Notes under the pieces: model-generated
Databases searched by the model: none
What the model saw: only the letters and a program-made list of their open reading frames with translations
Told to the model about the DNA's origin: nothing
Made by a program: the position numbers and the translations under genes
Shown here: in pieces, positions 1 through 59,093 of the stretch
Layout of the letters: every line of letters starts with the position of its first letter
Position numbering within the stretch: position 1 is the stretch's first letter
Source of the DNA: a virus
Lineage: Duplodnaviria > Caudoviricetes
Length of the DNA: 59,093 bases
Direction: 5' to 3' (one strand)
IMG/VR virus record: IMGVR_UViG_3300017782_004064
Location: 1-59,093 of that record

Positions 1-107
1 CTCGCCGCGCTGAAAATATTAACAGTAAAGTTGAAAGAATACACTTGACAGACAGCTCAGATAGTTCTAGTATAGAGTCTGAAGATTGCACAATGTGTGA
101 AGGATAA
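1..107 (+). repeat. Terminal overlap A: 3' end of nrdA, second copy of 58569-58675
   Basis: Identical to 58569-58675 except two synonymous changes (T26 vs C58594; A104 vs C58672); indicates a circular/permuted assembly. Confidence 0.95.
45..73 (+). promoter_or_regulatory. Sigma70-type promoter embedded in the nrdA 3' end (second copy at 58613-58641)
   Basis: TTGACA-17 nt-TAGTAT. Confidence 0.6.
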
Positions 108-108
108 G

Positions 109-174
109 TTAATTTATTAGAACCAACTGTAAAGGAACAGAACGATGAAACTGCCATCAATTAAAGGAAAAAAG
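109..174 (+). repeat. Terminal overlap B: copy of 59028-59093
   Basis: TTAATTTATTAGAACC...AAAAAAG is identical at both window ends. Confidence 0.95.
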
Positions 175-429
175 AAAGCAACAACTAAAAAGGAAGCTAC
201 CAAGAAAGAAGCCCCTAAAAAGAAAGGGCCTAAGCTGGGACATTTCTCTATTCGTAAGTCAGGAGATGGTCAGTTCTATTTCCTTCTAGTAGCAGGCAAC
301 GGAGAAGTAATTATGCAATCCGAGATGTATACTCAGAAGATAGGCGCTAAGCGAGGCATTGAGGCTATTAAATACCACGCTAGTAAGGCCCCTGTTCGGG
401 ATAACTGTCCAGATGGCCGATCAAGCTAA
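145..429 (+). CDS. YegP/DUF1508-family protein with Lys-rich N-terminal tail
   Basis: FSIRKSGDGQFYFLLVAGNGEVIMQSEMYTQK motif; AAGGA RBS. Confidence 0.8.
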   Translation: MKLPSIKGKKKATTKKEATKKEAPKKKGPKLGHFSIRKSGDGQFYFLLVAGNGEVIMQSEMYTQKIGAKRGIEAIKYHASKAPVRDNCPDGRSS

Positions 430-446
430 AGAGTTTAGGAGCTGAG

Positions 447-563
447 ATGGAATACTTCAAGTGTCTGACCTGTGCGCATAAGTGGCATGCTGATGCAGGT
501 CCTCAACAGTGTTCTCGGTGCTTAGGCTCGTATGTTAAATGGATAACGTGGAAAGGGAAATAG
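447..563 (+). CDS. 38-aa zinc-ribbon protein (not in ORF track)
   Basis: MEYFKCLTCAHKW...QCSRCLGSYVKW; two CxxC pairs; AGGAG RBS; fills the gap exactly. Confidence 0.7.
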   Translation: MEYFKCLTCAHKWHADAGPQQCSRCLGSYVKWITWKGK

Positions 564-564
564 A

Positions 565-1401
565 ATGCCAATAACATTAATAGACAAACGATTTGATAGC
601 GAGATTACTTACGAGTCATTTACCTTCTCAGGAGGCGAGGAGCACGTTAAGGCACGAATTCCTGTACATGCCAGCGTTGAGGTGGTTGCTGAGCTGTGGA
701 GCTCTAAAGATCTTGTACAGCTTCTGTTAGTGTGCGACTCGCTAGACAGGCAGGGGAGAGCATACGAGCTTAAAATACCTTACTTTCCTTATGCTCGCCA
801 GGATCGGATATGTGATTACGGAGAGGCATTTAGCTTACGAGTAATTACTGACATAGTTAAGCGGTTACAGTACTACTCTCTAGTTATTGAGGATCCGCAT
901 AGCGACGTTACAGCGGCCTTATTAGAAGATGAAGATACCAGACTCACTGTCCGGCCCCAGCATAACTTGATTCCTCCTAAGCTGATTAAAGGAAAGCTGT
1001 TAGTATGTCCTGACGCAGGAGCTGAGAAGAAGGTCTTAAAACTAGCTCAGAAGCATAAAACTGATTATATCCTAGCAACGAAAGTGAGAGACGTCACAAC
1101 TGGAGAGATCACCTCTACAGAAGTATATGCTACTCGTAATACAGTAGAGGGGAAAGACTGCATTATAGTTGATGATATCTGTGACGGTGGCCGTACTTTC
1201 ATTGAGCTGGCAAAAGTCTTGAAAGCTAAAGGTGCTAAGACGGTTACTCTCTATGTGACTCATGGAATTTTCTCTAAAGGATTTTTAGCTTTACAGCCTC
1301 ATATTGATCAGGTATACTGGAGAAACAATCCTCCTCTTTTAGGAGAGAAAGAACAATTTGATACTTTAAAGATAACAGGCTTAAAAGGGAAGAAACTATA
1401 A
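565..1401 (+). CDS. PRPP-synthetase-family protein (candidate ADPR-PP synthetase, Adps of NARP1)
   Basis: FSGGE, PYFPYARQDR, DPHS, PDAGA, IVDDICDGGRTF, VTHGIFS motifs. Confidence 0.9.
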   Translation: MPITLIDKRFDSEITYESFTFSGGEEHVKARIPVHASVEVVAELWSSKDLVQLLLVCDSLDRQGRAYELKIPYFPYARQDRICDYGEAFSLRVITDIVKRLQYYSLVIEDPHSDVTAALLEDEDTRLTVRPQHNLIPPKLIKGKLLVCPDAGAEKKVLKLAQKHKTDYILATKVRDVTTGEITSTEVYATRNTVEGKDCIIVDDICDGGRTFIELAKVLKAKGAKTVTLYVTHGIFSKGFLALQPHIDQVYWRNNPPLLGEKEQFDTLKITGLKGKKL

Positions 1402-1440
1402 TGGAATACTATCAAACAGCCATAACCAAGGAATAGACAG

Positions 1441-3171
1441 ATGCATAAAAACCCACTACTAGCAATTGATTTCTATAAAGCCGATCACCGACGTCAGTAC
1501 CCTGAAGGGACTAACTATGTCTTCAGCAACCTAACACCTCGAAGCGATCGTTTAAGTAACCTGCCAAGCGACTCACCAGTAGTCTTTTTTGGATTGCAGT
1601 ACTACTGCCTAGAGTTCCTACAGGATTGCTGGGGAGATAATTTCTTTATGCAGCCTAAAGAGAAAGTGGTAGCAGACTACAAAGAGGTCATGGATTCAGC
1701 TTTAGGTCCAGATGCTTTCCCACTAGACCACATTGAAGCATTACACGACTTAGGGTACTTACCAATCAAGATTCGAGCACTTCCTGAAGGATCTACTGTT
1801 AAGCATGGCGTTCCAGTGCTGACTATTGAGAACACTCACCCAGACTTTTTCTGGCTAGTAAATTACTTAGAGACTTCTCTGTCAGCTTATCTGTGGAAGA
1901 TGTGTACTTCAGCAACTACTGCTCGTTGGTATCGAAGTTTAGTGTTAGATTTTGCTCAGCGGACAGCCTCTGAGGCTAGCTCTGCATTAGTGCCTTTCCA
2001 GTGCCATGACTTCTCATTCCGAGGCATGTCTGGCCTAGAAGATGCGGCCATGAGTGGAGCTGCCCACTTACTTTTCTTTAGCGGCACTGATACAGTACCA
2101 GCGATAGATTTTGTTAAGAACTACTATAGCGCTGAAGGCTTCATAGGCGGCTCTGTACCAGCTACTGAACACAGCGTAATGTGCATGGGCTCTAAAGAGG
2201 GAGAATTCCAGACATTTGAAAAGCTCATAAAAGAGACCTACCCCAGTGGGATAGTTTCTATTGTATCTGACACATGGGACTTCTGGAAAGTAATGACTGA
2301 ATATCTACCAGCTCTTAAGGATGATATTCTAGCTAGAGATGGCAAGGTAGTAATTCGCCCTGATAGTGGAGATCCTGTGGATATTATTTGTGGTACTTTA
2401 GAGACTTATGATTTCAGCCAGTATTTTGGAGAAGGTTCTAAAGAGTATGAATCTGATGAAGAATTTATTAAAAGCGTAAAAAGATTCGCTCGTGACAAGC
2501 TGTTAGAAGTGGCTCACGACTTACAAGAATTTGGCTGCTACGGTGAGAATAATTTTGAAGCTATCTTTACAGTAGGTGATAGAAGTTTCTATGGTAGAGT
2601 TTATATAGAATATAATCGTCACGATAAGACATACTACTATATAGACGATGCTACTGTAACAGAGTTTTCAGATATCTCAAATATCGAAGCCTCACAAAAA
2701 GGCGCAATAGAAGTTCTATGGGATACCTTCGGAGGAACAGTTAACGAGAAAGGCTATAAAGAGTTAGACTCGCATGTTGGCTTAATCTACGGAGATTCCA
2801 TCACGCCGCAGCGCGCAAAGACTATCCTAGAGCGCTTAGAAGCTAAAGGGTTTGCCAGCACGAATGTAGTCTTCGGTATCGGCTCTTACACGTATAACTA
2901 TACCACTAGAGACACTCACGGCTTTGCTGTCAAGGCTACTTACGGGGAAGTGAAAGGCAAAGGAAGAGAAATCTTTAAAGATCCTGCCACCGACAACGGC
3001 ACTAAGAAGTCTGCGAAAGGGCTCTTGAAAGTAGTGGCTGGTGAGCTGAAGGACGAACAGACTAAAGGACAGATGGCTGAAGAGGATGATTTCGAAGTAG
3101 CCTTTGAAGATGGTAATGCCAGAATTGACTATTTTGACGACATCCGCTTAACAGCTTTAAGCACTATTTAG
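1441..3171 (+). CDS. Nicotinamide phosphoribosyltransferase-family protein (candidate Namat of NARP1) with ~95-aa insertion
   Basis: DFYKADH, HDFSFRG, PATEHSVM, SIVSDTWD, RPDSGDP, IYGDSIT, GIGS, KDPATDNGTKKSAKG. Confidence 0.9.
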   Translation: MHKNPLLAIDFYKADHRRQYPEGTNYVFSNLTPRSDRLSNLPSDSPVVFFGLQYYCLEFLQDCWGDNFFMQPKEKVVADYKEVMDSALGPDAFPLDHIEALHDLGYLPIKIRALPEGSTVKHGVPVLTIENTHPDFFWLVNYLETSLSAYLWKMCTSATTARWYRSLVLDFAQRTASEASSALVPFQCHDFSFRGMSGLEDAAMSGAAHLLFFSGTDTVPAIDFVKNYYSAEGFIGGSVPATEHSVMCMGSKEGEFQTFEKLIKETYPSGIVSIVSDTWDFWKVMTEYLPALKDDILARDGKVVIRPDSGDPVDIICGTLETYDFSQYFGEGSKEYESDEEFIKSVKRFARDKLLEVAHDLQEFGCYGENNFEAIFTVGDRSFYGRVYIEYNRHDKTYYYIDDATVTEFSDISNIEASQKGAIEVLWDTFGGTVNEKGYKELDSHVGLIYGDSITPQRAKTILERLEAKGFASTNVVFGIGSYTYNYTTRDTHGFAVKATYGEVKGKGREIFKDPATDNGTKKSAKGLLKVVAGELKDEQTKGQMAEEDDFEVAFEDGNARIDYFDDIRLTALSTI

Positions 3172-3187
3172 AGAGGACTAGTAAGAA

Positions 3188-4210
3188 ATGACTAATTTAT
3201 TTGAGAGAGACACAGAAGCTTACAAGCCGACGTCTTACCCAGAAGCTTATAATTTCTGGCTAGAGCAGCAACGAGTTCATTGGCTGACTGAAGAGGTGCC
3301 TATGGATAAGGACTTGCAAGATTGGGTTCGGATACTGACTGACGAGGAGCGTAACTTCTTAACACAGATCTTTAGGTTCTTCACTCAAGGTGATGTGGAC
3401 GTAGCTTCTGCCTATTTAGATAAGTACATACCGACCTTTGGCAAGCACCCTGAAATCAAGATGATGATGACAGCCTTTGCTAATATGGAGACAGTCCACA
3501 TTGACGCCTACTCGAAGCTTATCGAGACAGTTGGCATGGCAGACACTGAGTATGAGGCTTTCCTTGACTATGAAGAGATGGCTGCTAAGCACAACTATCT
3601 TAATTCTGTAGAGATCAACTCAGGAGTAGGGATGCTCTATGAGCAGGATAAGACAGACCCTGACAATCTCATCATTACAGATAAGTCCTTGCGAGACGCT
3701 GCTAAGGCGCTAGCTATCTATTCAGGCTTTACAGAAGGCTTACAGCTGTTCAGCTCATTTGCTATGCTGCTTAACTTCGCTAGGTTCGGAAAGATGAAAG
3801 GTATGGGTCAGATTGTAACTTGGTCTATCCGTGACGAGACTCTCCATGTAGAGGGCATGACGTGGTTGTTCCGCCAGCTAATTACTGAGAATCCTCACAT
3901 CTGGACTGATGATTTCAAGCACGAGATCTATCAAGCATGCCGTGACATGGTGGAGCTGGAAGATGGCTTTATCGACTTGGCTTTCGAGCTAGGGGGAATC
4001 GAAGGACTCTCGCCAGCTGAAACTAAAGAGTTTGTCCGTTACATCGCTGACAGACGTCTCTTACAGTTGGGGTTGAAGCCTAATTACGGAATTAAAGAAA
4101 ACCCTTTACCTTGGTATAATGACATGTTAAACTCGGTAGAGCACGCTAACTTTTTCGAGACTAGAGCCACTGAATACAGTAAAGGCACTATGACGGGGAG
4201 CTGGGATTAA
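3188..4210 (+). CDS. nrdB: Ribonucleotide reductase class I beta subunit
   Basis: FFTQGD, ETVHIDAY, EGLQLFSSF, RDETLH, NFFETRATEY. Confidence 0.95.
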   Translation: MTNLFERDTEAYKPTSYPEAYNFWLEQQRVHWLTEEVPMDKDLQDWVRILTDEERNFLTQIFRFFTQGDVDVASAYLDKYIPTFGKHPEIKMMMTAFANMETVHIDAYSKLIETVGMADTEYEAFLDYEEMAAKHNYLNSVEINSGVGMLYEQDKTDPDNLIITDKSLRDAAKALAIYSGFTEGLQLFSSFAMLLNFARFGKMKGMGQIVTWSIRDETLHVEGMTWLFRQLITENPHIWTDDFKHEIYQACRDMVELEDGFIDLAFELGGIEGLSPAETKEFVRYIADRRLLQLGLKPNYGIKENPLPWYNDMLNSVEHANFFETRATEYSKGTMTGSWD

Positions 4211-4213
4211 CAC

Positions 4214-4963
4214 ATGGGAGACGAGAAGGTGTCAGTAACACTATTAAATAACATGGGAGATGACTTGACAGTAGTAAATGCTGCTAGAGTCTCATTCGCA
4301 AAAACTTCAACGTACATCCTACCTGAAGAGCCTGCTGGAGTAGACGAGCATGGAGAATACTGGGAAGAAGAGCTTAGAGAGGGCGATAAGAAGCTAATCA
4401 GCTACCTAGCCAAACATGGACACTGGACTCCGTTCAGCCAGCCTCAAATACAGCTTCACTACAAGATGCCTATATTCGTAGCTAGACAGTGGTTCAAGCA
4501 CACAGTAGGCTTTACACGCAATGAGGTCAGCAGACGCTATATCGCTGAGTCTCCCGAGTTCTGGGAACCTGCAAATGGCTGGAGAGGAGTTGCTGACGAC
4601 AAGAAACAAGGGAGTTCTGACGAGAAAGTATTAGAGAATCCTAGTTTAATTTATGCCTCTGCCGCACCTCTGGGAGTCAGTACAGAAGCTCTACCGTACG
4701 CAACTTATAGAGACCTTCTTGCTAGCTGTAAGCAGTGGTATCTTGATAATGAGCATATCTGTCCAGAACAGCGGCGAGCACTACTACCGCAAGCCATGAT
4801 GACAGAATTCCATGAGACGGGCTCTCTAGCTGCTTATGCTAGGTTAGTTAACTTACGCAATAAGCCGGATGCTCAGAAAGAAACTCAGGAGTATGCAGAA
4901 CTAGTTGACAAGCTCATCTCTCCGCTGTATCCTGAGAGTTGGAAAGCTTTAACTGGAGGATAA
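4214..4963 (+). CDS. thyX: Flavin-dependent thymidylate synthase
   Basis: VNAARVSF, HWTPF, PIFVARQWFKH, NEVSRRY, EQRRALLPQ, AQKE. Confidence 0.92.
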   Translation: MGDEKVSVTLLNNMGDDLTVVNAARVSFAKTSTYILPEEPAGVDEHGEYWEEELREGDKKLISYLAKHGHWTPFSQPQIQLHYKMPIFVARQWFKHTVGFTRNEVSRRYIAESPEFWEPANGWRGVADDKKQGSSDEKVLENPSLIYASAAPLGVSTEALPYATYRDLLASCKQWYLDNEHICPEQRRALLPQAMMTEFHETGSLAAYARLVNLRNKPDAQKETQEYAELVDKLISPLYPESWKALTGG

Positions 4964-4964
4964 G

Positions 4965-5330
4965 ATGACAGCAGCCGATAAACGAAACTTACAAGCTAAG
5001 AAAGAAGTCTTGATAGAGGAGATTGAACAGCAGAAGATTATGCTGAGGGCACTACAGAGCGCTCTTAGCAGGAATGAGACTGCCGTAATTAACTTAGACG
5101 AGGAACTCTCTAAATATAAGATGACTAAAAAAGAAGAGAACTCAATGGAAATCACTGACCATGCATTCACTAGATATCTAGAAAGAGTCATGGAGTTCCC
5201 AGTAGATGACCTTAAGAAGAAGATGAAAGAAGAGATCATGTCATACTCTGCAGCTGGAATCTGCAAAATACCGCTTAAAGGTAAATTTCAGGCTATCTGT
5301 AGGGATGGTGTTGTATTGACTATATATTAA
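4965..5330 (+). CDS. Coiled-coil + ITDHAxxRYLER-motif protein
   Basis: In-operon ORF with GGAGG RBS; motif recalled from small phage proteins. Confidence 0.6.
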   Translation: MTAADKRNLQAKKEVLIEEIEQQKIMLRALQSALSRNETAVINLDEELSKYKMTKKEENSMEITDHAFTRYLERVMEFPVDDLKKKMKEEIMSYSAAGICKIPLKGKFQAICRDGVVLTIY

Positions 5331-5336
5331 CTTTAA

Positions 5337-5420
5337 GGGCAGGCTGAGCATGAGTGAGCTCCGCAGACTGTAAATCTGTCGCCTTAGGCTGTGTGGGTGC
5401 AAATCCTACCCTGCCCACCA
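5337..5420 (+). tRNA. tRNA-Tyr (GTA) with encoded CCA
   Basis: Acceptor GGGCAGG/CCTGCCC, D stem GAGC/GCTC, anticodon arm GCAGA-CTGTAAA-TCTGT, long variable arm, T arm GTGGG-TGCAAAT-CCTAC, ACCA end. Confidence 0.92.
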
Positions 5421-5422
5421 CT

Positions 5423-5450
5423 GCTGAAGTAGCTTAACAGGCCTTCACCA
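5423..5450 (+). pseudogene. Probable tRNA deletion scar
   Basis: tRNA-like 5' start GCTGAAG-TA-GCTT-AA fused to a tRNA-like 3' end GGCCTTC-A-CCA, directly after tRNA-Tyr. Confidence 0.45.
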
Positions 5451-5473
5451 ACTAACTAGAAAAGGAAATTAAA

Positions 5474-5800
5474 ATGGCTGAATATATAATAACGATTACT
5501 GATAAAGACTTAGAGAAAGACACAGTAGACATTAACTTAGACTCGAAAGACGTCCCTGAAGATGTAGGCATTGAGAACACCACAGCAGCTACCACACTTA
5601 CCAGCATGCTCGTAGCGGACTTGAAAGAGCAGCAAGGGTTTCTGTGGAGTAAGTTCAGTGAGTTCTATGAGCTGAAAGCGCAGGCTGAAGAGAAAGCCTT
5701 AGAGTCGGCCTTATCAGAGGTGGCTGAGAATGCGCCAGTAGATGATGAGCTGATAGCACAGGCTAACTTAGAGGCTGCCAAGCTCAACGATGCAGGATAA
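5474..5800 (+). CDS. Acidic hypothetical protein
   Basis: ORF with AAAGGA RBS. Confidence 0.7.
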   Translation: MAEYIITITDKDLEKDTVDINLDSKDVPEDVGIENTTAATTLTSMLVADLKEQQGFLWSKFSEFYELKAQAEEKALESALSEVAENAPVDDELIAQANLEAAKLNDAG

Positions 5801-6068
5801 AGTAGAGAGAGTACTCAGTAGAGTTAGGGACCTCCACCCAGACATGCCAAGAAGGCTAACTAGTGGGGGTTGCTATCTTCTCTATGTACTACTAAAAGAG
5901 GTCTTTCCAGAAGCTGTAGCGCATTACGATGGAGACCACATCTATATAGAGATCTCTGGTAAGTACTACGACATTGAAGGAAAGCATTTACAAGTCCCTT
6001 CTAATATGATACCCTTTACAGAACCAAGACAAATTAAAGACGCACTAACTAGATGGGCTGAGAGATGA
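5790..6068 (+). CDS. Small protein with putative Cys-His-Asp (papain/transglutaminase-like) triad
   Basis: GGCY...DHIY...YYDIEG spacing. Confidence 0.5.
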   Translation: MQDKVERVLSRVRDLHPDMPRRLTSGGCYLLYVLLKEVFPEAVAHYDGDHIYIEISGKYYDIEGKHLQVPSNMIPFTEPRQIKDALTRWAER

Positions 6069-6283
6069 AAAATAAGATTAGAGTGGCGACAATTAAAGCA
6101 ACCTACTACCTAGGACACTTCTTCAGTATTCTTATGCAAACCCGCATAGCAGGGCTTCTACGCTTGACATACCCTCTCTATTGCGTTTATAATAAGTTAA
6201 TGCTTTACAGCTGCAGCCTAGATACTCAAGAGACTGTATGGAAAGCTAAACGACAAGAATTTAGGATAGATGATGACAGATAA
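6065..6283 (+). CDS. Hypothetical protein
   Basis: ATGA-coupled ORF. Confidence 0.55.
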   Translation: MKNKIRVATIKATYYLGHFFSILMQTRIAGLLRLTYPLYCVYNKLMLYSCSLDTQETVWKAKRQEFRIDDDR

Positions 6284-6506
6284 CCTCACAGATGCTTGGT
6301 ATTTCAGTGACGAGACTACTGAGAAGCAGGCTCAAATTATAGAGAACTTGGTAGTTGCGCTTACGGAAGTCTATCCAGAACTCTCTGTTGAGGAGCATAC
6401 AGATAACATTCAACAGCTACTCGGGATGGCAAGAGTAGACATGGAGAGGTATATGTACAGCCGTCTCTTGCGGATGTGCCCAGCTAACAGCTTACGGAGA
6501 GCCTAA
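6270..6506 (+). CDS. Hypothetical protein
   Basis: Overlapping in-operon ORF with AGGA RBS. Confidence 0.6.
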   Translation: MMTDNLTDAWYFSDETTEKQAQIIENLVVALTEVYPELSVEEHTDNIQQLLGMARVDMERYMYSRLLRMCPANSLRRA

Positions 6507-6507
6507 T

Positions 6508-6678
6508 ATGCATTACCGATCAGAAGACTTATTACATAACATTTCAAGCCGAGCCTGTGAAGGGGCTCATGATAGTCCTGACGGCATGCTCTATGAAGAG
6601 GTTATGAGCATACTTGCCAGAAAGATTGTAGAGCTAGAGAAGCGAATTAACATATTGGAGGAAGATGATGACATTTAA
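6508..6678 (+). CDS. 56-aa hypothetical protein (not in ORF track)
   Basis: MHYRSEDLLHNIS...ILEEDDDI; GGAG RBS; fills the gap. Confidence 0.55.
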   Translation: MHYRSEDLLHNISSRACEGAHDSPDGMLYEEVMSILARKIVELEKRINILEEDDDI

Positions 6679-7156
6679 GAAATTTGATACGGATAAGCTG
6701 CACCCATCACTGCTACCAGTAAAGCCTCTCGAAGAGGTCATTAAAGTACTCATGTTTGGCGCTGAGAAGTATGGACGAGATAACTGGAAAGAAGCCACTG
6801 AAGAGGACCAGGTACGTTACCTCGATGCTCTTATGAGGCACGCTATGGCATATGTTGACGGAGAGGAAGCTGACGAGGAAACTGGACTAAGCCATCTAGC
6901 ACACCTAGCTTGCAATGCCTTATTCTTACTAGAGTTTGGCTTACAAGAAAAGACAGCTGAGCAGGAAGTGCCCTCTTTAACTCCCAACTTAGACGCCTAC
7001 TACTACGAGCTTTCTAAAATAGATATAGACCAGTATAACCGAAACAGAGCGCCTGAGGATCAGCTTACTTGTCCGAAAGCTGCCTATAAGGTCTCTCATG
7101 AAGGCTCTGGAGACTATAAAAAGTACAAAGTCACGAAGGACTGGAAAGAAACGTAA
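6665..7156 (+). CDS. dATP/dGTP diphosphohydrolase-domain (DUF5664-like) protein
   Basis: KFDTDK, VLMFGAEKYGRDNW, DALMRH, DEETGLSHLAHLACNALFL. Confidence 0.8.
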   Translation: MMTFKKFDTDKLHPSLLPVKPLEEVIKVLMFGAEKYGRDNWKEATEEDQVRYLDALMRHAMAYVDGEEADEETGLSHLAHLACNALFLLEFGLQEKTAEQEVPSLTPNLDAYYYELSKIDIDQYNRNRAPEDQLTCPKAAYKVSHEGSGDYKKYKVTKDWKET

Positions 7157-7173
7157 CCAAACAGTGCCCAAAG

Positions 7174-7212
7174 AAAAACCCTCCTAAGAAGTTAATCCTG
7201 GGAGGGTTTTTT
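7174..7212. terminator. Bidirectional intrinsic terminator between the two genome arms
   Basis: AAAAA-CCCTCCTA...TGGGAGGG-TTTTTT between convergent genes. Confidence 0.9.
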
Positions 7213-7228
7213 AATGGCTCGAATAATA

Positions 7229-9985
7229 TTATCGAGATTGTTTTAATGTTTCTTCCATCTGCCTGAGAGACTCCTCTTCTCCAAAGTCTTCTTGAAGCTC
7301 TAAGTTGTCTAAAGCTTTAAAGGCAGCGCCAGCTATCACACCAGCTGCAACAGAGCCTTTCTTGACTTTCTTAATAGGTGTATTCACCAGATAGTTAGAG
7401 AGTCCTAGCCAGCCTGGGGTCACTACATTCTTAGAAGTATTGATCTCTAAGAGCGCGTGGACGAACTTAGCAGGATTCTTTACGATTCCTACAGGATCAC
7501 GTACCTGAGAAGCTATGTTAGCCATTACTAGGCTAGTGCCTGCTTCAGTCTGATCTTTTAAGTAGCTGGCCAGCATTTTCGTATCTTTAAGCTCTTGCTG
7601 TACTTCCTTAGTGAAGAGCATATCAAATAGACCATTATCTTCGTATTTAGAGATAGCCTTCGTGATGCCTTTAACATCAACTACTGTTTCGCCTTTAACA
7701 AAGTCTCCAATGCCTGCTTTCTGAATGTCTTGAAGAACACCAGCTCGCAAGGCTGTCTTCATCTTCTCACCGCCAGCATCAATTAATGCCTTAAGCTGCT
7801 TCGTATTTCCTGCGTCTACGAGGCCTACTGCATTGTTTAGAGCTGTATCAGCATTCTGAATAATTGACTGGAAATCAGCATTCCCAAAGCGCTGCCACTC
7901 TACACCGATTTTCTCAAGGGTGTTCTGCATATCCACATCAGGAATAACCTCTGCTAAGAATTCTTGTTGCTGCTTAGAGCCATTGCGGAGTTCTTTTAGG
8001 ATAGTTGGAATAGATTCACCTTGTGTAGCCAATCCAGCAACAAACTCATCCTGTACTTCTTTCCAAGTGCCGTTTGCTTCAGCACCTTTCTTAATCATTC
8101 CGATCAGGTCAGCTGTATCCTTACTTAAGGCTAACTCAGCCAACTGTGAAGGTCTACCACTTTCGAGGATTGTTTTCACTTGCGATTCATCCATAAAGCC
8201 TTTAAACTTTCGAACTTGATCACTGGCAGCTTGCCATTGGTCTTTCCAGCCTTCTCTTACGCCTTCCCCAATTGGATTCTTCATAGAGGTAGTCAGCTCA
8301 GCATAAATTGATGAGGCACTATTCTGCGAGGGAGTCTTAGTGAAGATGTTGCCATCTACCATGCTTGAGAAGGTTTCTTTACGCATTGCTTGAAGAGAAT
8401 CATAAGCGCTCTTGTTACCGCCTTGGATCACATCTGGAAGCTGAGTTATCTTAACGAGCGTCTGCTGAAGTTTCTTATCAGCCTCATTGAAGACTAGATC
8501 GGGAGTGGGCTTTCCAGGAACTCCTGTTGAGGGGCTTGCTTTCAAGCGGGTTGCTTCAAGGATCTCTTCAGCGCGTTGCTTAACGTTCTTAATATTAAAC
8601 GAAACTGGTCCTTGAGCTTCTTCTAAGAGCTTACTGTAAAGCTGGGAATTCTCTGACTCAGCTAGCTCACCATACTTCTTTAAAGAATCTTGGTATTTCG
8701 TACCCAAAGCTTCTGTGTCGTACACTTTAATGCCAGCATCGTCCCTCATAGCTGCTAGATCTGACTCCATGTTCTTACGAGTCTTAATTAGGCTATCAAT
8801 GTCTAGTGCTTCAAGGTTCTGAGCTTTACCAGCGAGGTTATCTATAGTAGTAGCTACTAGCTGTCTCTGTGCTTCATAGTTCTTTCTGATAGCGGGGCTC
8901 ATTGCAGCTAGTTGCTGTTCAACCAGCCTTGCAAGCTCACTGTCAGCGAACTGTCCAGCCATCAACTGAGTTTGGTACTTTTCAGGAAGTTCTGGTAAGG
9001 CCTCTTTGCCTAGCTCAGCACGTTCAAGGTTCATCTTCTCCAATACGCCGTCTCCTAAGCTCTTAACAGCCTGGGCAGCTTCTACGAGGTTAGCATCGTC
9101 TGGAGACATTGAAGCCAACTCGGAAGGGGTAGCTCTCCGTGTAAGCTTACTAGCCTCTTTAACAAGTTTACCAAACGCTTCACCGCCTACACTGTAGACA
9201 GCTGCTGTCTTAGCTCTCTTATTGTATTCACTTTCAGGGATGCTGTAGTCTGGGTTGAAGACGTCAGCTATCTTGGTGTCTGCTAGAGAGCCTGTATAGC
9301 CAGACGTAGCAGCTGTTGTGCCTGCTAAGAAGCCTCTAATAAGTGTTCCTGTTTTCTTAGCTGCTTGAAGTACTTTAAAGGGGGCGTATGTGGAAACAAC
9401 ATTCTCTATATTGAGCATCTCGCCAGCAAAGGCTTGGAGGTCTTCCTCTCCAGAAAAGCCTGGCTTATTCCAGTAAGCAAACGTTCCAGGCTCCATGTCA
9501 GGAGTCTTATACATTATTGCTGGTTGGTTCTTAGGAGTTATGCCTTCAATTTCCACTGATTCGAAATCATATTCTGGGAACTGGTTCTGTAAGAAAGCTA
9601 ACCGTGCAGCGCCTTCTGGCTGTTTAGCTGCCCAGCCGGACATATTCAGCTCTTCATCGCTCTTTTCGCGGTCTGTTATTCTAGCTCCAAGTGTGTCATA
9701 CAGGTAATTATCCACGTACTTCCTTTGAGCCGCTTCAATCTCCTCATCTAGAGGATCTTTAGTGATCTTCTCGTAAGCGTACTTATAAGGTGCCATGAGG
9801 ATGCCATCCGAGAAAGATTCAGCGACGTCTAACGTACCCTTAACTGTTCCCGTCCTCAAGCTCTCCATCTCTTCAGGGGTAAGCTTTTCAGGGGCTTGTA
9901 CTGTGACAGGCTCGGGAGAAGTGAATTCTTCCCAAGGTGCCTGTGCTTCTGTCTCGTCTTGAAATTCTTCCCAAGGATTAGGCAT
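7229..9985 (-). CDS. Large internal virion (ejection) protein
   Basis: 918 aa, helical composition, last gene of the virion arm, N-terminal PWEEF x2. Confidence 0.6.
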   Translation of the reverse strand: MPNPWEEFQDETEAQAPWEEFTSPEPVTVQAPEKLTPEEMESLRTGTVKGTLDVAESFSDGILMAPYKYAYEKITKDPLDEEIEAAQRKYVDNYLYDTLGARITDREKSDEELNMSGWAAKQPEGAARLAFLQNQFPEYDFESVEIEGITPKNQPAIMYKTPDMEPGTFAYWNKPGFSGEEDLQAFAGEMLNIENVVSTYAPFKVLQAAKKTGTLIRGFLAGTTAATSGYTGSLADTKIADVFNPDYSIPESEYNKRAKTAAVYSVGGEAFGKLVKEASKLTRRATPSELASMSPDDANLVEAAQAVKSLGDGVLEKMNLERAELGKEALPELPEKYQTQLMAGQFADSELARLVEQQLAAMSPAIRKNYEAQRQLVATTIDNLAGKAQNLEALDIDSLIKTRKNMESDLAAMRDDAGIKVYDTEALGTKYQDSLKKYGELAESENSQLYSKLLEEAQGPVSFNIKNVKQRAEEILEATRLKASPSTGVPGKPTPDLVFNEADKKLQQTLVKITQLPDVIQGGNKSAYDSLQAMRKETFSSMVDGNIFTKTPSQNSASSIYAELTTSMKNPIGEGVREGWKDQWQAASDQVRKFKGFMDESQVKTILESGRPSQLAELALSKDTADLIGMIKKGAEANGTWKEVQDEFVAGLATQGESIPTILKELRNGSKQQQEFLAEVIPDVDMQNTLEKIGVEWQRFGNADFQSIIQNADTALNNAVGLVDAGNTKQLKALIDAGGEKMKTALRAGVLQDIQKAGIGDFVKGETVVDVKGITKAISKYEDNGLFDMLFTKEVQQELKDTKMLASYLKDQTEAGTSLVMANIASQVRDPVGIVKNPAKFVHALLEINTSKNVVTPGWLGLSNYLVNTPIKKVKKGSVAAGVIAGAAFKALDNLELQEDFGEEESLRQMEETLKQSR

Positions 9986-11358
9986 TATTGTTTCTCCCAG
10001 TTATTCTTATCAGCAGGGCTTCCGCCTAAGAACTTATAGCCATTTCTAACTTCACCTTTCTTAGGAGGAGTCGGGCCTGAAGGCTTAGTTTCAGCAGTCT
10101 TATCAGCAAGAGGCTTAGTAGCATCTAAAGGCTTCTGTCTCTCGAAATTTAGTGCTGGCGTGTCTGAATCAATGTAGTCCATTATATTAATGTTAGGATT
10201 AACAGAGTCTGTCAGGCTCTGCGCTTTAGAGAAGTCTTTATGGAATTCTCCTGTACGGTGTAGAGCTCTTAGACCACCTTTCAGGCCTGCATCCGAACCA
10301 AGTAGGTTAGACAATTTAATCTGTCCCTCAACTGCTTTACGAATTCTCTCAGCATCCTGGTCAGTAAACCTGGAAGTATCTCCAGTAATAAGAGGAGCTG
10401 CTTCAATTTGCAAGATCTGCAAGTTAGTTAAAAACTCTTGGATGTTCTCACGTTCGTCAGCTGAATAGCCTTCCTCATCTAGAACGCCTGACCATTGGCC
10501 TGCTTTCTCAAACAAGTTCTGACCATATGTCTTATAGAGAAATTCCGCACCAGTAAAGGTCTGTGGATTATCAACTACCTGCTTATAAAGTGACTCAGCC
10601 ATCCTCATAGAGTTCTGTCCAGAAAGCTCTTTATCGAAGGATTTTTCTTTATAGATGTCTCTCATCTCCGAGAAGGGACGTCTGTCTCGCGGATCTGGAG
10701 CAACTTCCTCTACAGTCTTCCCGCCGAAGAACATCTCACGGCGCTTCTCAGTAGGCTCTGTAGCTTCCGGTAAGTCTGCTGGTAATTCGTCTGATACGAA
10801 ACCTTCATCGCCCTCATAGGTAGGGATTACTGCATCAGTTCTTGGAATAGAGTCAATGTCTAATGTCTCTGCTTCAGGGGTTACTGCATCGTAGCTGTTC
10901 CTGCGCAGCATTTGTGTATAGTTGTCTTCTGCGATTTCCCGCTCAATGTTTTCTTTCTGCTTAGCTTGCTTAAGCTTGTAAGTAGGGTCTGTTTCTCTGA
11001 AACTTGCAATGAGAGGCTTTAATGTGCTCACAACAGAAGGGCCCTCAGCTTCAATAGCCTCTACCATTACTTTAGTAGCGTCTTCACCTTGAGCGATACG
11101 ATTAGCGAAACTAGCTACAGCGGCTTGCTGTTTAGCTGTTTTCTCAATCTTAAGGCTCTCTACGCGCTGTCTCTCTTCAATATCCATTTCTTTCAGTCTT
11201 ACTTGACGATCAAAGTCAGCTTTCTGTTGAGCTTTAGCTCTCTTAGCAGTGGCTATGTTGTTCTCTCTGTATAGATCAGCACGCTCTTTAGCCCGCTGTC
11301 CCTTATCAAACTCGTCAGATGCTCCTTCAAAGAAGCCTTCAAAAAATCCTTTAGGCAT
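9985..11358 (-). CDS. Internal virion (ejection) protein
   Basis: N-terminal GFFEGFFEG, coiled coil, C-terminal GYKFLGGSPADKNNW; position in cluster. Confidence 0.6.
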   Translation of the reverse strand: MPKGFFEGFFEGASDEFDKGQRAKERADLYRENNIATAKRAKAQQKADFDRQVRLKEMDIEERQRVESLKIEKTAKQQAAVASFANRIAQGEDATKVMVEAIEAEGPSVVSTLKPLIASFRETDPTYKLKQAKQKENIEREIAEDNYTQMLRRNSYDAVTPEAETLDIDSIPRTDAVIPTYEGDEGFVSDELPADLPEATEPTEKRREMFFGGKTVEEVAPDPRDRRPFSEMRDIYKEKSFDKELSGQNSMRMAESLYKQVVDNPQTFTGAEFLYKTYGQNLFEKAGQWSGVLDEEGYSADERENIQEFLTNLQILQIEAAPLITGDTSRFTDQDAERIRKAVEGQIKLSNLLGSDAGLKGGLRALHRTGEFHKDFSKAQSLTDSVNPNINIMDYIDSDTPALNFERQKPLDATKPLADKTAETKPSGPTPPKKGEVRNGYKFLGGSPADKNNWEKQ

Positions 11359-11860
11359 CTAGAAACCCTCCTTCATAGTTATCTGTTGGCTCTTCTGGAA
11401 GCTCTTCCTCTGCAGGAGCTATTTCAGCCTCCTCTTCAGCAAGGAACCCGCCAGCAGCCTCTTCAATGTCCATCTCTGTAGGCTCTTCCACAAGCTTCTC
11501 TGTGCCAAGAATCTCTTGTGAGACATCCTCATCATTCATGATTGCAAAGTCTGTTGCACCAGCACGCTTGGCAACTGCTACTGTCAAGGCCAGAACACGA
11601 GGAGCAAGCAGTAAAGCTAAGTCCATCGTAAACTTACCGTTAGCAACACCTTCAAAGAGGAGCTGGTTAGTAAAGCCTTCTGCAGGCATTCCACCTTCAA
11701 GAGCTGTAGCTATGTTAGCTGCTGTCTTGGGCTTGGTCATCTCATCAAAGAGGTACTCTGAGGTATCTTCTAAGTCAGTGAACTGGGGAGCCTGCTCGAA
11801 AGGCATCTCTCCAGGTGCCTGTGTCAGGGAGTATCCAGGGGTTGGTCTATTAAAAGTCAT
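11351..11860 (-). CDS. Conserved virion-associated protein
   Basis: FNRPTPGYSLT...PFEQAPQF motif recalled from HMO-2011-like podophages. Confidence 0.55.
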   Translation of the reverse strand: MTFNRPTPGYSLTQAPGEMPFEQAPQFTDLEDTSEYLFDEMTKPKTAANIATALEGGMPAEGFTNQLLFEGVANGKFTMDLALLLAPRVLALTVAVAKRAGATDFAIMNDEDVSQEILGTEKLVEEPTEMDIEEAAGGFLAEEEAEIAPAEEELPEEPTDNYEGGFLDA

Positions 11861-12181
11861 CTATACGTCCTCTACGTTTGCAAAAGCTTTAACACGCTCG
11901 TACCAGTCAGCATTAGCTTTCTTAAGATCAGCTACTGGGGTTTTCTTGGAAGCAGAGGCTATTGAGCGGCTTATGGCTGCTTCTTCGTCTGTTAAGCGCC
12001 CTTCTCCCATGCCAAGACTGTTAAGGGTGGACTCTGAGAAAGCTTCACCTCTAAGAGCAGGGTCTTGGCTTTGGCTTACTATCTCACGGCCTGTTGGAGT
12101 TGTCTGTTCTAGGAGCGTATCAAAGAGCTCATCAGCTCCCTTAAAAGTTCCTCGTATATCTTTAAATGCAATTTCAAACAT
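11861..12181 (-). CDS. Hypothetical virion-cluster protein
   Basis: AGGAAGGA RBS; in operon. Confidence 0.6.
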   Translation of the reverse strand: MFEIAFKDIRGTFKGADELFDTLLEQTTPTGREIVSQSQDPALRGEAFSESTLNSLGMGEGRLTDEEAAISRSIASASKKTPVADLKKANADWYERVKAFANVEDV

Positions 12182-12201
12182 TTATTTATCCTTCCTAGTG
12201 T

Positions 12202-13680
12202 TTATGACCAGATACTAGAGACAGCATCCCAGCCACTCTGTACAGCATTGATGACAGATGAGCCTGTAGCCTTTAAGCCGTCTTCCTTAACGCTAGCAAG
12301 CAATACCTGCCCAGCAAAGTTTCCAGCGGCACTTAGAGCTGTAGGATCATTACGAGACTCGTGAGCATACTTATTAGCAGCGCTGTAAGAGGCAGCTATC
12401 CGTGTCTTCTCGTTTTCACTGGCAGTAAAGAGCCATGCAGCCTCGTCTCTAGCGGCTTGCCAGAGGTTGTTAAGGGCAGTAGTACTCATATTATAAGCAT
12501 TCTGTACATTCAGCTGATTAGCAGCATTAGCACCAGCAGTATTAATAGTATTGACGTTACGTCTCCACTCTACATTGCTCTGGTCAATAGTTGCTGTCAT
12601 GTTCGCATTAAATGTCTCTCTCTGAAAGTCCATGTTGCGGTTATACTGATCAACGGATACAGCCATGTTCTTGTCGAACTGCTCGACAGCTAACTGATTG
12701 CCAGCGTTCTGGGCAGAGATGCTGTTAGCCTGTGCTGCATTGAATTGCTCCATGTTAGCAGCTATCGACTGATTCTGCATTTTGATCTGGCCAGTGAGCT
12801 GAGCAACGAACTGATCTACCTGCTGCTGAGAGCTAGCATTAAACTGCTTGGCAGCGTTATCGATAGAGACATCTGTTAGCATGTTCTGCTGTAGTGTCTT
12901 GAAGTTTTCTAACCGCTCAGTATTTGTAGAGTTCAAGTTAGTCATGTCCATCTGGAAGTACGTGGAAGCGTCTGAGGCAGCGATCTGAATAGCGGACTGC
13001 TGGACAGCTGCTGTGATTGCAGTAGCGGCTATTGAGGAAGCTCCGAGTCCTCTTGCAGCCATTGTTTCTTCTGCCTTATTGATAGCACCTTGTGCCCACG
13101 GTGGAATATTACCTGCATCGAAGTCTTCATAGAGGCTTTCTAGCTGACCTTGTATTGTGCTTAATGCACCAACTTCACCTTGCTTTAATTCGAGCGGATC
13201 AACAGCTGATGTCATTGTAGGGTCAATTGTAGCTGCTTGAGAGGCTCCCTGAGTGACTTCTGCAGCATCTACGGGGGTAGGGGTAGCAGCAGTCGTTTGA
13301 GTTACCTGTGGAGCCGTCTGGATAGGATCTGGGGCAGTAATAGGAGCTGAATCCGAAACCTGGTAAGCGTTAGGGTCTAGGACTTCGTTTGCTTGTACTT
13401 GCTGCTCAATCGGAATTACTTCCTGAGTCTGAGGATTATTAACGTTCTGGGCAACCTGCTGAGTGACTGTTGGGTTAGCATACTGCTGAATGAAAGCCTC
13501 ATCGTCAGTAATACCTTGAGCTGCTCGGTAGTCCTTGGCAGCGTTATTCCCGAAGGCACCTGAAAAGCCAGACATGATAGTAGAGGCTTCGAGAGAGGAT
13601 AATCCTGAGCCTACTAAATCGTTGAATCCTAAGCCAGCGCGGCTTGTTGGGTCTGTTCTAAGTTGTTGTGCTGTTACCAT
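12202..13680 (-). CDS. Gln/Asn/Ala-rich internal virion protein
   Basis: PPWAQGA...MAARGLGASSIA motif and QFNA repeats. Confidence 0.65.
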   Translation of the reverse strand: MVTAQQLRTDPTSRAGLGFNDLVGSGLSSLEASTIMSGFSGAFGNNAAKDYRAAQGITDDEAFIQQYANPTVTQQVAQNVNNPQTQEVIPIEQQVQANEVLDPNAYQVSDSAPITAPDPIQTAPQVTQTTAATPTPVDAAEVTQGASQAATIDPTMTSAVDPLELKQGEVGALSTIQGQLESLYEDFDAGNIPPWAQGAINKAEETMAARGLGASSIAATAITAAVQQSAIQIAASDASTYFQMDMTNLNSTNTERLENFKTLQQNMLTDVSIDNAAKQFNASSQQQVDQFVAQLTGQIKMQNQSIAANMEQFNAAQANSISAQNAGNQLAVEQFDKNMAVSVDQYNRNMDFQRETFNANMTATIDQSNVEWRRNVNTINTAGANAANQLNVQNAYNMSTTALNNLWQAARDEAAWLFTASENEKTRIAASYSAANKYAHESRNDPTALSAAGNFAGQVLLASVKEDGLKATGSSVINAVQSGWDAVSSIWS

Positions 13681-13685
13681 AGCTT

Positions 13686-13714
13686 ATTTTACCATATTTT
13701 GAAGGTTTTGTAAA
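13686..13714 (-). promoter_or_regulatory. Internal sigma70-type promoter, probably producing a leaderless mRNA
   Basis: TTTACA-17-TAAAAT with TG extension; only 5 nt to the ATG at 13680; no SD. Confidence 0.6.
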
Positions 13715-13718
13715 GGAT

Positions 13719-14660
13719 TTACTTCCATGCTGCGTAGATGTAGCTTCTGCCTGTAGTGTTCTGGAAACCACCTGAGGCGAAGTCAAAGCCGTCATCAGTA
13801 ATGTTGGCGTTTGAGGTATTGCTGGGAGTGTCAGAAGTGTTCAGTCTGATGTATGTTACGGAAGATCCGGGAGAGTTCTCCCACATTAGGGTCCAATCAT
13901 CTGTGCCTGTCACATCTTTAATGAGAACTACGGAAGGCTTAAACCCTACTCCAGTTACGGACTGAGTGCTGCCGTTTCCTGCATACGCTCCGAACTTACT
14001 AGAGCCAGCTTTCTCTGCAAACAGGTAAGCCACATGCTCATCGCTAAGAGTGTTCGTTAAGGTGTTAGCTCCAACATATAAATTAGTGCTGTCTGGCGCT
14101 GTTTCCTGGAAGGCAGTAGAGGAAAGCAGGCGAGGATCGCTAGTGTTTAACTCTAAGATGTAACGGTCTAGCCCAATATCGATGCTAGGATGCCATACTG
14201 CCCAGTCTGTTGCTGTGTCCATGTTCTTCACAATAGCCAGCTTAGGAGCTGAATTTAAGCCATGAGCTACGGAGAGGTTTGCGGCAGTTCCGGTATATTG
14301 AACAGTGTCTAAATAATCTGGATCTTCTGCCCAGTTGAAAGCTAGAAAGTCTACACCGGAGTTGTTGTAGTTAGAGCCTGTGCCCAGAGTGAAGCCTGCT
14401 CCTCCGAAGGCTGTTAAGCTGTTAGCATCTGCAACTTCCGCACCTGTAGTGTTAGTTCTGAGATAGTTCTCTACGCCGCGTACTGAATCAAAGAGATAGT
14501 TAGAGCCGCCACTGTCAGTGTCTTTGGTGAGAACCAGTCCACCTTCAGCTGTATTATTGACACCTGTAAAGATAGAGTTAGAAGCTCCCGTGCCCTCATA
14601 AGGAGTACGGCTGAACAGCGCTGTCGAGGAGGATCCGTAAAGGCTGAGCAGGTTAAGCAT
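13719..14660 (-). CDS. Tail fibre-associated / receptor-binding protein
   Basis: Repeated YxGxG...HGL...P..VIVK...W beta modules; follows the fibre gene. Confidence 0.65.
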   Translation of the reverse strand: MLNLLSLYGSSSTALFSRTPYEGTGASNSIFTGVNNTAEGGLVLTKDTDSGGSNYLFDSVRGVENYLRTNTTGAEVADANSLTAFGGAGFTLGTGSNYNNSGVDFLAFNWAEDPDYLDTVQYTGTAANLSVAHGLNSAPKLAIVKNMDTATDWAVWHPSIDIGLDRYILELNTSDPRLLSSTAFQETAPDSTNLYVGANTLTNTLSDEHVAYLFAEKAGSSKFGAYAGNGSTQSVTGVGFKPSVVLIKDVTGTDDWTLMWENSPGSSVTYIRLNTSDTPSNTSNANITDDGFDFASGGFQNTTGRSYIYAAWK

Positions 14661-15787
14661 TAGCTAGCATCTCCTACAACGATCCACTCATCAGTTGCGA
14701 TCTTAATGATTAAGCAAGACTTATACTGCGCATTGATTGTTACTGAGCCTGCTGATGTGCCATTTACTGTTACGCCTGTGTCTCCAGTGATTGTAACTGC
14801 GCCTACTCCCTGCTGGAGGAAAGCAATCTGAGTCTGGTCGACTGCAAAGGCAACAGCTGCATTTGTTGGTATAGTTACGTCCTGAGCAGTGGCTCTGTTC
14901 ATGCGCTGTACAGTGTTTGCGTCTGTCAAGGCAAGAGTGTTAGTTGCTCCTGTATCTTCAATTACTTTCGGGAAAGCATAGACAGGGACGTTAAAGGTAG
15001 CGTCATCTTCTGTGTCTTCTGTAAGCTCTAGGAATGTAACACCGCCAGCCTGGAATTCAATCTTATCGTTAGTGAAGCGCATCTTAGTGTCTGTATCGCC
15101 TAAGTGGACAATGTCCTGGCCAACAGTAACTGTACCGCCGAACTGAGGATCATCGCCTGTCTGGATGACTGTAGAGTCCACTGCGAGAGTGACTGTAGAG
15201 CCTGCACCGCTAGTGTCAATACCTGTACCGCCTGCAATGGTAATCGTATGAGTAGCTGGAGTGACTGCACCAGAGTCAGTGCTTACGTCCTTAACTACAT
15301 CGTCTGCCAAGCTTACTGTGCCGCTTGCAACTGTGAAGTCATCTGTGCCAAAGTTTGCTATACCCTTATTACTGTCTGTAGCGTCTTCTCCAGAGATAGT
15401 AATGGTTCCTGAACCTTCTGCAATGTCTATTCCCTCACCGCCTGTCAAGGTAGCTAGTACAGGGTCTACACCAGTTGATCCGATGAGAAGCTGTCCGTCA
15501 GTTGGCTGGGCAGTTACTGTAAAGGCTCCTGTTCCAGAGCCTAAAAGAATACCACCATCTGTGAAGGTTGCTGCGCCGCTACCGCCGTTAGCTACAGGTA
15601 AAGATCCTGTTACAGCGAGAGCAAGGTCGATCTGAGGGCCTTCTCCAGCAGTGCCGTCGTGTGAGTGCCCTGTTGAGCCGCTGGCAAAAGCCGCTATTGC
15701 GTCGAACTCATCATTAAGAGGAGTTGCTTCAATTGTATTACCTGTTGTTATATCAGATGCTGATTGTCTTACATACCCAGTACCCAT
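14660..15787 (-). CDS. Tail fibre protein
   Basis: N-terminal GYVRQS...LNDEFDAI anchor; LPVANGGSGA and G/T-rich repeats; C-terminal TIPTNAAVAF...WIVVGD. Confidence 0.75.
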   Translation of the reverse strand: MGTGYVRQSASDITTGNTIEATPLNDEFDAIAAFASGSTGHSHDGTAGEGPQIDLALAVTGSLPVANGGSGAATFTDGGILLGSGTGAFTVTAQPTDGQLLIGSTGVDPVLATLTGGEGIDIAEGSGTITISGEDATDSNKGIANFGTDDFTVASGTVSLADDVVKDVSTDSGAVTPATHTITIAGGTGIDTSGAGSTVTLAVDSTVIQTGDDPQFGGTVTVGQDIVHLGDTDTKMRFTNDKIEFQAGGVTFLELTEDTEDDATFNVPVYAFPKVIEDTGATNTLALTDANTVQRMNRATAQDVTIPTNAAVAFAVDQTQIAFLQQGVGAVTITGDTGVTVNGTSAGSVTINAQYKSCLIIKIATDEWIVVGDAS

Positions 15788-15790
15788 GCG

Positions 15791-17314
15791 TTATCTCCTG
15801 CCTTTAGCTGCAAATTCGATTTGAAAGTTGTCGATCCTGAAAGGAGCATCTGTCGTGGTAGCTCCTGAGAATCTGAATTGTCCTGTAAAGCCGGACCCGA
15901 CTAGTAATTTCCTGAATTTAGGGCTAGCAAATGCTGAATACACTGCTGTACCGTAAACCGCTGTTCCGTACGTTGCCACGTTCCCTGAGGTGCTGAGAGT
16001 TTGTGGAGCTGGTTGTAGCACGAGAGGCTCACCTCTGTCTAGTAGAAGAGACATCTCGAAAGTAGCGTTACCTTGTACTTGAGTGTAAATATTAATCTCG
16101 TGGAATACTTTACGGATCTCTGCATCGCCTAATGTTAAGTGAGGGCTTTGATACTCGAACTGGATAGCCGAACCGCCAAGAGAATTACCACTCTCAAGAC
16201 TATATACCTTACCGTCGCTGTAGTGTCCAAAGACAGCTACTTCAGAAGTTCCCTGGTAAGTTGAGCCTGAGCAGTAGGCTGGAAAGCCTTTTATTGTAGC
16301 CCACTCGTAGCCCGCTGACTGGTAAGTGCCTAGGAAGCCGCCTTGTGACTCTGCCTCCTTGTTAGAATCGTAGCACATCAGCCTGTATTGGTTCTTCTTC
16401 CGTAAGTATACTGATGAGCAAGTATCAGCTGCAATGCCGTCTATAGCGGCTCTGATAGAAGGCTGTATCGCCTTGCTGTACAGTGCTAAATCAACGTCAC
16501 CGATCTTGTCAGTTCCAGCAATACTTCTAAGGCCATCATTCGCTAGGAAGATTAAGTCTCCTCCTACTTCCTGTATAGTATCATTCTCGATACAGCCAAT
16601 TGTTTTAGAAACCTCTACTAAGCGGAAGTCTGCTGAGGTTGAGCCTTCTAGCCTGTGGGTGCTGTTTAGTCCGAATACGTAGACAGTACCACGGAAGATA
16701 GAGATAGCTGTTACTGCCTCTCCTACGTTAATCTCGATAGCTCCTGATGCTCCAGTAAAGTCTGTATCAGCGTTAGGGGCAGAGATGGCTATGCTCGAAG
16801 CGTTAGAGGCTGGTGCTAAGAGAAGTCTGTTATTGAACTCAACAGCGAACTTGGGAGCAGTCGGAGCTCCTGTGCCATTGATTAGAGTTTCTGTGGTGCC
16901 ATTATACTTCCAAGCGGGGTTCTGGCCATCTGTCTGGACAATGACTGGCTCTGTAATTGAGTAACTAATGAAACGGGCTTTATCGACGGTTCCTGTTCTA
17001 GCTGTTCCGTTAAGGGCTGCACTCCAGCCTGATCCTGTGGAGTAGAATATCTGGTTATCTGTTCCCACTCTCCGGGTGCCAAATACGCCTTCTAGAGCTG
17101 GTATTACTCCTAGTACGGCTCCTGTGCCGGGGAGAGCTGTAGAGTCGAACTCTGTATAGCCGAGTACTCGCTGGTAGCCACCTTCTAGAGAGGGCTCCAT
17201 GTTCTGTAGGACCTTTGCAGTTCCTGTTAAGCTGGTTCCTTGTGTAAGAGTATCTTCAGACTCAACAAGACCGCCTGCGCAGACTACTGGTAAGGATTGC
17301 CAATTCTCTCCCAT
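15791..17314 (-). CDS. Tail nozzle / tubular protein B
   Basis: 507 aa, beta-rich; GCIENDTIQEVGGDLIFLANDGLR; follows the adaptor. Confidence 0.7.
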   Translation of the reverse strand: MGENWQSLPVVCAGGLVESEDTLTQGTSLTGTAKVLQNMEPSLEGGYQRVLGYTEFDSTALPGTGAVLGVIPALEGVFGTRRVGTDNQIFYSTGSGWSAALNGTARTGTVDKARFISYSITEPVIVQTDGQNPAWKYNGTTETLINGTGAPTAPKFAVEFNNRLLLAPASNASSIAISAPNADTDFTGASGAIEINVGEAVTAISIFRGTVYVFGLNSTHRLEGSTSADFRLVEVSKTIGCIENDTIQEVGGDLIFLANDGLRSIAGTDKIGDVDLALYSKAIQPSIRAAIDGIAADTCSSVYLRKKNQYRLMCYDSNKEAESQGGFLGTYQSAGYEWATIKGFPAYCSGSTYQGTSEVAVFGHYSDGKVYSLESGNSLGGSAIQFEYQSPHLTLGDAEIRKVFHEINIYTQVQGNATFEMSLLLDRGEPLVLQPAPQTLSTSGNVATYGTAVYGTAVYSAFASPKFRKLLVGSGFTGQFRFSGATTTDAPFRIDNFQIEFAAKGRR

Positions 17315-18018
17315 TATTCGAACCTTATGCTGTCAGTTATAGGGACTAGTAGTCTTATCATTGTACCTAAATAGTCATCGAAACGCTTCATTGCTCTGTC
17401 GTGTGCTGTAGAGTCATCTCTGAACTCGTACACTTTAGCAAGAGCACCTTGTTTTATTACTTGCTTGAACTCTTCAGGAATAGCGGGTACGTCTGTCGAG
17501 GCTGAGAGGGTAGAAGCGACTATGAAGTATGGATACTTGACAGTGTATGCGTAATCTGGCACTGGTGAGAGGACAAGCTTATCATCGTCTCTTGTGCGTA
17601 TTACAAACTGTGGTTTAGCTCTTGATTGATCTACTTCTTCACTATTAATGTCACTCTCTCGGAGAAAGTCTACATAGTATTCCCAAGACTTGTTAGTTAG
17701 TTCCTGGTGATCTGGAGCTTCTGTGATGGCTGCATCGTAGTCTATGTAGATGCTATCCCAATCGATCCACATAGCGGAGGTTTCTGTTGAGTACTCGAAT
17801 GTTCCAGGCACACAAGTGATTGAGCCTTCAGTCCACTGGAACGGCCACTCTGATTCTGGCTTAGCGTAGATATCGCTTATCGTTTCGTTGATGAAATTCT
17901 TTACTGTCTTGTGAAGGCCTATGGCATCATCAAAGTCAGCGTCTGTGAAGGGAACCTCGTTTACGGCTTCTAGTACGTCATTGCACAAGCCTAGGTATGT
18001 ATACGGATTTTCTGGCAT
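17314..18018 (-). CDS. Head-tail adaptor / tubular protein A
   Basis: TYLGLCNDVL...NEV, LSPVPDYAY, DVPAIPEEF. Confidence 0.7.
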   Translation of the reverse strand: MPENPYTYLGLCNDVLEAVNEVPFTDADFDDAIGLHKTVKNFINETISDIYAKPESEWPFQWTEGSITCVPGTFEYSTETSAMWIDWDSIYIDYDAAITEAPDHQELTNKSWEYYVDFLRESDINSEEVDQSRAKPQFVIRTRDDDKLVLSPVPDYAYTVKYPYFIVASTLSASTDVPAIPEEFKQVIKQGALAKVYEFRDDSTAHDRAMKRFDDYLGTMIRLLVPITDSIRFE

Positions 18019-18054
18019 CTATAAGTCCCTTGAATGTATGTTTTAAGTGTCGCA

Positions 18055-18081
18055 AAGGGGACCCCTGATTAGGAGCCCCCC
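18055..18081 (-). terminator. Probable leaky terminator after the capsid genes
   Basis: GGGGGCTCCT-AATC-AGGGGTCCCC followed by only TTT. Confidence 0.6.
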
Positions 18082-18094
18082 TCACTAGTATTAA

Positions 18095-18589
18095 TTATAC
18101 TTCAGCTGGTGTGTGAGTATAATCAGTACGGTAGCCAGCAAGCTCTGGTGCTGTGTTAGCAGGAGCTTCTGTAGCGATAGTGTAAGCTACCTTACCGGAA
18201 TCTAAAACGCCAGCGTTAGAGAAGGCTGCTTTAATTGTTGATTCAGCTGTAAGGACAGCAGTAGTTGCATTACCTGCAGTGTAAGTCGTATAACGACCGA
18301 CAGCTACGTCTGTTTGTGCATCTACAAGGTTATCTGGATCAGTTGCACTGTCGTAACCGATATCAGTAGTCGTGGAAGCTGTGATAGCCTCAACGATCTC
18401 GAAGTCAGTTGCTTTCAGAATTGTTCCAGCAGGAAGAGTGACAATATCGACGATTAGTTTATCGCCAGATACATAAGCAGAGCTATCTGCAACCGCTTTC
18501 GCGATGTCAACTACACCTGTGATTGGGGTTTGATAGGCAGTTGTGCCTGTGCCACCCTTAAGTTGGTTGGTTACTGTTACGTTAGCCAT
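18095..18589 (-). CDS. Capsid decoration/cement protein
   Basis: Beta-rich 164 aa immediately after MCP; AAGGA RBS. Confidence 0.6.
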   Translation of the reverse strand: MANVTVTNQLKGGTGTTAYQTPITGVVDIAKAVADSSAYVSGDKLIVDIVTLPAGTILKATDFEIVEAITASTTTDIGYDSATDPDNLVDAQTDVAVGRYTTYTAGNATTAVLTAESTIKAAFSNAGVLDSGKVAYTIATEAPANTAPELAGYRTDYTHTPAEV

Positions 18590-18611
18590 AATATTAATTC
18601 CTTATATTAGA

Positions 18612-19541
18612 TTAAAAGTCAATCGCACCTACGAAGAGGTTCTCAGATTTAAGAACTTTACGACCCCATACAAGAAGACCATCGCAAGCAGAGCCAAAGT
18701 AATCTGGGTGCTCTTCAATAACACGAGTCTTGGTGAGAGACGTTACAGAGGCTGTGGAGTTTTTATGTCCAGCCATGACTGTAATATCATCAGCAGCAGT
18801 TTTCGGGTTGTTGTTAGTCTTAAGTAAGTTAAAGCCGTGTAAGTTATAGCCTTCGCCCATGCCGTATTTGCGGCTACGGATTACAGAGAGAGGATCTCCT
18901 GTCTTATCCGCTTGAACTACGAGTGAAGTCTCATCACGCAATTTCTCGAAGAATTTCGGAGAAGCTACGATAAAGCGCTGACCATCATCTGGCACATCGT
19001 TCTCATCGAGAATAGTACCAAGCTGGTTCAAGTAGTTAAGAGGGCTAGTTTCGCCTGAGCCAAAACCGATCGTAACAGGAGTACCTGATACACCGATTCC
19101 AAGACCAGCACCAGTAGTAGCGTTATCTGCCATGTACTGAAGAATGTCTTTATCTTTGACGTTCATCAAGTTGTACATACCAGAGCTCTTACCAGCTTCC
19201 ATCCAATTCATGTGAGACAGACGCTTTTCAATGTCGTCTACACCGAAAGAGAAGTACTCAGCCTTGTCAATAACAAGCTGCAAGTAGTCATCATCTAACT
19301 CTTGGCGAACTAACTTCTGACCGCGCTTATACGGACGAGTTGTTACGTTTGGTTCTTTGAGAATCTCTACAGTATCGCCTGCATCGCTGATCTCGCCAGT
19401 AAAGTCAGTATTAGTGACCATATCAGCAATCGACGCAATGCGGTTGAACATGAGAAATTGTTTGGCATACATTGTTGGACTAAAGTGATTATTTGGGAAT
19501 TGCCCATAACCGCTAGAAGGTCCGATTCCGTTTCCTACCAT
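18612..19541 (-). CDS. Major capsid protein
   Basis: FSPTMYAK, TNTDFTGEI..AGDTVEILKEP, LVIDKAEYFSFGVDDIE, LDENDVP, GLLVWGRKVL. Confidence 0.9.
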   Translation of the reverse strand: MVGNGIGPSSGYGQFPNNHFSPTMYAKQFLMFNRIASIADMVTNTDFTGEISDAGDTVEILKEPNVTTRPYKRGQKLVRQELDDDYLQLVIDKAEYFSFGVDDIEKRLSHMNWMEAGKSSGMYNLMNVKDKDILQYMADNATTGAGLGIGVSGTPVTIGFGSGETSPLNYLNQLGTILDENDVPDDGQRFIVASPKFFEKLRDETSLVVQADKTGDPLSVIRSRKYGMGEGYNLHGFNLLKTNNNPKTAADDITVMAGHKNSTASVTSLTKTRVIEEHPDYFGSACDGLLVWGRKVLKSENLFVGAIDF

Positions 19542-19574
19542 GATTTTATCCTTTGATTAAAGTTGAAAAATAAG

Positions 19575-20504
19575 TTACTTTCCAGAGATGTCGAATAACA
19601 CTCGACCCTTGGATTGAGCTTCTGAGATTGCTTGATAGTTCCGTTCGTATTCTTGAACTGACATTTTATCAATTTGAGACTCAGTAAAGTCATACTTTCC
19701 TTTTGCCTCGTCAGTAGGCTCAGAAGGCTTCGTAGAAGATGCCACGTCAACAGAATCTTTCTTTCTTTTTTCTGTGACAGTATCTTTAACAACACCTGTC
19801 TTCACCTTGTACAGATCCAGGCCTGTGGCGACAACGTCGGCTGAACCAGATTGGAACAACTTCTTAATGTCTTCAGGCTGTTTCGCATACCAAGATTTGA
19901 ACTTCTCATCCTTCTTAATCGACCTAGCATCGGGATGAATTCGGACTAGCTTTTGCATAAGTTCTGCTTGAGCTGTCTTCTTTTCGAGATCTTTCAGACC
20001 ACCTAGGCGTTTATCGACTTCTTCCATGATCTTCTTCTCTGCCTGCCCTATTAAGGCGTTCTGCACAGCGTGGGATGTAGGATAATTCTCGATATATGCT
20101 TTGATAGTCTCTTCCGATATTTCCTCATTAGAAGAGTTCTGTACAGCAGTCTCTAGCTCGGCAATGGTTCCTTCTTGAGTTTTTAGGCTCTCTTTAAGTT
20201 CCGTCACGTAGCGCTGTTGATCACTATACCGCTTTTTCCAATCAGTAGTATCTTCTTCAGCATTCTCAGTGGAAGGTTCCTCGTCAGAAATAAAATTATC
20301 ATTATCCTCTTCAAAGTCATCTTCCGTTTGCTTATCTTCAGCTTCATCAGGGTTCGTCTCTTTAGAGGTTTCCGCATCAGCAGGGCTCTTAGAGGTTGAA
20401 GTATCTGATTCTGTCTGCTCTTCAGCTAATTCTGCCATTTCCTTCTCAATGTCTTCCATTGTGATTTCATCTGGACTTTTGGTTAAGATTGTACTATTAC
20501 TCAT
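19575..20504 (-). CDS. Capsid scaffolding protein (start re-called at 20504)
   Basis: Acidic N-terminus, WKKRYSD, coiled coil, HPD, C-terminal ESQIDKMS..EYE; AGGAG RBS before 20504; directly upstream of MCP. Confidence 0.8.
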   Translation of the reverse strand: MSNSTILTKSPDEITMEDIEKEMAELAEEQTESDTSTSKSPADAETSKETNPDEAEDKQTEDDFEEDNDNFISDEEPSTENAEEDTTDWKKRYSDQQRYVTELKESLKTQEGTIAELETAVQNSSNEEISEETIKAYIENYPTSHAVQNALIGQAEKKIMEEVDKRLGGLKDLEKKTAQAELMQKLVRIHPDARSIKKDEKFKSWYAKQPEDIKKLFQSGSADVVATGLDLYKVKTGVVKDTVTEKRKKDSVDVASSTKPSEPTDEAKGKYDFTESQIDKMSVQEYERNYQAISEAQSKGRVLFDISGK

Positions 20505-20513
20505 AGTTTCTCC

Positions 20514-20593
20514 TAGGGGTTTGCTTGCGCAAAGTGGCCTATACAACTAATCTTAGATATATAGAGGGGTCCAATTAGATCGGAGTAGCCTCT
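20514..20593 (-). promoter_or_regulatory. Tandem RNA hairpins with identical CYAC/CC internal loop upstream of the scaffold RBS
   Basis: AGAGG-CUAC-UCCGA-UCUAA-UUGGA-CC-CCUCU and UAGG-CCAC-UUUGC-GCAA-GCAAA-CC-CCUA. Confidence 0.7.
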
Positions 20594-20961
20594 TTGCTAG
20601 GTTGAACTTGGCTCGATTGTGAGCCGGATATGCTCTCCTGCCGGATAGCGTTTACTTCCTCCCGAGATACGGGGATCAGTTGCTTGGCAGGGTCTGCATT
20701 TTTTTGGAAGTAGTCAGCCGTCATTTGTGCTACTTCGTTGCCAATAAGTCCTCTAACGGCTAGCTGTATTAAAGCTACGGACTCTGGTGTTAGGTATTCT
20801 GCTAAGAATTCTTGCTCAGCTTCTGAGAAGGTGCCTAGCTCTGCATCGAGGCTAGCTTCCAGCTCTTCATAGTCAAGGTTAGTAAATGGACTCTGACCTC
20901 CAGCTTGGGCTTCCATTCCAGCGGCTGCGGGATCTACTCCCTCGGTAACTTGGTCAATCAT
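20575..20961 (-). CDS. Hypothetical virion-cluster protein
   Basis: TAATG-coupled ORF with AAGGAG RBS. Confidence 0.65.
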   Translation of the reverse strand: MIDQVTEGVDPAAAGMEAQAGGQSPFTNLDYEELEASLDAELGTFSEAEQEFLAEYLTPESVALIQLAVRGLIGNEVAQMTADYFQKNADPAKQLIPVSREEVNAIRQESISGSQSSQVQPSKEATPI

Positions 20962-21998
20962 TAAACTGCTCCTTGATTTTGTTTATCTTCGTATTCTTTT
21001 CTAAATTCGCTAAATCGCTTCCTACGAGGGGTTGCTCCTAAGCGTAGCTCGCCAGATGCTGGCTTTTGGCCTTGTGCTGCCATTTCCTGCTCTAGAGCGG
21101 TAACTTGCTCAACTGCTTGTGTGGAAGGCTGAGGGGTTGGTGCTGTATCGGTTTTATCTTGTAAGATCTGTCCAACATACTGTTGAGAACCTACATCGAC
21201 TGCAGTGGCTAGTTTAGTGCCGCCAACAACAGTGCCTGTGCGTTTCTGAGGCTGCTTAGTGACGGGGTCTAGGACTTTCTGGCTAGTAGTCTCTGTCATG
21301 TCGAATATTAAGCCTGTCTTATCATCATAGAAAAGCTGACCCATATCTTTCGTGTTCCCTTTTCGGCCGTACTGGTTAAGCTCTGCATTAGCGCTGGCTT
21401 TAACTTCTGTGCCGTCAGCTAGAGTGATTATATTCTCGCCAGCTCTCTGTCCAGCGCCTACTGCTGAGATCGGCTTTAGAGTGTCTCTGTCAGGTATTAA
21501 ATCTTCTGAGAGAGTCTTTGCAGCTGAAGGGCCGTCTCCGAATAGCTTCGAGAGGATCACTGGAGTCATCATGAGAGCTCCTACACCTGTCATAGCCGCA
21601 GCTGCTGACATTCCTGCTCCTACGCCTGCTGTGGTGGCTGCTGTCGAGGCTCCTGTCTGTGCTGCTGGTACACCTGTTGCTGATGCAAATCCGCCTGTAG
21701 GGATGCCGCCTGTTCCACCGAGGCCGTACTGAAAGCCTGAGAGATTCCCTAGAGCGCCTTGTAAGCCTCCGCCTTGGAAGCCTGCTACAACGCCGGAAGG
21801 GTTAGTGGCCATGTTATAGCCCTTATAGATATTCTTAGCTGCACTTACTGGGCCGCCTGCTGGTGAGGGTGTAGGTGCTTGCGGAGTAGGTACAGCTGTC
21901 GAGACATTGCTACGCATGACAGGAGCTACATAATTAGCTGCCGAGCTTACTGTTGAGCTCAGTTCGTCATTCATAAATAGTCCCGAGTAATTAGTCAT
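20961..21998 (-). CDS. Gly/Ala-rich protein with hydrophobic segment (possible pilot/ejection protein)
   Basis: GVGAGMSAAAAMTGVGALMM segment; lies between portal and scaffold. Confidence 0.5.
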   Translation of the reverse strand: MTNYSGLFMNDELSSTVSSAANYVAPVMRSNVSTAVPTPQAPTPSPAGGPVSAAKNIYKGYNMATNPSGVVAGFQGGGLQGALGNLSGFQYGLGGTGGIPTGGFASATGVPAAQTGASTAATTAGVGAGMSAAAAMTGVGALMMTPVILSKLFGDGPSAAKTLSEDLIPDRDTLKPISAVGAGQRAGENIITLADGTEVKASANAELNQYGRKGNTKDMGQLFYDDKTGLIFDMTETTSQKVLDPVTKQPQKRTGTVVGGTKLATAVDVGSQQYVGQILQDKTDTAPTPQPSTQAVEQVTALEQEMAAQGQKPASGELRLGATPRRKRFSEFRKEYEDKQNQGAV

Positions 21999-22218
21999 CT
22001 GCTAAGCCATCCTTGATTCTGTCTGATAAGTGCTTTAAATTAGTTTCCACTAAAACCAGCTTCCCCTGACTGCGGAATACTTCCGGTCCCAATTGTGCCG
22101 CCGCCAGCTCCTGTAGGATCTCCTGGGTCAAGACTTGCCACACTTCCTCCAGTGCCTCCTTGCCCTCCGCCGAGGTTAGGATTTTGAGCTTCCGCGCCTG
22201 CTCCTTGCTGAACTGCAT
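21991..22218 (-). CDS. Small protein overprinted on the portal C-terminal tail
   Basis: AAGGAG RBS 10 nt upstream of the ATG; EVFRSQGK motif; stop couples to the next gene. Confidence 0.7.
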   Translation of the reverse strand: MQFSKEQARKLKILTSAEGKEALEEVWQVLTQEILQELAAAQLGPEVFRSQGKLVLVETNLKHLSDRIKDGLADD

Positions 22219-24139
22219 TTTGCTGTACTCCTTGTATTAGCTGGGCGTAGAGCTGGGCAGTAACTGTATCGTTAACCACCTTATCAGGGTCTAGGTCCAT
22301 AGTTTTAATAAGTTCTTTAATTACGTATTGCATGTTAATGTGTGGTGCCACTACAGGGCTGTTTGCTAACTGAATGAGGGACAGTAATCTCTGTGAGCGT
22401 ACTTCTCGTTGCATTAATGAAGCTGAGCCTTTGGCTACGATACTTACATCTCCGCGCACTTTCGAGTTAGTCTCATTGAAAGCCATATTCCACTGGAAAT
22501 AACCTTCACCTAGAGGCTTGAGGCCATAGTGATCCCAATTCCGAATAACACCTTTAATTCCGAGCTGTGCAGCGCCCATAAGCATACTCATGCCAGACGC
22601 TGTTCTAGTGGTTGCTGATACGCCAGTCTGGCCATGCGAATAGCTAGGAATACCAGTCTGCTCGTCTGCAAGCTGTCGCATTACATTAAACATTACATTG
22701 TGTGACTGTGAAGTGTCTTTAAAGCCGATAGAGTTAATTGCCTGTCCAGCTGCTCCACCCATTCTACGGAATACTTTACCAGGATAAACAGTCATCTTTT
22801 GGCCTGGCTTCAGTAAGTCTTCATTAATCTCGAAGATCACGTTACCTGCTAGACGTAAATTCTCGACAGCCATTCTGATGTGTGTGTTCATTAGAGTTTG
22901 GCTATCACGCATGTTCTGAGGAACGCTAATACCCCAAAGCTGGTAAGGATGCTTCTCATAAGGGATGAACATGTAAGGAATGCGGTGAGGAGTGAACGGG
23001 TTAAGGACTGCACGTAAGACACGATCTCCACATACCCAAATATTCACAGCTATGGATTCCATCAGCTCTTCTTGGTCTTTCTTATCTACTAGGCCTAATT
23101 TTTCTGCTAGGTCTCTGTCTAGCTCTCCCCAGTATTCCAGCACTTCGTAGCGGTTTCTTGGGAGTTGGCTGTCTTCGTCCTGAAGCTCGCTTTCCCAGTC
23201 CTGTTGCTCGTAGGCTGGTTTCATTGTTAAGCACTCTTGAAGGGCTTCTTTATCGACGCTTCCTAGGTTAACTAGACCGCGCATCTGCTTCTTCGAGAGT
23301 AAGTGCCGCTCAATGACAAAATCCAAGTCTTCTTGTGAGACTGCGTCTGGATCTGGATAGATGTTCCATACAGAGACCGCCTTAGTCAGTGGGGCTATCT
23401 CTTGCTCTGGTGTGTAGGTTATCTTGCCAGTCTCTGGGTCTTGCTCATAGCGGTGATTTGTCTTGTACATGCTAACAGGGCCTTTTAAGACGGCTGTACC
23501 GAGCATTGGCTGCTCAACAACTGCTTGCTTGACTGCTGTAGTTGCTTTTGTCTCTGCCAGCTGATCTTGAATAAGCTTTGTCATGTAGGCAGCAGCTTCC
23601 TTGGCAGGATGTACCTGTGGAGCTACGTTAACGTCTGGAGAAGGGCCTGAGAGGGCTGTCTTACCTTTAAGTAAACCTCCTAAATAGTCCCGAGTAGAGC
23701 CTAAGATGTCTTTTGAGCGAGTGCCTGGAGCTAAGTCTTGACCGTCGCCTGGAAAGCCGTACTGTGGGGTAAGCTGCTCTGCAACTGCCTCGTCATGTAT
23801 AGTAACTGTCTCTTCAGCGCCGTCGGGAATTGGAGTCTCGGCAACCTCAATTGGTAGCTTATCTTCTGCGAAGAGGATCTCATCAATTTGGTTAGTGGCT
23901 GCTGTTACTTTAGTCTTGGTAATCTTAATGTAGATGGGGGTTAAAAGCGGGTTGCGTTGCTTAGCCTCGTTGTAGTCTTGCTGCTCTTCAGCGTTGTGGA
24001 GTCCTCTCCATTGTAGGAAGTCTTTCAGCCAGATGTCTTCTGTCTGCTCACGTCCCATACAAGCATCTGCAAAGGCCGCTTGCACATATGCTGCAACTTC
24101 GCCCTCTAAGGAAATATCTTCAATTGATTCTTCTACCAT
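22040..24139 (-). CDS. Portal protein
   Basis: KITKTKVTAA, GTAVLKGP, SVWNIYPDP, YEVLEYWG, TRTASGMSMLMGAA; follows TerL. Confidence 0.9.
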   Translation of the reverse strand: MVEESIEDISLEGEVAAYVQAAFADACMGREQTEDIWLKDFLQWRGLHNAEEQQDYNEAKQRNPLLTPIYIKITKTKVTAATNQIDEILFAEDKLPIEVAETPIPDGAEETVTIHDEAVAEQLTPQYGFPGDGQDLAPGTRSKDILGSTRDYLGGLLKGKTALSGPSPDVNVAPQVHPAKEAAAYMTKLIQDQLAETKATTAVKQAVVEQPMLGTAVLKGPVSMYKTNHRYEQDPETGKITYTPEQEIAPLTKAVSVWNIYPDPDAVSQEDLDFVIERHLLSKKQMRGLVNLGSVDKEALQECLTMKPAYEQQDWESELQDEDSQLPRNRYEVLEYWGELDRDLAEKLGLVDKKDQEELMESIAVNIWVCGDRVLRAVLNPFTPHRIPYMFIPYEKHPYQLWGISVPQNMRDSQTLMNTHIRMAVENLRLAGNVIFEINEDLLKPGQKMTVYPGKVFRRMGGAAGQAINSIGFKDTSQSHNVMFNVMRQLADEQTGIPSYSHGQTGVSATTRTASGMSMLMGAAQLGIKGVIRNWDHYGLKPLGEGYFQWNMAFNETNSKVRGDVSIVAKGSASLMQREVRSQRLLSLIQLANSPVVAPHINMQYVIKELIKTMDLDPDKVVNDTVTAQLYAQLIQGVQQNAVQQGAGAEAQNPNLGGGQGGTGGSVASLDPGDPTGAGGGTIGTGSIPQSGEAGFSGN

Positions 24140-25834
24140 CTAGTATCCTGTGAAATTGTCGCTTAATTCGTTATAATCAGAACCCTGTAAGAAGGGGTCA
24201 TACTTTTTAGCACTGCTTGGACGGGAGCTGAGTCCGTACCTGAGCGTGTCGTAGTGGTGATCCCACGCTTTAGTGTCTACATCTTCGGGCTTGTTCTTAT
24301 CGAGTGGGAGGGAAGTTAGGCATCTTATAAGCCCTGTGCAGGTATTAAATATATAGAGGTTTGGTGAGTCTTCTAATTCATGGTTTAAGTATCTATGTAC
24401 TAGAAGCTTGCCAGCCGCGCGTGATCCTGGAGAACGATCTGACGGTATGAACGGTACGCCTCCCTCTTCAGAAATCGCCCTGTTAATCTGTTCTCCAATG
24501 GATGGTCCGAAGTCCCCGCGAGCAGCAAATACAGAACTATCAATAAGGCCGTACTCGATACGATCACCTTCTTCATTTTCGCATACCTGCTTACCGTAAG
24601 TCGGTGCATCTTTCTTCTCTTTGACTGAAGGCCCATTATCAGTATACTCTCTATAGATGTATATATTCTCGTCGTAATCAACAGCGAACCATAAAGTAAC
24701 GGCTTCCGCTGCGTATCCCCAGTCAGCTGCTCTGAAGCGTGGCCATTCTCGAGGAATAGGGAAAGGCTCAATAACATGCTTAGTGCGTCTAAATTCTGTG
24801 AAGGCTAAACCCTCAGCGCTGTCCCAATCACCTTCCAGTAACTGCCGTCTCTCGTGTTCAGGCAATGAGAGCAGGTTCGCTTCGTACTGCCCGTCTTTAT
24901 AGAGGTAAGGATTATCAGTCAGCTTGGCAGGAATGAACCTACGCATGAATAACGGATCACCTTCTTTATCGTGGCCTTTAGGGAACCTTAGTACCTGTTC
25001 AGACTCGATATCAGTAGCTGGGAAGGGTCTTCCCCATTCGCCTACATTAATAAACATCCGCTTAACCCAGTCTGATCCTGGACCTCCAGGGTTCGTGGTA
25101 GCGCGCATGTAGAGTGGTAATTCTGGGTCTGTGGTTCTTAAACGGGATCTCATATAGTTCCACGGATAAGGTGTTGGCCAGTTGGTAAGCTCATCAAAAC
25201 CTACGTAGTTAAATGCTTGCCCGTGATAACGAAGAACGTCATCATCCCTGTCAAGATATGTTAGCCAGATAGTAGCGCCTGAAGGGAATGTCCATGTAGA
25301 CTTCTGTTCAGACCACTTAGCTCCTGGGAAGGCTTGAGGGTAGAGGGTCTTAGTGTTAAATATAATCTCACGAAGCTGGTCATTCGTTCTACGAAATATG
25401 ATAGCTCTGTGGTTCTTGTTGCCAGCGTATCTGAGAGGATCGGCAATCATTGCATAACTCTTACCGCCGCCTGCTGCTCCTCCGTAGAGAACTTCTCTCT
25501 CAGTTGAGGATAGAAAGTCTGTCTGAGGGCCTGGGTTAGGCTCAAAGATAATTGGCTGCTTCTCAATAACCTTCCGAGTCTCTTTCGGCAAGCTGTCTTT
25601 CACAACTACCTTCGGAGCCTTCTCGGATTCGAGGCTTTTCTTAAGCGCCGCTTCGGCATGGAACTCTTTACGCTTGGCTTCTAAGGCTTTCGCCTCTGCT
25701 GTTACGTCTGCATCTGGGTTATTACGTTTTTTCTCATAACGCTTATCCATTGCTTTCTTGACTTCAGCTTTACGCTTAGCGATGATTTTATCTAGCGCCT
25801 TATTTCCAGGCTTTTTAGGTGGTTTCTTAGGCAT
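24140..25834 (-). CDS. terL: Terminase large subunit
   Basis: YGGAAGGGKS Walker A, GFDELT Walker B, TTNPGG, DWG, DHHYDTLRY. Confidence 0.95.
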   Translation of the reverse strand: MPKKPPKKPGNKALDKIIAKRKAEVKKAMDKRYEKKRNNPDADVTAEAKALEAKRKEFHAEAALKKSLESEKAPKVVVKDSLPKETRKVIEKQPIIFEPNPGPQTDFLSSTEREVLYGGAAGGGKSYAMIADPLRYAGNKNHRAIIFRRTNDQLREIIFNTKTLYPQAFPGAKWSEQKSTWTFPSGATIWLTYLDRDDDVLRYHGQAFNYVGFDELTNWPTPYPWNYMRSRLRTTDPELPLYMRATTNPGGPGSDWVKRMFINVGEWGRPFPATDIESEQVLRFPKGHDKEGDPLFMRRFIPAKLTDNPYLYKDGQYEANLLSLPEHERRQLLEGDWDSAEGLAFTEFRRTKHVIEPFPIPREWPRFRAADWGYAAEAVTLWFAVDYDENIYIYREYTDNGPSVKEKKDAPTYGKQVCENEEGDRIEYGLIDSSVFAARGDFGPSIGEQINRAISEEGGVPFIPSDRSPGSRAAGKLLVHRYLNHELEDSPNLYIFNTCTGLIRCLTSLPLDKNKPEDVDTKAWDHHYDTLRYGLSSRPSSAKKYDPFLQGSDYNELSDNFTGY

Positions 25835-26240
25835 CGTGTAGAAGCTTCAATCTATCTTCGTAATCTAACAGACACTCATCTACTGGCGGGTGGCAGCGCA
25901 TAATCTTTTTAAATGACACTCTGCTTAGCGTCTTACCAGTCGTCTCCATTAAATATTCCCAGCCAGCCATCTCAGATTGGTCTTCGCAGATATCTCTAGC
26001 AACAACTAAAGCTTCGAATAAGTGAGGGATTGGGATGCATAGCTTAGGATCTTCTTTAGAGATCTCATAGCCAAAAGGAGCGGTTCCAGTCATTAAGTTA
26101 ATAGGAAGCCCTAGCATCATTCTTTTTAGGCGGTTAATGTCGTCTAATGTCCTGATCCACTGGTGAGGGTACTGTGCAGGCTTTGCACTTGTTTGAGAAT
26201 ATCTAAACATCGTCCTTTGGGGGTAGAATGAATAAGCCAT
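25827..26240 (-). CDS. Putative DNA-binding protein between terminase subunits
   Basis: APFGY...PIP...EAL...TGKTLS, resembling recombinase-domain-like proteins. Confidence 0.5.
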   Translation of the reverse strand: MAYSFYPQRTMFRYSQTSAKPAQYPHQWIRTLDDINRLKRMMLGLPINLMTGTAPFGYEISKEDPKLCIPIPHLFEALVVARDICEDQSEMAGWEYLMETTGKTLSRVSFKKIMRCHPPVDECLLDYEDRLKLLHDA

Positions 26241-26577
26241 TCGGAGCTTCTACTTCGAGAGCCATAGAAGACTTCTTAGTAAGCCCTGCTCTATCCATAA
26301 TTTCCTTAGCAGCTGCTAGCTCTATGGCGGAGTTGCGTGTAGGAGTCTTTAAACTTTTGGTGATAGCCCCAATTGCTTTAGGGAGTAAGGCTGCTAGCTC
26401 TGGTTCTGCATATTCTACAATATGGCGCTGTACTCCATCCATTATCTGCTTAACTGGTGAGTTTGCTGGGTAGCCAGCCATCTCTTTAGCTACTTTCGGG
26501 CAGAAGGTAGGGTTGTTCTCTTCATCAAAGAGCGCCGCTATGAATGCTTGTTGTCTTTCGTCAGGTTTGTCAGCCAT
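26203..26577 (-). CDS. terS: Terminase small subunit
   Basis: QQAFIAALF..AKEMAGY HTH-like N-terminus, AAKEIMDRAGL, FILPPK. Confidence 0.75.
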   Translation of the reverse strand: MADKPDERQQAFIAALFDEENNPTFCPKVAKEMAGYPANSPVKQIMDGVQRHIVEYAEPELAALLPKAIGAITKSLKTPTRNSAIELAAAKEIMDRAGLTKKSSMALEVEAPNGLFILPPKDDV

Positions 26578-27068
26578 GTAAAAAATCTTCTTCTAGGTTT
26601 CTTGACAGGTTGTGGGATCTCTGTCCGTGTGTTAAATAAGTCTGCTTCTGCTTGCCGTCTGCGAGTAAGCCCTCGTAAGCGTCTTCCTCCAGCCTTGTCC
26701 CACTTCAAGATTTCCTCGTCAACCAGATGATACTCACCTCTGTTCAGGCGCTGTCTTAAGGTTGATCTCTGGAAAGCTCCCACTCCTAAGTTAAATGTCC
26801 AACTCACCAGTGCGCCGTATTGGTTATCTGTGAGAGGGACTTTAGTAAGGGCAAGCATGGGGTTGGCATGTCTAGCAACATCATGTAAGAGGAGCTCTTC
26901 AGCCTTCTTGAGAGTTATCTTGTCGCCTTGCTTTACTTTCGAGCCGTCTGGCCATCTGGTGGCTCCGTAGCCTATTGTCCAGATTCCGACACTGTCTTGA
27001 TATGCTTTAAGTCTAAGTCCTTCAAAGGATTTTATTAGATTAAAGGCTTCTGGAGGTAATGGACGCAT
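26538..27068 (-). CDS. Endolysin, GH24 lysozyme (start re-called at 27068)
   Basis: IKSFEGLRLKAYQDSVGIWTIGYG catalytic motif; GLTRRRQAEADLF; GGGAG RBS. Confidence 0.92.
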   Translation of the reverse strand: MRPLPPEAFNLIKSFEGLRLKAYQDSVGIWTIGYGATRWPDGSKVKQGDKITLKKAEELLLHDVARHANPMLALTKVPLTDNQYGALVSWTFNLGVGAFQRSTLRQRLNRGEYHLVDEEILKWDKAGGRRLRGLTRRRQAEADLFNTRTEIPQPVKKPRRRFFTWLTNLTKDNKHS

Positions 27069-27528
27069 TAGTTCTGTGCTCCCTATATTTCTCCATGCCG
27101 CGCTGGCCAAACCAATATGAGATTATAGCTGCGAAGATGGCTCCGTCTTCCTCTGTCCAGAGTAACCAAGGGGTATCTAAAGCGTTGTCTAGGCCCACAT
27201 GCTGGATCATCATAAATTTTACCCAAGCGTAGAGGAAGAAAAACATGTAAGTGAGTACTGGACGGACGGTGCCTCGTAAGAACTCAATAACAGCTCGGAA
27301 GAAGTTAATATTCTCTGAGTGAGTCATTGGAGCGTAGGTGTCAGGCTGGTGTATGGCTTTCATCTCGGCAGCGGCTATGATAGCTTCCGCTTCTTGAAAG
27401 TTAGACTTCATTTGAAGCTTATACAGTTCTATCTCGTGCTTCTTGTCAAGGCCGTCCTGGAACATCTTTAAAGCATCTGGTGCTAGAGATGTTAGAAAGC
27501 CTATGAATGTGCCGAGAAGTGTTAACAT
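27040..27528 (-). CDS. Holin-like membrane protein
   Basis: LRGTVRPVLTY, IISYWFGQR; TM segments; adjacent to the endolysin. Confidence 0.7.
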   Translation of the reverse strand: MLTLLGTFIGFLTSLAPDALKMFQDGLDKKHEIELYKLQMKSNFQEAEAIIAAAEMKAIHQPDTYAPMTHSENINFFRAVIEFLRGTVRPVLTYMFFFLYAWVKFMMIQHVGLDNALDTPWLLWTEEDGAIFAAIISYWFGQRGMEKYREHRTNASITSRSL

Positions 27529-27749
27529 TATTTAACCTTGGTAACGAACTTCACAGCGCCTATTCCGATTAAGGCTGCGCCTACGCCAGCTGTGATTGTT
27601 GGGCTCAAAAATGCAGTTATAAAGTTAATTCCTAAAATGCCTGCTCCGACTGCGGCAATGCCAGCGCCTTCAAGAGTCCGCAAATTAAGGAAGCGTTGCT
27701 TAATGTCTTTTATGAATTTCGTAAGTAAGGTATTCATGTTAATCTCCAT
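27528..27749 (-). CDS. Small two-TM membrane protein
   Basis: Two Gly/Ala/Ile-rich hydrophobic stretches. Confidence 0.6.
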   Translation of the reverse strand: MEINMNTLLTKFIKDIKQRFLNLRTLEGAGIAAVGAGILGINFITAFLSPTITAGVGAALIGIGAVKFVTKVK

Positions 27750-28350
27750 TTCGATTAAATATTTTCTGAAGCTTAGAGACTTCTTCTCTGATTATATCTT
27801 TTTCAAAGGCTTCAAGAGGTTCTCCATGCGTCATGTTAATGCTTAAGTAAACTAGATAATTCTCTTTAGCTGATATAAAGAACAGTTTAGAGCGTTTAAT
27901 CCCATCTCTTAAGTAAAGATTTTTAAGAAGGGAATCTTTCTCTAAGCCTTCAACCTCTATTATTATCTCTCCAGCCGCATCACTCAGTAGAGCGCCTAAT
28001 ATAGTAGCATATTCCGAATCTATTAGCTGCTTCTCCCAGCGTTGACCTAGTGTGGGGGTCTTGATATTAGAGGACTCATACATTACTGTCGAGTAAATGG
28101 GAGTGCCTACTTTAGGTCGGCCGCCGTTATTCTCTGTTTTTAAGATAACAGCTCGATCTGCCGTAGTAGTGTTGCGAATGTGCTCAAGTGCTGACTGTGT
28201 CTCTTGGAAGTCATGAAAGGTGGACTTAAAATAGTTCTGGTATCTTGAGCGGCTCGCCTGCCACCAATAAGCAATTAAAGGAACAAGAGCTCGTGTAATA
28301 ATGACCCCACTGAATCCAAGAATGGCTGCTATGATTTCTGGACTATACAT
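27739..28350 (-). CDS. N-terminal TM + putative GAF-like domain protein (possible second holin)
   Basis: Single N-terminal TM then ADRAVILKTENNGG...STVMYE. Confidence 0.45.
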   Translation of the reverse strand: MYSPEIIAAILGFSGVIITRALVPLIAYWWQASRSRYQNYFKSTFHDFQETQSALEHIRNTTTADRAVILKTENNGGRPKVGTPIYSTVMYESSNIKTPTLGQRWEKQLIDSEYATILGALLSDAAGEIIIEVEGLEKDSLLKNLYLRDGIKRSKLFFISAKENYLVYLSINMTHGEPLEAFEKDIIREEVSKLQKIFNRNGD

Positions 28351-28873
28351 ATTGGAGTGCCCCGAAGAGTGATCCCATAAACAATCCTGTCAGAATCTGA
28401 TGTACAGCTTCAGCTTTATAGAATTTATCGTTGTAAACTAAGTTTATTAACCACTGAGTAGTGGCGTAGCTGGTAACACCTATTATAACATAGATTCCAG
28501 CCCATGTCAAGCTATTTATCTCAATAAAGTATAAATGAGCCAGGAAAGGCACTAAAAAGAGGCTAGATCGCAATAAAGCGTCTAAAAAGTGTTCTAATAA
28601 GTCGGTTTTCCTGTGAATTAAGGCGAATTTAGCTCCTTTACCTACAGCTAAGGCCCACGAGAGGGTTAAAACAGGTATATAAAGTAATGGATTAACTAAT
28701 GCCGGAACCACTGTAGCATAGCCCATGAGAGCTGTTTGAAGAGCCCAACTATACTTACTGGTAATGAAACTAAGAAGTTTAGGGAATTTAGTCGTCACGT
28801 CAGGACCTTCTGTCACTCCGCGCACTGCCCAGAATGTGAAAGTAAACCATACTATGAAGAGAAGTTCTGACAT
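28343..28873 (-). CDS. Polytopic membrane protein
   Basis: About 5-6 hydrophobic segments. Confidence 0.6.
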   Translation of the reverse strand: MSELLFIVWFTFTFWAVRGVTEGPDVTTKFPKLLSFITSKYSWALQTALMGYATVVPALVNPLLYIPVLTLSWALAVGKGAKFALIHRKTDLLEHFLDALLRSSLFLVPFLAHLYFIEINSLTWAGIYVIIGVTSYATTQWLINLVYNDKFYKAEAVHQILTGLFMGSLFGALQYV

Positions 28874-29076
28874 TACAGCAGCTGCCCATGTATTGTCAAG
28901 ATCTCTGCGTCAGAGGCGTCAAAAGAAATAAGTGCTGTCTGGCCGTTGTCCAGCGACACTGTGAAGCCTTGTTCCTGCTCGTTGTACGCTACATTCTTAA
29001 AGATGCCTTCAAGCTCTGCCTGGAAAGCTTGGTGGTCGTTTGCAAATTTTTCTGATATCTGGGTTTTATTAGTCAT
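28873..29076 (-). CDS. Hypothetical protein
   Basis: AGGA RBS; TAATG coupling. Confidence 0.6.
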   Translation of the reverse strand: MTNKTQISEKFANDHQAFQAELEGIFKNVAYNEQEQGFTVSLDNGQTALISFDASDAEILTIHGQLL

Positions 29077-29079
29077 AAC

Positions 29080-32000
29080 TTATCCTAACTTTGTTGATAC
29101 TTCAGAGCCAATTCCTGTCGCCATGCCTGCAGCTCCTACGCTATTAGGGTGAATCCCGTCTGTAGAGAAGTCTGAAGGATCATTATCCCAGCGGTTCGCA
29201 TCGTCAGTAAGCTCAGAGGCATGTGCTGCTTCAATGAATCCATCCTGCCCTGTCAAGCTTACAGCTCGGTAGTCGTCGTTAAGCTCTACACGGTCAGCAT
29301 TATCGTAATCTCCGTCTGCACTGGTTCCTGTACCTACGCCGCCTGTCTCATCTGGCGTGCACGTAGCTTGGAAGACCGTTGTGTCAGATAACTGGCCGTA
29401 GATTGTCTCTAAGTCGCCTGTAATCTGTGCCACTGTTCGGGCTGCTCGTAAGTCATTGATGGTGTACTGTACGTAAGAGTTCTTACAGAATGCGTTAGCA
29501 ATCTCTGCTCGGATATCCATTGCTCCTGCTGCCGCTGTTTGGACTGCCTGCTCGGAAGCGTTTCCTCCGTTTGCATAAGGAATACCTTGAGCGTGGAAAG
29601 TTCTCTCGACATAGCCTTGACCGCCATCTGCCCCGAAGCCATCTCCTTGGCCTACAGTAATGGAATCTCCGAGAATCATCGTTCCTGGCTGTCTTCCGTC
29701 GTCAGAGTAAGCGATAATAGCACAAGCTGTATATGCATCACCATCTGCATGTGTGATTGACCCTGAAACAGACTTATCAGAGAGGCCTGTACCAACCTCG
29801 CGTTCGTCGCCTTGTCCGTTGTCTAAGAAGCGGGAAGTATATAAGTCCCCTGTCCAGGCTACATGCACGCGCTCGTAAAAGGTAGCTCCTGCTGAGATAG
29901 TTATGTCAACTCGATCCGAAATTATGTACGATCCGGCTGCCACGCTTGCTGTAGTGTCTCCACCGTTGAAAGTGACCTGGGTAGTAGTAGTACCGTCATC
30001 GACAGCAGCAGACACTGTAATAGCATTCGCTGGGTCTTGCTCTCCTGCGTTTATCTCCACATTCGGATAAATAAGTCGAACACCTACAATATCATAGCCA
30101 TCAGCGTTGTCGTGCTTAACGACAGCATTTTGTGTGTTATCGCTGTTATTTAGAGTTCTGTGCTGGAAAGAAGAGCGTGACGCTGTGACACGCAAGTTAG
30201 ACGTTCTGTCACCGACCCAATCATCCATCCATGCATTCAAGTCTGCTTTGTCTCCAGCGCTTAAGACTTCATCATAGAGGGCAACTGGACCCATCTCGCC
30301 ATTCCAGTCAAACGTGCTGTTTGTCCAAGCGCCTAACTTTGCAAATGCATCTGAACGGGTTGGCCCGCTGGTTGTGCCTGTCTGATCGACTCCATCGACT
30401 TCCAGTGTCATTGTATTGGTTGCGCCGTCCCAGGAAACGTAAATCTTATAGGCTTGATTAACGCCGGACATGTCGTTCTTAGATTTCGCATAGAATGTGC
30501 CGTCATACATGGTCGCTGTGAAGGTGTTTCCTGTCCAATAGATTACCATTCGGTCAACGCCTGAAATACCGTTTGCTAGGATGAATCGATTGTCGTCACT
30601 ATCGCGTCGCGATACTACTGTGCAGAAAGTCCAACTATTGGCCTCACTGAGTACTGTAGTATTTATGCTAGAATCTAGAGTGAAGTGAGAATCCGGCTCA
30701 AAAGCCATCACATCATTGCCGTTGAACTGCCACTCGTAAGCTACACAGTCATTTACAGGAGTCGCGTCATTGCTGTTTCCAGACTTATCTCCCCAATCGC
30801 TTAATACATTGTTAGTTTCCGTAATTTCAGCCGCGTCTGTAGGATCTAAGAATAGAACGTTACTTGCAATTGTTGACGGTGAGAATACAGCGATATCTAA
30901 AGCGTTAGAGTTGGCTGTTACTGAGTCAGTGAAAGTTGCGGCTGTTACGACGCAGCGAACTGAAGTTCCGTCATCTGCAAGAGTGGTTGTATAGGTAGTA
31001 CCAGTCTCGCCAGAAATGTCTACAGTATCTCTCTGCCACTGGTAAGAGTAATTAGCTATTGGAGCATCCCACGTTCCAGTTGTGGCTGTAAGAACCTCTC
31101 CAATGCCTGTGCTGCCAGATATTACTGGAGCGACGGTATTAACAGGAGTCTCAAAGCAGTCTGACCATTCAACCCCAATTGTCTCTTGAGTAGCCGCATT
31201 TAAGTGGATATCGTCAGAAACAACTGTAGCAAATCCTGTATTATCTAGATAGGCTGCATTTGAGTCAGCGCCTGTTACAGTAGTCTTGCCAGTATTTACT
31301 TCCGCGACGAACGGCCACGTACCAGCGTCGTCTGTGTAGGTTGCAATGACTAGAGTGTCTGTAGTAGCTGAGGCACCGTTAATGTCTGCCCTGAGCCTTG
31401 TGAGGAGGCTGGTGAGGTTAGTTCCGTAGTTATCTGCGTCTGTGTTGTCTGTAGCGTCTGTTTCACCTTGTAGCCAGCATATAGAGGCTATATTGCAGCT
31501 TCTGCCTAGCTGGGTCTGCATCTCTGCGATTGCTTCATTGACCTCCACTATGGCGTCGTTGTAGACAGTATCGCCATCTCCCCAGTCGTCTGCTAAGGAG
31601 GTTGAGGCTACAGCGTATTTCACTACAGCATGTTGCTCTGTAGGGTTGGCTGTGGTATGTTCAAATAGAAAGTTAGTCTCTGCACCGAAGGCTGTCACGC
31701 CGTTACCGTAAGATCTATCTCCCGCTTTCAAGAGAGTCCAGCCAGTATCTGTGTCAGGGTTATTTATATAGCCACGTGGGCAGATGTCGTTGTCAGCGAA
31801 GGCTGTCGCGTTTGCTGTGAGAGCGTAGCCGACTGCATTAGACTGGCCTAAAAGAATATGTGTGTCTACTGTTGGCTGGTAAACGTTGTGCTTAGCATTC
31901 AAGTATGAGTGGATAGATTTTAGGTCAGCATCATCTAAATAGCCTTCATAGACGAGGATTTCTTTAAAGCTGACATCTCCAACCGTGCTGGATCCAGAAG

Positions 32001-32688
32001 AGCCTAAGAGGAAGCCTCGAGTGGAGTCTGCAGTTCCGTATGTGAGTCCTGAGCGTTCTGCGTTATCGTATAATAAGTTATCAATACGAGCTTGATAGTC
32101 ATTATCCGCTCCGCCAACGTCAGCTCCGGTCTTGATAGTGAGTATCATGTAGCGATCTGACTCTAAGCCATGATCTGCATAGTTGTTCTGAGAGACTGTT
32201 CCTGCGGTCTTGATGGTGTTTACTGCAAGCTGCTCTTCAAAAGCACCGTCATCTCGATACCATGCGGCTACGCCGTCTTGGCCGGAGGTCTGGTAAGCAG
32301 CTGTAGCAAACAGAGCTGCAAAGCCGCCTGCATTAGAGGAGTCGATCTTTACAACCATAATAACAGTGCCGCCTGTACCGTCATGTAGGAAGTTATACTT
32401 ATCGCTAGAGGCTGTGCCTACTGCGCCGGAAACATTCCAGCAATTAACGCCAGGCATCTCGATAGCGTTGTCTGCATCGTGTATCGCAGGGCTTACGGAG
32501 AGTCCTGAGGAGTAGGTTAAGTGCAGGTCATTACCTGACTTGTCATCAACCTGACTGATTTCATCCGAGCCATTCTTCGTGACTGTGGCTACATCTGTAG
32601 GGTCCAACCATAAAGTGTTAGTTCCTGATGTAACGTCTGTGGCAGGATTAAAGCCTAGCCCAGTATCTGCTCCTAATAGCCAAAACAT
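29080..32688 (-). CDS. 1202-aa multidomain protein: LamG-like + SASA/CE6-type esterase + Ig-like + LamG-like + SGNH hydrolase
   Basis: Two L.LDPTD...DKSGN repeats; GQSNA/WLQGETD/DDIH; PVNTVAPVISG...YQWQRD; GDSIT/TIND/DGIHPN. Confidence 0.8.
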   Translation of the reverse strand: MFWLLGADTGLGFNPATDVTSGTNTLWLDPTDVATVTKNGSDEISQVDDKSGNDLHLTYSSGLSVSPAIHDADNAIEMPGVNCWNVSGAVGTASSDKYNFLHDGTGGTVIMVVKIDSSNAGGFAALFATAAYQTSGQDGVAAWYRDDGAFEEQLAVNTIKTAGTVSQNNYADHGLESDRYMILTIKTGADVGGADNDYQARIDNLLYDNAERSGLTYGTADSTRGFLLGSSGSSTVGDVSFKEILVYEGYLDDADLKSIHSYLNAKHNVYQPTVDTHILLGQSNAVGYALTANATAFADNDICPRGYINNPDTDTGWTLLKAGDRSYGNGVTAFGAETNFLFEHTTANPTEQHAVVKYAVASTSLADDWGDGDTVYNDAIVEVNEAIAEMQTQLGRSCNIASICWLQGETDATDNTDADNYGTNLTSLLTRLRADINGASATTDTLVIATYTDDAGTWPFVAEVNTGKTTVTGADSNAAYLDNTGFATVVSDDIHLNAATQETIGVEWSDCFETPVNTVAPVISGSTGIGEVLTATTGTWDAPIANYSYQWQRDTVDISGETGTTYTTTLADDGTSVRCVVTAATFTDSVTANSNALDIAVFSPSTIASNVLFLDPTDAAEITETNNVLSDWGDKSGNSNDATPVNDCVAYEWQFNGNDVMAFEPDSHFTLDSSINTTVLSEANSWTFCTVVSRRDSDDNRFILANGISGVDRMVIYWTGNTFTATMYDGTFYAKSKNDMSGVNQAYKIYVSWDGATNTMTLEVDGVDQTGTTSGPTRSDAFAKLGAWTNSTFDWNGEMGPVALYDEVLSAGDKADLNAWMDDWVGDRTSNLRVTASRSSFQHRTLNNSDNTQNAVVKHDNADGYDIVGVRLIYPNVEINAGEQDPANAITVSAAVDDGTTTTQVTFNGGDTTASVAAGSYIISDRVDITISAGATFYERVHVAWTGDLYTSRFLDNGQGDEREVGTGLSDKSVSGSITHADGDAYTACAIIAYSDDGRQPGTMILGDSITVGQGDGFGADGGQGYVERTFHAQGIPYANGGNASEQAVQTAAAGAMDIRAEIANAFCKNSYVQYTINDLRAARTVAQITGDLETIYGQLSDTTVFQATCTPDETGGVGTGTSADGDYDNADRVELNDDYRAVSLTGQDGFIEAAHASELTDDANRWDNDPSDFSTDGIHPNSVGAAGMATGIGSEVSTKLG

Positions 32689-33060
32689 CTACTCAATAAA
32701 CCTCGTATTAATTGTCCAAGCTCCGGTATCAGCTGCATTCACAAGCTGTATGTAGCGAAATGCTGCTAGCTGGTTTAGTATAGTTGGTCCAAAAGCTACA
32801 GCCTCTACAGCACTTGTGCTTACAGTAACTGAAAGAGCTGCGCCTGCTGCGTCCTTAACGTCTACATAGGCGCCGTCTGCAGTTGCGCACGCTTTAAAGG
32901 TCAATGTAGCGGCAGTGGCTCCGCCAGTAGGCAAGAAGCATCCTAAGAGAACATTCCCTTTTGTGTCAATCACTTCGGATTCGCCAGCTGTGAAGGTGTT
33001 AGCTGTGGATTCTACTCTGGCAGCATCACTACCATAAGCAGGGTTAGTAAAGTTTCCCAT
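32689..33060 (-). CDS. Small beta-sandwich protein (possible appendage adaptor)
   Basis: Beta-rich; AAGGA RBS; in the accessory cassette. Confidence 0.55.
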   Translation of the reverse strand: MGNFTNPAYGSDAARVESTANTFTAGESEVIDTKGNVLLGCFLPTGGATAATLTFKACATADGAYVDVKDAAGAALSVTVSTSAVEAVAFGPTILNQLAAFRYIQLVNAADTGAWTINTRFIE

Positions 33061-33075
33061 AGTAAGGTCCTTTTG

Positions 33076-33267
33076 TTATAGTGGGGGTGGAAGGTGAAAC
33101 TCGTCCGTAATAAGCCTTTTAATATCGTTTACAGTGTGTGTGCTTTCTTGGAAGCGAGTTTTTAGGTATCGTGCCCAGAAGTGGAGCTGAAAGTCATCTG
33201 CTTTAGCCCGCATCTCCGTATAGGTGCCTGTCTCGGCTGCTTCTAGTACATCGAAATAAGTTGTCAT
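33076..33267 (-). CDS. Hypothetical protein
   Basis: AAGGA RBS. Confidence 0.55.
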   Translation of the reverse strand: MTTYFDVLEAAETGTYTEMRAKADDFQLHFWARYLKTRFQESTHTVNDIKRLITDEFHLPPPL

Positions 33268-33276
33268 ATGTTTTCC

Positions 33277-33732
33277 TTAGAGGCTCCCTAGTGCTGCTGT
33301 GTCAGCGTCTGCCATGACCTTGTTCTTCTCAGCCTCTGTCCAGACTGTTGAGCCGCCGCCTCCGCCGCCTGTCTCGATAGCTTGGGTTAGGCTTGAAGTA
33401 TTCAGGTTAATCACCACTTGGAAGTCGCCTACTGTGGGGGTAAATATCGAAGCGGTGTCGGGGATAGGGAACAGGTTGCCTGTAACTGTGAGTGTGTGGT
33501 CAGCCTCTTGAGGGCGTATTACCCAGCCATTCTGGATAAAGTAGTACTGACCTAGTGAGGTTCCTCCTCCTAAGGCATTCCCGCCTACTGAGTTAGAGAA
33601 AGCTGGTAAGTATTTAGCATTGTCTGAGAGTATCAGCCAATCCTTCCAGCGAGAGTACAGGTCAGAAACGTTGAAAGAGGTTGTTCCTGGGTCTAGTGTG
33701 ATTCTCTTATTAGGTCCATCGAAAGTATACAT
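33277..33732 (-). CDS. Conserved phage protein of the accessory cassette
   Basis: FDGPNKRI...DLYSRWKDW...FIQNGWVIRP; shares LYS..K.W / GW pattern with the N-terminus of the 455-aa gene. Confidence 0.65.
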   Translation of the reverse strand: MYTFDGPNKRITLDPGTTSFNVSDLYSRWKDWLILSDNAKYLPAFSNSVGGNALGGGTSLGQYYFIQNGWVIRPQEADHTLTVTGNLFPIPDTASIFTPTVGDFQVVINLNTSSLTQAIETGGGGGGSTVWTEAEKNKVMADADTAALGSL

Positions 33733-35933
33733 TAAACGTTCTCATATTGTCTGTCTACGCGCTGCTGAATAGGGATAGTGGTATCGCCGCTAATGCTGAT
33801 GCCAGTCAGTCGTATATTTAAAAAGCCTAAAGCATGAACTACAATGTCTACGCTCGCTACTTCTACAGAGGCTGCGAAGGTTCCTGTCGTTACCAGTTCT
33901 TGGCCTGCTACCTCAGTTGTTGTGCCTGCTTCATAGACGCGAACTTCAGAAGGATTCTCCAGTCCAGTGAGGGTAAGCACTGCAGGATTCACTATCGTTA
34001 CTGTGCCGCCATTTGGTGCGTAGGTTTTTCTGCTAACTAGGTTAGATCCGTTCAGGTTCTTCCAGGTTAAGGTGCCACCGCCACGCCACTCTACTTGGAG
34101 TGTAGCGCTATCATTGAAAGTGATGTTGTCCGCATCTAAAGCTAGATCTACACTTCCTGTAGCGCCTTCAACTCTAATAGCTAGAGGGGCGTTAGGGCGT
34201 ACTGTATCTGCAAGGGCATCCAAGGCTGTCTGCATGTTAGCTTCGGTATCTGATGAGATAGTGACATCAGGAACAGCTCCACGCTGGAAAAGCTCTAAGA
34301 TGTCTGCATCAGTCTTGCTAACACTCCATGAAGCCCAGTTAGCGTAATTAGTGTCTAGTTGGGTCTGGAAGGTTACATCTGTACCGGCTACTTCTAGGCT
34401 TCCTCCAGGTCCGCCAAATGAAATGTCTCCTGAGTGGGCATCTAAGTCAGTAGCTGTGAGAGGGTTGCCACTCGTTACCGCCTGCTTTTCTCCGTCAATA
34501 TAGAGTCTAAACTCTTTAGTTGCATCTGTATAGGAGAACCTGAACATTACATGATAAGCTCTTTCAGGCTCTAGTGCGAAGTCACTGAACGCCTGTACGT
34601 TATCATCTGCAGTATCTGCCAGCTGAGCAATGAGAATGTTTCCCATGCCTAAGAAGAAAGCTAAGTTATTAACCCCACCACCTTCTTCATATACGCAGGA
34701 GAGAGTTGGAGAGATGCCTGCGAACTTAACCCAGCCGCCAAATAAACGGTTAGTTGTTATTGAGGTATTCATGTTAGCTGTGTTGCTAGGCTCTCGGCGA
34801 ACTCCGGTAGTTGACTTCCAAGAGTGGGTGTTCTGCTCGCATATTGCATCTGTCTCGAAAGAACCTCCTCCACCAATGACTGACGTTGTGAGGGGATTTA
34901 TTCCAGCGCTATCTGCATAGGCATCATCATCTAGTTTCCACCAGTGATCTGGGGACTGATTATTGATAACAGTATGGTAAGGTGCTAGACCTAACGTTAT
35001 AGCCAGCGGGACTGATTCATCACCAGTGTCGTTCGTAACAACTAGGTAGAGCTGTTCGTTATTGGGAAGAGAGCCTTGAGTAACTGTGTAGGTTATGCTC
35101 GTGTCGCCCCACGAAGTAATCGTCTGGGTAGTTTTTGTTGTTCCGGCTAGGTCATCCCAAATCTCTAGCTTACCAGTGTTCTGTGTAGCTTCAAAACCGA
35201 AGCCTGTGATTGTGTCTGATACGCCGTACGTGACAGCATCATCATATGTTAAGATACCTATAGGCTGAGGCTCTTGTAGAGCTATTGTATAGGTGTGATA
35301 TTCTGGCGTTGTATTCAGTACAGAGTGTTGCCAATCAGGCGGTGTGTACGAGCCAGCTGTATTGTATCCGATTAAGTCCGATGTAAAGTGGTTTCTGTGG
35401 TCGTTATTAGTACCTGACCAGACTTGTGTGCGGAGAGTGTAGCCTGTCGGAGCTGCTACCGTAGAGATATCATCGTGAGTAGCTGCGTGGAAGGTTAAGA
35501 CTGTAGCAGGCGTTGCTGAGATGTCTACAGTAGGGTTGGGAGGGTTAGCGTCGTTTTGCGCTTCAGCGTAGGCCCAGTCCGCTATAGGGACGTTAGTATC
35601 TACTCCACGGTAAACAAGTAAGCTGCCTGACATAGGCTCTGTAGTGCCGCTAGTATTCCATGTGAAAGTAGGGTTACTCTCAGAGCCGCTATGCACTTTA
35701 TAATATATAGCAGTTTCTTGGTCACGTCCGCCAGTAGTTCTGTTGTAGGTTAGCTGAGTCCAGCCATTACCGCCGCCGCCATCATCGTCCCACGTCTGCT
35801 GTCCAGTGTTCTCCGACTGCTTAACAAAAGCAATCATGAAGTCATCTGTGGTGGCTCCTGCGGGGATTGTAAACGTCAGAGCTAAAGCTCCAGCGGAATC
35901 CTGTACATTACTATCTACAAACGTTATAGCCAT
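33732..35933 (-). CDS. LamG/ConA-like domain protein, extended paralog of 35933-37177
   Basis: C-terminal ~415 aa align by eye with the 414-aa gene; ends DRQYENV. Confidence 0.75.
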   Translation of the reverse strand: MAITFVDSNVQDSAGALALTFTIPAGATTDDFMIAFVKQSENTGQQTWDDDGGGGNGWTQLTYNRTTGGRDQETAIYYKVHSGSESNPTFTWNTSGTTEPMSGSLLVYRGVDTNVPIADWAYAEAQNDANPPNPTVDISATPATVLTFHAATHDDISTVAAPTGYTLRTQVWSGTNNDHRNHFTSDLIGYNTAGSYTPPDWQHSVLNTTPEYHTYTIALQEPQPIGILTYDDAVTYGVSDTITGFGFEATQNTGKLEIWDDLAGTTKTTQTITSWGDTSITYTVTQGSLPNNEQLYLVVTNDTGDESVPLAITLGLAPYHTVINNQSPDHWWKLDDDAYADSAGINPLTTSVIGGGGSFETDAICEQNTHSWKSTTGVRREPSNTANMNTSITTNRLFGGWVKFAGISPTLSCVYEEGGGVNNLAFFLGMGNILIAQLADTADDNVQAFSDFALEPERAYHVMFRFSYTDATKEFRLYIDGEKQAVTSGNPLTATDLDAHSGDISFGGPGGSLEVAGTDVTFQTQLDTNYANWASWSVSKTDADILELFQRGAVPDVTISSDTEANMQTALDALADTVRPNAPLAIRVEGATGSVDLALDADNITFNDSATLQVEWRGGGTLTWKNLNGSNLVSRKTYAPNGGTVTIVNPAVLTLTGLENPSEVRVYEAGTTTEVAGQELVTTGTFAASVEVASVDIVVHALGFLNIRLTGISISGDTTIPIQQRVDRQYENV

Positions 35934-37177
35934 TAAGCGTTCTCGTACTGTCTGTCAAATATCTGCTGAATAGGCACTGTAACGTCACCGCTTGTCATGT
36001 CCACTCCTGATATTCTTAAATTCTCGTATTCTTCTTTGTGTATCACAATATCAACTGAAGAGGCGCTGACTGAGCTATTATAGGAAGTTCCTGAGGATTC
36101 TACTCCAGCTAGTTCCGTTGTAGTGCCTGCGTCATAGTATCTAACTTCTGTTCCGCTAATGAGAGGGGATACTGTCAGTACTGCTGGGGTTACAAAGTTA
36201 ATAGTTCCGCCGTTTGGAGTAGAGCCTATGGAGGCATCTGATCCGTTAGTGTTTGTCCATGTTAGCGTGCCTGTGCCCATATACTGGACGTGAATAGACG
36301 CTAAAGCATCGTGTGTTATATTGTCTGCGCTTAGTGTAAGATCACCGTCTCCAGTGACTGCCTCTATGCGTATGTTTAAAGGTTCGTCTCCTCTAGCGCT
36401 GTCTGCAAGTGCGTCTAAGGAAGTCTGCATAGCGGCTTCAGTGCCTGCGGAGATAGTTGTACCAGGTAGAGCACCCTTCTCAAAGAGTTCTTCCCGTATC
36501 TCAGTATCTGTTAGCTGTGCATCAGCCCCACTAAAAGAAGCCCACATAGCATAGTTGCCGTTGACAGGGGCGTTGAGGAGTACTGTGGCATTGCCTACCT
36601 CAGTGCTTCCTGAAGGATCTGCCCATTCAGCCGCTGTGCGGGAGCCTAAAGTAGCTGCTCCTAGTTGCCCGTTAGCAGGCTCTGTAGTGCTTTGCTTAAC
36701 GCCGTCTACATAGAGCTCTACTTTGTTGCCGAAGCCAGTGCCTTCTACACGAGCTAGTATATGGTAAGCTCTGTTCGGTTGGCATACTTGGTCAGCAAAC
36801 GCTTGAACTACGGTGCTGCCGTTAACTACGTCTAGCATTAAGTTATTGCCAGCCCACATGACCAGATTAAACTGGTTATTTGACGTTCCCTCGCGATAGA
36901 CTGACTTAGGAGGTAACTGGATAGCGGTGGCTCTAAACCATCCGCATACAGCTTTCCTGTCTAGTGCTCCATCTAAGTCTGTAGAGGTTGCTACAGATAG
37001 TCTATCAGAAGTACCGTTAGATGTCAAGCTATTTGTTATGTCTTCACAGATTGCAGTCCCTGTTGTAGCCATTCCTGTGTTGGTTACAGTGAGGGAGCCT
37101 ACAGAGTCAGTGAGCGCTGGATCTAATACCCAGAGGTGATCTGGACTTAAGGCTGAGATATCGTCTCGGTAGGCCAT
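35933..37177 (-). CDS. LamG/ConA-like domain protein
   Basis: PDHLWVLD, GWF, YHILAR, LYVDGVKQ; ends DRQYENA. Confidence 0.75.
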   Translation of the reverse strand: MAYRDDISALSPDHLWVLDPALTDSVGSLTVTNTGMATTGTAICEDITNSLTSNGTSDRLSVATSTDLDGALDRKAVCGWFRATAIQLPPKSVYREGTSNNQFNLVMWAGNNLMLDVVNGSTVVQAFADQVCQPNRAYHILARVEGTGFGNKVELYVDGVKQSTTEPANGQLGAATLGSRTAAEWADPSGSTEVGNATVLLNAPVNGNYAMWASFSGADAQLTDTEIREELFEKGALPGTTISAGTEAAMQTSLDALADSARGDEPLNIRIEAVTGDGDLTLSADNITHDALASIHVQYMGTGTLTWTNTNGSDASIGSTPNGGTINFVTPAVLTVSPLISGTEVRYYDAGTTTELAGVESSGTSYNSSVSASSVDIVIHKEEYENLRISGVDMTSGDVTVPIQQIFDRQYENA

Positions 37178-38544
37178 TAAGCGTTCTCATAGTTTCTTTC
37201 AAGAGGTGCTACGAGAGATACGGAGTTGGAGGTAGATCTCGTAATCGTTCCTGTTGCACTCACGTACTGTCCAGTGTCTAAACCGATAGCGACTACAGTG
37301 ATTGGTGCATCTGTAGCTGCTGTGCGTCCGCCCTGTACGTTGCCGTCATAGTCGAAGTCAAAAGTAATAGAGGAAGCTGCGCTAATAGTGCCTGCTACAT
37401 CTGAGCCACCGTTGTCATCTACAAGGATTGCGTCACTGTCACCAAAGTCGTTACCGTTAGCATCTGTGAAGAATACTCGGTAGATGGCGCTTGCGTCGTT
37501 CTGTAGGTTAGCGTTGAAGTTAATCGTGGTTACAGCTACGAATGGGAATGTTCGAGTGGTTGCTGTGTTGTCTACAAACTCAATACGGTTAGTATCTGCA
37601 GTCTGGAAGTTATCAATATAAACACCAGTACCACCGCCGTCTGGGTTAGTGGCTGATTTCGTCTTAAGTGTGTCCCCAACAAACTCGAGGAGCTCGTCTG
37701 CAGTCTTACCGATTAGGGAGTCTGCATCTGCATCAATATCTGAGTTCTGGCGGAGTTGGTATTGTACAAATTCGTAAATTTCTTCAGCTGTACCGTTGTT
37801 ACCATCAATAATGATTCCGAAATCATAGTTAGAGCCACCAATTGAGCGGCTTTGGGCTACAGCGTTGTAAGTAATGCTCATGCCTGTGTACGGAGTGTTA
37901 GCACCGATATTAACATCAGACTCTGTAATCTTAAGATCCGCTGCTGTACTGATCGGGAAACGGTAAGCCTGTGAGGCCATTGTCGTTACACCAATATCAG
38001 AAATGGAAGACTGTCCGAAGGTCTGGGCTTGCTCACGCACAAACAGAGTGAATACTGTTCGGTAGTCAAAACCGTCGGAGTAGTTGCCATCACCGTTAGG
38101 ATCGTCTAGGATCTGTACTGCTTGGTTAACCTGGCCAGTAAGCTGTACGTTGGTAGCTCCTGCGCCTTGCTCGAAGTAGAGCTGATCGTCAGCCTCAATA
38201 GAACCAAGACCGATAATGCCTGCCCACTGCTGTGTAACCTGCCCTGACGTGTTAACTACTGTCCAGCCTGCTGTACGTACTAAATAGCGGGAAGCGTCAT
38301 TAGCGAAGTCCCAGCCGTCTTTAAGTTCGAAACTCTCGTCAGTAATAGGTGTGAAGGGAAACTCAAACTTAATAAGGTTAGCATCGTCTTTCCATTCTTC
38401 CTTACAGAACGAATAAAGAGCTTTAAGAGTAACACCGTCTGACGAAAGGTTACCTGCCTCAGAGAGCGTGATAGTCTTTAGCGTGGTGTTGAAAGTAACC
38501 TCAGTAGCTTGATTCAGCTGATCTGGATCTGTGATAAGTGCCAT
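37177..38544 (-). CDS. Acidic beta-rich putative structural/appendage protein
   Basis: MALITDPD, LYSFCKEEWK, FDFDYDGNVQGGRTA; ends ERNYENA; AAGGA RBS. Confidence 0.65.
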   Translation of the reverse strand: MALITDPDQLNQATEVTFNTTLKTITLSEAGNLSSDGVTLKALYSFCKEEWKDDANLIKFEFPFTPITDESFELKDGWDFANDASRYLVRTAGWTVVNTSGQVTQQWAGIIGLGSIEADDQLYFEQGAGATNVQLTGQVNQAVQILDDPNGDGNYSDGFDYRTVFTLFVREQAQTFGQSSISDIGVTTMASQAYRFPISTAADLKITESDVNIGANTPYTGMSITYNAVAQSRSIGGSNYDFGIIIDGNNGTAEEIYEFVQYQLRQNSDIDADADSLIGKTADELLEFVGDTLKTKSATNPDGGGTGVYIDNFQTADTNRIEFVDNTATTRTFPFVAVTTINFNANLQNDASAIYRVFFTDANGNDFGDSDAILVDDNGGSDVAGTISAASSITFDFDYDGNVQGGRTAATDAPITVVAIGLDTGQYVSATGTITRSTSNSVSLVAPLERNYENA

Positions 38545-38556
38545 CGTTAGTTTTCC

Positions 38557-38853
38557 TTAGTTTGTCGTTACAGTGCGGTCTAGAGAGGATACGTACCCGT
38601 TTCCGTCTCTCGATATTGTGGTGGTGATTGTTTCTGTTGCGAGAACATGCTGGATAGCTGTTACTGTGCCAGAGCCATCTCGCGTTACTATCTTGTAAGT
38701 GCCGTCTTGGTAGTCGAGCCTAGAGACATTGTTTGTTACTCCGTCCCTTGTAACCCCTACATCTAGAGAGGCTGTGTATTCTAAGCCATCAGTGACTGTG
38801 CCTGCCTCTACGTTCACATTGGAGATTCTGCTAGGGTAAAACGTAAGAGTCAC
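38557..38853 (-). CDS. Small beta-rich protein
   Basis: Three TRDG/SRDG turns; GAGGA RBS. Confidence 0.6.
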   Translation of the reverse strand: MTLTFYPSRISNVNVEAGTVTDGLEYTASLDVGVTRDGVTNNVSRLDYQDGTYKIVTRDGSGTVTAIQHVLATETITTTISRDGNGYVSSLDRTVTTN

Positions 38854-39185
38854 TAGAGATCCTCTCTCCCCCAGGCTGTGAAGGTGACTGTAGTGCCTGT
38901 ACTGTTCTGCACAGAGAGGGTTGAGCCTGTCATTAGCATTGGTATGGGATTGTTCTCAAAATCGATAACTACTGTCTCGTTGCCTTTGAGAGACGTACTG
39001 CGGAATAAAGCCTTGTCATCAGTCGTAGCAGAGCCGCCTATGTCTAGATAGATAGAGAACTCATGAGTGCTGCCTGTTGTATTAGTAACCACAATAGCGG
39101 AAACCTCTGCCCTGTTTGTTACTGTGAACAACGCCTCTGCACCAGAGCCTGAAGGCTGTAACTGCCCTAGTACTTTAGGCTGCAT
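38853..39185 (-). CDS. Small beta-sandwich virion-associated protein
   Basis: ALFTV...VSAIVVTN...LKGNETV pattern recalled from marine phage small structural proteins. Confidence 0.6.
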   Translation of the reverse strand: MQPKVLGQLQPSGSGAEALFTVTNRAEVSAIVVTNTTGSTHEFSIYLDIGGSATTDDKALFRSTSLKGNETVVIDFENNPIPMLMTGSTLSVQNSTGTTVTFTAWGREDL

Positions 39186-39196
39186 AGTGGTTCTCG

Positions 39197-39349
39197 TTAG
39201 TTGGGTAGTTTATCGTCATGGCTGTCTTCTGTGAATTCCTTTAAATAAGCCCCTTCTGGTAGGGGTAGTATATCTGGGAGCTCCTCTTTAAAGAAGCCTT
39301 TCTCAATGCCGTCTTGAAATGCCACTATAAAGTCATATGGCTTATACAT
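39197..39349 (-). CDS. 50-aa hypothetical protein, first gene of the late arm (not in ORF track)
   Basis: MYKPYDFIVAFQDGIEKG...; AGGA upstream. Confidence 0.5.
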   Translation of the reverse strand: MYKPYDFIVAFQDGIEKGFFKEELPDILPLPEGAYLKEFTEDSHDDKLPN

Positions 39350-39604
39350 ACATTCTAATCCTAAGCTGTATAGTAATTCTATACATTTCGTATAGCTGTT
39401 ATACAGGCGCTGCCTTATAAGTTGCTTCGAGAGAAAAACAGATGGCTGGTAGAGACGGCTTGAAGTGGTTAATTATTCGTTAACGAATATCTAGACAGAC
39501 CTGTCCTTAAGAAGTGTTATACTGTATAGTAGTCTATATAGTATTCTTTAAGAAGTTTCTTTAAAGATTAATCCAAGGATTAACAACTAACAGCTGTTTA
39601 GAAA

Positions 39605-39686
39605 CTCACAAAGTGTCTTGTTAGTCTTAGGTAAGAATCTTTAAGCATGCTAACAAGAACTTCTTGTGAGAACCTTCTTTAAAGAG
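39605..39686 (-). promoter_or_regulatory. boxA-like + hairpin leader element, copy 1 (late operon)
   Basis: CTCTTTAAAGAAGGTT-CTCACAA...TCTTGTTAG...CTAACAAGA...TTGTGAG. Confidence 0.6.
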
Positions 39687-39707
39687 TATTTATTCTCTCA
39701 CATGAGA

Positions 39708-39736
39708 ATTATAACATTTTCTAGACCCTGTGTCAA
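39708..39736 (-). promoter_or_regulatory. Consensus sigma70 promoter for the virion arm
   Basis: TTGACA-17-TATAAT with TG extension. Confidence 0.85.
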
Positions 39737-40171
39737 GCACTTTTTAGCAATAATCGTGGAAGCTACTGTAATATAAGGATCTCGAAACTGGCCATATTGT
39801 ACGATTTTACTTGACAAATTAGCGGACTTTTTAGAATTCCTTAATAAATGGTTAATTTTAAGGGGTTCTGGACAGTAAATCTAGGCAGGATTTCTTGGCA
39901 GAATTAGGGGTTTTTCATCAGCTGCTTGAAGTTAGGCCTGTAAGTGCCGCTAAATAGCTGTTTTATTGGGGATCTCTCCAGAAATGTGCATATGTGCATA
40001 CTTAGAGGTTAGGCATCCTCGCAGCATCTGGCCATGTTTCGTTACTGGCAAGTTTCTGTACGGAATCTGTACGGTTTCTGTGTAGGATTTTCTCCTATTT
40101 TCCGATTTTTAAAAAATTTATATCGAGCTCATATACAAGCCTGTGCGGAGGGGGGAGTGTCCCCCGCCCAC

Positions 40172-40489
40172 CCCACCAGACCCCTCACCAGAAAACCCTC
40201 TAAGCAGCTCCTACAGCCAATTCTAGCCACTAAACAGCAATAAACTCACCAGAAAAGCTAGCAAAAAACTAAGCTTTACAGTGAGGAACTGTGCAGAAAA
40301 AACCTTAATAGTTAGTGTGTTTTTAGGGCGGCTAGGGGGGAGGGTGGCGGATAGCCTATGCATGAATGCATATTAAGCACTGCTTTACAGCCAAAAACGT
40401 GTATATTCTAGCCCCTGTAAAGAACCCTCACCAGAACCAACTCAAAAGAACCAACTCACCAGCGCCACTATAAAGCACCGTCTCACCAG
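40172..40489 (+). repeat. Cluster of CTCACCAG octamers
   Basis: Exact copies at 40184, 40245, 40427, 40455 and 40482; CCCACCAG at 40172. Confidence 0.85.
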
Positions 40490-40571
40490 CCTAACTAGCG
40501 CCACTATGCTGATAGAGACGGCTTGAAATGCTAACTTGTTAAATACTTTCCAACTATTTTAAAGAAACCTC

Positions 40572-40640
40572 TTGACACTCTCGCTGATTAGTGCATACTA
40601 ATACTTAAGAAACGCAACCAACGGAAAGGCTTACAATATG
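40572..40640 (+). promoter_or_regulatory. Early promoter + leader/RBS module, copy 1
   Basis: TTGACA-16-CATACT then ACTTAAGAAACGCAACCAACGGAAAGGCTTACAATATG. Confidence 0.75.
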
Positions 40641-40811
40641 AAAGCACAACTTAACATGAAGAATCTCGAAAAGACACTAAACATAATCGATAAGCTCATT
40701 GAGGCGGGTGACTTACACGAGGCCAGCTTAAGAGTAAAAAGCTTAGTAATAGCTACTGAGATACATAATGAAGGTTTAGAGTACACGTACAACCAAGCAG
40801 TGAAAGGCTAA
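40638..40811 (+). CDS. 57-aa first early protein (not in ORF track)
   Basis: MKAQLNMKNLEKTL...; GAAAGG RBS. Confidence 0.7.
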   Translation: MKAQLNMKNLEKTLNIIDKLIEAGDLHEASLRVKSLVIATEIHNEGLEYTYNQAVKG

Positions 40812-40815
40812 CAAG

Positions 40816-41004
40816 ATGACTTTAAAGCAACTCAAGAAGGCCAACAGAGGCAAACAGCTACTAGGCTTTGAAATAGACTACTGGAACGACAAAACAGGCG
40901 AGATAGTCACGCTAGAACAACACGCAACCACTGAAAAGCAATTTCTTCAGCTACTACGTGATAAGGGACTAGCTAACAGCACATACCGTCGCATTCCAAA
41001 CTAA
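40816..41004 (+). CDS. Early hypothetical protein
   Basis: GAAAGG RBS. Confidence 0.65.
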   Translation: MTLKQLKKANRGKQLLGFEIDYWNDKTGEIVTLEQHATTEKQFLQLLRDKGLANSTYRRIPN

Positions 41005-41036
41005 CCACCATTAACTAGAAAAAGGACTATAGAGCC

Positions 41037-41288
41037 ATGACTAACATTAAAACAACCAAGCACTCAAACGTAACTATAAAGAAAGACTCACCAGAACGCT
41101 TGCGGAATCGCTTGAAAGAATTCGCTATACAGCATTTCGTACTAGCTTACACTCTCATAGTACTGCTAGTAATGTGCTTAGCATTCGCTAGCCTGATGAT
41201 GCCTTTCAGCATTCAAACTGTAGAGGAGCACTGTAAAGCACAACAACATTACAGCTATACTACTTGCAAGCTGATACTTTCTCAATAA
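41037..41288 (+). CDS. Early membrane protein
   Basis: One TM segment; AAAGGA RBS. Confidence 0.65.
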   Translation: MTNIKTTKHSNVTIKKDSPERLRNRLKEFAIQHFVLAYTLIVLLVMCLAFASLMMPFSIQTVEEHCKAQQHYSYTTCKLILSQ

Positions 41289-41294
41289 AAAGGC

Positions 41295-41363
41295 TTGACA
41301 ATACTTTTAAGAAGTGCATACTAACACTTAAGAAACGCAACCAATGGAAAGGCTTACAAGATG
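41295..41363 (+). promoter_or_regulatory. Early promoter + leader/RBS module, copy 2
   Basis: TTGACA-16-CATACT; 41313-41363 differs from 40590-40640 at 3 of 51 nt. Confidence 0.75.
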
Positions 41364-41657
41364 ACTAAGTATAACGGATGGACTAACTATGAGACTTGGC
41401 TAGTCAACTTACACTATGACAACTTCTTTCAAGAGCAGGCTGAAGATCTCTACCAAGACGCGCTAGCCTGCGATACTTTCAGCAAAGAAGAAAACGCTGC
41501 ACATGCTCTTTGTGAGTACATAGAAGAGACTGTAACAGAGTTCAACTACAACCCAGACGCTGATACTGCACTTGTAAACGACATTGTTAACGCCGCTCTA
41601 TCGTCTGTCAATTGGTACGAGATAGCAGCTAACTACATAGAATCACTAGGGGAATAG
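41361..41657 (+). CDS. Highly acidic early protein (YNGWTNYETW family)
   Basis: About 19 D/E vs 2 K/R in 98 aa. Confidence 0.7.
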   Translation: MTKYNGWTNYETWLVNLHYDNFFQEQAEDLYQDALACDTFSKEENAAHALCEYIEETVTEFNYNPDADTALVNDIVNAALSSVNWYEIAANYIESLGE

Positions 41658-41659
41658 AG

Positions 41660-42334
41660 ATGACTGATAAACTAGAAATAAACCTTCCATTCAGCGGCTT
41701 TTATAACAGCTATCATGATGCCGTATTTGATGACATGCTAGAACGAGACTTAGCATATTACGGCGATGAGCTAGGCGCTTCGGATGAGGAACTAGAAAAG
41801 CTTTCTGAGCTGTATTGGGATGCTGATTTTAACAAAGTGCACAGCTCTTACTTGTCAGAATACTTGCCAGCCTTCACTAGCGAGCTAAGCGATCTGACAG
41901 GTGTCACTGTAGAGCTAACTTTTGATAAGCTTGTAAGCCCTAAAGAGTATAACTTCACTACTGACACTCTCGCCGCCTTTATCAGTAAAGACTCTGTTAA
42001 AGCTCTCTATGAAGCAGTTGATAAAGATAACCTTGCAAGTTGGGTCAAAGAGCGTCATAGCTCACGTGATGGCTTTATAAGCTTCTATTCAAACTCTTTA
42101 GAAGAATGGCTGGAAAAGCCTGCTGTTGATTGGGATCATAACCAACTAGAAACCTTAATTTATGCATTCTTTGATGATATGGCTGAATTTGACGAGTGGG
42201 AATCTAGCATAGTATTTGACATATGCAGCGGCACTATTCAGAATTGTTACTTTGAAGGTGCAACCGAGGCCTATAAAGAGCTTGATGCTAAGCTGTGGCA
42301 ACGCGACAGTAGATACGATTCAAGGGAGGCTTAA
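41660..42334 (+). CDS. Acidic early protein (PFSGFYNS / SPKEYNF family; possible anti-restriction)
   Basis: Motifs LPFSGFYNS, SPKEYNFTTD, SRDGFISFYSN. Confidence 0.6.
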   Translation: MTDKLEINLPFSGFYNSYHDAVFDDMLERDLAYYGDELGASDEELEKLSELYWDADFNKVHSSYLSEYLPAFTSELSDLTGVTVELTFDKLVSPKEYNFTTDTLAAFISKDSVKALYEAVDKDNLASWVKERHSSRDGFISFYSNSLEEWLEKPAVDWDHNQLETLIYAFFDDMAEFDEWESSIVFDICSGTIQNCYFEGATEAYKELDAKLWQRDSRYDSREA

Positions 42335-42337
42335 GAG

Positions 42338-42619
42338 ATGATAGAAGTAAGCAGGCAAAAACTAGAAGCCAAACTGGAAGAACTTAAGAAGCTTAACATG
42401 AAGGTTCACGGCTGTGAGTTCATTAGCGATAGGAAGCTAGATCCAGACGTATTAGCCTTCGTATCCTACCAAACAGACTATGGAAAGCTAGTAAGAGACC
42501 TTTTAGATTTGACCACAGGCAACTTTATGCGCCTCGATAACGCTATTCTAACAGGCTTTCTAGAAGAGTACCACTGGCTAGAGCAACAACTAAAAGAAAT
42601 ATGCACAGATGCACATTAG
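42338..42619 (+). CDS. Hypothetical protein
   Basis: GGAGG RBS. Confidence 0.65.
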   Translation: MIEVSRQKLEAKLEELKKLNMKVHGCEFISDRKLDPDVLAFVSYQTDYGKLVRDLLDLTTGNFMRLDNAILTGFLEEYHWLEQQLKEICTDAH

Positions 42620-42804
42620 AAAGGCTAGCAATGGAACCAACAGCAGCGAATGCAACCATTTACTTATTAAAGAACCTGTACAGTTGCCTTGATTATCCTG
42701 AAGTAGACATAATAACCGTACAGCATAAGATTGACCACAGAACTAGCGACGAGTGGAATACATTACTAGAAATGGCTAGGGAATGCATAATTGATAGATA
42801 CTAA
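42601..42804 (+). CDS. Hypothetical protein (start may be 42631)
   Basis: GAAAGG precedes the internal ATG. Confidence 0.55.
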   Translation: MHRCTLERLAMEPTAANATIYLLKNLYSCLDYPEVDIITVQHKIDHRTSDEWNTLLEMARECIIDRY

Positions 42805-42823
42805 CTAGAAAAGGACTAACCAA

Positions 42824-43186
42824 ATGACTACCAATGAAAACTTTCAAGTATACCTTGATGAAATGCTACGCCTGTTTAATGCAGGAAAGCCACTCAATGC
42901 CACTTTACAGCTTGCATATTACATAGAAAAGTACTATAAAGAAGAAGATCAGCCACCGCGCTTGCAAGAACCCATTAAAGAGATTCAAGGCTATCTAGAA
43001 CGCGGGCAAGGCGATGAAGCAGCACCTAACATGATGGGGCTATTCATTATGGAAGTCTTGGTAGAATACCTAACAGATGCTGATCTAGACCAATTCGACA
43101 AGATGGATAAGCTGATCGACATAGAGGGCAGTGAAGAAGCTGTGCTTGCAAGACAGAAACAAGATAGAAAACTGCTAGACATTTAA
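42824..43186 (+). CDS. Hypothetical protein
   Basis: AAAGGA RBS. Confidence 0.7.
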   Translation: MTTNENFQVYLDEMLRLFNAGKPLNATLQLAYYIEKYYKEEDQPPRLQEPIKEIQGYLERGQGDEAAPNMMGLFIMEVLVEYLTDADLDQFDKMDKLIDIEGSEEAVLARQKQDRKLLDI

Positions 43187-43210
43187 CCACTAGAAAAGGA
43201 ATAAAAAGAA

Positions 43211-43447
43211 ATGGCAAAAGACTACTTCGATAAAGAAACCGCTGTAAGTGACTTCACAGGAATAGCTGACAAGGGCATTAGAGAGCTACAGGAGCTGTAC
43301 AACTACGCTGTCGAGCAGTATTTCTTCTATGCGGCTGCAGAGGCGGGATCTGGACAGTACAACGCTGAAGGTGAACGCTTCTACAACGATATGCAGTTCG
43401 CTATCAAGCAGCAATGTGACCGTAAAGGCTTTAAAATTATAACTTAA
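43211..43447 (+). CDS. Hypothetical protein
   Basis: AAAGGA RBS. Confidence 0.7.
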   Translation: MAKDYFDKETAVSDFTGIADKGIRELQELYNYAVEQYFFYAAAEAGSGQYNAEGERFYNDMQFAIKQQCDRKGFKIIT

Positions 43448-43512
43448 CAGGGGGCTTACTAGATGACTAAGCTATACACAGCATTCTTAATCGCAATTTC
43501 AAAGGTGATACT

Positions 43513-43653
43513 ATGAGAAGGGAAACTGAACAGGACGACTTAAGCTGGCTTATAGAGCACTGGCAAGATACCGGTACAGCTTGGTTTAAGTACCAGAAAG
43601 AGTGCCAACAACAACGCTTACTAGATGAGGAGCAACACGCAGATGACAGATAG
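43513..43653 (+). CDS. 46-aa hypothetical protein (not in ORF track)
   Basis: MRRETEQDDLSWLIEHW...; AGGTGA RBS. Confidence 0.5.
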   Translation: MRRETEQDDLSWLIEHWQDTGTAWFKYQKECQQQRLLDEEQHADDR

Positions 43654-43918
43654 AAGCATAATAGATTGCCGTACAGTATTCGAGATAGCGCAGACCTTAA
43701 CAGAGCTTAGGAAACTGGATGCCGCTCGCCGTAAGACTAGACGGAAGGCTGATAGAAACGTGCTGGACAGGGAAATAAAAGACACTGTGAACTATCTCGA
43801 CTCTCTGTGCACCTATCTTGAAGAAACAGACCCTGTACAGGCCTCCTTACGAGAAGCCCATGAGCAGAGGTTACTTTTAGGAGAACCCTACATAGAGAAA
43901 CCTACTAAAGAACAGTAA
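43643..43918 (+). CDS. Hypothetical protein (start re-called)
   Basis: GAGGAG RBS before the ATG at 43643. Confidence 0.6.
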   Translation: MTDRSIIDCRTVFEIAQTLTELRKLDAARRKTRRKADRNVLDREIKDTVNYLDSLCTYLEETDPVQASLREAHEQRLLLGEPYIEKPTKEQ

Positions 43919-43955
43919 CTTGCGAGATAATTACAGTAATATGGCCAGATAAGTA

Positions 43956-43985
43956 TTGACAACTTTCTAAATTTCCGGTTATAAT
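43956..43985 (+). promoter_or_regulatory. Sigma70 promoter for the middle/replication operon
   Basis: TTGACA-18-TATAAT. Confidence 0.75.
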
Positions 43986-44060
43986 AAATACTGTTAAGTA
44001 TCTACTTAAAAGATTACTTTAAAGAATTCTTGAAAGATGCTGTTGTAACTACTAAAAAAC

Positions 44061-44114
44061 CTCTTTAAAGAAAGGCTCATAAATTAACTGTTGACACAAC
44101 AGACGGCTTATGAG
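44061..44114 (+). promoter_or_regulatory. boxA-like + hairpin leader element, copy 2
   Basis: CTCTTTAAAGAAAGG-CTCATAA-ATTAA-CTGTTG-ACA-CAACAG-ACGGC-TTATGAG. Confidence 0.6.
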
Positions 44115-44176
44115 AAACTCTATAAAGAACACTTTAAAGAACATTTATATTTAATTAACTTTAAGAAGGACTAGCA

Positions 44177-44722
44177 ATGACTAAAACCACCTCGAAGCAA
44201 AAGGTCAGCCCAGCTGATCAGAAAGTAACCAAGCCAGAGCTTAAAGATGAAGCTGATCAGGCTACTGACCAGTTAGACCAGCCCGTAAAAGCGAAACCCT
44301 CTGAAGCCATGCCGAAAGAAGCTGAGCCAGAGGCTGTCAAGAAAGTCCGTGAAGCGGCTGAAGAGAAGGTACTAAAAGAGGAGGCTGATAAGAAGGCTAT
44401 CATTAAGCACTATCTTATAGACACTCTTGAGGAGAAGCTTGGGAAGATTGTCTTGCGAGGCATTGTCAAGCATGAGGACTCAGGAGCCTATTCATCAGTT
44501 ACAGTAGTGGAGACTTCCCGCCGAGAGGGTCTAGTACTTAAGGGCACTAACAAGCTCTCTATTGTGCCCACTATCGAGACTGTGAAGGAATACTTTACCC
44601 AGTACGGTGGCAAGTACAGTGCTAATGATGCGTTGGCTAAAGCTGGCCATTTTGTGAATGTTCCTGATAAAGTACTTGACTTAGAGTGCCCATTAGCGTA
44701 TCGTCATATAGGCAAGCAATAG
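44177..44722 (+). CDS. Hypothetical protein with disordered charged N-terminus
   Basis: AAGGA RBS; first gene after the long leader. Confidence 0.7.
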   Translation: MTKTTSKQKVSPADQKVTKPELKDEADQATDQLDQPVKAKPSEAMPKEAEPEAVKKVREAAEEKVLKEEADKKAIIKHYLIDTLEEKLGKIVLRGIVKHEDSGAYSSVTVVETSRREGLVLKGTNKLSIVPTIETVKEYFTQYGGKYSANDALAKAGHFVNVPDKVLDLECPLAYRHIGKQ

Positions 44723-44759
44723 AGAAGGCTGAGGAGTAGGTCTGTTGAGTGAGGTGCTT

Positions 44760-44966
44760 ATGAGTGAAGACTATTTAGGGAAGCCCAAGGGCTATTCGAT
44801 TGAAGCTCTGTTTAATGCCAAGAAGAAAGGAATATGGCTTACGGTCGAGCCTAACATTGGGTTTAAACTAGCCACACTTACACCAAGCGGAGAAGAGTAC
44901 TTAAAGCATTGGGATATGTCGTTAGTATTTATCCCTAAGAACCAGCCCAGAGAGGAGCAGGAATGA
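44760..44966 (+). CDS. Hypothetical protein (start re-called)
   Basis: GAGGTG RBS before the ATG at 44760. Confidence 0.55.
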   Translation: MSEDYLGKPKGYSIEALFNAKKKGIWLTVEPNIGFKLATLTPSGEEYLKHWDMSLVFIPKNQPREEQE

Positions 44967-45253
44967 CTAAAGACACGAGCGAACCGACATCAATGTCTGT
45001 CAGTGAATTAGTTGCCGAGAGGGATTTGTTGAGAGAGGCTTTAGCATCTTTAGGTGATATGCATCTTGTTCAAGGCGATGTAGCTAAATTCAATAACCCT
45101 CATGCTAATGTTAACCTTAACACCTCGGCAGCTTGGATTGTTTGTAAGACTACCGAACGTTCTGCCCATAAAATTAGACGGATTTTACAGGATATTGAAT
45201 TTCTCCGCGCCGTCCAACTATCCGACCACATCAAACAACTGGAGGGGGAATGA
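44963..45253 (+). CDS. Hypothetical protein
   Basis: ATGA coupling. Confidence 0.6.
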   Translation: MTKDTSEPTSMSVSELVAERDLLREALASLGDMHLVQGDVAKFNNPHANVNLNTSAAWIVCKTTERSAHKIRRILQDIEFLRAVQLSDHIKQLEGE

Positions 45254-45576
45254 GTTTCTGGCCATTCAAGAAGAAAAGGCAAGAGCCTGAAATTGTTAAA
45301 GTCGGTTCGGTGTTTAACTTAACAAAAGCTAAATATCAAGTAGGTGGCGGCTGGGGCGACAGTATTAATATATCAAGTTACGAGGGCAAGAACCTTTGTG
45401 TACATGGTTGGAAGCAAGATTTGCCGCGAGTTGGTGACCTGCTTTTCTGTGAGTTTACTAAAGAATTCCGTAATTATATATTCACCAACGTTAGGCCATT
45501 TGCCGACCCGCCCGACATGTTCTCTGCTGATTTAATTGTTTATGAATATGCAACCAAGGAAACCGACCATGACTAA
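45250..45576 (+). CDS. Hypothetical protein
   Basis: GGAGG RBS; ATGA coupling. Confidence 0.65.
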   Translation: MSFWPFKKKRQEPEIVKVGSVFNLTKAKYQVGGGWGDSINISSYEGKNLCVHGWKQDLPRVGDLLFCEFTKEFRNYIFTNVRPFADPPDMFSADLIVYEYATKETDHD

Positions 45577-45799
45577 CCCAAAAGAACTGATTGAGATTGT
45601 GCGTGACGGAGCTGAAGCTATAAAATATAGGGGGGTTGAAATTCAGGAGCTATTTAACAACTACCCTAATGCAGAGTACGAGCATGGCAGGTTGATTAGA
45701 GAAGAAGCAAAAAGCATTCTTGAAGCACTAGACCAACTAGAAAAGCAGGTGGCCAGCATTACTGATACAGCAGCCAACAAACTAAAGGAGCAATCATGA
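45569..45799 (+). CDS. Hypothetical protein (start re-called)
   Basis: AAGGA RBS before MTNPKEL. Confidence 0.6.
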   Translation: MTNPKELIEIVRDGAEAIKYRGVEIQELFNNYPNAEYEHGRLIREEAKSILEALDQLEKQVASITDTAANKLKEQS

Positions 45800-46023
45800 A
45801 CTATAAAGCATTCGTTAGAGACAAATACAATAATGTCGAGCTAGTGCCTTGGTGGAAGGGGTTTGTTATGTTCTATTACGAACGCAACGAAACACTAGTA
45901 GCTCCTATTGGGTTCAATCTTATTTATCAATTAATTTATATCCTGTGGAGGCAATGTCGAAACGGCATGCAGAGCCAAGTACGTTTTGTAACAGAACAGG
46001 AGAAGTTAAGGAGTAAGGCATGA
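45796..46023 (+). CDS. Hypothetical protein
   Basis: AAGGAG RBS; ATGA coupling. Confidence 0.6.
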   Translation: MNYKAFVRDKYNNVELVPWWKGFVMFYYERNETLVAPIGFNLIYQLIYILWRQCRNGMQSQVRFVTEQEKLRSKA

Positions 46024-46202
46024 ACAATGAACAGCAACAGCAGACTATCATAGTCAAGGAGCAGGACAATCTATTCACCACCGCTACGGACGTTGTAGCT
46101 AAGCTGGACGGTTGGCAGCTAGTACTGACTATAGTCGTGGTAACGGCACTGGTGGGCGCAGCATTTGTGCTTGGTAAGAAATATGTTGGAGGTGGGGAAT
46201 GA
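46020..46202 (+). CDS. Small membrane protein
   Basis: One TM segment. Confidence 0.6.
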   Translation: MNNEQQQQTIIVKEQDNLFTTATDVVAKLDGWQLVLTIVVVTALVGAAFVLGKKYVGGGE

Positions 46203-46462
46203 GCGGCGGAAAATTTAATTATGTGCAAGATAATCTGCGCTATGTAGTAGAAGAATTAAAAGACCTAGCCGAAGGTAGGCCAGACGAGGACGGTGATACT
46301 TTCGAAATGGGAGAAGAGGCAAGGGAGCTGTTTATAGAGGCGGCACAAATAGTGTCGAAAGCAGCTATAGCGATCCATCGTTGCGATTGGTTCCTTAGTT
46401 ACGACGACGGCGAAGAGTCCTTCATTGAGCGCTGGAAAGAAGAAATGGGAGGTGGGGAATGA
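46199..46462 (+). CDS. Hypothetical protein flanked by 16-bp direct repeats
   Basis: MSGGKFNY...DWFLSYDDGEESF; GGAGGTGGGGAATGAG at both junctions. Confidence 0.7.
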   Translation: MSGGKFNYVQDNLRYVVEELKDLAEGRPDEDGDTFEMGEEARELFIEAAQIVSKAAIAIHRCDWFLSYDDGEESFIERWKEEMGGGE

Positions 46463-46953
46463 GTGAGATTTACCTTATATCCGACACCCATTTTGGACAC
46501 AGGAATATTATTGAGTACGAAAAAGAGTTTCGCCCATTCTCTACTATAGAGGAGCATGACGAAGCACTCATAGATTATTGGAATGAAACGGTAACACCTC
46601 AAGATATAGTCTATCACCTCGGCGACTTTGCTTTCGGCAAACGCAACGTACCGATAGCTGAGAAACTCAATGGCAATAAACACCTCATTATGGGGAATCA
46701 TGACATATACGGCGTAAGAACATATCTTGAATATTTTGATAAGGTCTACCCATGCAAGATATTAGAGCGCTGCCTATTAACGCATATTCCTATCCACCCT
46801 GTAAGTCTCGGTAGATACACTGCTAATGTGCATGGTCACTTACACCATAAAGAATCACCAGAAGGAAATTACGTGAATGTATCATGTGAACAAACAGATT
46901 TAAGGCCTATCCCTTTTGACGAAATATATAACCGATTAAAGGTCAGTCAATGA
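46459..46953 (+). CDS. Calcineurin-like metallophosphoesterase
   Basis: SDTHFGH, HLGD, GNHD, THIP, HGHLH. Confidence 0.9.
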   Translation: MSEIYLISDTHFGHRNIIEYEKEFRPFSTIEEHDEALIDYWNETVTPQDIVYHLGDFAFGKRNVPIAEKLNGNKHLIMGNHDIYGVRTYLEYFDKVYPCKILERCLLTHIPIHPVSLGRYTANVHGHLHHKESPEGNYVNVSCEQTDLRPIPFDEIYNRLKVSQ

Positions 46954-47432
46954 GTAAGCCCCTACAATTACCCACACCAGACGAAGTACCTACTGTGCAA
47001 GAGCACTTAACCCACATACATGACGAGATTGACAAGATGACCTTAATAAGAAACGCAATAAAAACCCCTGACGGCACTGTGTTAGAGAGCCTGCACAGAC
47101 ACGACTACCGAGAGCACCTAGATACTATCAGTAATAGACTCTACATGGTAGATGGCGGACTAGACTACTTACGCCGTTCTGCTCACGGAGATGAGATAGA
47201 GCTTTCACTCACAACTGAAGAGCCACACTCTGTCCAGAGACGCTTCTTAAAGTGGGGAACTTACGGGAAGTCTGGCAAGGATCGCTTAAAGTATCTCCCG
47301 ATAGCCGAGATGGAGACAGATCACATACTAGCGGTCTTACGAGAATGCCAAACATCAGAAGTTCTTGCCAGCTGCATGCGTAAAGAGCTTTCTTACCGTT
47401 CAGCAGGCATTGCCGAGACAGGAATCGGATAA
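46950..47432 (+). CDS. Conserved phage protein
   Basis: LESLHRHDY, VDGGLDYLRR, WGTYGKSG. Confidence 0.65.
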   Translation: MSKPLQLPTPDEVPTVQEHLTHIHDEIDKMTLIRNAIKTPDGTVLESLHRHDYREHLDTISNRLYMVDGGLDYLRRSAHGDEIELSLTTEEPHSVQRRFLKWGTYGKSGKDRLKYLPIAEMETDHILAVLRECQTSEVLASCMRKELSYRSAGIAETGIG

Positions 47433-47433
47433 T

Positions 47434-47709
47434 ATGCTTACCTACATACTCACATTATACCTCTTTATGCACAACCCTCTCGCAGAATCCCTTGACAAGC
47501 AATATCTGCAAATGAAGGATCCTGTAGAGATGCGCTTTAAGACCGCTAAAGAGTGCCGAGCAGCCGAGCAGGCTGTCTATTTAGACACTGTCAAGTTCTC
47601 AGACGGCAGAGTAGCCATTATAGTGCCTTCCTGCAGAGCTGTGAAGGAGTATTTAGTGAATGCTGCCCCTGAGGAGCTCCGTGAGACGCCTTCTAGCACT
47701 GTCTGGTAG
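47434..47709 (+). CDS. Putative exported/membrane protein (start re-called)
   Basis: Hydrophobic N-terminus MLTYILTLYLF. Confidence 0.5.
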   Translation: MLTYILTLYLFMHNPLAESLDKQYLQMKDPVEMRFKTAKECRAAEQAVYLDTVKFSDGRVAIIVPSCRAVKEYLVNAAPEELRETPSSTVW

Positions 47710-48013
47710 TTACCTAGCTATTTGTATACTACTTCTCTCTGTGAGCTCCTGTAAAGGACTAGTCTACAGAGATCCTAGCAAGTGCTGGGCGGGTAGTTGC
47801 TTGCTAAAGCCGGAGAATTGGAGTAAGTGCTATCAAGAATGTACTTGTGGTTGCTGGGCAGAGGAATTTAATAAGTATGCAGGCTATATGAACAGCTATG
47901 AGCATCGGTATTATTCGTCTATTTACACCAGAATGTCCTTGACAGGTGAATTGGAAAAGCTTACTATGGAAAAAGAAAAGCGAAAGAAAGAACACTTAAA
48001 CAAATACAAATAG
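47660..48013 (+). CDS. Putative Cys-rich lipoprotein
   Basis: AAGGAG RBS; basic N-terminus, hydrophobic stretch, VSSC lipobox-like. Confidence 0.5.
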   Translation: MLPLRSSVRRLLALSGSYLAICILLLSVSSCKGLVYRDPSKCWAGSCLLKPENWSKCYQECTCGCWAEEFNKYAGYMNSYEHRYYSSIYTRMSLTGELEKLTMEKEKRKKEHLNKYK

Positions 48014-48032
48014 CCTTTGGGGAGATTAATAT

Positions 48033-48194
48033 ATGCAAGATTTCTATAAGTCCGTTGAGCAGACGCTAAATCAGCTCATTTACGATGTTGAGAGTACCTT
48101 ACCAGACCCTTCCTTAGAGGAAGAGAACTGCTGGGAGAAGCTCTTAGAGGCTAGGTTCTGGATAGCCGAATGTATAAACACTGAAGGAGAATAA
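48033..48194 (+). CDS. 53-aa helical hairpin protein, possibly Acb2/Tad1-like (not in ORF track)
   Basis: GGGGAG RBS; LP.PS.E.....KLLEARFW...I. Confidence 0.5.
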   Translation: MQDFYKSVEQTLNQLIYDVESTLPDPSLEEENCWEKLLEARFWIAECINTEGE

Positions 48195-48196
48195 TT

Positions 48197-48412
48197 ATGA
48201 ATGATTTTGTATTTATAGCGATTGGCATACTTGTCATGTCCGTTTTTTCAGGGCTCTTGTCAGTAATGTCCTTTAATGTAGGCAGGGATGTAGTCTGTAA
48301 AGAGGCCTATGAGAGTAGTGTAATACTACTGACCTGCGATGAAAGTGATTATTCTTTCAAAGAAGACTTGACAAAAGAAGACTTACAGATGATAATTAAC
48401 TTAGACGATTAA
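48197..48412 (+). CDS. Small membrane protein
   Basis: N-terminal TM; AAGGAG RBS. Confidence 0.6.
   Translation: MNDFVFIAIGILVMSVFSGLLSVMSFNVGRDVVCKEAYESSVILLTCDESDYSFKEDLTKEDLQMIINLDD
48368..48396 (+). promoter_or_regulatory. Sigma70 promoter upstream of the SSB gene
   Basis: TTGACA-17-GATAAT. Confidence 0.6.
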
Positions 48413-48427
48413 CCAAAGGAGAATAAA

Positions 48428-49225
48428 ATGGAAGTAACTAATAGATTCACTAACTACAGTACGCCACCTTGCGAGGTAATTACGTACATTAAAGGAAAGT
48501 TTGTTGAGGAAGGCTCTAAGAAGAATGTCTCTCAAGCAATCATTGTGCGCATGAAGACGGAAGATGCCGAGAAGTTCATTGCACCTTTCCATGCCGCTAT
48601 GGAGGGCGTTAAGCAAAACTACATTGATGATGCTGTCACTCCTAAGCAGAAGAAGAAGGCTGAAGAGATCAAGCTTTCAGAGAAGCTACGAGAGCCTCGG
48701 GAAGTAGAAGACGGCTACCTAGAAGATACTGGCTACGTGCATATTGCTTTCAACCAAAGCGCTAACAAGGCAGTCCCTGTCAAGAACGTTAAAGGCGACA
48801 TTGTTAATGCCAACGCTGAAGAGTTCCGCTTTACTGGAGTCCGTGAATACACTAACCGCGAGAAGGTTGATGGCGAGTGGACAGATTGTGAATGGAAAGA
48901 GGTTGATGAAGAGTACGCTCACGGTGGAGACACTGTCATGTTAGGCTTTACAGCACGAGTTCCTGATGAGCTGTTTAATGACAAGGTTGCTTGCCCATTC
49001 TACTTGAAAGAAGTAATCCTAGTGAAGCGTGCAGATGTAGCACAGTCTAGCGGCTCTGGCGAGGGCGGCTCTACTGGTGGCGGTTTTAACTATGCAGATG
49101 TCTCTGACATTGCTGACGAGGACGTTGAAGTCTCTGAAGAAGCAATTGAAGATGTTCTGGATGATGACCTTCCTGATGAGCTAAAAGGCGAGGCTCCTAA
49201 AAAGAAGGCTGCTAATCAGTTTTAA
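48428..49225 (+). CDS. Single-stranded DNA-binding protein (T7 gp2.5-like)
   Basis: Gly linker + acidic tail ending in Phe; upstream of primase-helicase. Confidence 0.65.
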   Translation: MEVTNRFTNYSTPPCEVITYIKGKFVEEGSKKNVSQAIIVRMKTEDAEKFIAPFHAAMEGVKQNYIDDAVTPKQKKKAEEIKLSEKLREPREVEDGYLEDTGYVHIAFNQSANKAVPVKNVKGDIVNANAEEFRFTGVREYTNREKVDGEWTDCEWKEVDEEYAHGGDTVMLGFTARVPDELFNDKVACPFYLKEVILVKRADVAQSSGSGEGGSTGGGFNYADVSDIADEDVEVSEEAIEDVLDDDLPDELKGEAPKKKAANQF

Positions 49226-49230
49226 CGATA

Positions 49231-49302
49231 TGCGGGGAGTCGTCTATATAGTAGGACGGTGGGTCGCCCCCATTAAGGAGATGCAAGCGCTTCCTCCCCG
49301 CA
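49231..49302 (+). ncRNA. tRNA-like cloverleaf lacking a canonical anticodon loop and CCA
   Basis: TGCGGGGAG/CTCCCCGCA; GTCT/GGAC; GTGGG-TCGCC-CCCAT; GGAGA-TGCAAGC-GCTTC. Confidence 0.6.
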
Positions 49303-49328
49303 CTTCAACTAACAGAAGGACTAAAAAG

Positions 49329-49469
49329 ATGCGTAAACTGCAAAATATAATTGATGGATGTAAGCTGGCAGGTTTCTGGTTTGCTGCTGCGGGTATTTTA
49401 CTTATACTCGGCTGGCTAACAATGGTTGGAGTAACGTCTTTACTTAATTACTTCGGAACGGCTATATAG
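49329..49469 (+). CDS. Small membrane protein (start re-called)
   Basis: AAGGA RBS before MRKLQN; one TM segment. Confidence 0.6.
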   Translation: MRKLQNIIDGCKLAGFWFAAAGILLILGWLTMVGVTSLLNYFGTAI

Positions 49470-51157
49470 TGTTAGCTGCCAGATATCCCTGCCCAGCATG
49501 CAACTCTAGTGATAATCTCACACTTTACGGGGATGGTCATTGGTATTGCTTTACGGTAGGCTGCGAAGCTAAGATATCTAAAAAGCACTTCTCGCAGGTA
49601 GCTCCTGCCAAGGTGGAGTCCGAGGCGTATCTTGCAGCGGCTCTAGAAGAGCTTGATTTAAAAAAAGGAGGAACAAGAACAATGAGTAAGCCAGCTAAAG
49701 AGTATAAGTTCTTGAAAGGTGTTACCCAGGAACTAGAAGCGAGAGGAATCTCAGAAGATACCTGTCGAAAGTATAACTATCAGTGCGGGACTTACAAGGA
49801 TAATCCCTGTCAGATCGAGAACTACTATGATAAGGATCGGCAGCTAATCGGTCAGAAGCTGAAGTTCAACAGAGAAACTGCTAAGACCCCTTATATGACG
49901 ATAGGTACTGTTGATGATCTTTTTGGCAAGCATCTCTTTAAGATAGGCGGCAGAAGCATTGTCATCACTGAGGGAGCTATTGACTGCATGTCTCTGGCAG
50001 AAGTTCAAGGCTGTAAGTTCCCAGTAGTAAGTATTCCTAACGGGGCAGATGCTGCCAAGAAATGCTTAGAGAAGAACCATGATTGGCTGACAAGCAACTT
50101 TGAAACTATTGTCTTGATGTTCGATATGGACAAAGCTGGAAGGAAGGCTGTAGAGTCTTGTGCTCCACTGTTTACCACCTCGCAGCTAAAGATTGCAGAG
50201 CTACCTGCCAAGGACGCTAACGAGATGCTGACTACAGGGCGTGGCAAGGAGCTCTTGAGAGCTTACTTTGAAGCTAAGCCTTATAAGCTTGATTCTATCC
50301 TGCAGCCTTCAGAGATCACTATTGACCTCACTAAAAAGCGAGAATACGGGGAGTCCTACCCTTGGCCTACCTTGACAGAACTCTCTTACGGCATGCGTGA
50401 TAGCCAGTTTAATATGTGGCTTGGAGGGACAGGCATGGGCAAGACTACTATGTTTAAGCAGATCATTGCTGATAGAGTAACCTCTGGAGACAATGTTGGG
50501 ATCTTTCTAATGGAAGACCAGCCTGAAGACTCACTGTTGAGCCTAGCTGGAATGGTGGCTGGCAAGCGATTTGATAGTCCAGAGTTCCCTTTCGAGATGG
50601 CAGAGGCAGAGGCGGCTATCAAGCATATTCAAAAGCATGATAATCTGTATATTGGAGACAACTTCTTAAGTAGTGACATAAATGCAATGTTTAACAGTAT
50701 CCGTTTCATGGCAACTGCCTGTGGCTGTAAGTATATCTTCATTGATCACCTGACAACTCTCATAGACGGCCAGTCTGACGAGCTTCAGTTCACTAAGAAA
50801 TTATGTAAGGATATTGCGGGGTTACGAGAAGAGCTTAAAGTACATATTGAGTGCATTAGCCACATCCGTAAGAACGATAACAGTAAGGGAGCTGTTGAGG
50901 CTGGAGGAGATTACACGCTAGACAGCATCCAAGGAGGTGCTGCCCTTAAGCAGTACTGTAATAACATCTTTGGCATTAAAAAGAAGAAAGATGGCGAACT
51001 TAACGAGGGCTTCATTGAAGTCATGAAAGCAAGAGATGCTGGACATAACGTCGGAAAAAAGGTATACTTTAGATTCTTTCCTGAAAAAGGACTTACTATC
51101 GAGCAGGGGGAAGAAGGTTTTGATTATGATTTAACAGTAGTAGGAGAAAAAGCGTGA
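49469..51157 (+). CDS. DNA primase-helicase (T7 gp4-like)
   Basis: CPAC...CFTVGC zinc domain, ITEGAID, FDMDKAG, KDANE, GTGMGKTT, IDHL. Confidence 0.92.
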   Translation: MLAARYPCPACNSSDNLTLYGDGHWYCFTVGCEAKISKKHFSQVAPAKVESEAYLAAALEELDLKKGGTRTMSKPAKEYKFLKGVTQELEARGISEDTCRKYNYQCGTYKDNPCQIENYYDKDRQLIGQKLKFNRETAKTPYMTIGTVDDLFGKHLFKIGGRSIVITEGAIDCMSLAEVQGCKFPVVSIPNGADAAKKCLEKNHDWLTSNFETIVLMFDMDKAGRKAVESCAPLFTTSQLKIAELPAKDANEMLTTGRGKELLRAYFEAKPYKLDSILQPSEITIDLTKKREYGESYPWPTLTELSYGMRDSQFNMWLGGTGMGKTTMFKQIIADRVTSGDNVGIFLMEDQPEDSLLSLAGMVAGKRFDSPEFPFEMAEAEAAIKHIQKHDNLYIGDNFLSSDINAMFNSIRFMATACGCKYIFIDHLTTLIDGQSDELQFTKKLCKDIAGLREELKVHIECISHIRKNDNSKGAVEAGGDYTLDSIQGGAALKQYCNNIFGIKKKKDGELNEGFIEVMKARDAGHNVGKKVYFRFFPEKGLTIEQGEEGFDYDLTVVGEKA

Positions 51158-51357
51158 ATAAAGAACGAGAAGTAATTATCCCGTACAGTGCGCTCCGTAA
51201 GCTGGCCTATGATAGCTTCACTTTAAAGCTGCTTAACATTCCACGGCTTGAGAGCTTAGGTCTATTTGAAGACATTTTCGGAGAGGACTTTTCTTTTCCG
51301 TCTGAGAAGGAAGTTGATTTAGAGATATCACAATATGTGAGGTTAGAAGATGATTAA
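51154..51357 (+). CDS. Hypothetical protein
   Basis: AGGAG RBS; GTGA coupling. Confidence 0.55.
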   Translation: MNKEREVIIPYSALRKLAYDSFTLKLLNIPRLESLGLFEDIFGEDFSFPSEKEVDLEISQYVRLEDD

Positions 51358-51655
51358 AATAGCGTACCATAGCCCAGAGTCAGAATACATCCTAATAGAG
51401 ACTGATTACTATTACGTAACTTTAATGAAGCTTACAGTGGGCGATAGCTACCGTGCCAGCGCTATTGATAAGCGTGACGGCTACCTAGAGTGGGAGGCAG
51501 ACTACTCCCCTGCCAAATATAGCTTTACAGAGGCTCTTGATGACTTCCTTACGAAGTACTGCCAAGAGAAAGGTTTCCAGGACGGATTTGAAAGCTATTC
51601 GCATTGGGGTCTTTTCGCAACTGACTATAACACCGATTCTGACGTAATTAAATGA
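51350..51655 (+). CDS. Hypothetical protein
   Basis: GAGG RBS. Confidence 0.6.
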   Translation: MIKIAYHSPESEYILIETDYYYVTLMKLTVGDSYRASAIDKRDGYLEWEADYSPAKYSFTEALDDFLTKYCQEKGFQDGFESYSHWGLFATDYNTDSDVIK

Positions 51656-51840
51656 AAGAAGTCACTATCATACAGCACGGTAAGGACGGCTTCACAGTGA
51701 AGTGGAAGAGTGCTGACAGTGGCGAAGAGAAGACTAAACATTTCAATCAAGTGCATTTACTGCCTCACTTCCTAATGGAGCTAGAGCTGAATTGCCAGAT
51801 GAGACGAGAACAAGTAACTATTAAGAAAGTAGGCTGGTAA
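51652..51840 (+). CDS. Hypothetical protein
   Basis: Coupled to both neighbours. Confidence 0.55.
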   Translation: MKEVTIIQHGKDGFTVKWKSADSGEEKTKHFNQVHLLPHFLMELELNCQMRREQVTIKKVGW

Positions 51841-53984
51841 TGAGGCTAGTAGTAGATTTAGAGACAGATGGCCTTTTGCCTGAGCTAACCAAAATACACT
51901 GTATAGCGGCACAAGATCCAGAGACGCTGAAGAGGTACGGTTTCACGACAGACGACTCTGATGAGTATGGTTCTATCGAGGAAGGGATTGAGTTTCTAAA
52001 GACAGCGGACTGCTTGATAGCTCACAATGGAGTTAACTTTGATTTCGAGGTGTTTCGTAAGCTATATGACTGGTATCCAGAGAATACTATCGACACAATT
52101 GTCCTCTCACAGCTGATTAAGTCTGACATTAAAGATTCCGATTTCCAGTATTTTAATCTTCCACTGCATGATGACCAGAAGATGCCTGGCAAGTACCTAG
52201 GAAGCCATGCCTTGGCAGCATGGGGCTACCGCTTGAAAGAGCATAAGGGAGACTACGGAGTTGATGAGGACGGTAAGCCGATAGAAGGCTGCTGGGAAAC
52301 CTTCAGTGCCGAGATGATGAAGTATTGTGTTCAAGATACCTACATTACAGTGAAGCTGTTAAAGCTGTTAGAAGCACGAAATTACTCAAAGCAGGCTATC
52401 GAGCTGGAGCATGATGTTGCTCGCATACTACAGAAACAGGAAAAGACGGGAGTATACTTCAACAAAGCTAAGGCTGAAGAGCTCTACTCGACGTTAGCTG
52501 GCAGACGCCAGGAAATCAAGGACACCTTGCGAGCTAAGTACAAAGGGAAGAAGATTCCTATGAAGACTCCGCAATACTATACAGCAGAGCTTTACCTAGG
52601 CGATGAAGAGCACATCCTAAAAGGCGCTACTAAAAAGAAAGTGGAAGAGCAGCTGCGCAAACTGAAGGCATCTAATAAGGAGCGTCTAGGCAATGTTACT
52701 TTCAAGAAACTCTTTGATTTAATTGAGACAGGGCCTATTAAGATTAAGGAAGTAAATTTCAATCCCGCATCTAGACAGCAGATTGGAGTAGTCCTTCAAG
52801 AATACCACGGATGGAAGCCTAAAGAGTTTACTGATACTGGCCAGCCTAAGATTGACGAGACTGTTCTTGAAGGCCTACCTTACGAGGAAGCTAAGTTGTT
52901 TAATGAGTATTTGCTTATTCAGAAGCGGATTGGAATGGTCTGTGAAGGGACTCACTCATGGCTTAACCACTGTAAAGAGGATAACCGGATTCATGGTCGC
53001 ATGAAGCACAACGGAGCAGTGACTGGAAGAGGAACACATTCTAGCCCTAACCTAGGACAAGTGCCAGCTGCATATAGCCCTTACGGTGTGGAGTGCCGAG
53101 AAATGTTTACAGTCCCCGAAGGCTATGTCCTAGTTGGTTCTGATGCGTCAGGCTTAGAGCTTCGCTGCTTAGCGAATTACTTAAAGCTGTACGACGGCGG
53201 AGTCTACGAGAAGGCGGCTTGCTACGGCACTAAAGAAGAAGGCACTGATGTGCACACTATTAATCAGCACTCAGCAGAGCTTGAATCAAGAGACCTTGCT
53301 AAGAAGTTTATTTACACATGGCTCTATGGAGGAGGCAACTATAAGATTGGTCTTACAGTAGGTGTTACTGATGAGGACATTGCAGAGGCTAGAGAGACTC
53401 ACCAGCGCATGGTAGAGTTCCAGAAAGATGGCGGTAAGTTATACGGAGTTCCAGAATACGCTCTACTGGGAAAGGCACTCTATTACTTCAAGATGCAGAA
53501 CGAAACGGCTATCAAGCAGAAGAGACAGCCAAAGCGCTATGACGTTAAGGATTGGGCAGCGTGGATCAAAGGCTACACACTTAAAGAGAAGTTCTTGGCA
53601 GCTAACCCTGCAATTAACGAGCTCAGGACGGCTGTAGAGGAGGCTGTAGAGGAAAGAGGCTTCTTAGAGGGGCTTGATGGGCGAGAGTTACACATTAGGT
53701 CTGCTTATGCGGCTCTGAATACGTTACTACAGTCCGCTGGTGCTATTATTTGTAAGCAGTGGATGGTGCAGGTTAACAAGGAGATTGACCGTAGAGGGCT
53801 TGACGCTAAGCAGGTACTCTGGGTACATGACGAACTACAAATTGAATCTCACAAGGACTGTGCAGAAGAAGTTGCCAAGATCTGTGAGGAGGAAATGAAA
53901 ACAGTGGGAGAGAAGTTTTTGCACTGGGATTGCCCTTTAGAAGCTGAGGCTGAAATTGGAGCTACCTGGGCAGAGACTCACTAG
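51840..53984 (+). CDS. DNA polymerase family A (T7 gp5-like, Tyr at the 762-equivalent site)
   Basis: DLETDG, HNGVNFD, YCVQD, DASGLELR, AKKFIYTWLYG, NTLLQSAG, VHDE. Confidence 0.95.
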   Translation: MRLVVDLETDGLLPELTKIHCIAAQDPETLKRYGFTTDDSDEYGSIEEGIEFLKTADCLIAHNGVNFDFEVFRKLYDWYPENTIDTIVLSQLIKSDIKDSDFQYFNLPLHDDQKMPGKYLGSHALAAWGYRLKEHKGDYGVDEDGKPIEGCWETFSAEMMKYCVQDTYITVKLLKLLEARNYSKQAIELEHDVARILQKQEKTGVYFNKAKAEELYSTLAGRRQEIKDTLRAKYKGKKIPMKTPQYYTAELYLGDEEHILKGATKKKVEEQLRKLKASNKERLGNVTFKKLFDLIETGPIKIKEVNFNPASRQQIGVVLQEYHGWKPKEFTDTGQPKIDETVLEGLPYEEAKLFNEYLLIQKRIGMVCEGTHSWLNHCKEDNRIHGRMKHNGAVTGRGTHSSPNLGQVPAAYSPYGVECREMFTVPEGYVLVGSDASGLELRCLANYLKLYDGGVYEKAACYGTKEEGTDVHTINQHSAELESRDLAKKFIYTWLYGGGNYKIGLTVGVTDEDIAEARETHQRMVEFQKDGGKLYGVPEYALLGKALYYFKMQNETAIKQKRQPKRYDVKDWAAWIKGYTLKEKFLAANPAINELRTAVEEAVEERGFLEGLDGRELHIRSAYAALNTLLQSAGAIICKQWMVQVNKEIDRRGLDAKQVLWVHDELQIESHKDCAEEVAKICEEEMKTVGEKFLHWDCPLEAEAEIGATWAETH

Positions 53985-53989
53985 TACAT

Positions 53990-54391
53990 ATGGATAATTC
54001 AATTAAAGGTACAGCTACTGAGCTGCTGGTGGAAGCATATTATACAGCGAGAGGGTTCTACACATTTAGACCTACTTGCCAGCACTCCTCTATAGATTTA
54101 GTAGTCAATAAGCATAACAGGTACTACGCTGTGCAGACTAAGTTTGCTGGCTGGGTAAACCACAGAGACCATCAGAGGCTGCGAGTGAAGACGAACATTC
54201 CAGCTGAGGAGGACAACCTGGCGTACTATGATCTGTTCTTAGCAGTAGATAAAGATGAGAGGATCTGGGAGATACCAGCTAACTTTCTAACTACTGGCAC
54301 GATCATCCTTGACAGCACTCAATACAATTTCAACAGTCAGTGGGATAAGTTCTTAGTGAAAGCTGGCAAATCAAAGATACTGGAGAATTAG
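53990..54391 (+). CDS. PD-(D/E)XK endonuclease, putative free-standing homing endonuclease
   Basis: KG..TE...P......DLVV.......VQTK. Confidence 0.7.
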   Translation: MDNSIKGTATELLVEAYYTARGFYTFRPTCQHSSIDLVVNKHNRYYAVQTKFAGWVNHRDHQRLRVKTNIPAEEDNLAYYDLFLAVDKDERIWEIPANFLTTGTIILDSTQYNFNSQWDKFLVKAGKSKILEN

Positions 54392-55150
54392 ATGAAAAAA
54401 CACTTACTAATTGATGCGGACATCCCAGCATACCAAGCCTGCTCAGCGCACATGAATGAGGTTGGCTATGAGATTGGTGATGACATGGTGTACAGCTGGA
54501 CAGTTAATCTGACAGACGCTGAGCAGATGGCAGTTAGCCTGATAGAAACGATGGTGAAGACACTGAAAGCAGATAGCTGCATGTTAGCCTTGACTGGAAA
54601 GGAAAACTTTCGTAAGGATCTTCTTCCCAGCTATAAGGACCCTCGCAGCAAAACTAAGAAGCCGTTAGCTCACACAGCGGTGCGTCAGGCTCTAACAGAT
54701 AAGTACGAGACTGTTCTTGTGAGTGGCATTGAGGGCGATGACGTACTAGGTATACTATCTACGAGTCCAGAGTACATGGCAGATCATCAGAAGATTATTG
54801 TAAGCATTGATAAAGACTTCAAGACTATTCCAGGCTGGCTGTACAACCCAACTGAGAGAACGCTTACAGAGGTTACTGAAGAGGACGCTGACCGCTACTT
54901 GTATATTCAAGCCATTGCTGGAGACCGTACTGATAACTACCTAGGCATTACAGGCTACGGAGAGAAGACTGCAGAGAAATACTTGGCAGGAGTTCCTCAT
55001 GAAGATTTATGGAAGAAAACACTTGAACTGTATCTTAATAAAGGATATACTGAAGAGGAAGCGTTAGTTCAGCTACGATGTGCAAGAATCTTACGTTACG
55101 AGGATTGGGATAATGAGACCAGTAAGCCTAGACTCTTTGTTCCTGAGTAA
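54392..55150 (+). CDS. 5'-3' exonuclease (T7 gp6-like)
   Basis: LIDAD, NFRK..LPSYK, EGDDVLGI, SIDKD, GDRTDNY.G..G.G.KTA. Confidence 0.92.
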   Translation: MKKHLLIDADIPAYQACSAHMNEVGYEIGDDMVYSWTVNLTDAEQMAVSLIETMVKTLKADSCMLALTGKENFRKDLLPSYKDPRSKTKKPLAHTAVRQALTDKYETVLVSGIEGDDVLGILSTSPEYMADHQKIIVSIDKDFKTIPGWLYNPTERTLTEVTEEDADRYLYIQAIAGDRTDNYLGITGYGEKTAEKYLAGVPHEDLWKKTLELYLNKGYTEEEALVQLRCARILRYEDWDNETSKPRLFVPE

Positions 55151-55472
55151 GTTCTATTACGTTAGGAGACACTTACATTCGGAATATGTAGGACCTTTCC
55201 TAACTAAGAAGAAAGCTTCTGAGTACATCAGGCAGAACGGGTTGAGACTGCTGCAGCCGCTTGATCATCCACGGGCTAACGAACTTAGGGACGATGTAGC
55301 ATATATATTCACTTACGAAGTCTATCGACAGCACATCCAACGAAGAGCTCAGCAGAGTTTACATACTAACAAGAAATGGAAGACGTACTGTAAGGAATTT
55401 TCAGACCACTCTAAAAAACGAAGAAGAAGGATACACTATAATGGCAGAGGATATTTTAAAGACCGCTTTTGA
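55113..55472 (+). CDS. Basic hypothetical protein (start uncertain)
   Basis: Fills the gap; GAGGA upstream of 55113. Confidence 0.5.
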   Translation: MRPVSLDSLFLSKFYYVRRHLHSEYVGPFLTKKKASEYIRQNGLRLLQPLDHPRANELRDDVAYIFTYEVYRQHIQRRAQQSLHTNKKWKTYCKEFSDHSKKRRRRIHYNGRGYFKDRF

Positions 55473-55872
55473 GTGGGCAAAGGACTTTGAGCTAGAAGGC
55501 ATTGAAGAGAATCTCTACGAAGCTGAGGGCTTGAAAGTCATCGACACTAATAAGGTAATGGATACCACTTTAGATTTGGCCTTTGAGGAGCTCCGTGAGA
55601 CAGAAAGAGCATACGTGTCAGCCGCTAACGAGACAGAAATTGTTGATGGGTACTGTGATCTAGCCTTCGTGGCTCTTAACGGCATCTATAAGACATTCCG
55701 CTACCTAGGACAAACTCACGAGCAGGCTGTGGAGAATGCTGAGGAGAGCCTTCGTAGAGTGTGTGCTGCCAACAGCTCTAAGAAGATCGATGGACAAGTT
55801 ACGAAGAACGCTAATGGTAAAGTAATTAAGCCTGAGGATTTCCAACCACCTACTTTCTGGGACCTAGTGTAG
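55441..55872 (+). CDS. MazG-like NTP pyrophosphohydrolase
   Basis: EELRE, EIVDGYCDL, ANSSK, GKVIKP. Confidence 0.8.
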   Translation: MAEDILKTAFEWAKDFELEGIEENLYEAEGLKVIDTNKVMDTTLDLAFEELRETERAYVSAANETEIVDGYCDLAFVALNGIYKTFRYLGQTHEQAVENAEESLRRVCAANSSKKIDGQVTKNANGKVIKPEDFQPPTFWDLV

Positions 55873-55874
55873 CC

Positions 55875-56009
55875 ATGCGTATAGTTAATCTCGTAATAAT
55901 TTTAGTTATAGCTAGTATAATAGGGTTGGTATTTGCTGGGATGTCTGATATAATACGAGGTAACATGAGTAAACCTAAATTCATAACGATCGAGGTTCCA
56001 CATGGATGA
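55875..56009 (+). CDS. 44-aa membrane peptide (not in ORF track)
   Basis: MRIVNLVIILVIASIIGLVFAG... Confidence 0.5.
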   Translation: MRIVNLVIILVIASIIGLVFAGMSDIIRGNMSKPKFITIEVPHG

Positions 56010-56253
56010 AGAGATATTTCCTAAGATTCTACAGCAACGATTAATCGCACAGCATAAGGATCTGAACCCTTTTCCCAACACCTGTTTAGTTCCTCGCTAT
56101 TTGGAGTCTAGGTTTAAACGGGAGGCACTTCTGTCAGTTACGATAGATCTAGAACCTACCGGAGAAGAGCTGAATATCAAAGCGGCCGGATTCGATATAA
56201 TATTTGCGGATGTCTCGCAAGTGCAGCTAACATACACACATAAGGAAGATTAA
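56002..56253 (+). CDS. Hypothetical protein
   Basis: GAGGT RBS. Confidence 0.55.
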   Translation: MDEEIFPKILQQRLIAQHKDLNPFPNTCLVPRYLESRFKREALLSVTIDLEPTGEELNIKAAGFDIIFADVSQVQLTYTHKED

Positions 56254-56254
56254 A

Positions 56255-56740
56255 ATGAAACCATCATCAGCAAAAGCAAAAGGGCGTAAGCATCAGCAGT
56301 TTGTGCGGGATAGCTTACTAGACACCTTCCCAGAAGTACTGGAAGAGGACGACGTTAAGAGCACCTCAATGGGAGCAGGTGGTGAGGATATTCTCTTAAG
56401 CCCTCTAGCTCGTAAGTATGTGCCGTTCAGCATCGAGTGTAAGCACCGTAACAAGTTTGCAATCTATTCAGTGATGGAGCAAGCTAAAGACAACGCTAAC
56501 GGACATGTACCACTCGGAGTTATCAGGCAGGACAGATCAGAAGCCTTAGCAGTAGTGCCTTTCGAGTTCTTTCTAGACATGTTGAAAGTGTACAGTGAAA
56601 AGAAAAATAAAAAAGTAGTTGACTACGGAGACGATTTGCTTCAGAAAGATACTGTAGAGTTATTTGAGTTAAACAGTTCTTATAGGGTATCGCTTGATGA
56701 TGTGTATGACAGAGAAAATTCTCTTGACGAGTACGACTAA
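56255..56740 (+). CDS. Putative Holliday junction resolvase (PD-(D/E)XK)
   Basis: SAKAKGR, MGAGGEDILL, SIECK. Confidence 0.75.
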   Translation: MKPSSAKAKGRKHQQFVRDSLLDTFPEVLEEDDVKSTSMGAGGEDILLSPLARKYVPFSIECKHRNKFAIYSVMEQAKDNANGHVPLGVIRQDRSEALAVVPFEFFLDMLKVYSEKKNKKVVDYGDDLLQKDTVELFELNSSYRVSLDDVYDRENSLDEYD

Positions 56741-56753
56741 TCCGTGTTATAAT
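56724..56753 (+). promoter_or_regulatory. Sigma70 promoter upstream of nrdA
   Basis: TTGACG-18-TATAAT with TG extension. Confidence 0.65.
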
Positions 56754-56785
56754 ATAGGTTCACATACCTTAATAAAATACCTCCT

Positions 56786-56819
56786 CCCCAGCTGGGCTAG
56801 CGTTTGGCTGGGGTTTTTT
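56786..56819 (+). terminator. Intrinsic terminator in the nrdA leader
   Basis: CCCCAGCTGGG-CTAGCG-TTTGGCTGGGG-TTTTTT. Confidence 0.75.
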
Positions 56820-56851
56820 ATTCCCAAAATTTAGCCATAAAGGAACGCACA

Positions 56852-58675
56852 ATGATTGAAATTGACCTCAGCAGAGACCGCCTAATAGACGACTACGCAA
56901 TGAAAACTTACAAGGAGCGCTATCTAGTGGAGGGTGAGACAAGCCCTCAGGAGGCGTATGCTCGAGCTGCCCAGGCGTTTGCAGAGGACGATGACCATGC
57001 ACAGCGCATGTATGACTATGCTAGTCAGCACTGGCTGATGTTCGCTACTCCAGTCTTAGCTAACGGAGGAACTACCCGAGGCCTACCTATTAGCTGTTAC
57101 CTTAACTTTGTTGATGACTCCCTCACTGGCATTACAGAGCACTGGACAGAGAACACCTTCCTCAGCTCTAAAGGTGGCGGCATAGGAAGCTACTGGGGAG
57201 CTATCCGTACCGAAGGGGAGAAGACTACTAAAGGCTCAGCTTCTAATGGCATGATCCCTTTCATGAAGGTGGATGACACTCTCACCTTAGCTGTCCAGCA
57301 AGGCAAAGTCCGTCGAGGCTCTAGCGCTATCTATTTAGACATCAGCCACCCAGAGATTGAAGAGTTCCTAGAAATCCGTAAGCCCAGCGGCGGTGACTTT
57401 AACCGTAAATGCTTAAATATACACAATGCAGTTAACATTACAGATGACTTTATGCGTCTCATTGAGAAACGCCTAGAAGATAAAGAGGCTGATACCTCGT
57501 GGGACCTTGTAGATCCTAACAGTAAAGAAGTGCGCAAGACGGTCTGTGCGTGGGATCTCTGGATTAAGATCCTCACTCTTCGCATGGAGACAGGGGAGCC
57601 TTACGTGCACTTCATTGACACCTCTAATAGAGAGCTCCCTGTGCACCAGAAGGCTTTGGGTCTAGAAATTAACCAGAGCAATTTATGTTCAGAAATTATT
57701 CTACCAACTAGCCCTATGCGAACTGCTGTATGCTGTCTCTCTTCAGTGAACTTAGAGAAGTTTGACGAGTGGAAAGACACACAGATGGTAGAGGATATGG
57801 TGTTGTTCCTTGACAACGTCTTGCAGTACTTCATAGAGAACGCTGATGAGGGCTACATGGATAAGGCTATCTACTCAGCAAAAAGAGAGCGCTCTATTGG
57901 AATAGGCTCTATGGGCTTCCACGCTTATCTCCAGAAAAACATGATCCCTTGGAATTCTATGGATGCTCACTTGTTTAACGTGAGTGCTTTTAAACTTATC
58001 AGAGAGAAGGCAGAGGTAGCTACAGCTGCGATTGGGCAGATTAAAGGATCAGCTCCAGACTATGATGATGGTATGGCCTTAGCTAATCACGGACTTCCTC
58101 CTAAGATGGCTCGACGTAACTCTCATGTTATGGCTATTGCTCCTAATGCGTCTATCAGCATCCTTTGTGGGAATACATCTCCCAGCATTGAACCTTACAG
58201 CTCAAACTGCATAGCCCAGAAGACGCTGTCAGGAACTAACTTCTTAATGCCAAAATACTTGCGGATACTCTGCGCAGAGCGAGGACTTAACGAGGAGGAG
58301 ATTAAAAGTAAGATTGCTTCGTCAGGAGGCTCTATCCAGGATCTTGATGAGTTCACGGCTGAAGAGAAGGCTGTCTTTAAGACGGCTTTCGAGATTGAGC
58401 AGTCTAGCATCGTACATCACGCAGCAGTTCGTCAACAGTTTATTGATCAAGCACAGTCTGTCAATTTGTTCTACACGCCAGGCACTAACAAGAAGAAATT
58501 CTTGAGTGATCACTTCACTGCTTGGCAGAGAGGCTTAAAGACTCTGTATTACTGCCGTAGCCAGTCCTCTCGCCGCGCTGAAAATATTAACAGCAAAGTT
58601 GAAAGAATACACTTGACAGACAGCTCAGATAGTTCTAGTATAGAGTCTGAAGATTGCACAATGTGTGAAGGCTAA
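56852..58675 (+). CDS. nrdA: Ribonucleotide reductase class I alpha subunit, no ATP cone (start re-called)
   Basis: ATPVLAN, ISCYL, GGGIG, SNLCSEI, VCCLSS, APNAS, LKTLYY, C-terminal CTMCEG; AAGGA RBS. Confidence 0.95.
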   Translation: MIEIDLSRDRLIDDYAMKTYKERYLVEGETSPQEAYARAAQAFAEDDDHAQRMYDYASQHWLMFATPVLANGGTTRGLPISCYLNFVDDSLTGITEHWTENTFLSSKGGGIGSYWGAIRTEGEKTTKGSASNGMIPFMKVDDTLTLAVQQGKVRRGSSAIYLDISHPEIEEFLEIRKPSGGDFNRKCLNIHNAVNITDDFMRLIEKRLEDKEADTSWDLVDPNSKEVRKTVCAWDLWIKILTLRMETGEPYVHFIDTSNRELPVHQKALGLEINQSNLCSEIILPTSPMRTAVCCLSSVNLEKFDEWKDTQMVEDMVLFLDNVLQYFIENADEGYMDKAIYSAKRERSIGIGSMGFHAYLQKNMIPWNSMDAHLFNVSAFKLIREKAEVATAAIGQIKGSAPDYDDGMALANHGLPPKMARRNSHVMAIAPNASISILCGNTSPSIEPYSSNCIAQKTLSGTNFLMPKYLRILCAERGLNEEEIKSKIASSGGSIQDLDEFTAEEKAVFKTAFEIEQSSIVHHAAVRQQFIDQAQSVNLFYTPGTNKKKFLSDHFTAWQRGLKTLYYCRSQSSRRAENINSKVERIHLTDSSDSSSIESEDCTMCEG

Positions 58676-58693
58676 CTAGAAAGGATACTTAAA

Positions 58694-59083
58694 ATGTTTA
58701 ACCGGAAACTAAAGAAACGGATAGCTTCTCTTGAGGCTCTACTTGGAGTTACGTGGTACGGGAGGATGGAGTGGCACGGCTGTTACTCTTCAGATGTTAA
58801 GAAGGGCGGCTATTATGATGCAGTTAGGATACTGGCTGTCAGCAAGGAGCAAGCAGAGGCTCTAATTAAAGACGCCACTCGAAAGGCGCAGAACGACACA
58901 GCTCAAGATATTAACAGCTGGGGAACAAAACTGTTAGCCTATTTAGAGCATGCCGGTATTAACTACTCCTACGGAGACATTGAAGTATACCCAACTGAAT
59001 TCATGAAAATGGACAACCTAAAAGATCTTAATTTATTAGAACCAACTGTAAAGGAACAGAACGATGAAACTGCCATCAATTAA
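58694..59083 (+). CDS. Hypothetical protein carried by the polymorphic 352-bp segment
   Basis: AAAGGA RBS; absent from the allele seen at window positions 105-110. Confidence 0.7.
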   Translation: MFNRKLKKRIASLEALLGVTWYGRMEWHGCYSSDVKKGGYYDAVRILAVSKEQAEALIKDATRKAQNDTAQDINSWGTKLLAYLEHAGINYSYGDIEVYPTEFMKMDNLKDLNLLEPTVKEQNDETAIN

Positions 59084-59093
59084 AGGAAAAAAG

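What the first reader, a model, noticed from the sequence alone, without database searches (positions are those of the whole stretch)
39605..44114. Same boxA-like + long hairpin element in the leaders of both long operons: candidate antitermination system
Seen in transcript sense. Late leader (39686-39605, about 15 nt after the consensus promoter): CUCUUUAAAGAAGGUU-CUCACAA..UCUUGUUAG..CUAACAAGAC..UUGUGAG. Middle leader (44061-44114): CUCUUUAAAGAAAGG-CUCAUAA..CUGUUG-ACA-CAACAGAC..UUAUGAG. The outer stem covaries (C-G vs U-A), and both inner stems carry UGUU/AACA. Established: rRNA boxA is UGCUCUUUAACA, lambda nut is boxA then a hairpin, and HK022 put RNAs antiterminate without a phage protein. 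Inference: this RNAP-less phage uses the element to make host RNAP processive over 20-30 kb operons and through internal terminators (18055, 56786). The gene at 44177 is a candidate cognate factor.
Basis: partly seen in the sequence, partly recalled or inferred. Interest (0 to 1): 0.78.

Follow-up and report, generated by a model that had tools for sequence, protein, structure and literature searches.

The report
Shared box-plus-hairpin leaders of a marine phage
The two strongest host-type promoters of an uncultured marine phage are each followed by the same 12-letter box and a similar hairpin; this looks like a shared control signal on the transcripts, possibly against premature termination, but it is not a true boxA and its role cannot be settled from sequence.

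Summary
CTCTTTAAAGAA followed 3-4 nt later by a hairpin with outer stem CTCAYAA/TTRTGAG lies downstream of both leading 12/12 sigma-70 promoters (39736-, 43956+), in transcript sense in both. One outer-stem pair covaries (C-G vs U-A).

- The 12-mer shares CUCUUUAA with boxA of T7 and lambda. It lacks G2 (A in the late copy, C in the middle copy), a position where substitution abolishes lambda boxA function. It also misses the published consensus GYTCTTTAANA.
- Its core CTTTAAAG is a perfect palindrome. This is the commonest 8-mer palindrome in the genome, and it is repeated at 12-nt spacing in both leaders.
- A third exact copy lies in the opposite orientation at 39284.
- The hairpins have no G-U pairs and fold equally well on either strand.
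- The phage is a singleton: no relative carries the element, so covariation across genomes cannot be tested.
- The 44177 protein is an ORFan with no usable fold.

Closest known: the T7 early leader (host promoters, working boxA, then hairpins) and lambda nut.

My best guess (about 0.3) is a nut-like RNA module that acts on host RNA polymerase through a factor other than NusB/NusE-boxA. Rivals are DNA operator boxes, an RNase III or stability element, and a T7-type promoter-plus-AT-rich origin.

The parts
39708..39736 (-). Late-unit promoter: TTGACA, 17 nt, TATAAT, with TG before the -10. The start site near 39701 is inferred.
   Evidence: 12/12 match. Only four 12/12 sites exist in the genome.
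39675..39686 (-). Late copy of the 12-mer CTCTTTAAAGAA, preceded by TA and followed by GGTT.
   Evidence: Positions 3-10 match the boxA of T7 and lambda. Position 2 is A, not G.
39605..39670 (-). Late hairpin. The 7-bp outer stem CTCACAA/TTGTGAG encloses a 9-bp inner stem (12 pairs in the fold) and a 25-nt apical part that itself holds a CTTAAAGA box.
   Evidence: -16.0 kcal/mol, z = -3.08. There are no G-U pairs, and the opposite strand folds as well (z = -3.84).
39284..39296 (+). Third exact copy of the box (CCTCTTTAAAGAAG) in the opposite orientation, inside a 50-codon ORF (39349..39197, minus strand). In the late RNA it is the predicted 13-bp pairing partner of the late 12-mer.
   Evidence: (I2, 19 of 23 complementary). 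The long-range helix appears in both the MFE and the centroid, with z = -3.74 for 442 nt. No hairpin follows this copy.
39543..39567 (-). Two further boxes in the late leader (TCTTTAAAGAAA and CTTAAAGAAT), about 12-14 nt apart.
   Evidence: (D3).
43956..43985 (+). Middle-unit promoter: TTGACA, 18 nt, TATAAT. The start site near 43992 is inferred.
   Evidence: 12/12 match.
44005..44040 (+). Three tandem 12-nt units: CTTAAAAGATTA, CTTTAAAGAATT and CTTGAAAGATGC. They include a 20-bp near-palindrome at 44017-44036.
   Evidence: (D3, I10).
44061..44072 (+). Middle copy of the 12-mer, preceded by AC and followed by AGG.
44076..44114 (+). Middle hairpin: 7-bp outer stem CTCATAA/TTATGAG, a 5x5 internal loop, a 6-bp inner stem and an ACA loop.
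   Evidence: -10.7 kcal/mol, z = -4.93. The opposite strand gives z = -5.00.
44118..44143 (+). Two more tandem units, CTCTATAAAGAA (11 of 12 identical to the 12-mer) and CACTTTAAAGAACA. The first is predicted to pair with the middle 12-mer and so extend the hairpin.
   Evidence: (I5).
43625..43918 (+). Last early gene (97 aa, ORFan), with the Arg-rich stretch AARRKTRRKADR. It is a speculative candidate for a trans-acting factor made before the two units need it.
   Evidence: The best BLASTP segment against lambda N falls on N's Arg-rich motif, but E = 0.45, which is not significant.
44177..44722 (+). No evidence either way.
   Evidence: ORFan; no Pfam or PHROG family; AF2 pLDDT 45.7; no usable Atlas hit. 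Its ribosome site TTAACTTTAAGAAGGA is identical to the 16 nt before T7 gene 10.
56786..56819 (+). The only strong intrinsic terminator inside the plus-strand unit, upstream of nrdA.
   Evidence: 12 pairs, 7 of them GC, followed by TTTTTT.

Best explanation
The two regions are diverged, inverted copies of one promoter-leader cassette: a consensus sigma-70 promoter, AATAAATACT, the 12-mer CTCTTTAAAGAA, and 3-4 nt later a hairpin with a conserved 7-bp basal stem.

I take the box plus hairpin to work in the nascent RNA, in the way lambda nut and the T7 early-leader boxA do. It would be read soon after initiation by a trans-acting factor that stays with host RNA polymerase. The polymerase would then resist Rho and intrinsic terminators across the untranslated leader and the long unit behind it.

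Shown: the anatomy, the placement, the orientation, the conservation of pairing, and the absence of a phage polymerase.

Inferred: that the element acts as RNA, that it acts on elongation, and what the factor is. Canonical NusB-NusE recognition is unlikely because G2 is missing. A phage early protein, such as the Arg-rich 97-aa product of 43625-43918, or direct RNA-polymerase contact of the put kind, is more likely.
For: - Exact 12-mer in both leaders against 0.03 expected.
- Same order (box, then hairpin), same spacing (4 and 3 nt) and same sense relative to transcription on opposite DNA strands.
- The outer arms are 51 and 25 nt apart. A dimer site on duplex DNA therefore does not explain them, but a folded strand does.
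- One compensatory pair, together with wholly different but still perfectly paired inner stems.
- The surrounding sequence has diverged into unalignable patches while these blocks stayed intact, so they are under constraint.
- No T7-type RNA polymerase or sigma domain was found.
- The late leader has about 350 untranslated nt, with a C-rich, G-poor stretch at +196 to +312 (C/G 1.75-2.0).
- A strong terminator lies at 56786 inside the plus-strand unit.
- Precedent: in T7, GCTCTTTAACA lies about 60 nt after promoter A3 and is followed by hairpins. Mutations in that boxA change the outcome of host-polymerase transcription (PMC3709561, passages read).
- In lambda nutL, boxA is followed 7 nt later by the boxB hairpin, and lambda has one site in each divergent unit.
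Against: - G2 is A or C. In lambda boxA, G2U, C5A and U6G abolish function and NusB-NusE binding (PMC3177189 section 15).
- No match to GYTCTTTAANA occurs in either leader.
- The box core is a perfect palindrome and the commonest 8-mer palindrome of the genome: 17 copies against 2-6 expected. It is arrayed at 12-nt spacing, and one exact copy is in reverse orientation. A single-stranded protein site needs none of these features.
- The box is predicted to be base-paired with a downstream copy in both leaders.
- The hairpins have no G-U pairs and fold as well on the other strand. Nothing marks the RNA strand.
- The apical loops, where N reads boxB, are not conserved.
- Only one covarying pair exists, in two paralogues of one genome.
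- No relative carries the element: 7 of 7 viral and 7 of 7 metagenome pattern hits are chance matches.
- No Rfam family matches.
- No terminator was found within the leaders.
- Internal strong promoters exist.
- No RNA-binding factor could be identified.
Confidence: 0.3

Rival explanations
1. DNA operator boxes. The CTTTAAAG palindromes are binding sites on duplex DNA for a dimeric regulator, either a phage early protein or a host protein. The regulator would coat the initial transcribed regions of the two consensus promoters and so time or throttle them. The hairpin would be a separate feature.
For: - The 8-mer core is a perfect palindrome, present in 17 copies against 2-6 expected. Of 33 TTTAAA sites, 17 sit in the CTTTAAAG context.
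- The boxes are arrayed at 12-nt spacing in both leaders. A 20-bp near-palindrome lies at 44017-44036.
- One exact 13-mer lies in reverse orientation.
- A box variant abuts the -35 of the early promoter at 40557.
- Two further shared words lie upstream of both start sites, AATATGGCCAG and ATTACAGTA. These cannot act as RNA.
- Two perfect consensus promoters need some negative control if the units are to be delayed.
Against: - No helix-turn-helix, ribbon-helix-helix or other DNA-binding family was found in 10 of 10 early ORFs scanned (PHROGs; 5 of the 10 also in Pfam) or 11 of 11 middle ORFs scanned.
- The conserved 12-mer is asymmetric: CTC on one side, AA on the other, and the same in all three copies.
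- This reading does not explain the hairpin, its fixed distance from the box, or the compensatory change.
- The boxes lie downstream of the promoters and do not overlap them.
- In sense orientation the 3' neighbour is A in 12 of 17 copies, but the 5' neighbour is T in only 6 of 17. The word is therefore not symmetric in use.
Confidence: 0.22
2. RNA processing or stability element. The hairpin is extended by pairing of the self-complementary boxes on its two sides. Together they form a long irregular helix that RNase III cuts, or that protects the 5' end, as at the T7 early-leader site and the rRNA leader-trailer stalk.
For: - Late leader: a 13-bp closing helix between 39686-39674 and 39296-39284 appears in both MFE and centroid. 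The 442-nt fold has z = -3.74, and 0 of 100 shuffles fold as well.
- Middle leader: the 12-mer pairs with 44118-44129 around the hairpin; z = -2.39.
- This reading explains both the reverse-oriented third copy and the palindromic core.
- The T7 early leader has hairpins just after its boxA. That an RNase III site lies there is recalled, not checked.
- The phage shares a T7-type replisome and the 16-nt ribosome site of T7 gene 10.
Against: - Pairing alone does not require the same 12-mer in both leaders.
- The middle hairpin alone has only 13 pairs.
- Any set of self-complementary repeats will be paired by a folding program.
- The 3' arm of the late closing helix lies inside a possible coding ORF.
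- No cleavage data exist.
Confidence: 0.18
3. T7-type replication origins. Each strong promoter with its AT-rich repeat region is a transcription-activated origin. In a phage with a T7-like replisome but no polymerase of its own, host-polymerase transcripts would prime the first leading strands, leftward and rightward.
For: - The phage encodes a T7-type primase-helicase (PHROG 239, E = 3.5e-140) and DNA polymerase.
- Every T7 origin needs a promoter (PMC8373140, introduction read).
- In T7, phi1.1B and phiOL are each followed by AT-rich DNA full of CTTTAAG, CTTAAAG and TTAAAGAA words at roughly 12-13-nt spacing.
- The two leaders are the two most AT-rich 100-150-nt windows of the genome: 76% and 74% against a mean of 55%.
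- The two promoters diverge around the early region.
Against: - Nothing shows initiation there.
- The resemblance to T7 is in word flavour only; the best blastn hit has E = 0.8.
- GC skew gives no origin signal that is separable from transcription.
- This reading does not explain the conserved hairpin stem or the exact 12-mer.
- AT-rich leaders are common next to promoters.
Confidence: 0.15
4. Canonical Nus-dependent boxA. Host NusB-NusE would bind the 12-mer as they bind rrn, lambda and T7 boxA.
For: Eight contiguous nt (CUCUUUAA, positions 3-10) are identical to the T7 boxA seen. Placement and sense are right.
Against: - G2 is absent in both copies, and the two nt before CUCUUU differ between the copies, so they are not constrained.
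- G2 is kept in Aquifex, E. coli and lambda, and G2U abolishes function (PMC3177189).
- The consensus GYTCTTTAANA is met at 8 of 10 specified positions only. T7 and 64795_ec1 meet it fully.
Confidence: 0.07
5. No dedicated function. On this reading the shared blocks are leftovers of a duplicated promoter cassette in AT-rich leader DNA.
For: Several shared words run in the same order and sense around both promoters. The element is known from one genome only.
Against: - Conservation is patchy, not uniform.
- Pairing is kept in both hairpins despite different sequences and a compensatory change.
- The 12-mer is exact in three places.
Confidence: 0.08

Closest known systems
Phage T7 early control region (host promoters A1-A3, boxA, then hairpins before gene 0.3)
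   Same: - Strong sigma-70 promoters are followed in the untranslated leader by a CUCUUUAA-containing box and then hairpins, ahead of the first gene.
- The polymerase concerned is the host's.
- Both phages have a T7-type replisome and an identical 16-nt gene-10-type ribosome site.
- Arrays of CNT(T)AAAG words lie near the promoters.
- The T7 boxA is functional (PMC3709561, passages read).
   Different: - The T7 box is a full match to GYTCTTTAANA, with G2. The present box is not.
- T7 has one such site serving a 7-kb early unit and then switches to its own polymerase. This phage has two sites heading 22- and 32-kb units and has no polymerase of its own.
- The hairpins are unrelated in sequence.
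Lambda nutL/nutR with N protein
   Same: - Two divergent strong promoters each have a box followed by a hairpin in the leader (for nutL: CGCTCTTAA, 7 nt, GCCCTGAAGAAGGGC).
- A small early protein with an Arg-rich stretch is encoded nearby.
   Different: - Lambda boxB is a 15-nt hairpin whose loop is what N reads (recalled). Here the hairpins are 39 and 66 nt, with a conserved basal stem and unrelated apical parts.
- The spacer is 3-4 nt against 7.
- Lambda has G2.
- The Arg-rich similarity is not significant (E = 0.45).
- No terminators lie just behind the sites.
HK022 put RNAs (recalled, no sequence checked)
   Same: A cis-acting leader RNA just behind each of two early promoters would make host polymerase termination-resistant without Nus-boxA recognition.
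   Different: - put is a two-stem structure that needs no box (recalled). Here there is one hairpin plus a conserved single-stranded or paired box.
- No Rfam family matched.
T7 origins (phi1.1A/B, phiOL) and the T7 left-end short repeats
   Same: - A promoter is followed by AT-rich DNA rich in CTTTAAG, CTTAAAG and TTAAAGAA words.
- T7 has 18 copies of C[ACT]T(T)AAA(A)G in its first 470 nt, many at 13-nt spacing. Here the spacing is 12 nt.
   Different: - The T7 promoters at origins are for T7 polymerase.
- The T7 repeat is CCTAAAG, which is not a palindrome.
- No sequence homology beyond short words (E = 0.8).

Membership tests
BoxA (NusB-NusE binding RNA of rrn, lambda, T7) | 8-nt core in which G2, C5 and U6 are conserved and needed; U8 is preferred. 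| tested here: not met
   Late copy U-A-C-U-C-U-U-U; middle copy A-C-C-U-C-U-U-U. C3-U8 are present, but G2 is replaced in both. The requirement comes from PMC3177189 sections 10, 14 and 15.
BoxA (NusB-NusE binding RNA of rrn, lambda, T7) | Match to the gammaproteobacterial consensus GYTCTTTAANA. | tested here: not met
   8 of 10 specified positions match in both copies. The scan finds T7 and 64795_ec1 but neither leader. The only window match is antisense, at 42675-42665.
BoxA (NusB-NusE binding RNA of rrn, lambda, T7) | Lies in the transcribed leader, sense strand, downstream of the promoter. | tested here: met
BoxA (NusB-NusE binding RNA of rrn, lambda, T7) | Binding of NusB-NusE and dependence on Nus factors. 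| not testable with these tools
   The host is unknown. No assay is possible.
Lambda-type nut site | Box followed at a short fixed distance by a hairpin, one site in each of two divergent units. | tested here: met
   Spacers are 4 and 3 nt. Lambda nutL has 7 nt.
Lambda-type nut site | Short boxB hairpin with a conserved loop read by an Arg-rich N protein. | tested here: not met
   The hairpins are 66 and 39 nt, with apical parts of 25 nt and 3 nt that have no shared sequence.
Lambda-type nut site | N-like protein encoded and made before the sites are needed. | tested here: inconclusive
   The 97-aa early ORFan has AARRKTRRKADR, which aligns to the N Arg-rich motif, but E = 0.45.
Lambda-type nut site | Terminators downstream that must be overridden. 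| tested here: inconclusive
   There is one strong terminator at 56786 in the plus-strand unit, a weak GC hairpin near 18055-18085 in the minus-strand unit, and none in the leaders.
Described RNA families (Rfam 15) | Covariance-model match. | tested here: not met
   No match at gathering score in the window other than a tRNA. Only chance-level matches (E 0.5-8) in 39150-44250.
T7-type RNase III site | Irregular helix of about two turns in a leader or intergenic RNA. | tested here: inconclusive
   The late hairpin has about 19-24 pairs. The middle hairpin has 13 pairs alone, or about 23 with flanking box pairing. Cleavage is not testable.
T7-type origin | Promoter followed by an AT-rich region in a phage with a gp4/gp5-type replisome. 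| tested here: met
   Initiation itself is not testable.
Operator array of a dimeric repressor | Repeated palindromic boxes near regulated promoters, plus a cognate DNA-binding protein. | tested here: inconclusive
   The boxes are present. No DNA-binding family was found among 21 early or middle ORFs scanned.

The most novel reading that the evidence does not exclude
A lytic marine podovirus with a T7-type replisome but no polymerase of its own runs its whole programme on host RNA polymerase by means of a new N/nut-like system. A 12-nt box plus a basal-stem-specific hairpin in each of two divergent leaders would be read by a phage early Arg-rich protein (43625-43918), independently of NusB-NusE-boxA recognition. 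The polymerase would thereby become processive over 22-32 kb. If true, this would be a protein-RNA antitermination system outside the lambdoid phages, with a new RNA recognition mode.
Probability: 0.12. Interest if true: 0.7.

Novelty: new variant of a known kind. Interest (0 to 1): 0.45.

Why it matters
How phages that lack their own RNA polymerase keep host polymerase going over tens of kilobases is known in detail only for lambdoid phages and, in part, for the T7 early region.

A box-plus-hairpin module that heads both major units of a marine podovirus, and that is demonstrably not a canonical boxA, could be one of three things:
- a new way of recruiting a factor to the elongating polymerase;
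- a combined transcription and replication start signal of the T7 kind, adapted to host polymerase;
- an operator system.

Each is testable with simple reporters. The value is limited for now because the phage is an uncultured singleton with no known host and no relatives to compare.

Tried and rejected
Relatives
- megablast and blastn of 39.0-45.0 kb against 50,697 phage records gave no match.
- Short-query blastn of each leader gave only chance-level hits with E >= 0.8.
- Searches in viral contigs:
  - The 44177 protein gave 0 relatives.
  - The 455-aa late protein gave 87 relatives, of which 80 were kept. None holds the 12-mer except one isolated copy in L042. None has a similar leader behind a consensus promoter.
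  - The 733-aa protein gave 3 loci at <= 52% identity. They have no consensus promoters and a different layout.
  - The primase-helicase gave 12 loci at <= 37% identity.
- The pattern YTCTTTAAA is absent from the closest complete relative, G001.
- Pattern scans for box + GG + CTCA in viral contigs (7 hits) and for box + CTCAYAA...TTRTGAG in metagenome contigs (7 hits) returned only coding-region chance matches without the hairpin or a promoter.
- I did not build a covariance model. Two paralogous sequences, and nothing to search, would add nothing; MAFFT also misaligned the stems.

Sequencing runs
- No RNA holder is listed.
- Four other DNA runs hold near-identical short contigs of this phage, but none covers either leader, so they give no natural variants.

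Proteins
- 44177 and 43625 are ORFans in 5.8 billion proteins.
- The AF2 model of 44177 is unusable, and the Atlas has no usable hit.
- I did not fold the 97-aa protein, because a single-sequence model of an ORFan would not show function.

Ideas dropped
- T4-late-type TATAAATA promoter: AATAAATACT is exact only in the two leaders, but no gp55-like sigma was found.
- CRP, LexA or P22-operator likeness of the palindromes: judged by eye only; spacings do not fit.
- Leader peptide at 44091-44174 (27 aa): the start is too far from any ribosome site.
- General ribosome-site motif: the gene-10-type site occurs only before 44177.
- CTCAC words as a shared protein site: no clustering at the hairpins beyond the arms themselves.
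- Primase sites (GTGTC) in both hairpins: a 5-mer is too frequent to count.

Literature
- Searches for the 12-mer as a word found nothing relevant; 45 papers matched, all primers or unrelated.
- No paper held describes this element.
- Supplementary Table 2 of PMC5725501, which lists critical boxA positions, could not be seen.
- Savalia 2010 (PMC2941873) is not held. I rely on its summary in PMC3709561.

Full report
WHAT THE WINDOW IS
The window is a complete IMG/VR virus record of 59,093 bp.
- Plus-strand genes run from about 40.6 kb through the record end to 7.16 kb. Minus-strand genes run from 39.35 kb down to 7.23 kb. The two sets converge on a bidirectional terminator at 7165-7212.
- The phage encodes a T7-type primase-helicase and DNA polymerase, ribonucleotide reductase and Nampt. 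It also encodes a portal and a large terminase.
- No T7-type RNA polymerase (PF00940) or sigma-70 region 2 was found. The PF00940 control rang in no control genome, so that blank is weak. None of the large proteins has a polymerase family either.
- The phage is a singleton:
  - no DNA match among 50,697 phage records;
  - closest proteins at 52% identity (733-aa protein, 3 loci) and at most 37% (primase-helicase, 12 loci);
  - the genes next to the element are ORFans among 5.8 billion proteins.
- Near-identical short contigs occur in marine, seawater and viral-metagenome runs of other studies.

THE OBSERVATION
Four sites in the genome match the sigma-70 consensus at 12 of 12 positions: 39736-, 43956+, 28510- and 6164+. 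The first two head the two long units.

Both are followed, in transcript sense, by the same series:
- AATAAATACT, exact only at these two places;
- CTCTTTAAAGAA, 3 exact copies against 0.03 expected;
- 4 or 3 nt;
- a hairpin whose 7-bp outer stem reads CTCACAA/TTGTGAG (late) or CTCATAA/TTATGAG (middle).

This gives one compensatory pair. The inner stems (9 and 6 bp) differ in sequence and are both perfectly paired. The apical parts are unrelated (25 nt against 3 nt).

Both hairpins are more stable than shuffles: z = -3.08 and z = -4.93. Facing CTCAYAA arms occur nowhere else in the genome.

The 12-mer starts 22 nt after the -10 in the late unit and 76 nt after it in the middle unit.

The flanking sequence is otherwise unalignable apart from short shared words. 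Two of those words lie upstream of the start sites. I read the two regions as old, inverted paralogues of one promoter-leader cassette in which these blocks have been kept.

1. The core of the box, CTTTAAAG, is a perfect palindrome and the commonest 8-mer palindrome in the genome: 17 copies, Markov expectation 2.0-6.4, next commonest 6. Six copies lie in the two leader regions (one of them, 39286, just inside the small ORF after the late leader).
2. Both leaders hold arrays of box variants at 12-nt spacing: 44005, 44017 and 44029; 44120 and 44132; about 39566 and 39552. A 20-bp near-palindrome lies at 44017-44036.
3. A third exact copy (13 nt) lies at 39283-39295 on the plus strand, antisense to the late transcript, inside a 50-codon ORF. 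No hairpin follows it.
4. Folding of the 442-nt late leader pairs this copy with the late 12-mer as a 13-bp closing helix, in both the MFE and the centroid; z = -3.74, 0 of 100 shuffles. In the middle leader the 12-mer pairs with CTCTATAAAGAA at 44118-44129 around the hairpin.
5. The hairpins contain no G-U pair and fold as well or better on the other strand. Nothing in them marks the RNA strand.
6. The two leaders are the two most AT-rich windows of the genome.

IS THE BOX A BOXA?
Stagno et al. (PMC3177189, sections 10, 14, 15 read) show that NusB-NusE read 8 nt. They also show that G2, C5 and U6 are conserved in Aquifex, E. coli and lambda, and that lambda G2U, C5A and U6G lose function and binding.

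With that numbering (checked against lambda nutL and T7):
- the late copy reads U-A-C-U-C-U-U-U;
- the middle copy reads A-C-C-U-C-U-U-U.

Positions 3-8 fit. Position 2 does not, and positions 1-2 differ between the copies, so they are not under constraint.

The consensus GYTCTTTAANA of Baniulyte et al. (PMC5725501, passages read; its supplementary table of critical positions not seen) is met at 8 of 10 specified positions. A scan with that consensus finds the T7 and 64795_ec1 leaders but neither leader here.

Membership in boxA is therefore not met. The working resemblance remains.

THE CLOSEST KNOWN CASES, READ FROM REAL RECORDS
- T7. Its early leader has GCTCTTTAACA at 813-823, about 60 nt after promoter A3 and about 100 nt before gene 0.3, followed by hairpins.
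- Shadrin et al. (PMC3709561, passages read) summarise Savalia 2010. Mutations in this boxA antitermination element make gp2 dispensable, because boxA-antiterminated host transcription otherwise runs on. A lytic phage using a leader box to antiterminate host polymerase is thus already known.
- Earlier notes of this scan report the same for phiEco32-like phages. I took from them only the lead to these papers.
- Lambda nutL reads CGCTCTTAA, 7 nt, GCCCTGAAGAAGGGC.
- T7 also shows what the box arrays resemble:
  - 18 CNT(T)AAA(A)G words in its first 470 nt, many at 13-nt spacing;
  - AT-rich CTTAAAG, CTTTAAG and TTAAAGAA runs right after phiOL and after phi1.1B, the primary origin.
- Every T7 origin needs a promoter (PMC8373140, introduction read).
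- The ribosome site of gene 44177 is identical over 16 nt to that of T7 gene 10.

WEIGHING
- Nut-like RNA reading. It is the only reading that explains together the exact asymmetric 12-mer, its fixed distance from a structurally conserved hairpin, and the common sense relative to transcription on opposite strands. It does not explain the palindrome, the arrays or the reversed copy.
- DNA-operator reading. It explains the palindrome, the arrays and the reversed copy. It does not explain the hairpin, and no DNA-binding protein could be named among the 21 early or middle ORFs scanned.
- RNA-helix (RNase III or stability) reading. It explains the palindrome and the reversed copy, but not why the same 12-mer is kept in both leaders.
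- Origin reading. It explains the AT-rich arrays behind strong promoters in a phage with a T7 replisome, but not the hairpin stem or the exact box.
- These readings are not exclusive. The T7 leader combines several of them.

My estimates:
- nut-like action on elongation through a factor other than NusB-NusE: 0.30;
- DNA boxes: 0.22;
- processing or stability: 0.18;
- origin: 0.15;
- strict Nus-boxA: 0.07;
- no dedicated function: 0.08.

THE PROPOSED FACTOR
- Nothing supports the 44177 protein as the factor. It is made only after the middle element has been transcribed.
- The last early gene (43625-43918, 97 aa) is better placed. It has an Arg-rich stretch whose best alignment to lambda N falls on N's Arg-rich motif, but E = 0.45. 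This is a lead, not evidence.

NEED FOR ANTITERMINATION
- One strong intrinsic terminator (56786) interrupts the plus-strand unit before nrdA.
- The late unit has only a weak GC hairpin near 18055-18085.
- The late leader has about 350 untranslated nt with a C-rich, G-poor stretch.
- Against the need: further 12/12 and 11/12 promoters lie inside both units.

VERDICT
The anatomy is real and non-random. The element is a new variant of the leader box-plus-hairpin modules known from T7, lambda and rrn operons. It fails membership in boxA proper. Whether it acts as RNA or as DNA cannot be decided with one genome and no host.

Noticed in passing
window 40184-40489 and genome-wide: CTCACCAG occurs 15 times. 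Thirteen copies are co-oriented with the local direction of transcription, and 5 cluster in the ORF-free 39.74-40.57 kb region next to G/C runs. T7 DNA begins TCTCACAG.... This region may hold the physical genome ends or a Chi-like signal.
   Followed up: partly
window 56724-56819: An 11/12 promoter with an extended -10 (TTGACG, 18 nt, TGnTATAAT) sits about 30 nt upstream of the strongest terminator of the genome, just before nrdA. It could make a very short RNA or be an attenuator-type control.
   Followed up: no
window 44155-44170: The ribosome site of gene 44177, TTAACTTTAAGAAGGA, is identical to T7 22942-22957, just upstream of gene 10. It occurs only once in this genome.
   Followed up: yes
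window 40553-40641 and 41276-41364: Duplicated early promoter-leader-ribosome-site module (TTGACA, 16 nt, CATACT): 78% identity over 89 nt, with the copies 723 nt apart (D1).
   Followed up: no
window 39445-39477 and 40508-40540: A 33-nt direct repeat (82% identity), GCTGrTAGAGACGGCTTGAArTG..., on either side of the ORF-free region. One copy lies in the late leader and one just before the first early promoter (D13).
   Followed up: no
window 43625-43918: A 97-aa early ORFan with AARRKTRRKADR. The best BLASTP segment to lambda N lies on N's Arg-rich motif (5 of 15 identical, E = 0.45, not significant).
   Followed up: partly
window 5337-5417: Rfam calls a tRNA (37.8 bits, E = 2e-4), but ARAGORN finds none in the window.
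   Followed up: no
window 42665-42675 (minus strand): The only full match to the boxA consensus GYTCTTTAANA in the genome (GTTCTTTAATA) lies antisense to the early genes. It is probably a chance match.
   Followed up: no
window 43930-43948 and 39798-39764: Two further words, AATATGGCCAG and ATTACAGTA, are shared upstream of both leading promoters, in the same sense but in swapped order.
   Followed up: no
L118 (T7) 1-470: T7 carries 18 copies of C[ACT]T(T)AAA(A)G in its first 470 nt, with a 13-nt period from 175 to 345. This is a possible cousin of the 12-nt box arrays here.
   Followed up: partly
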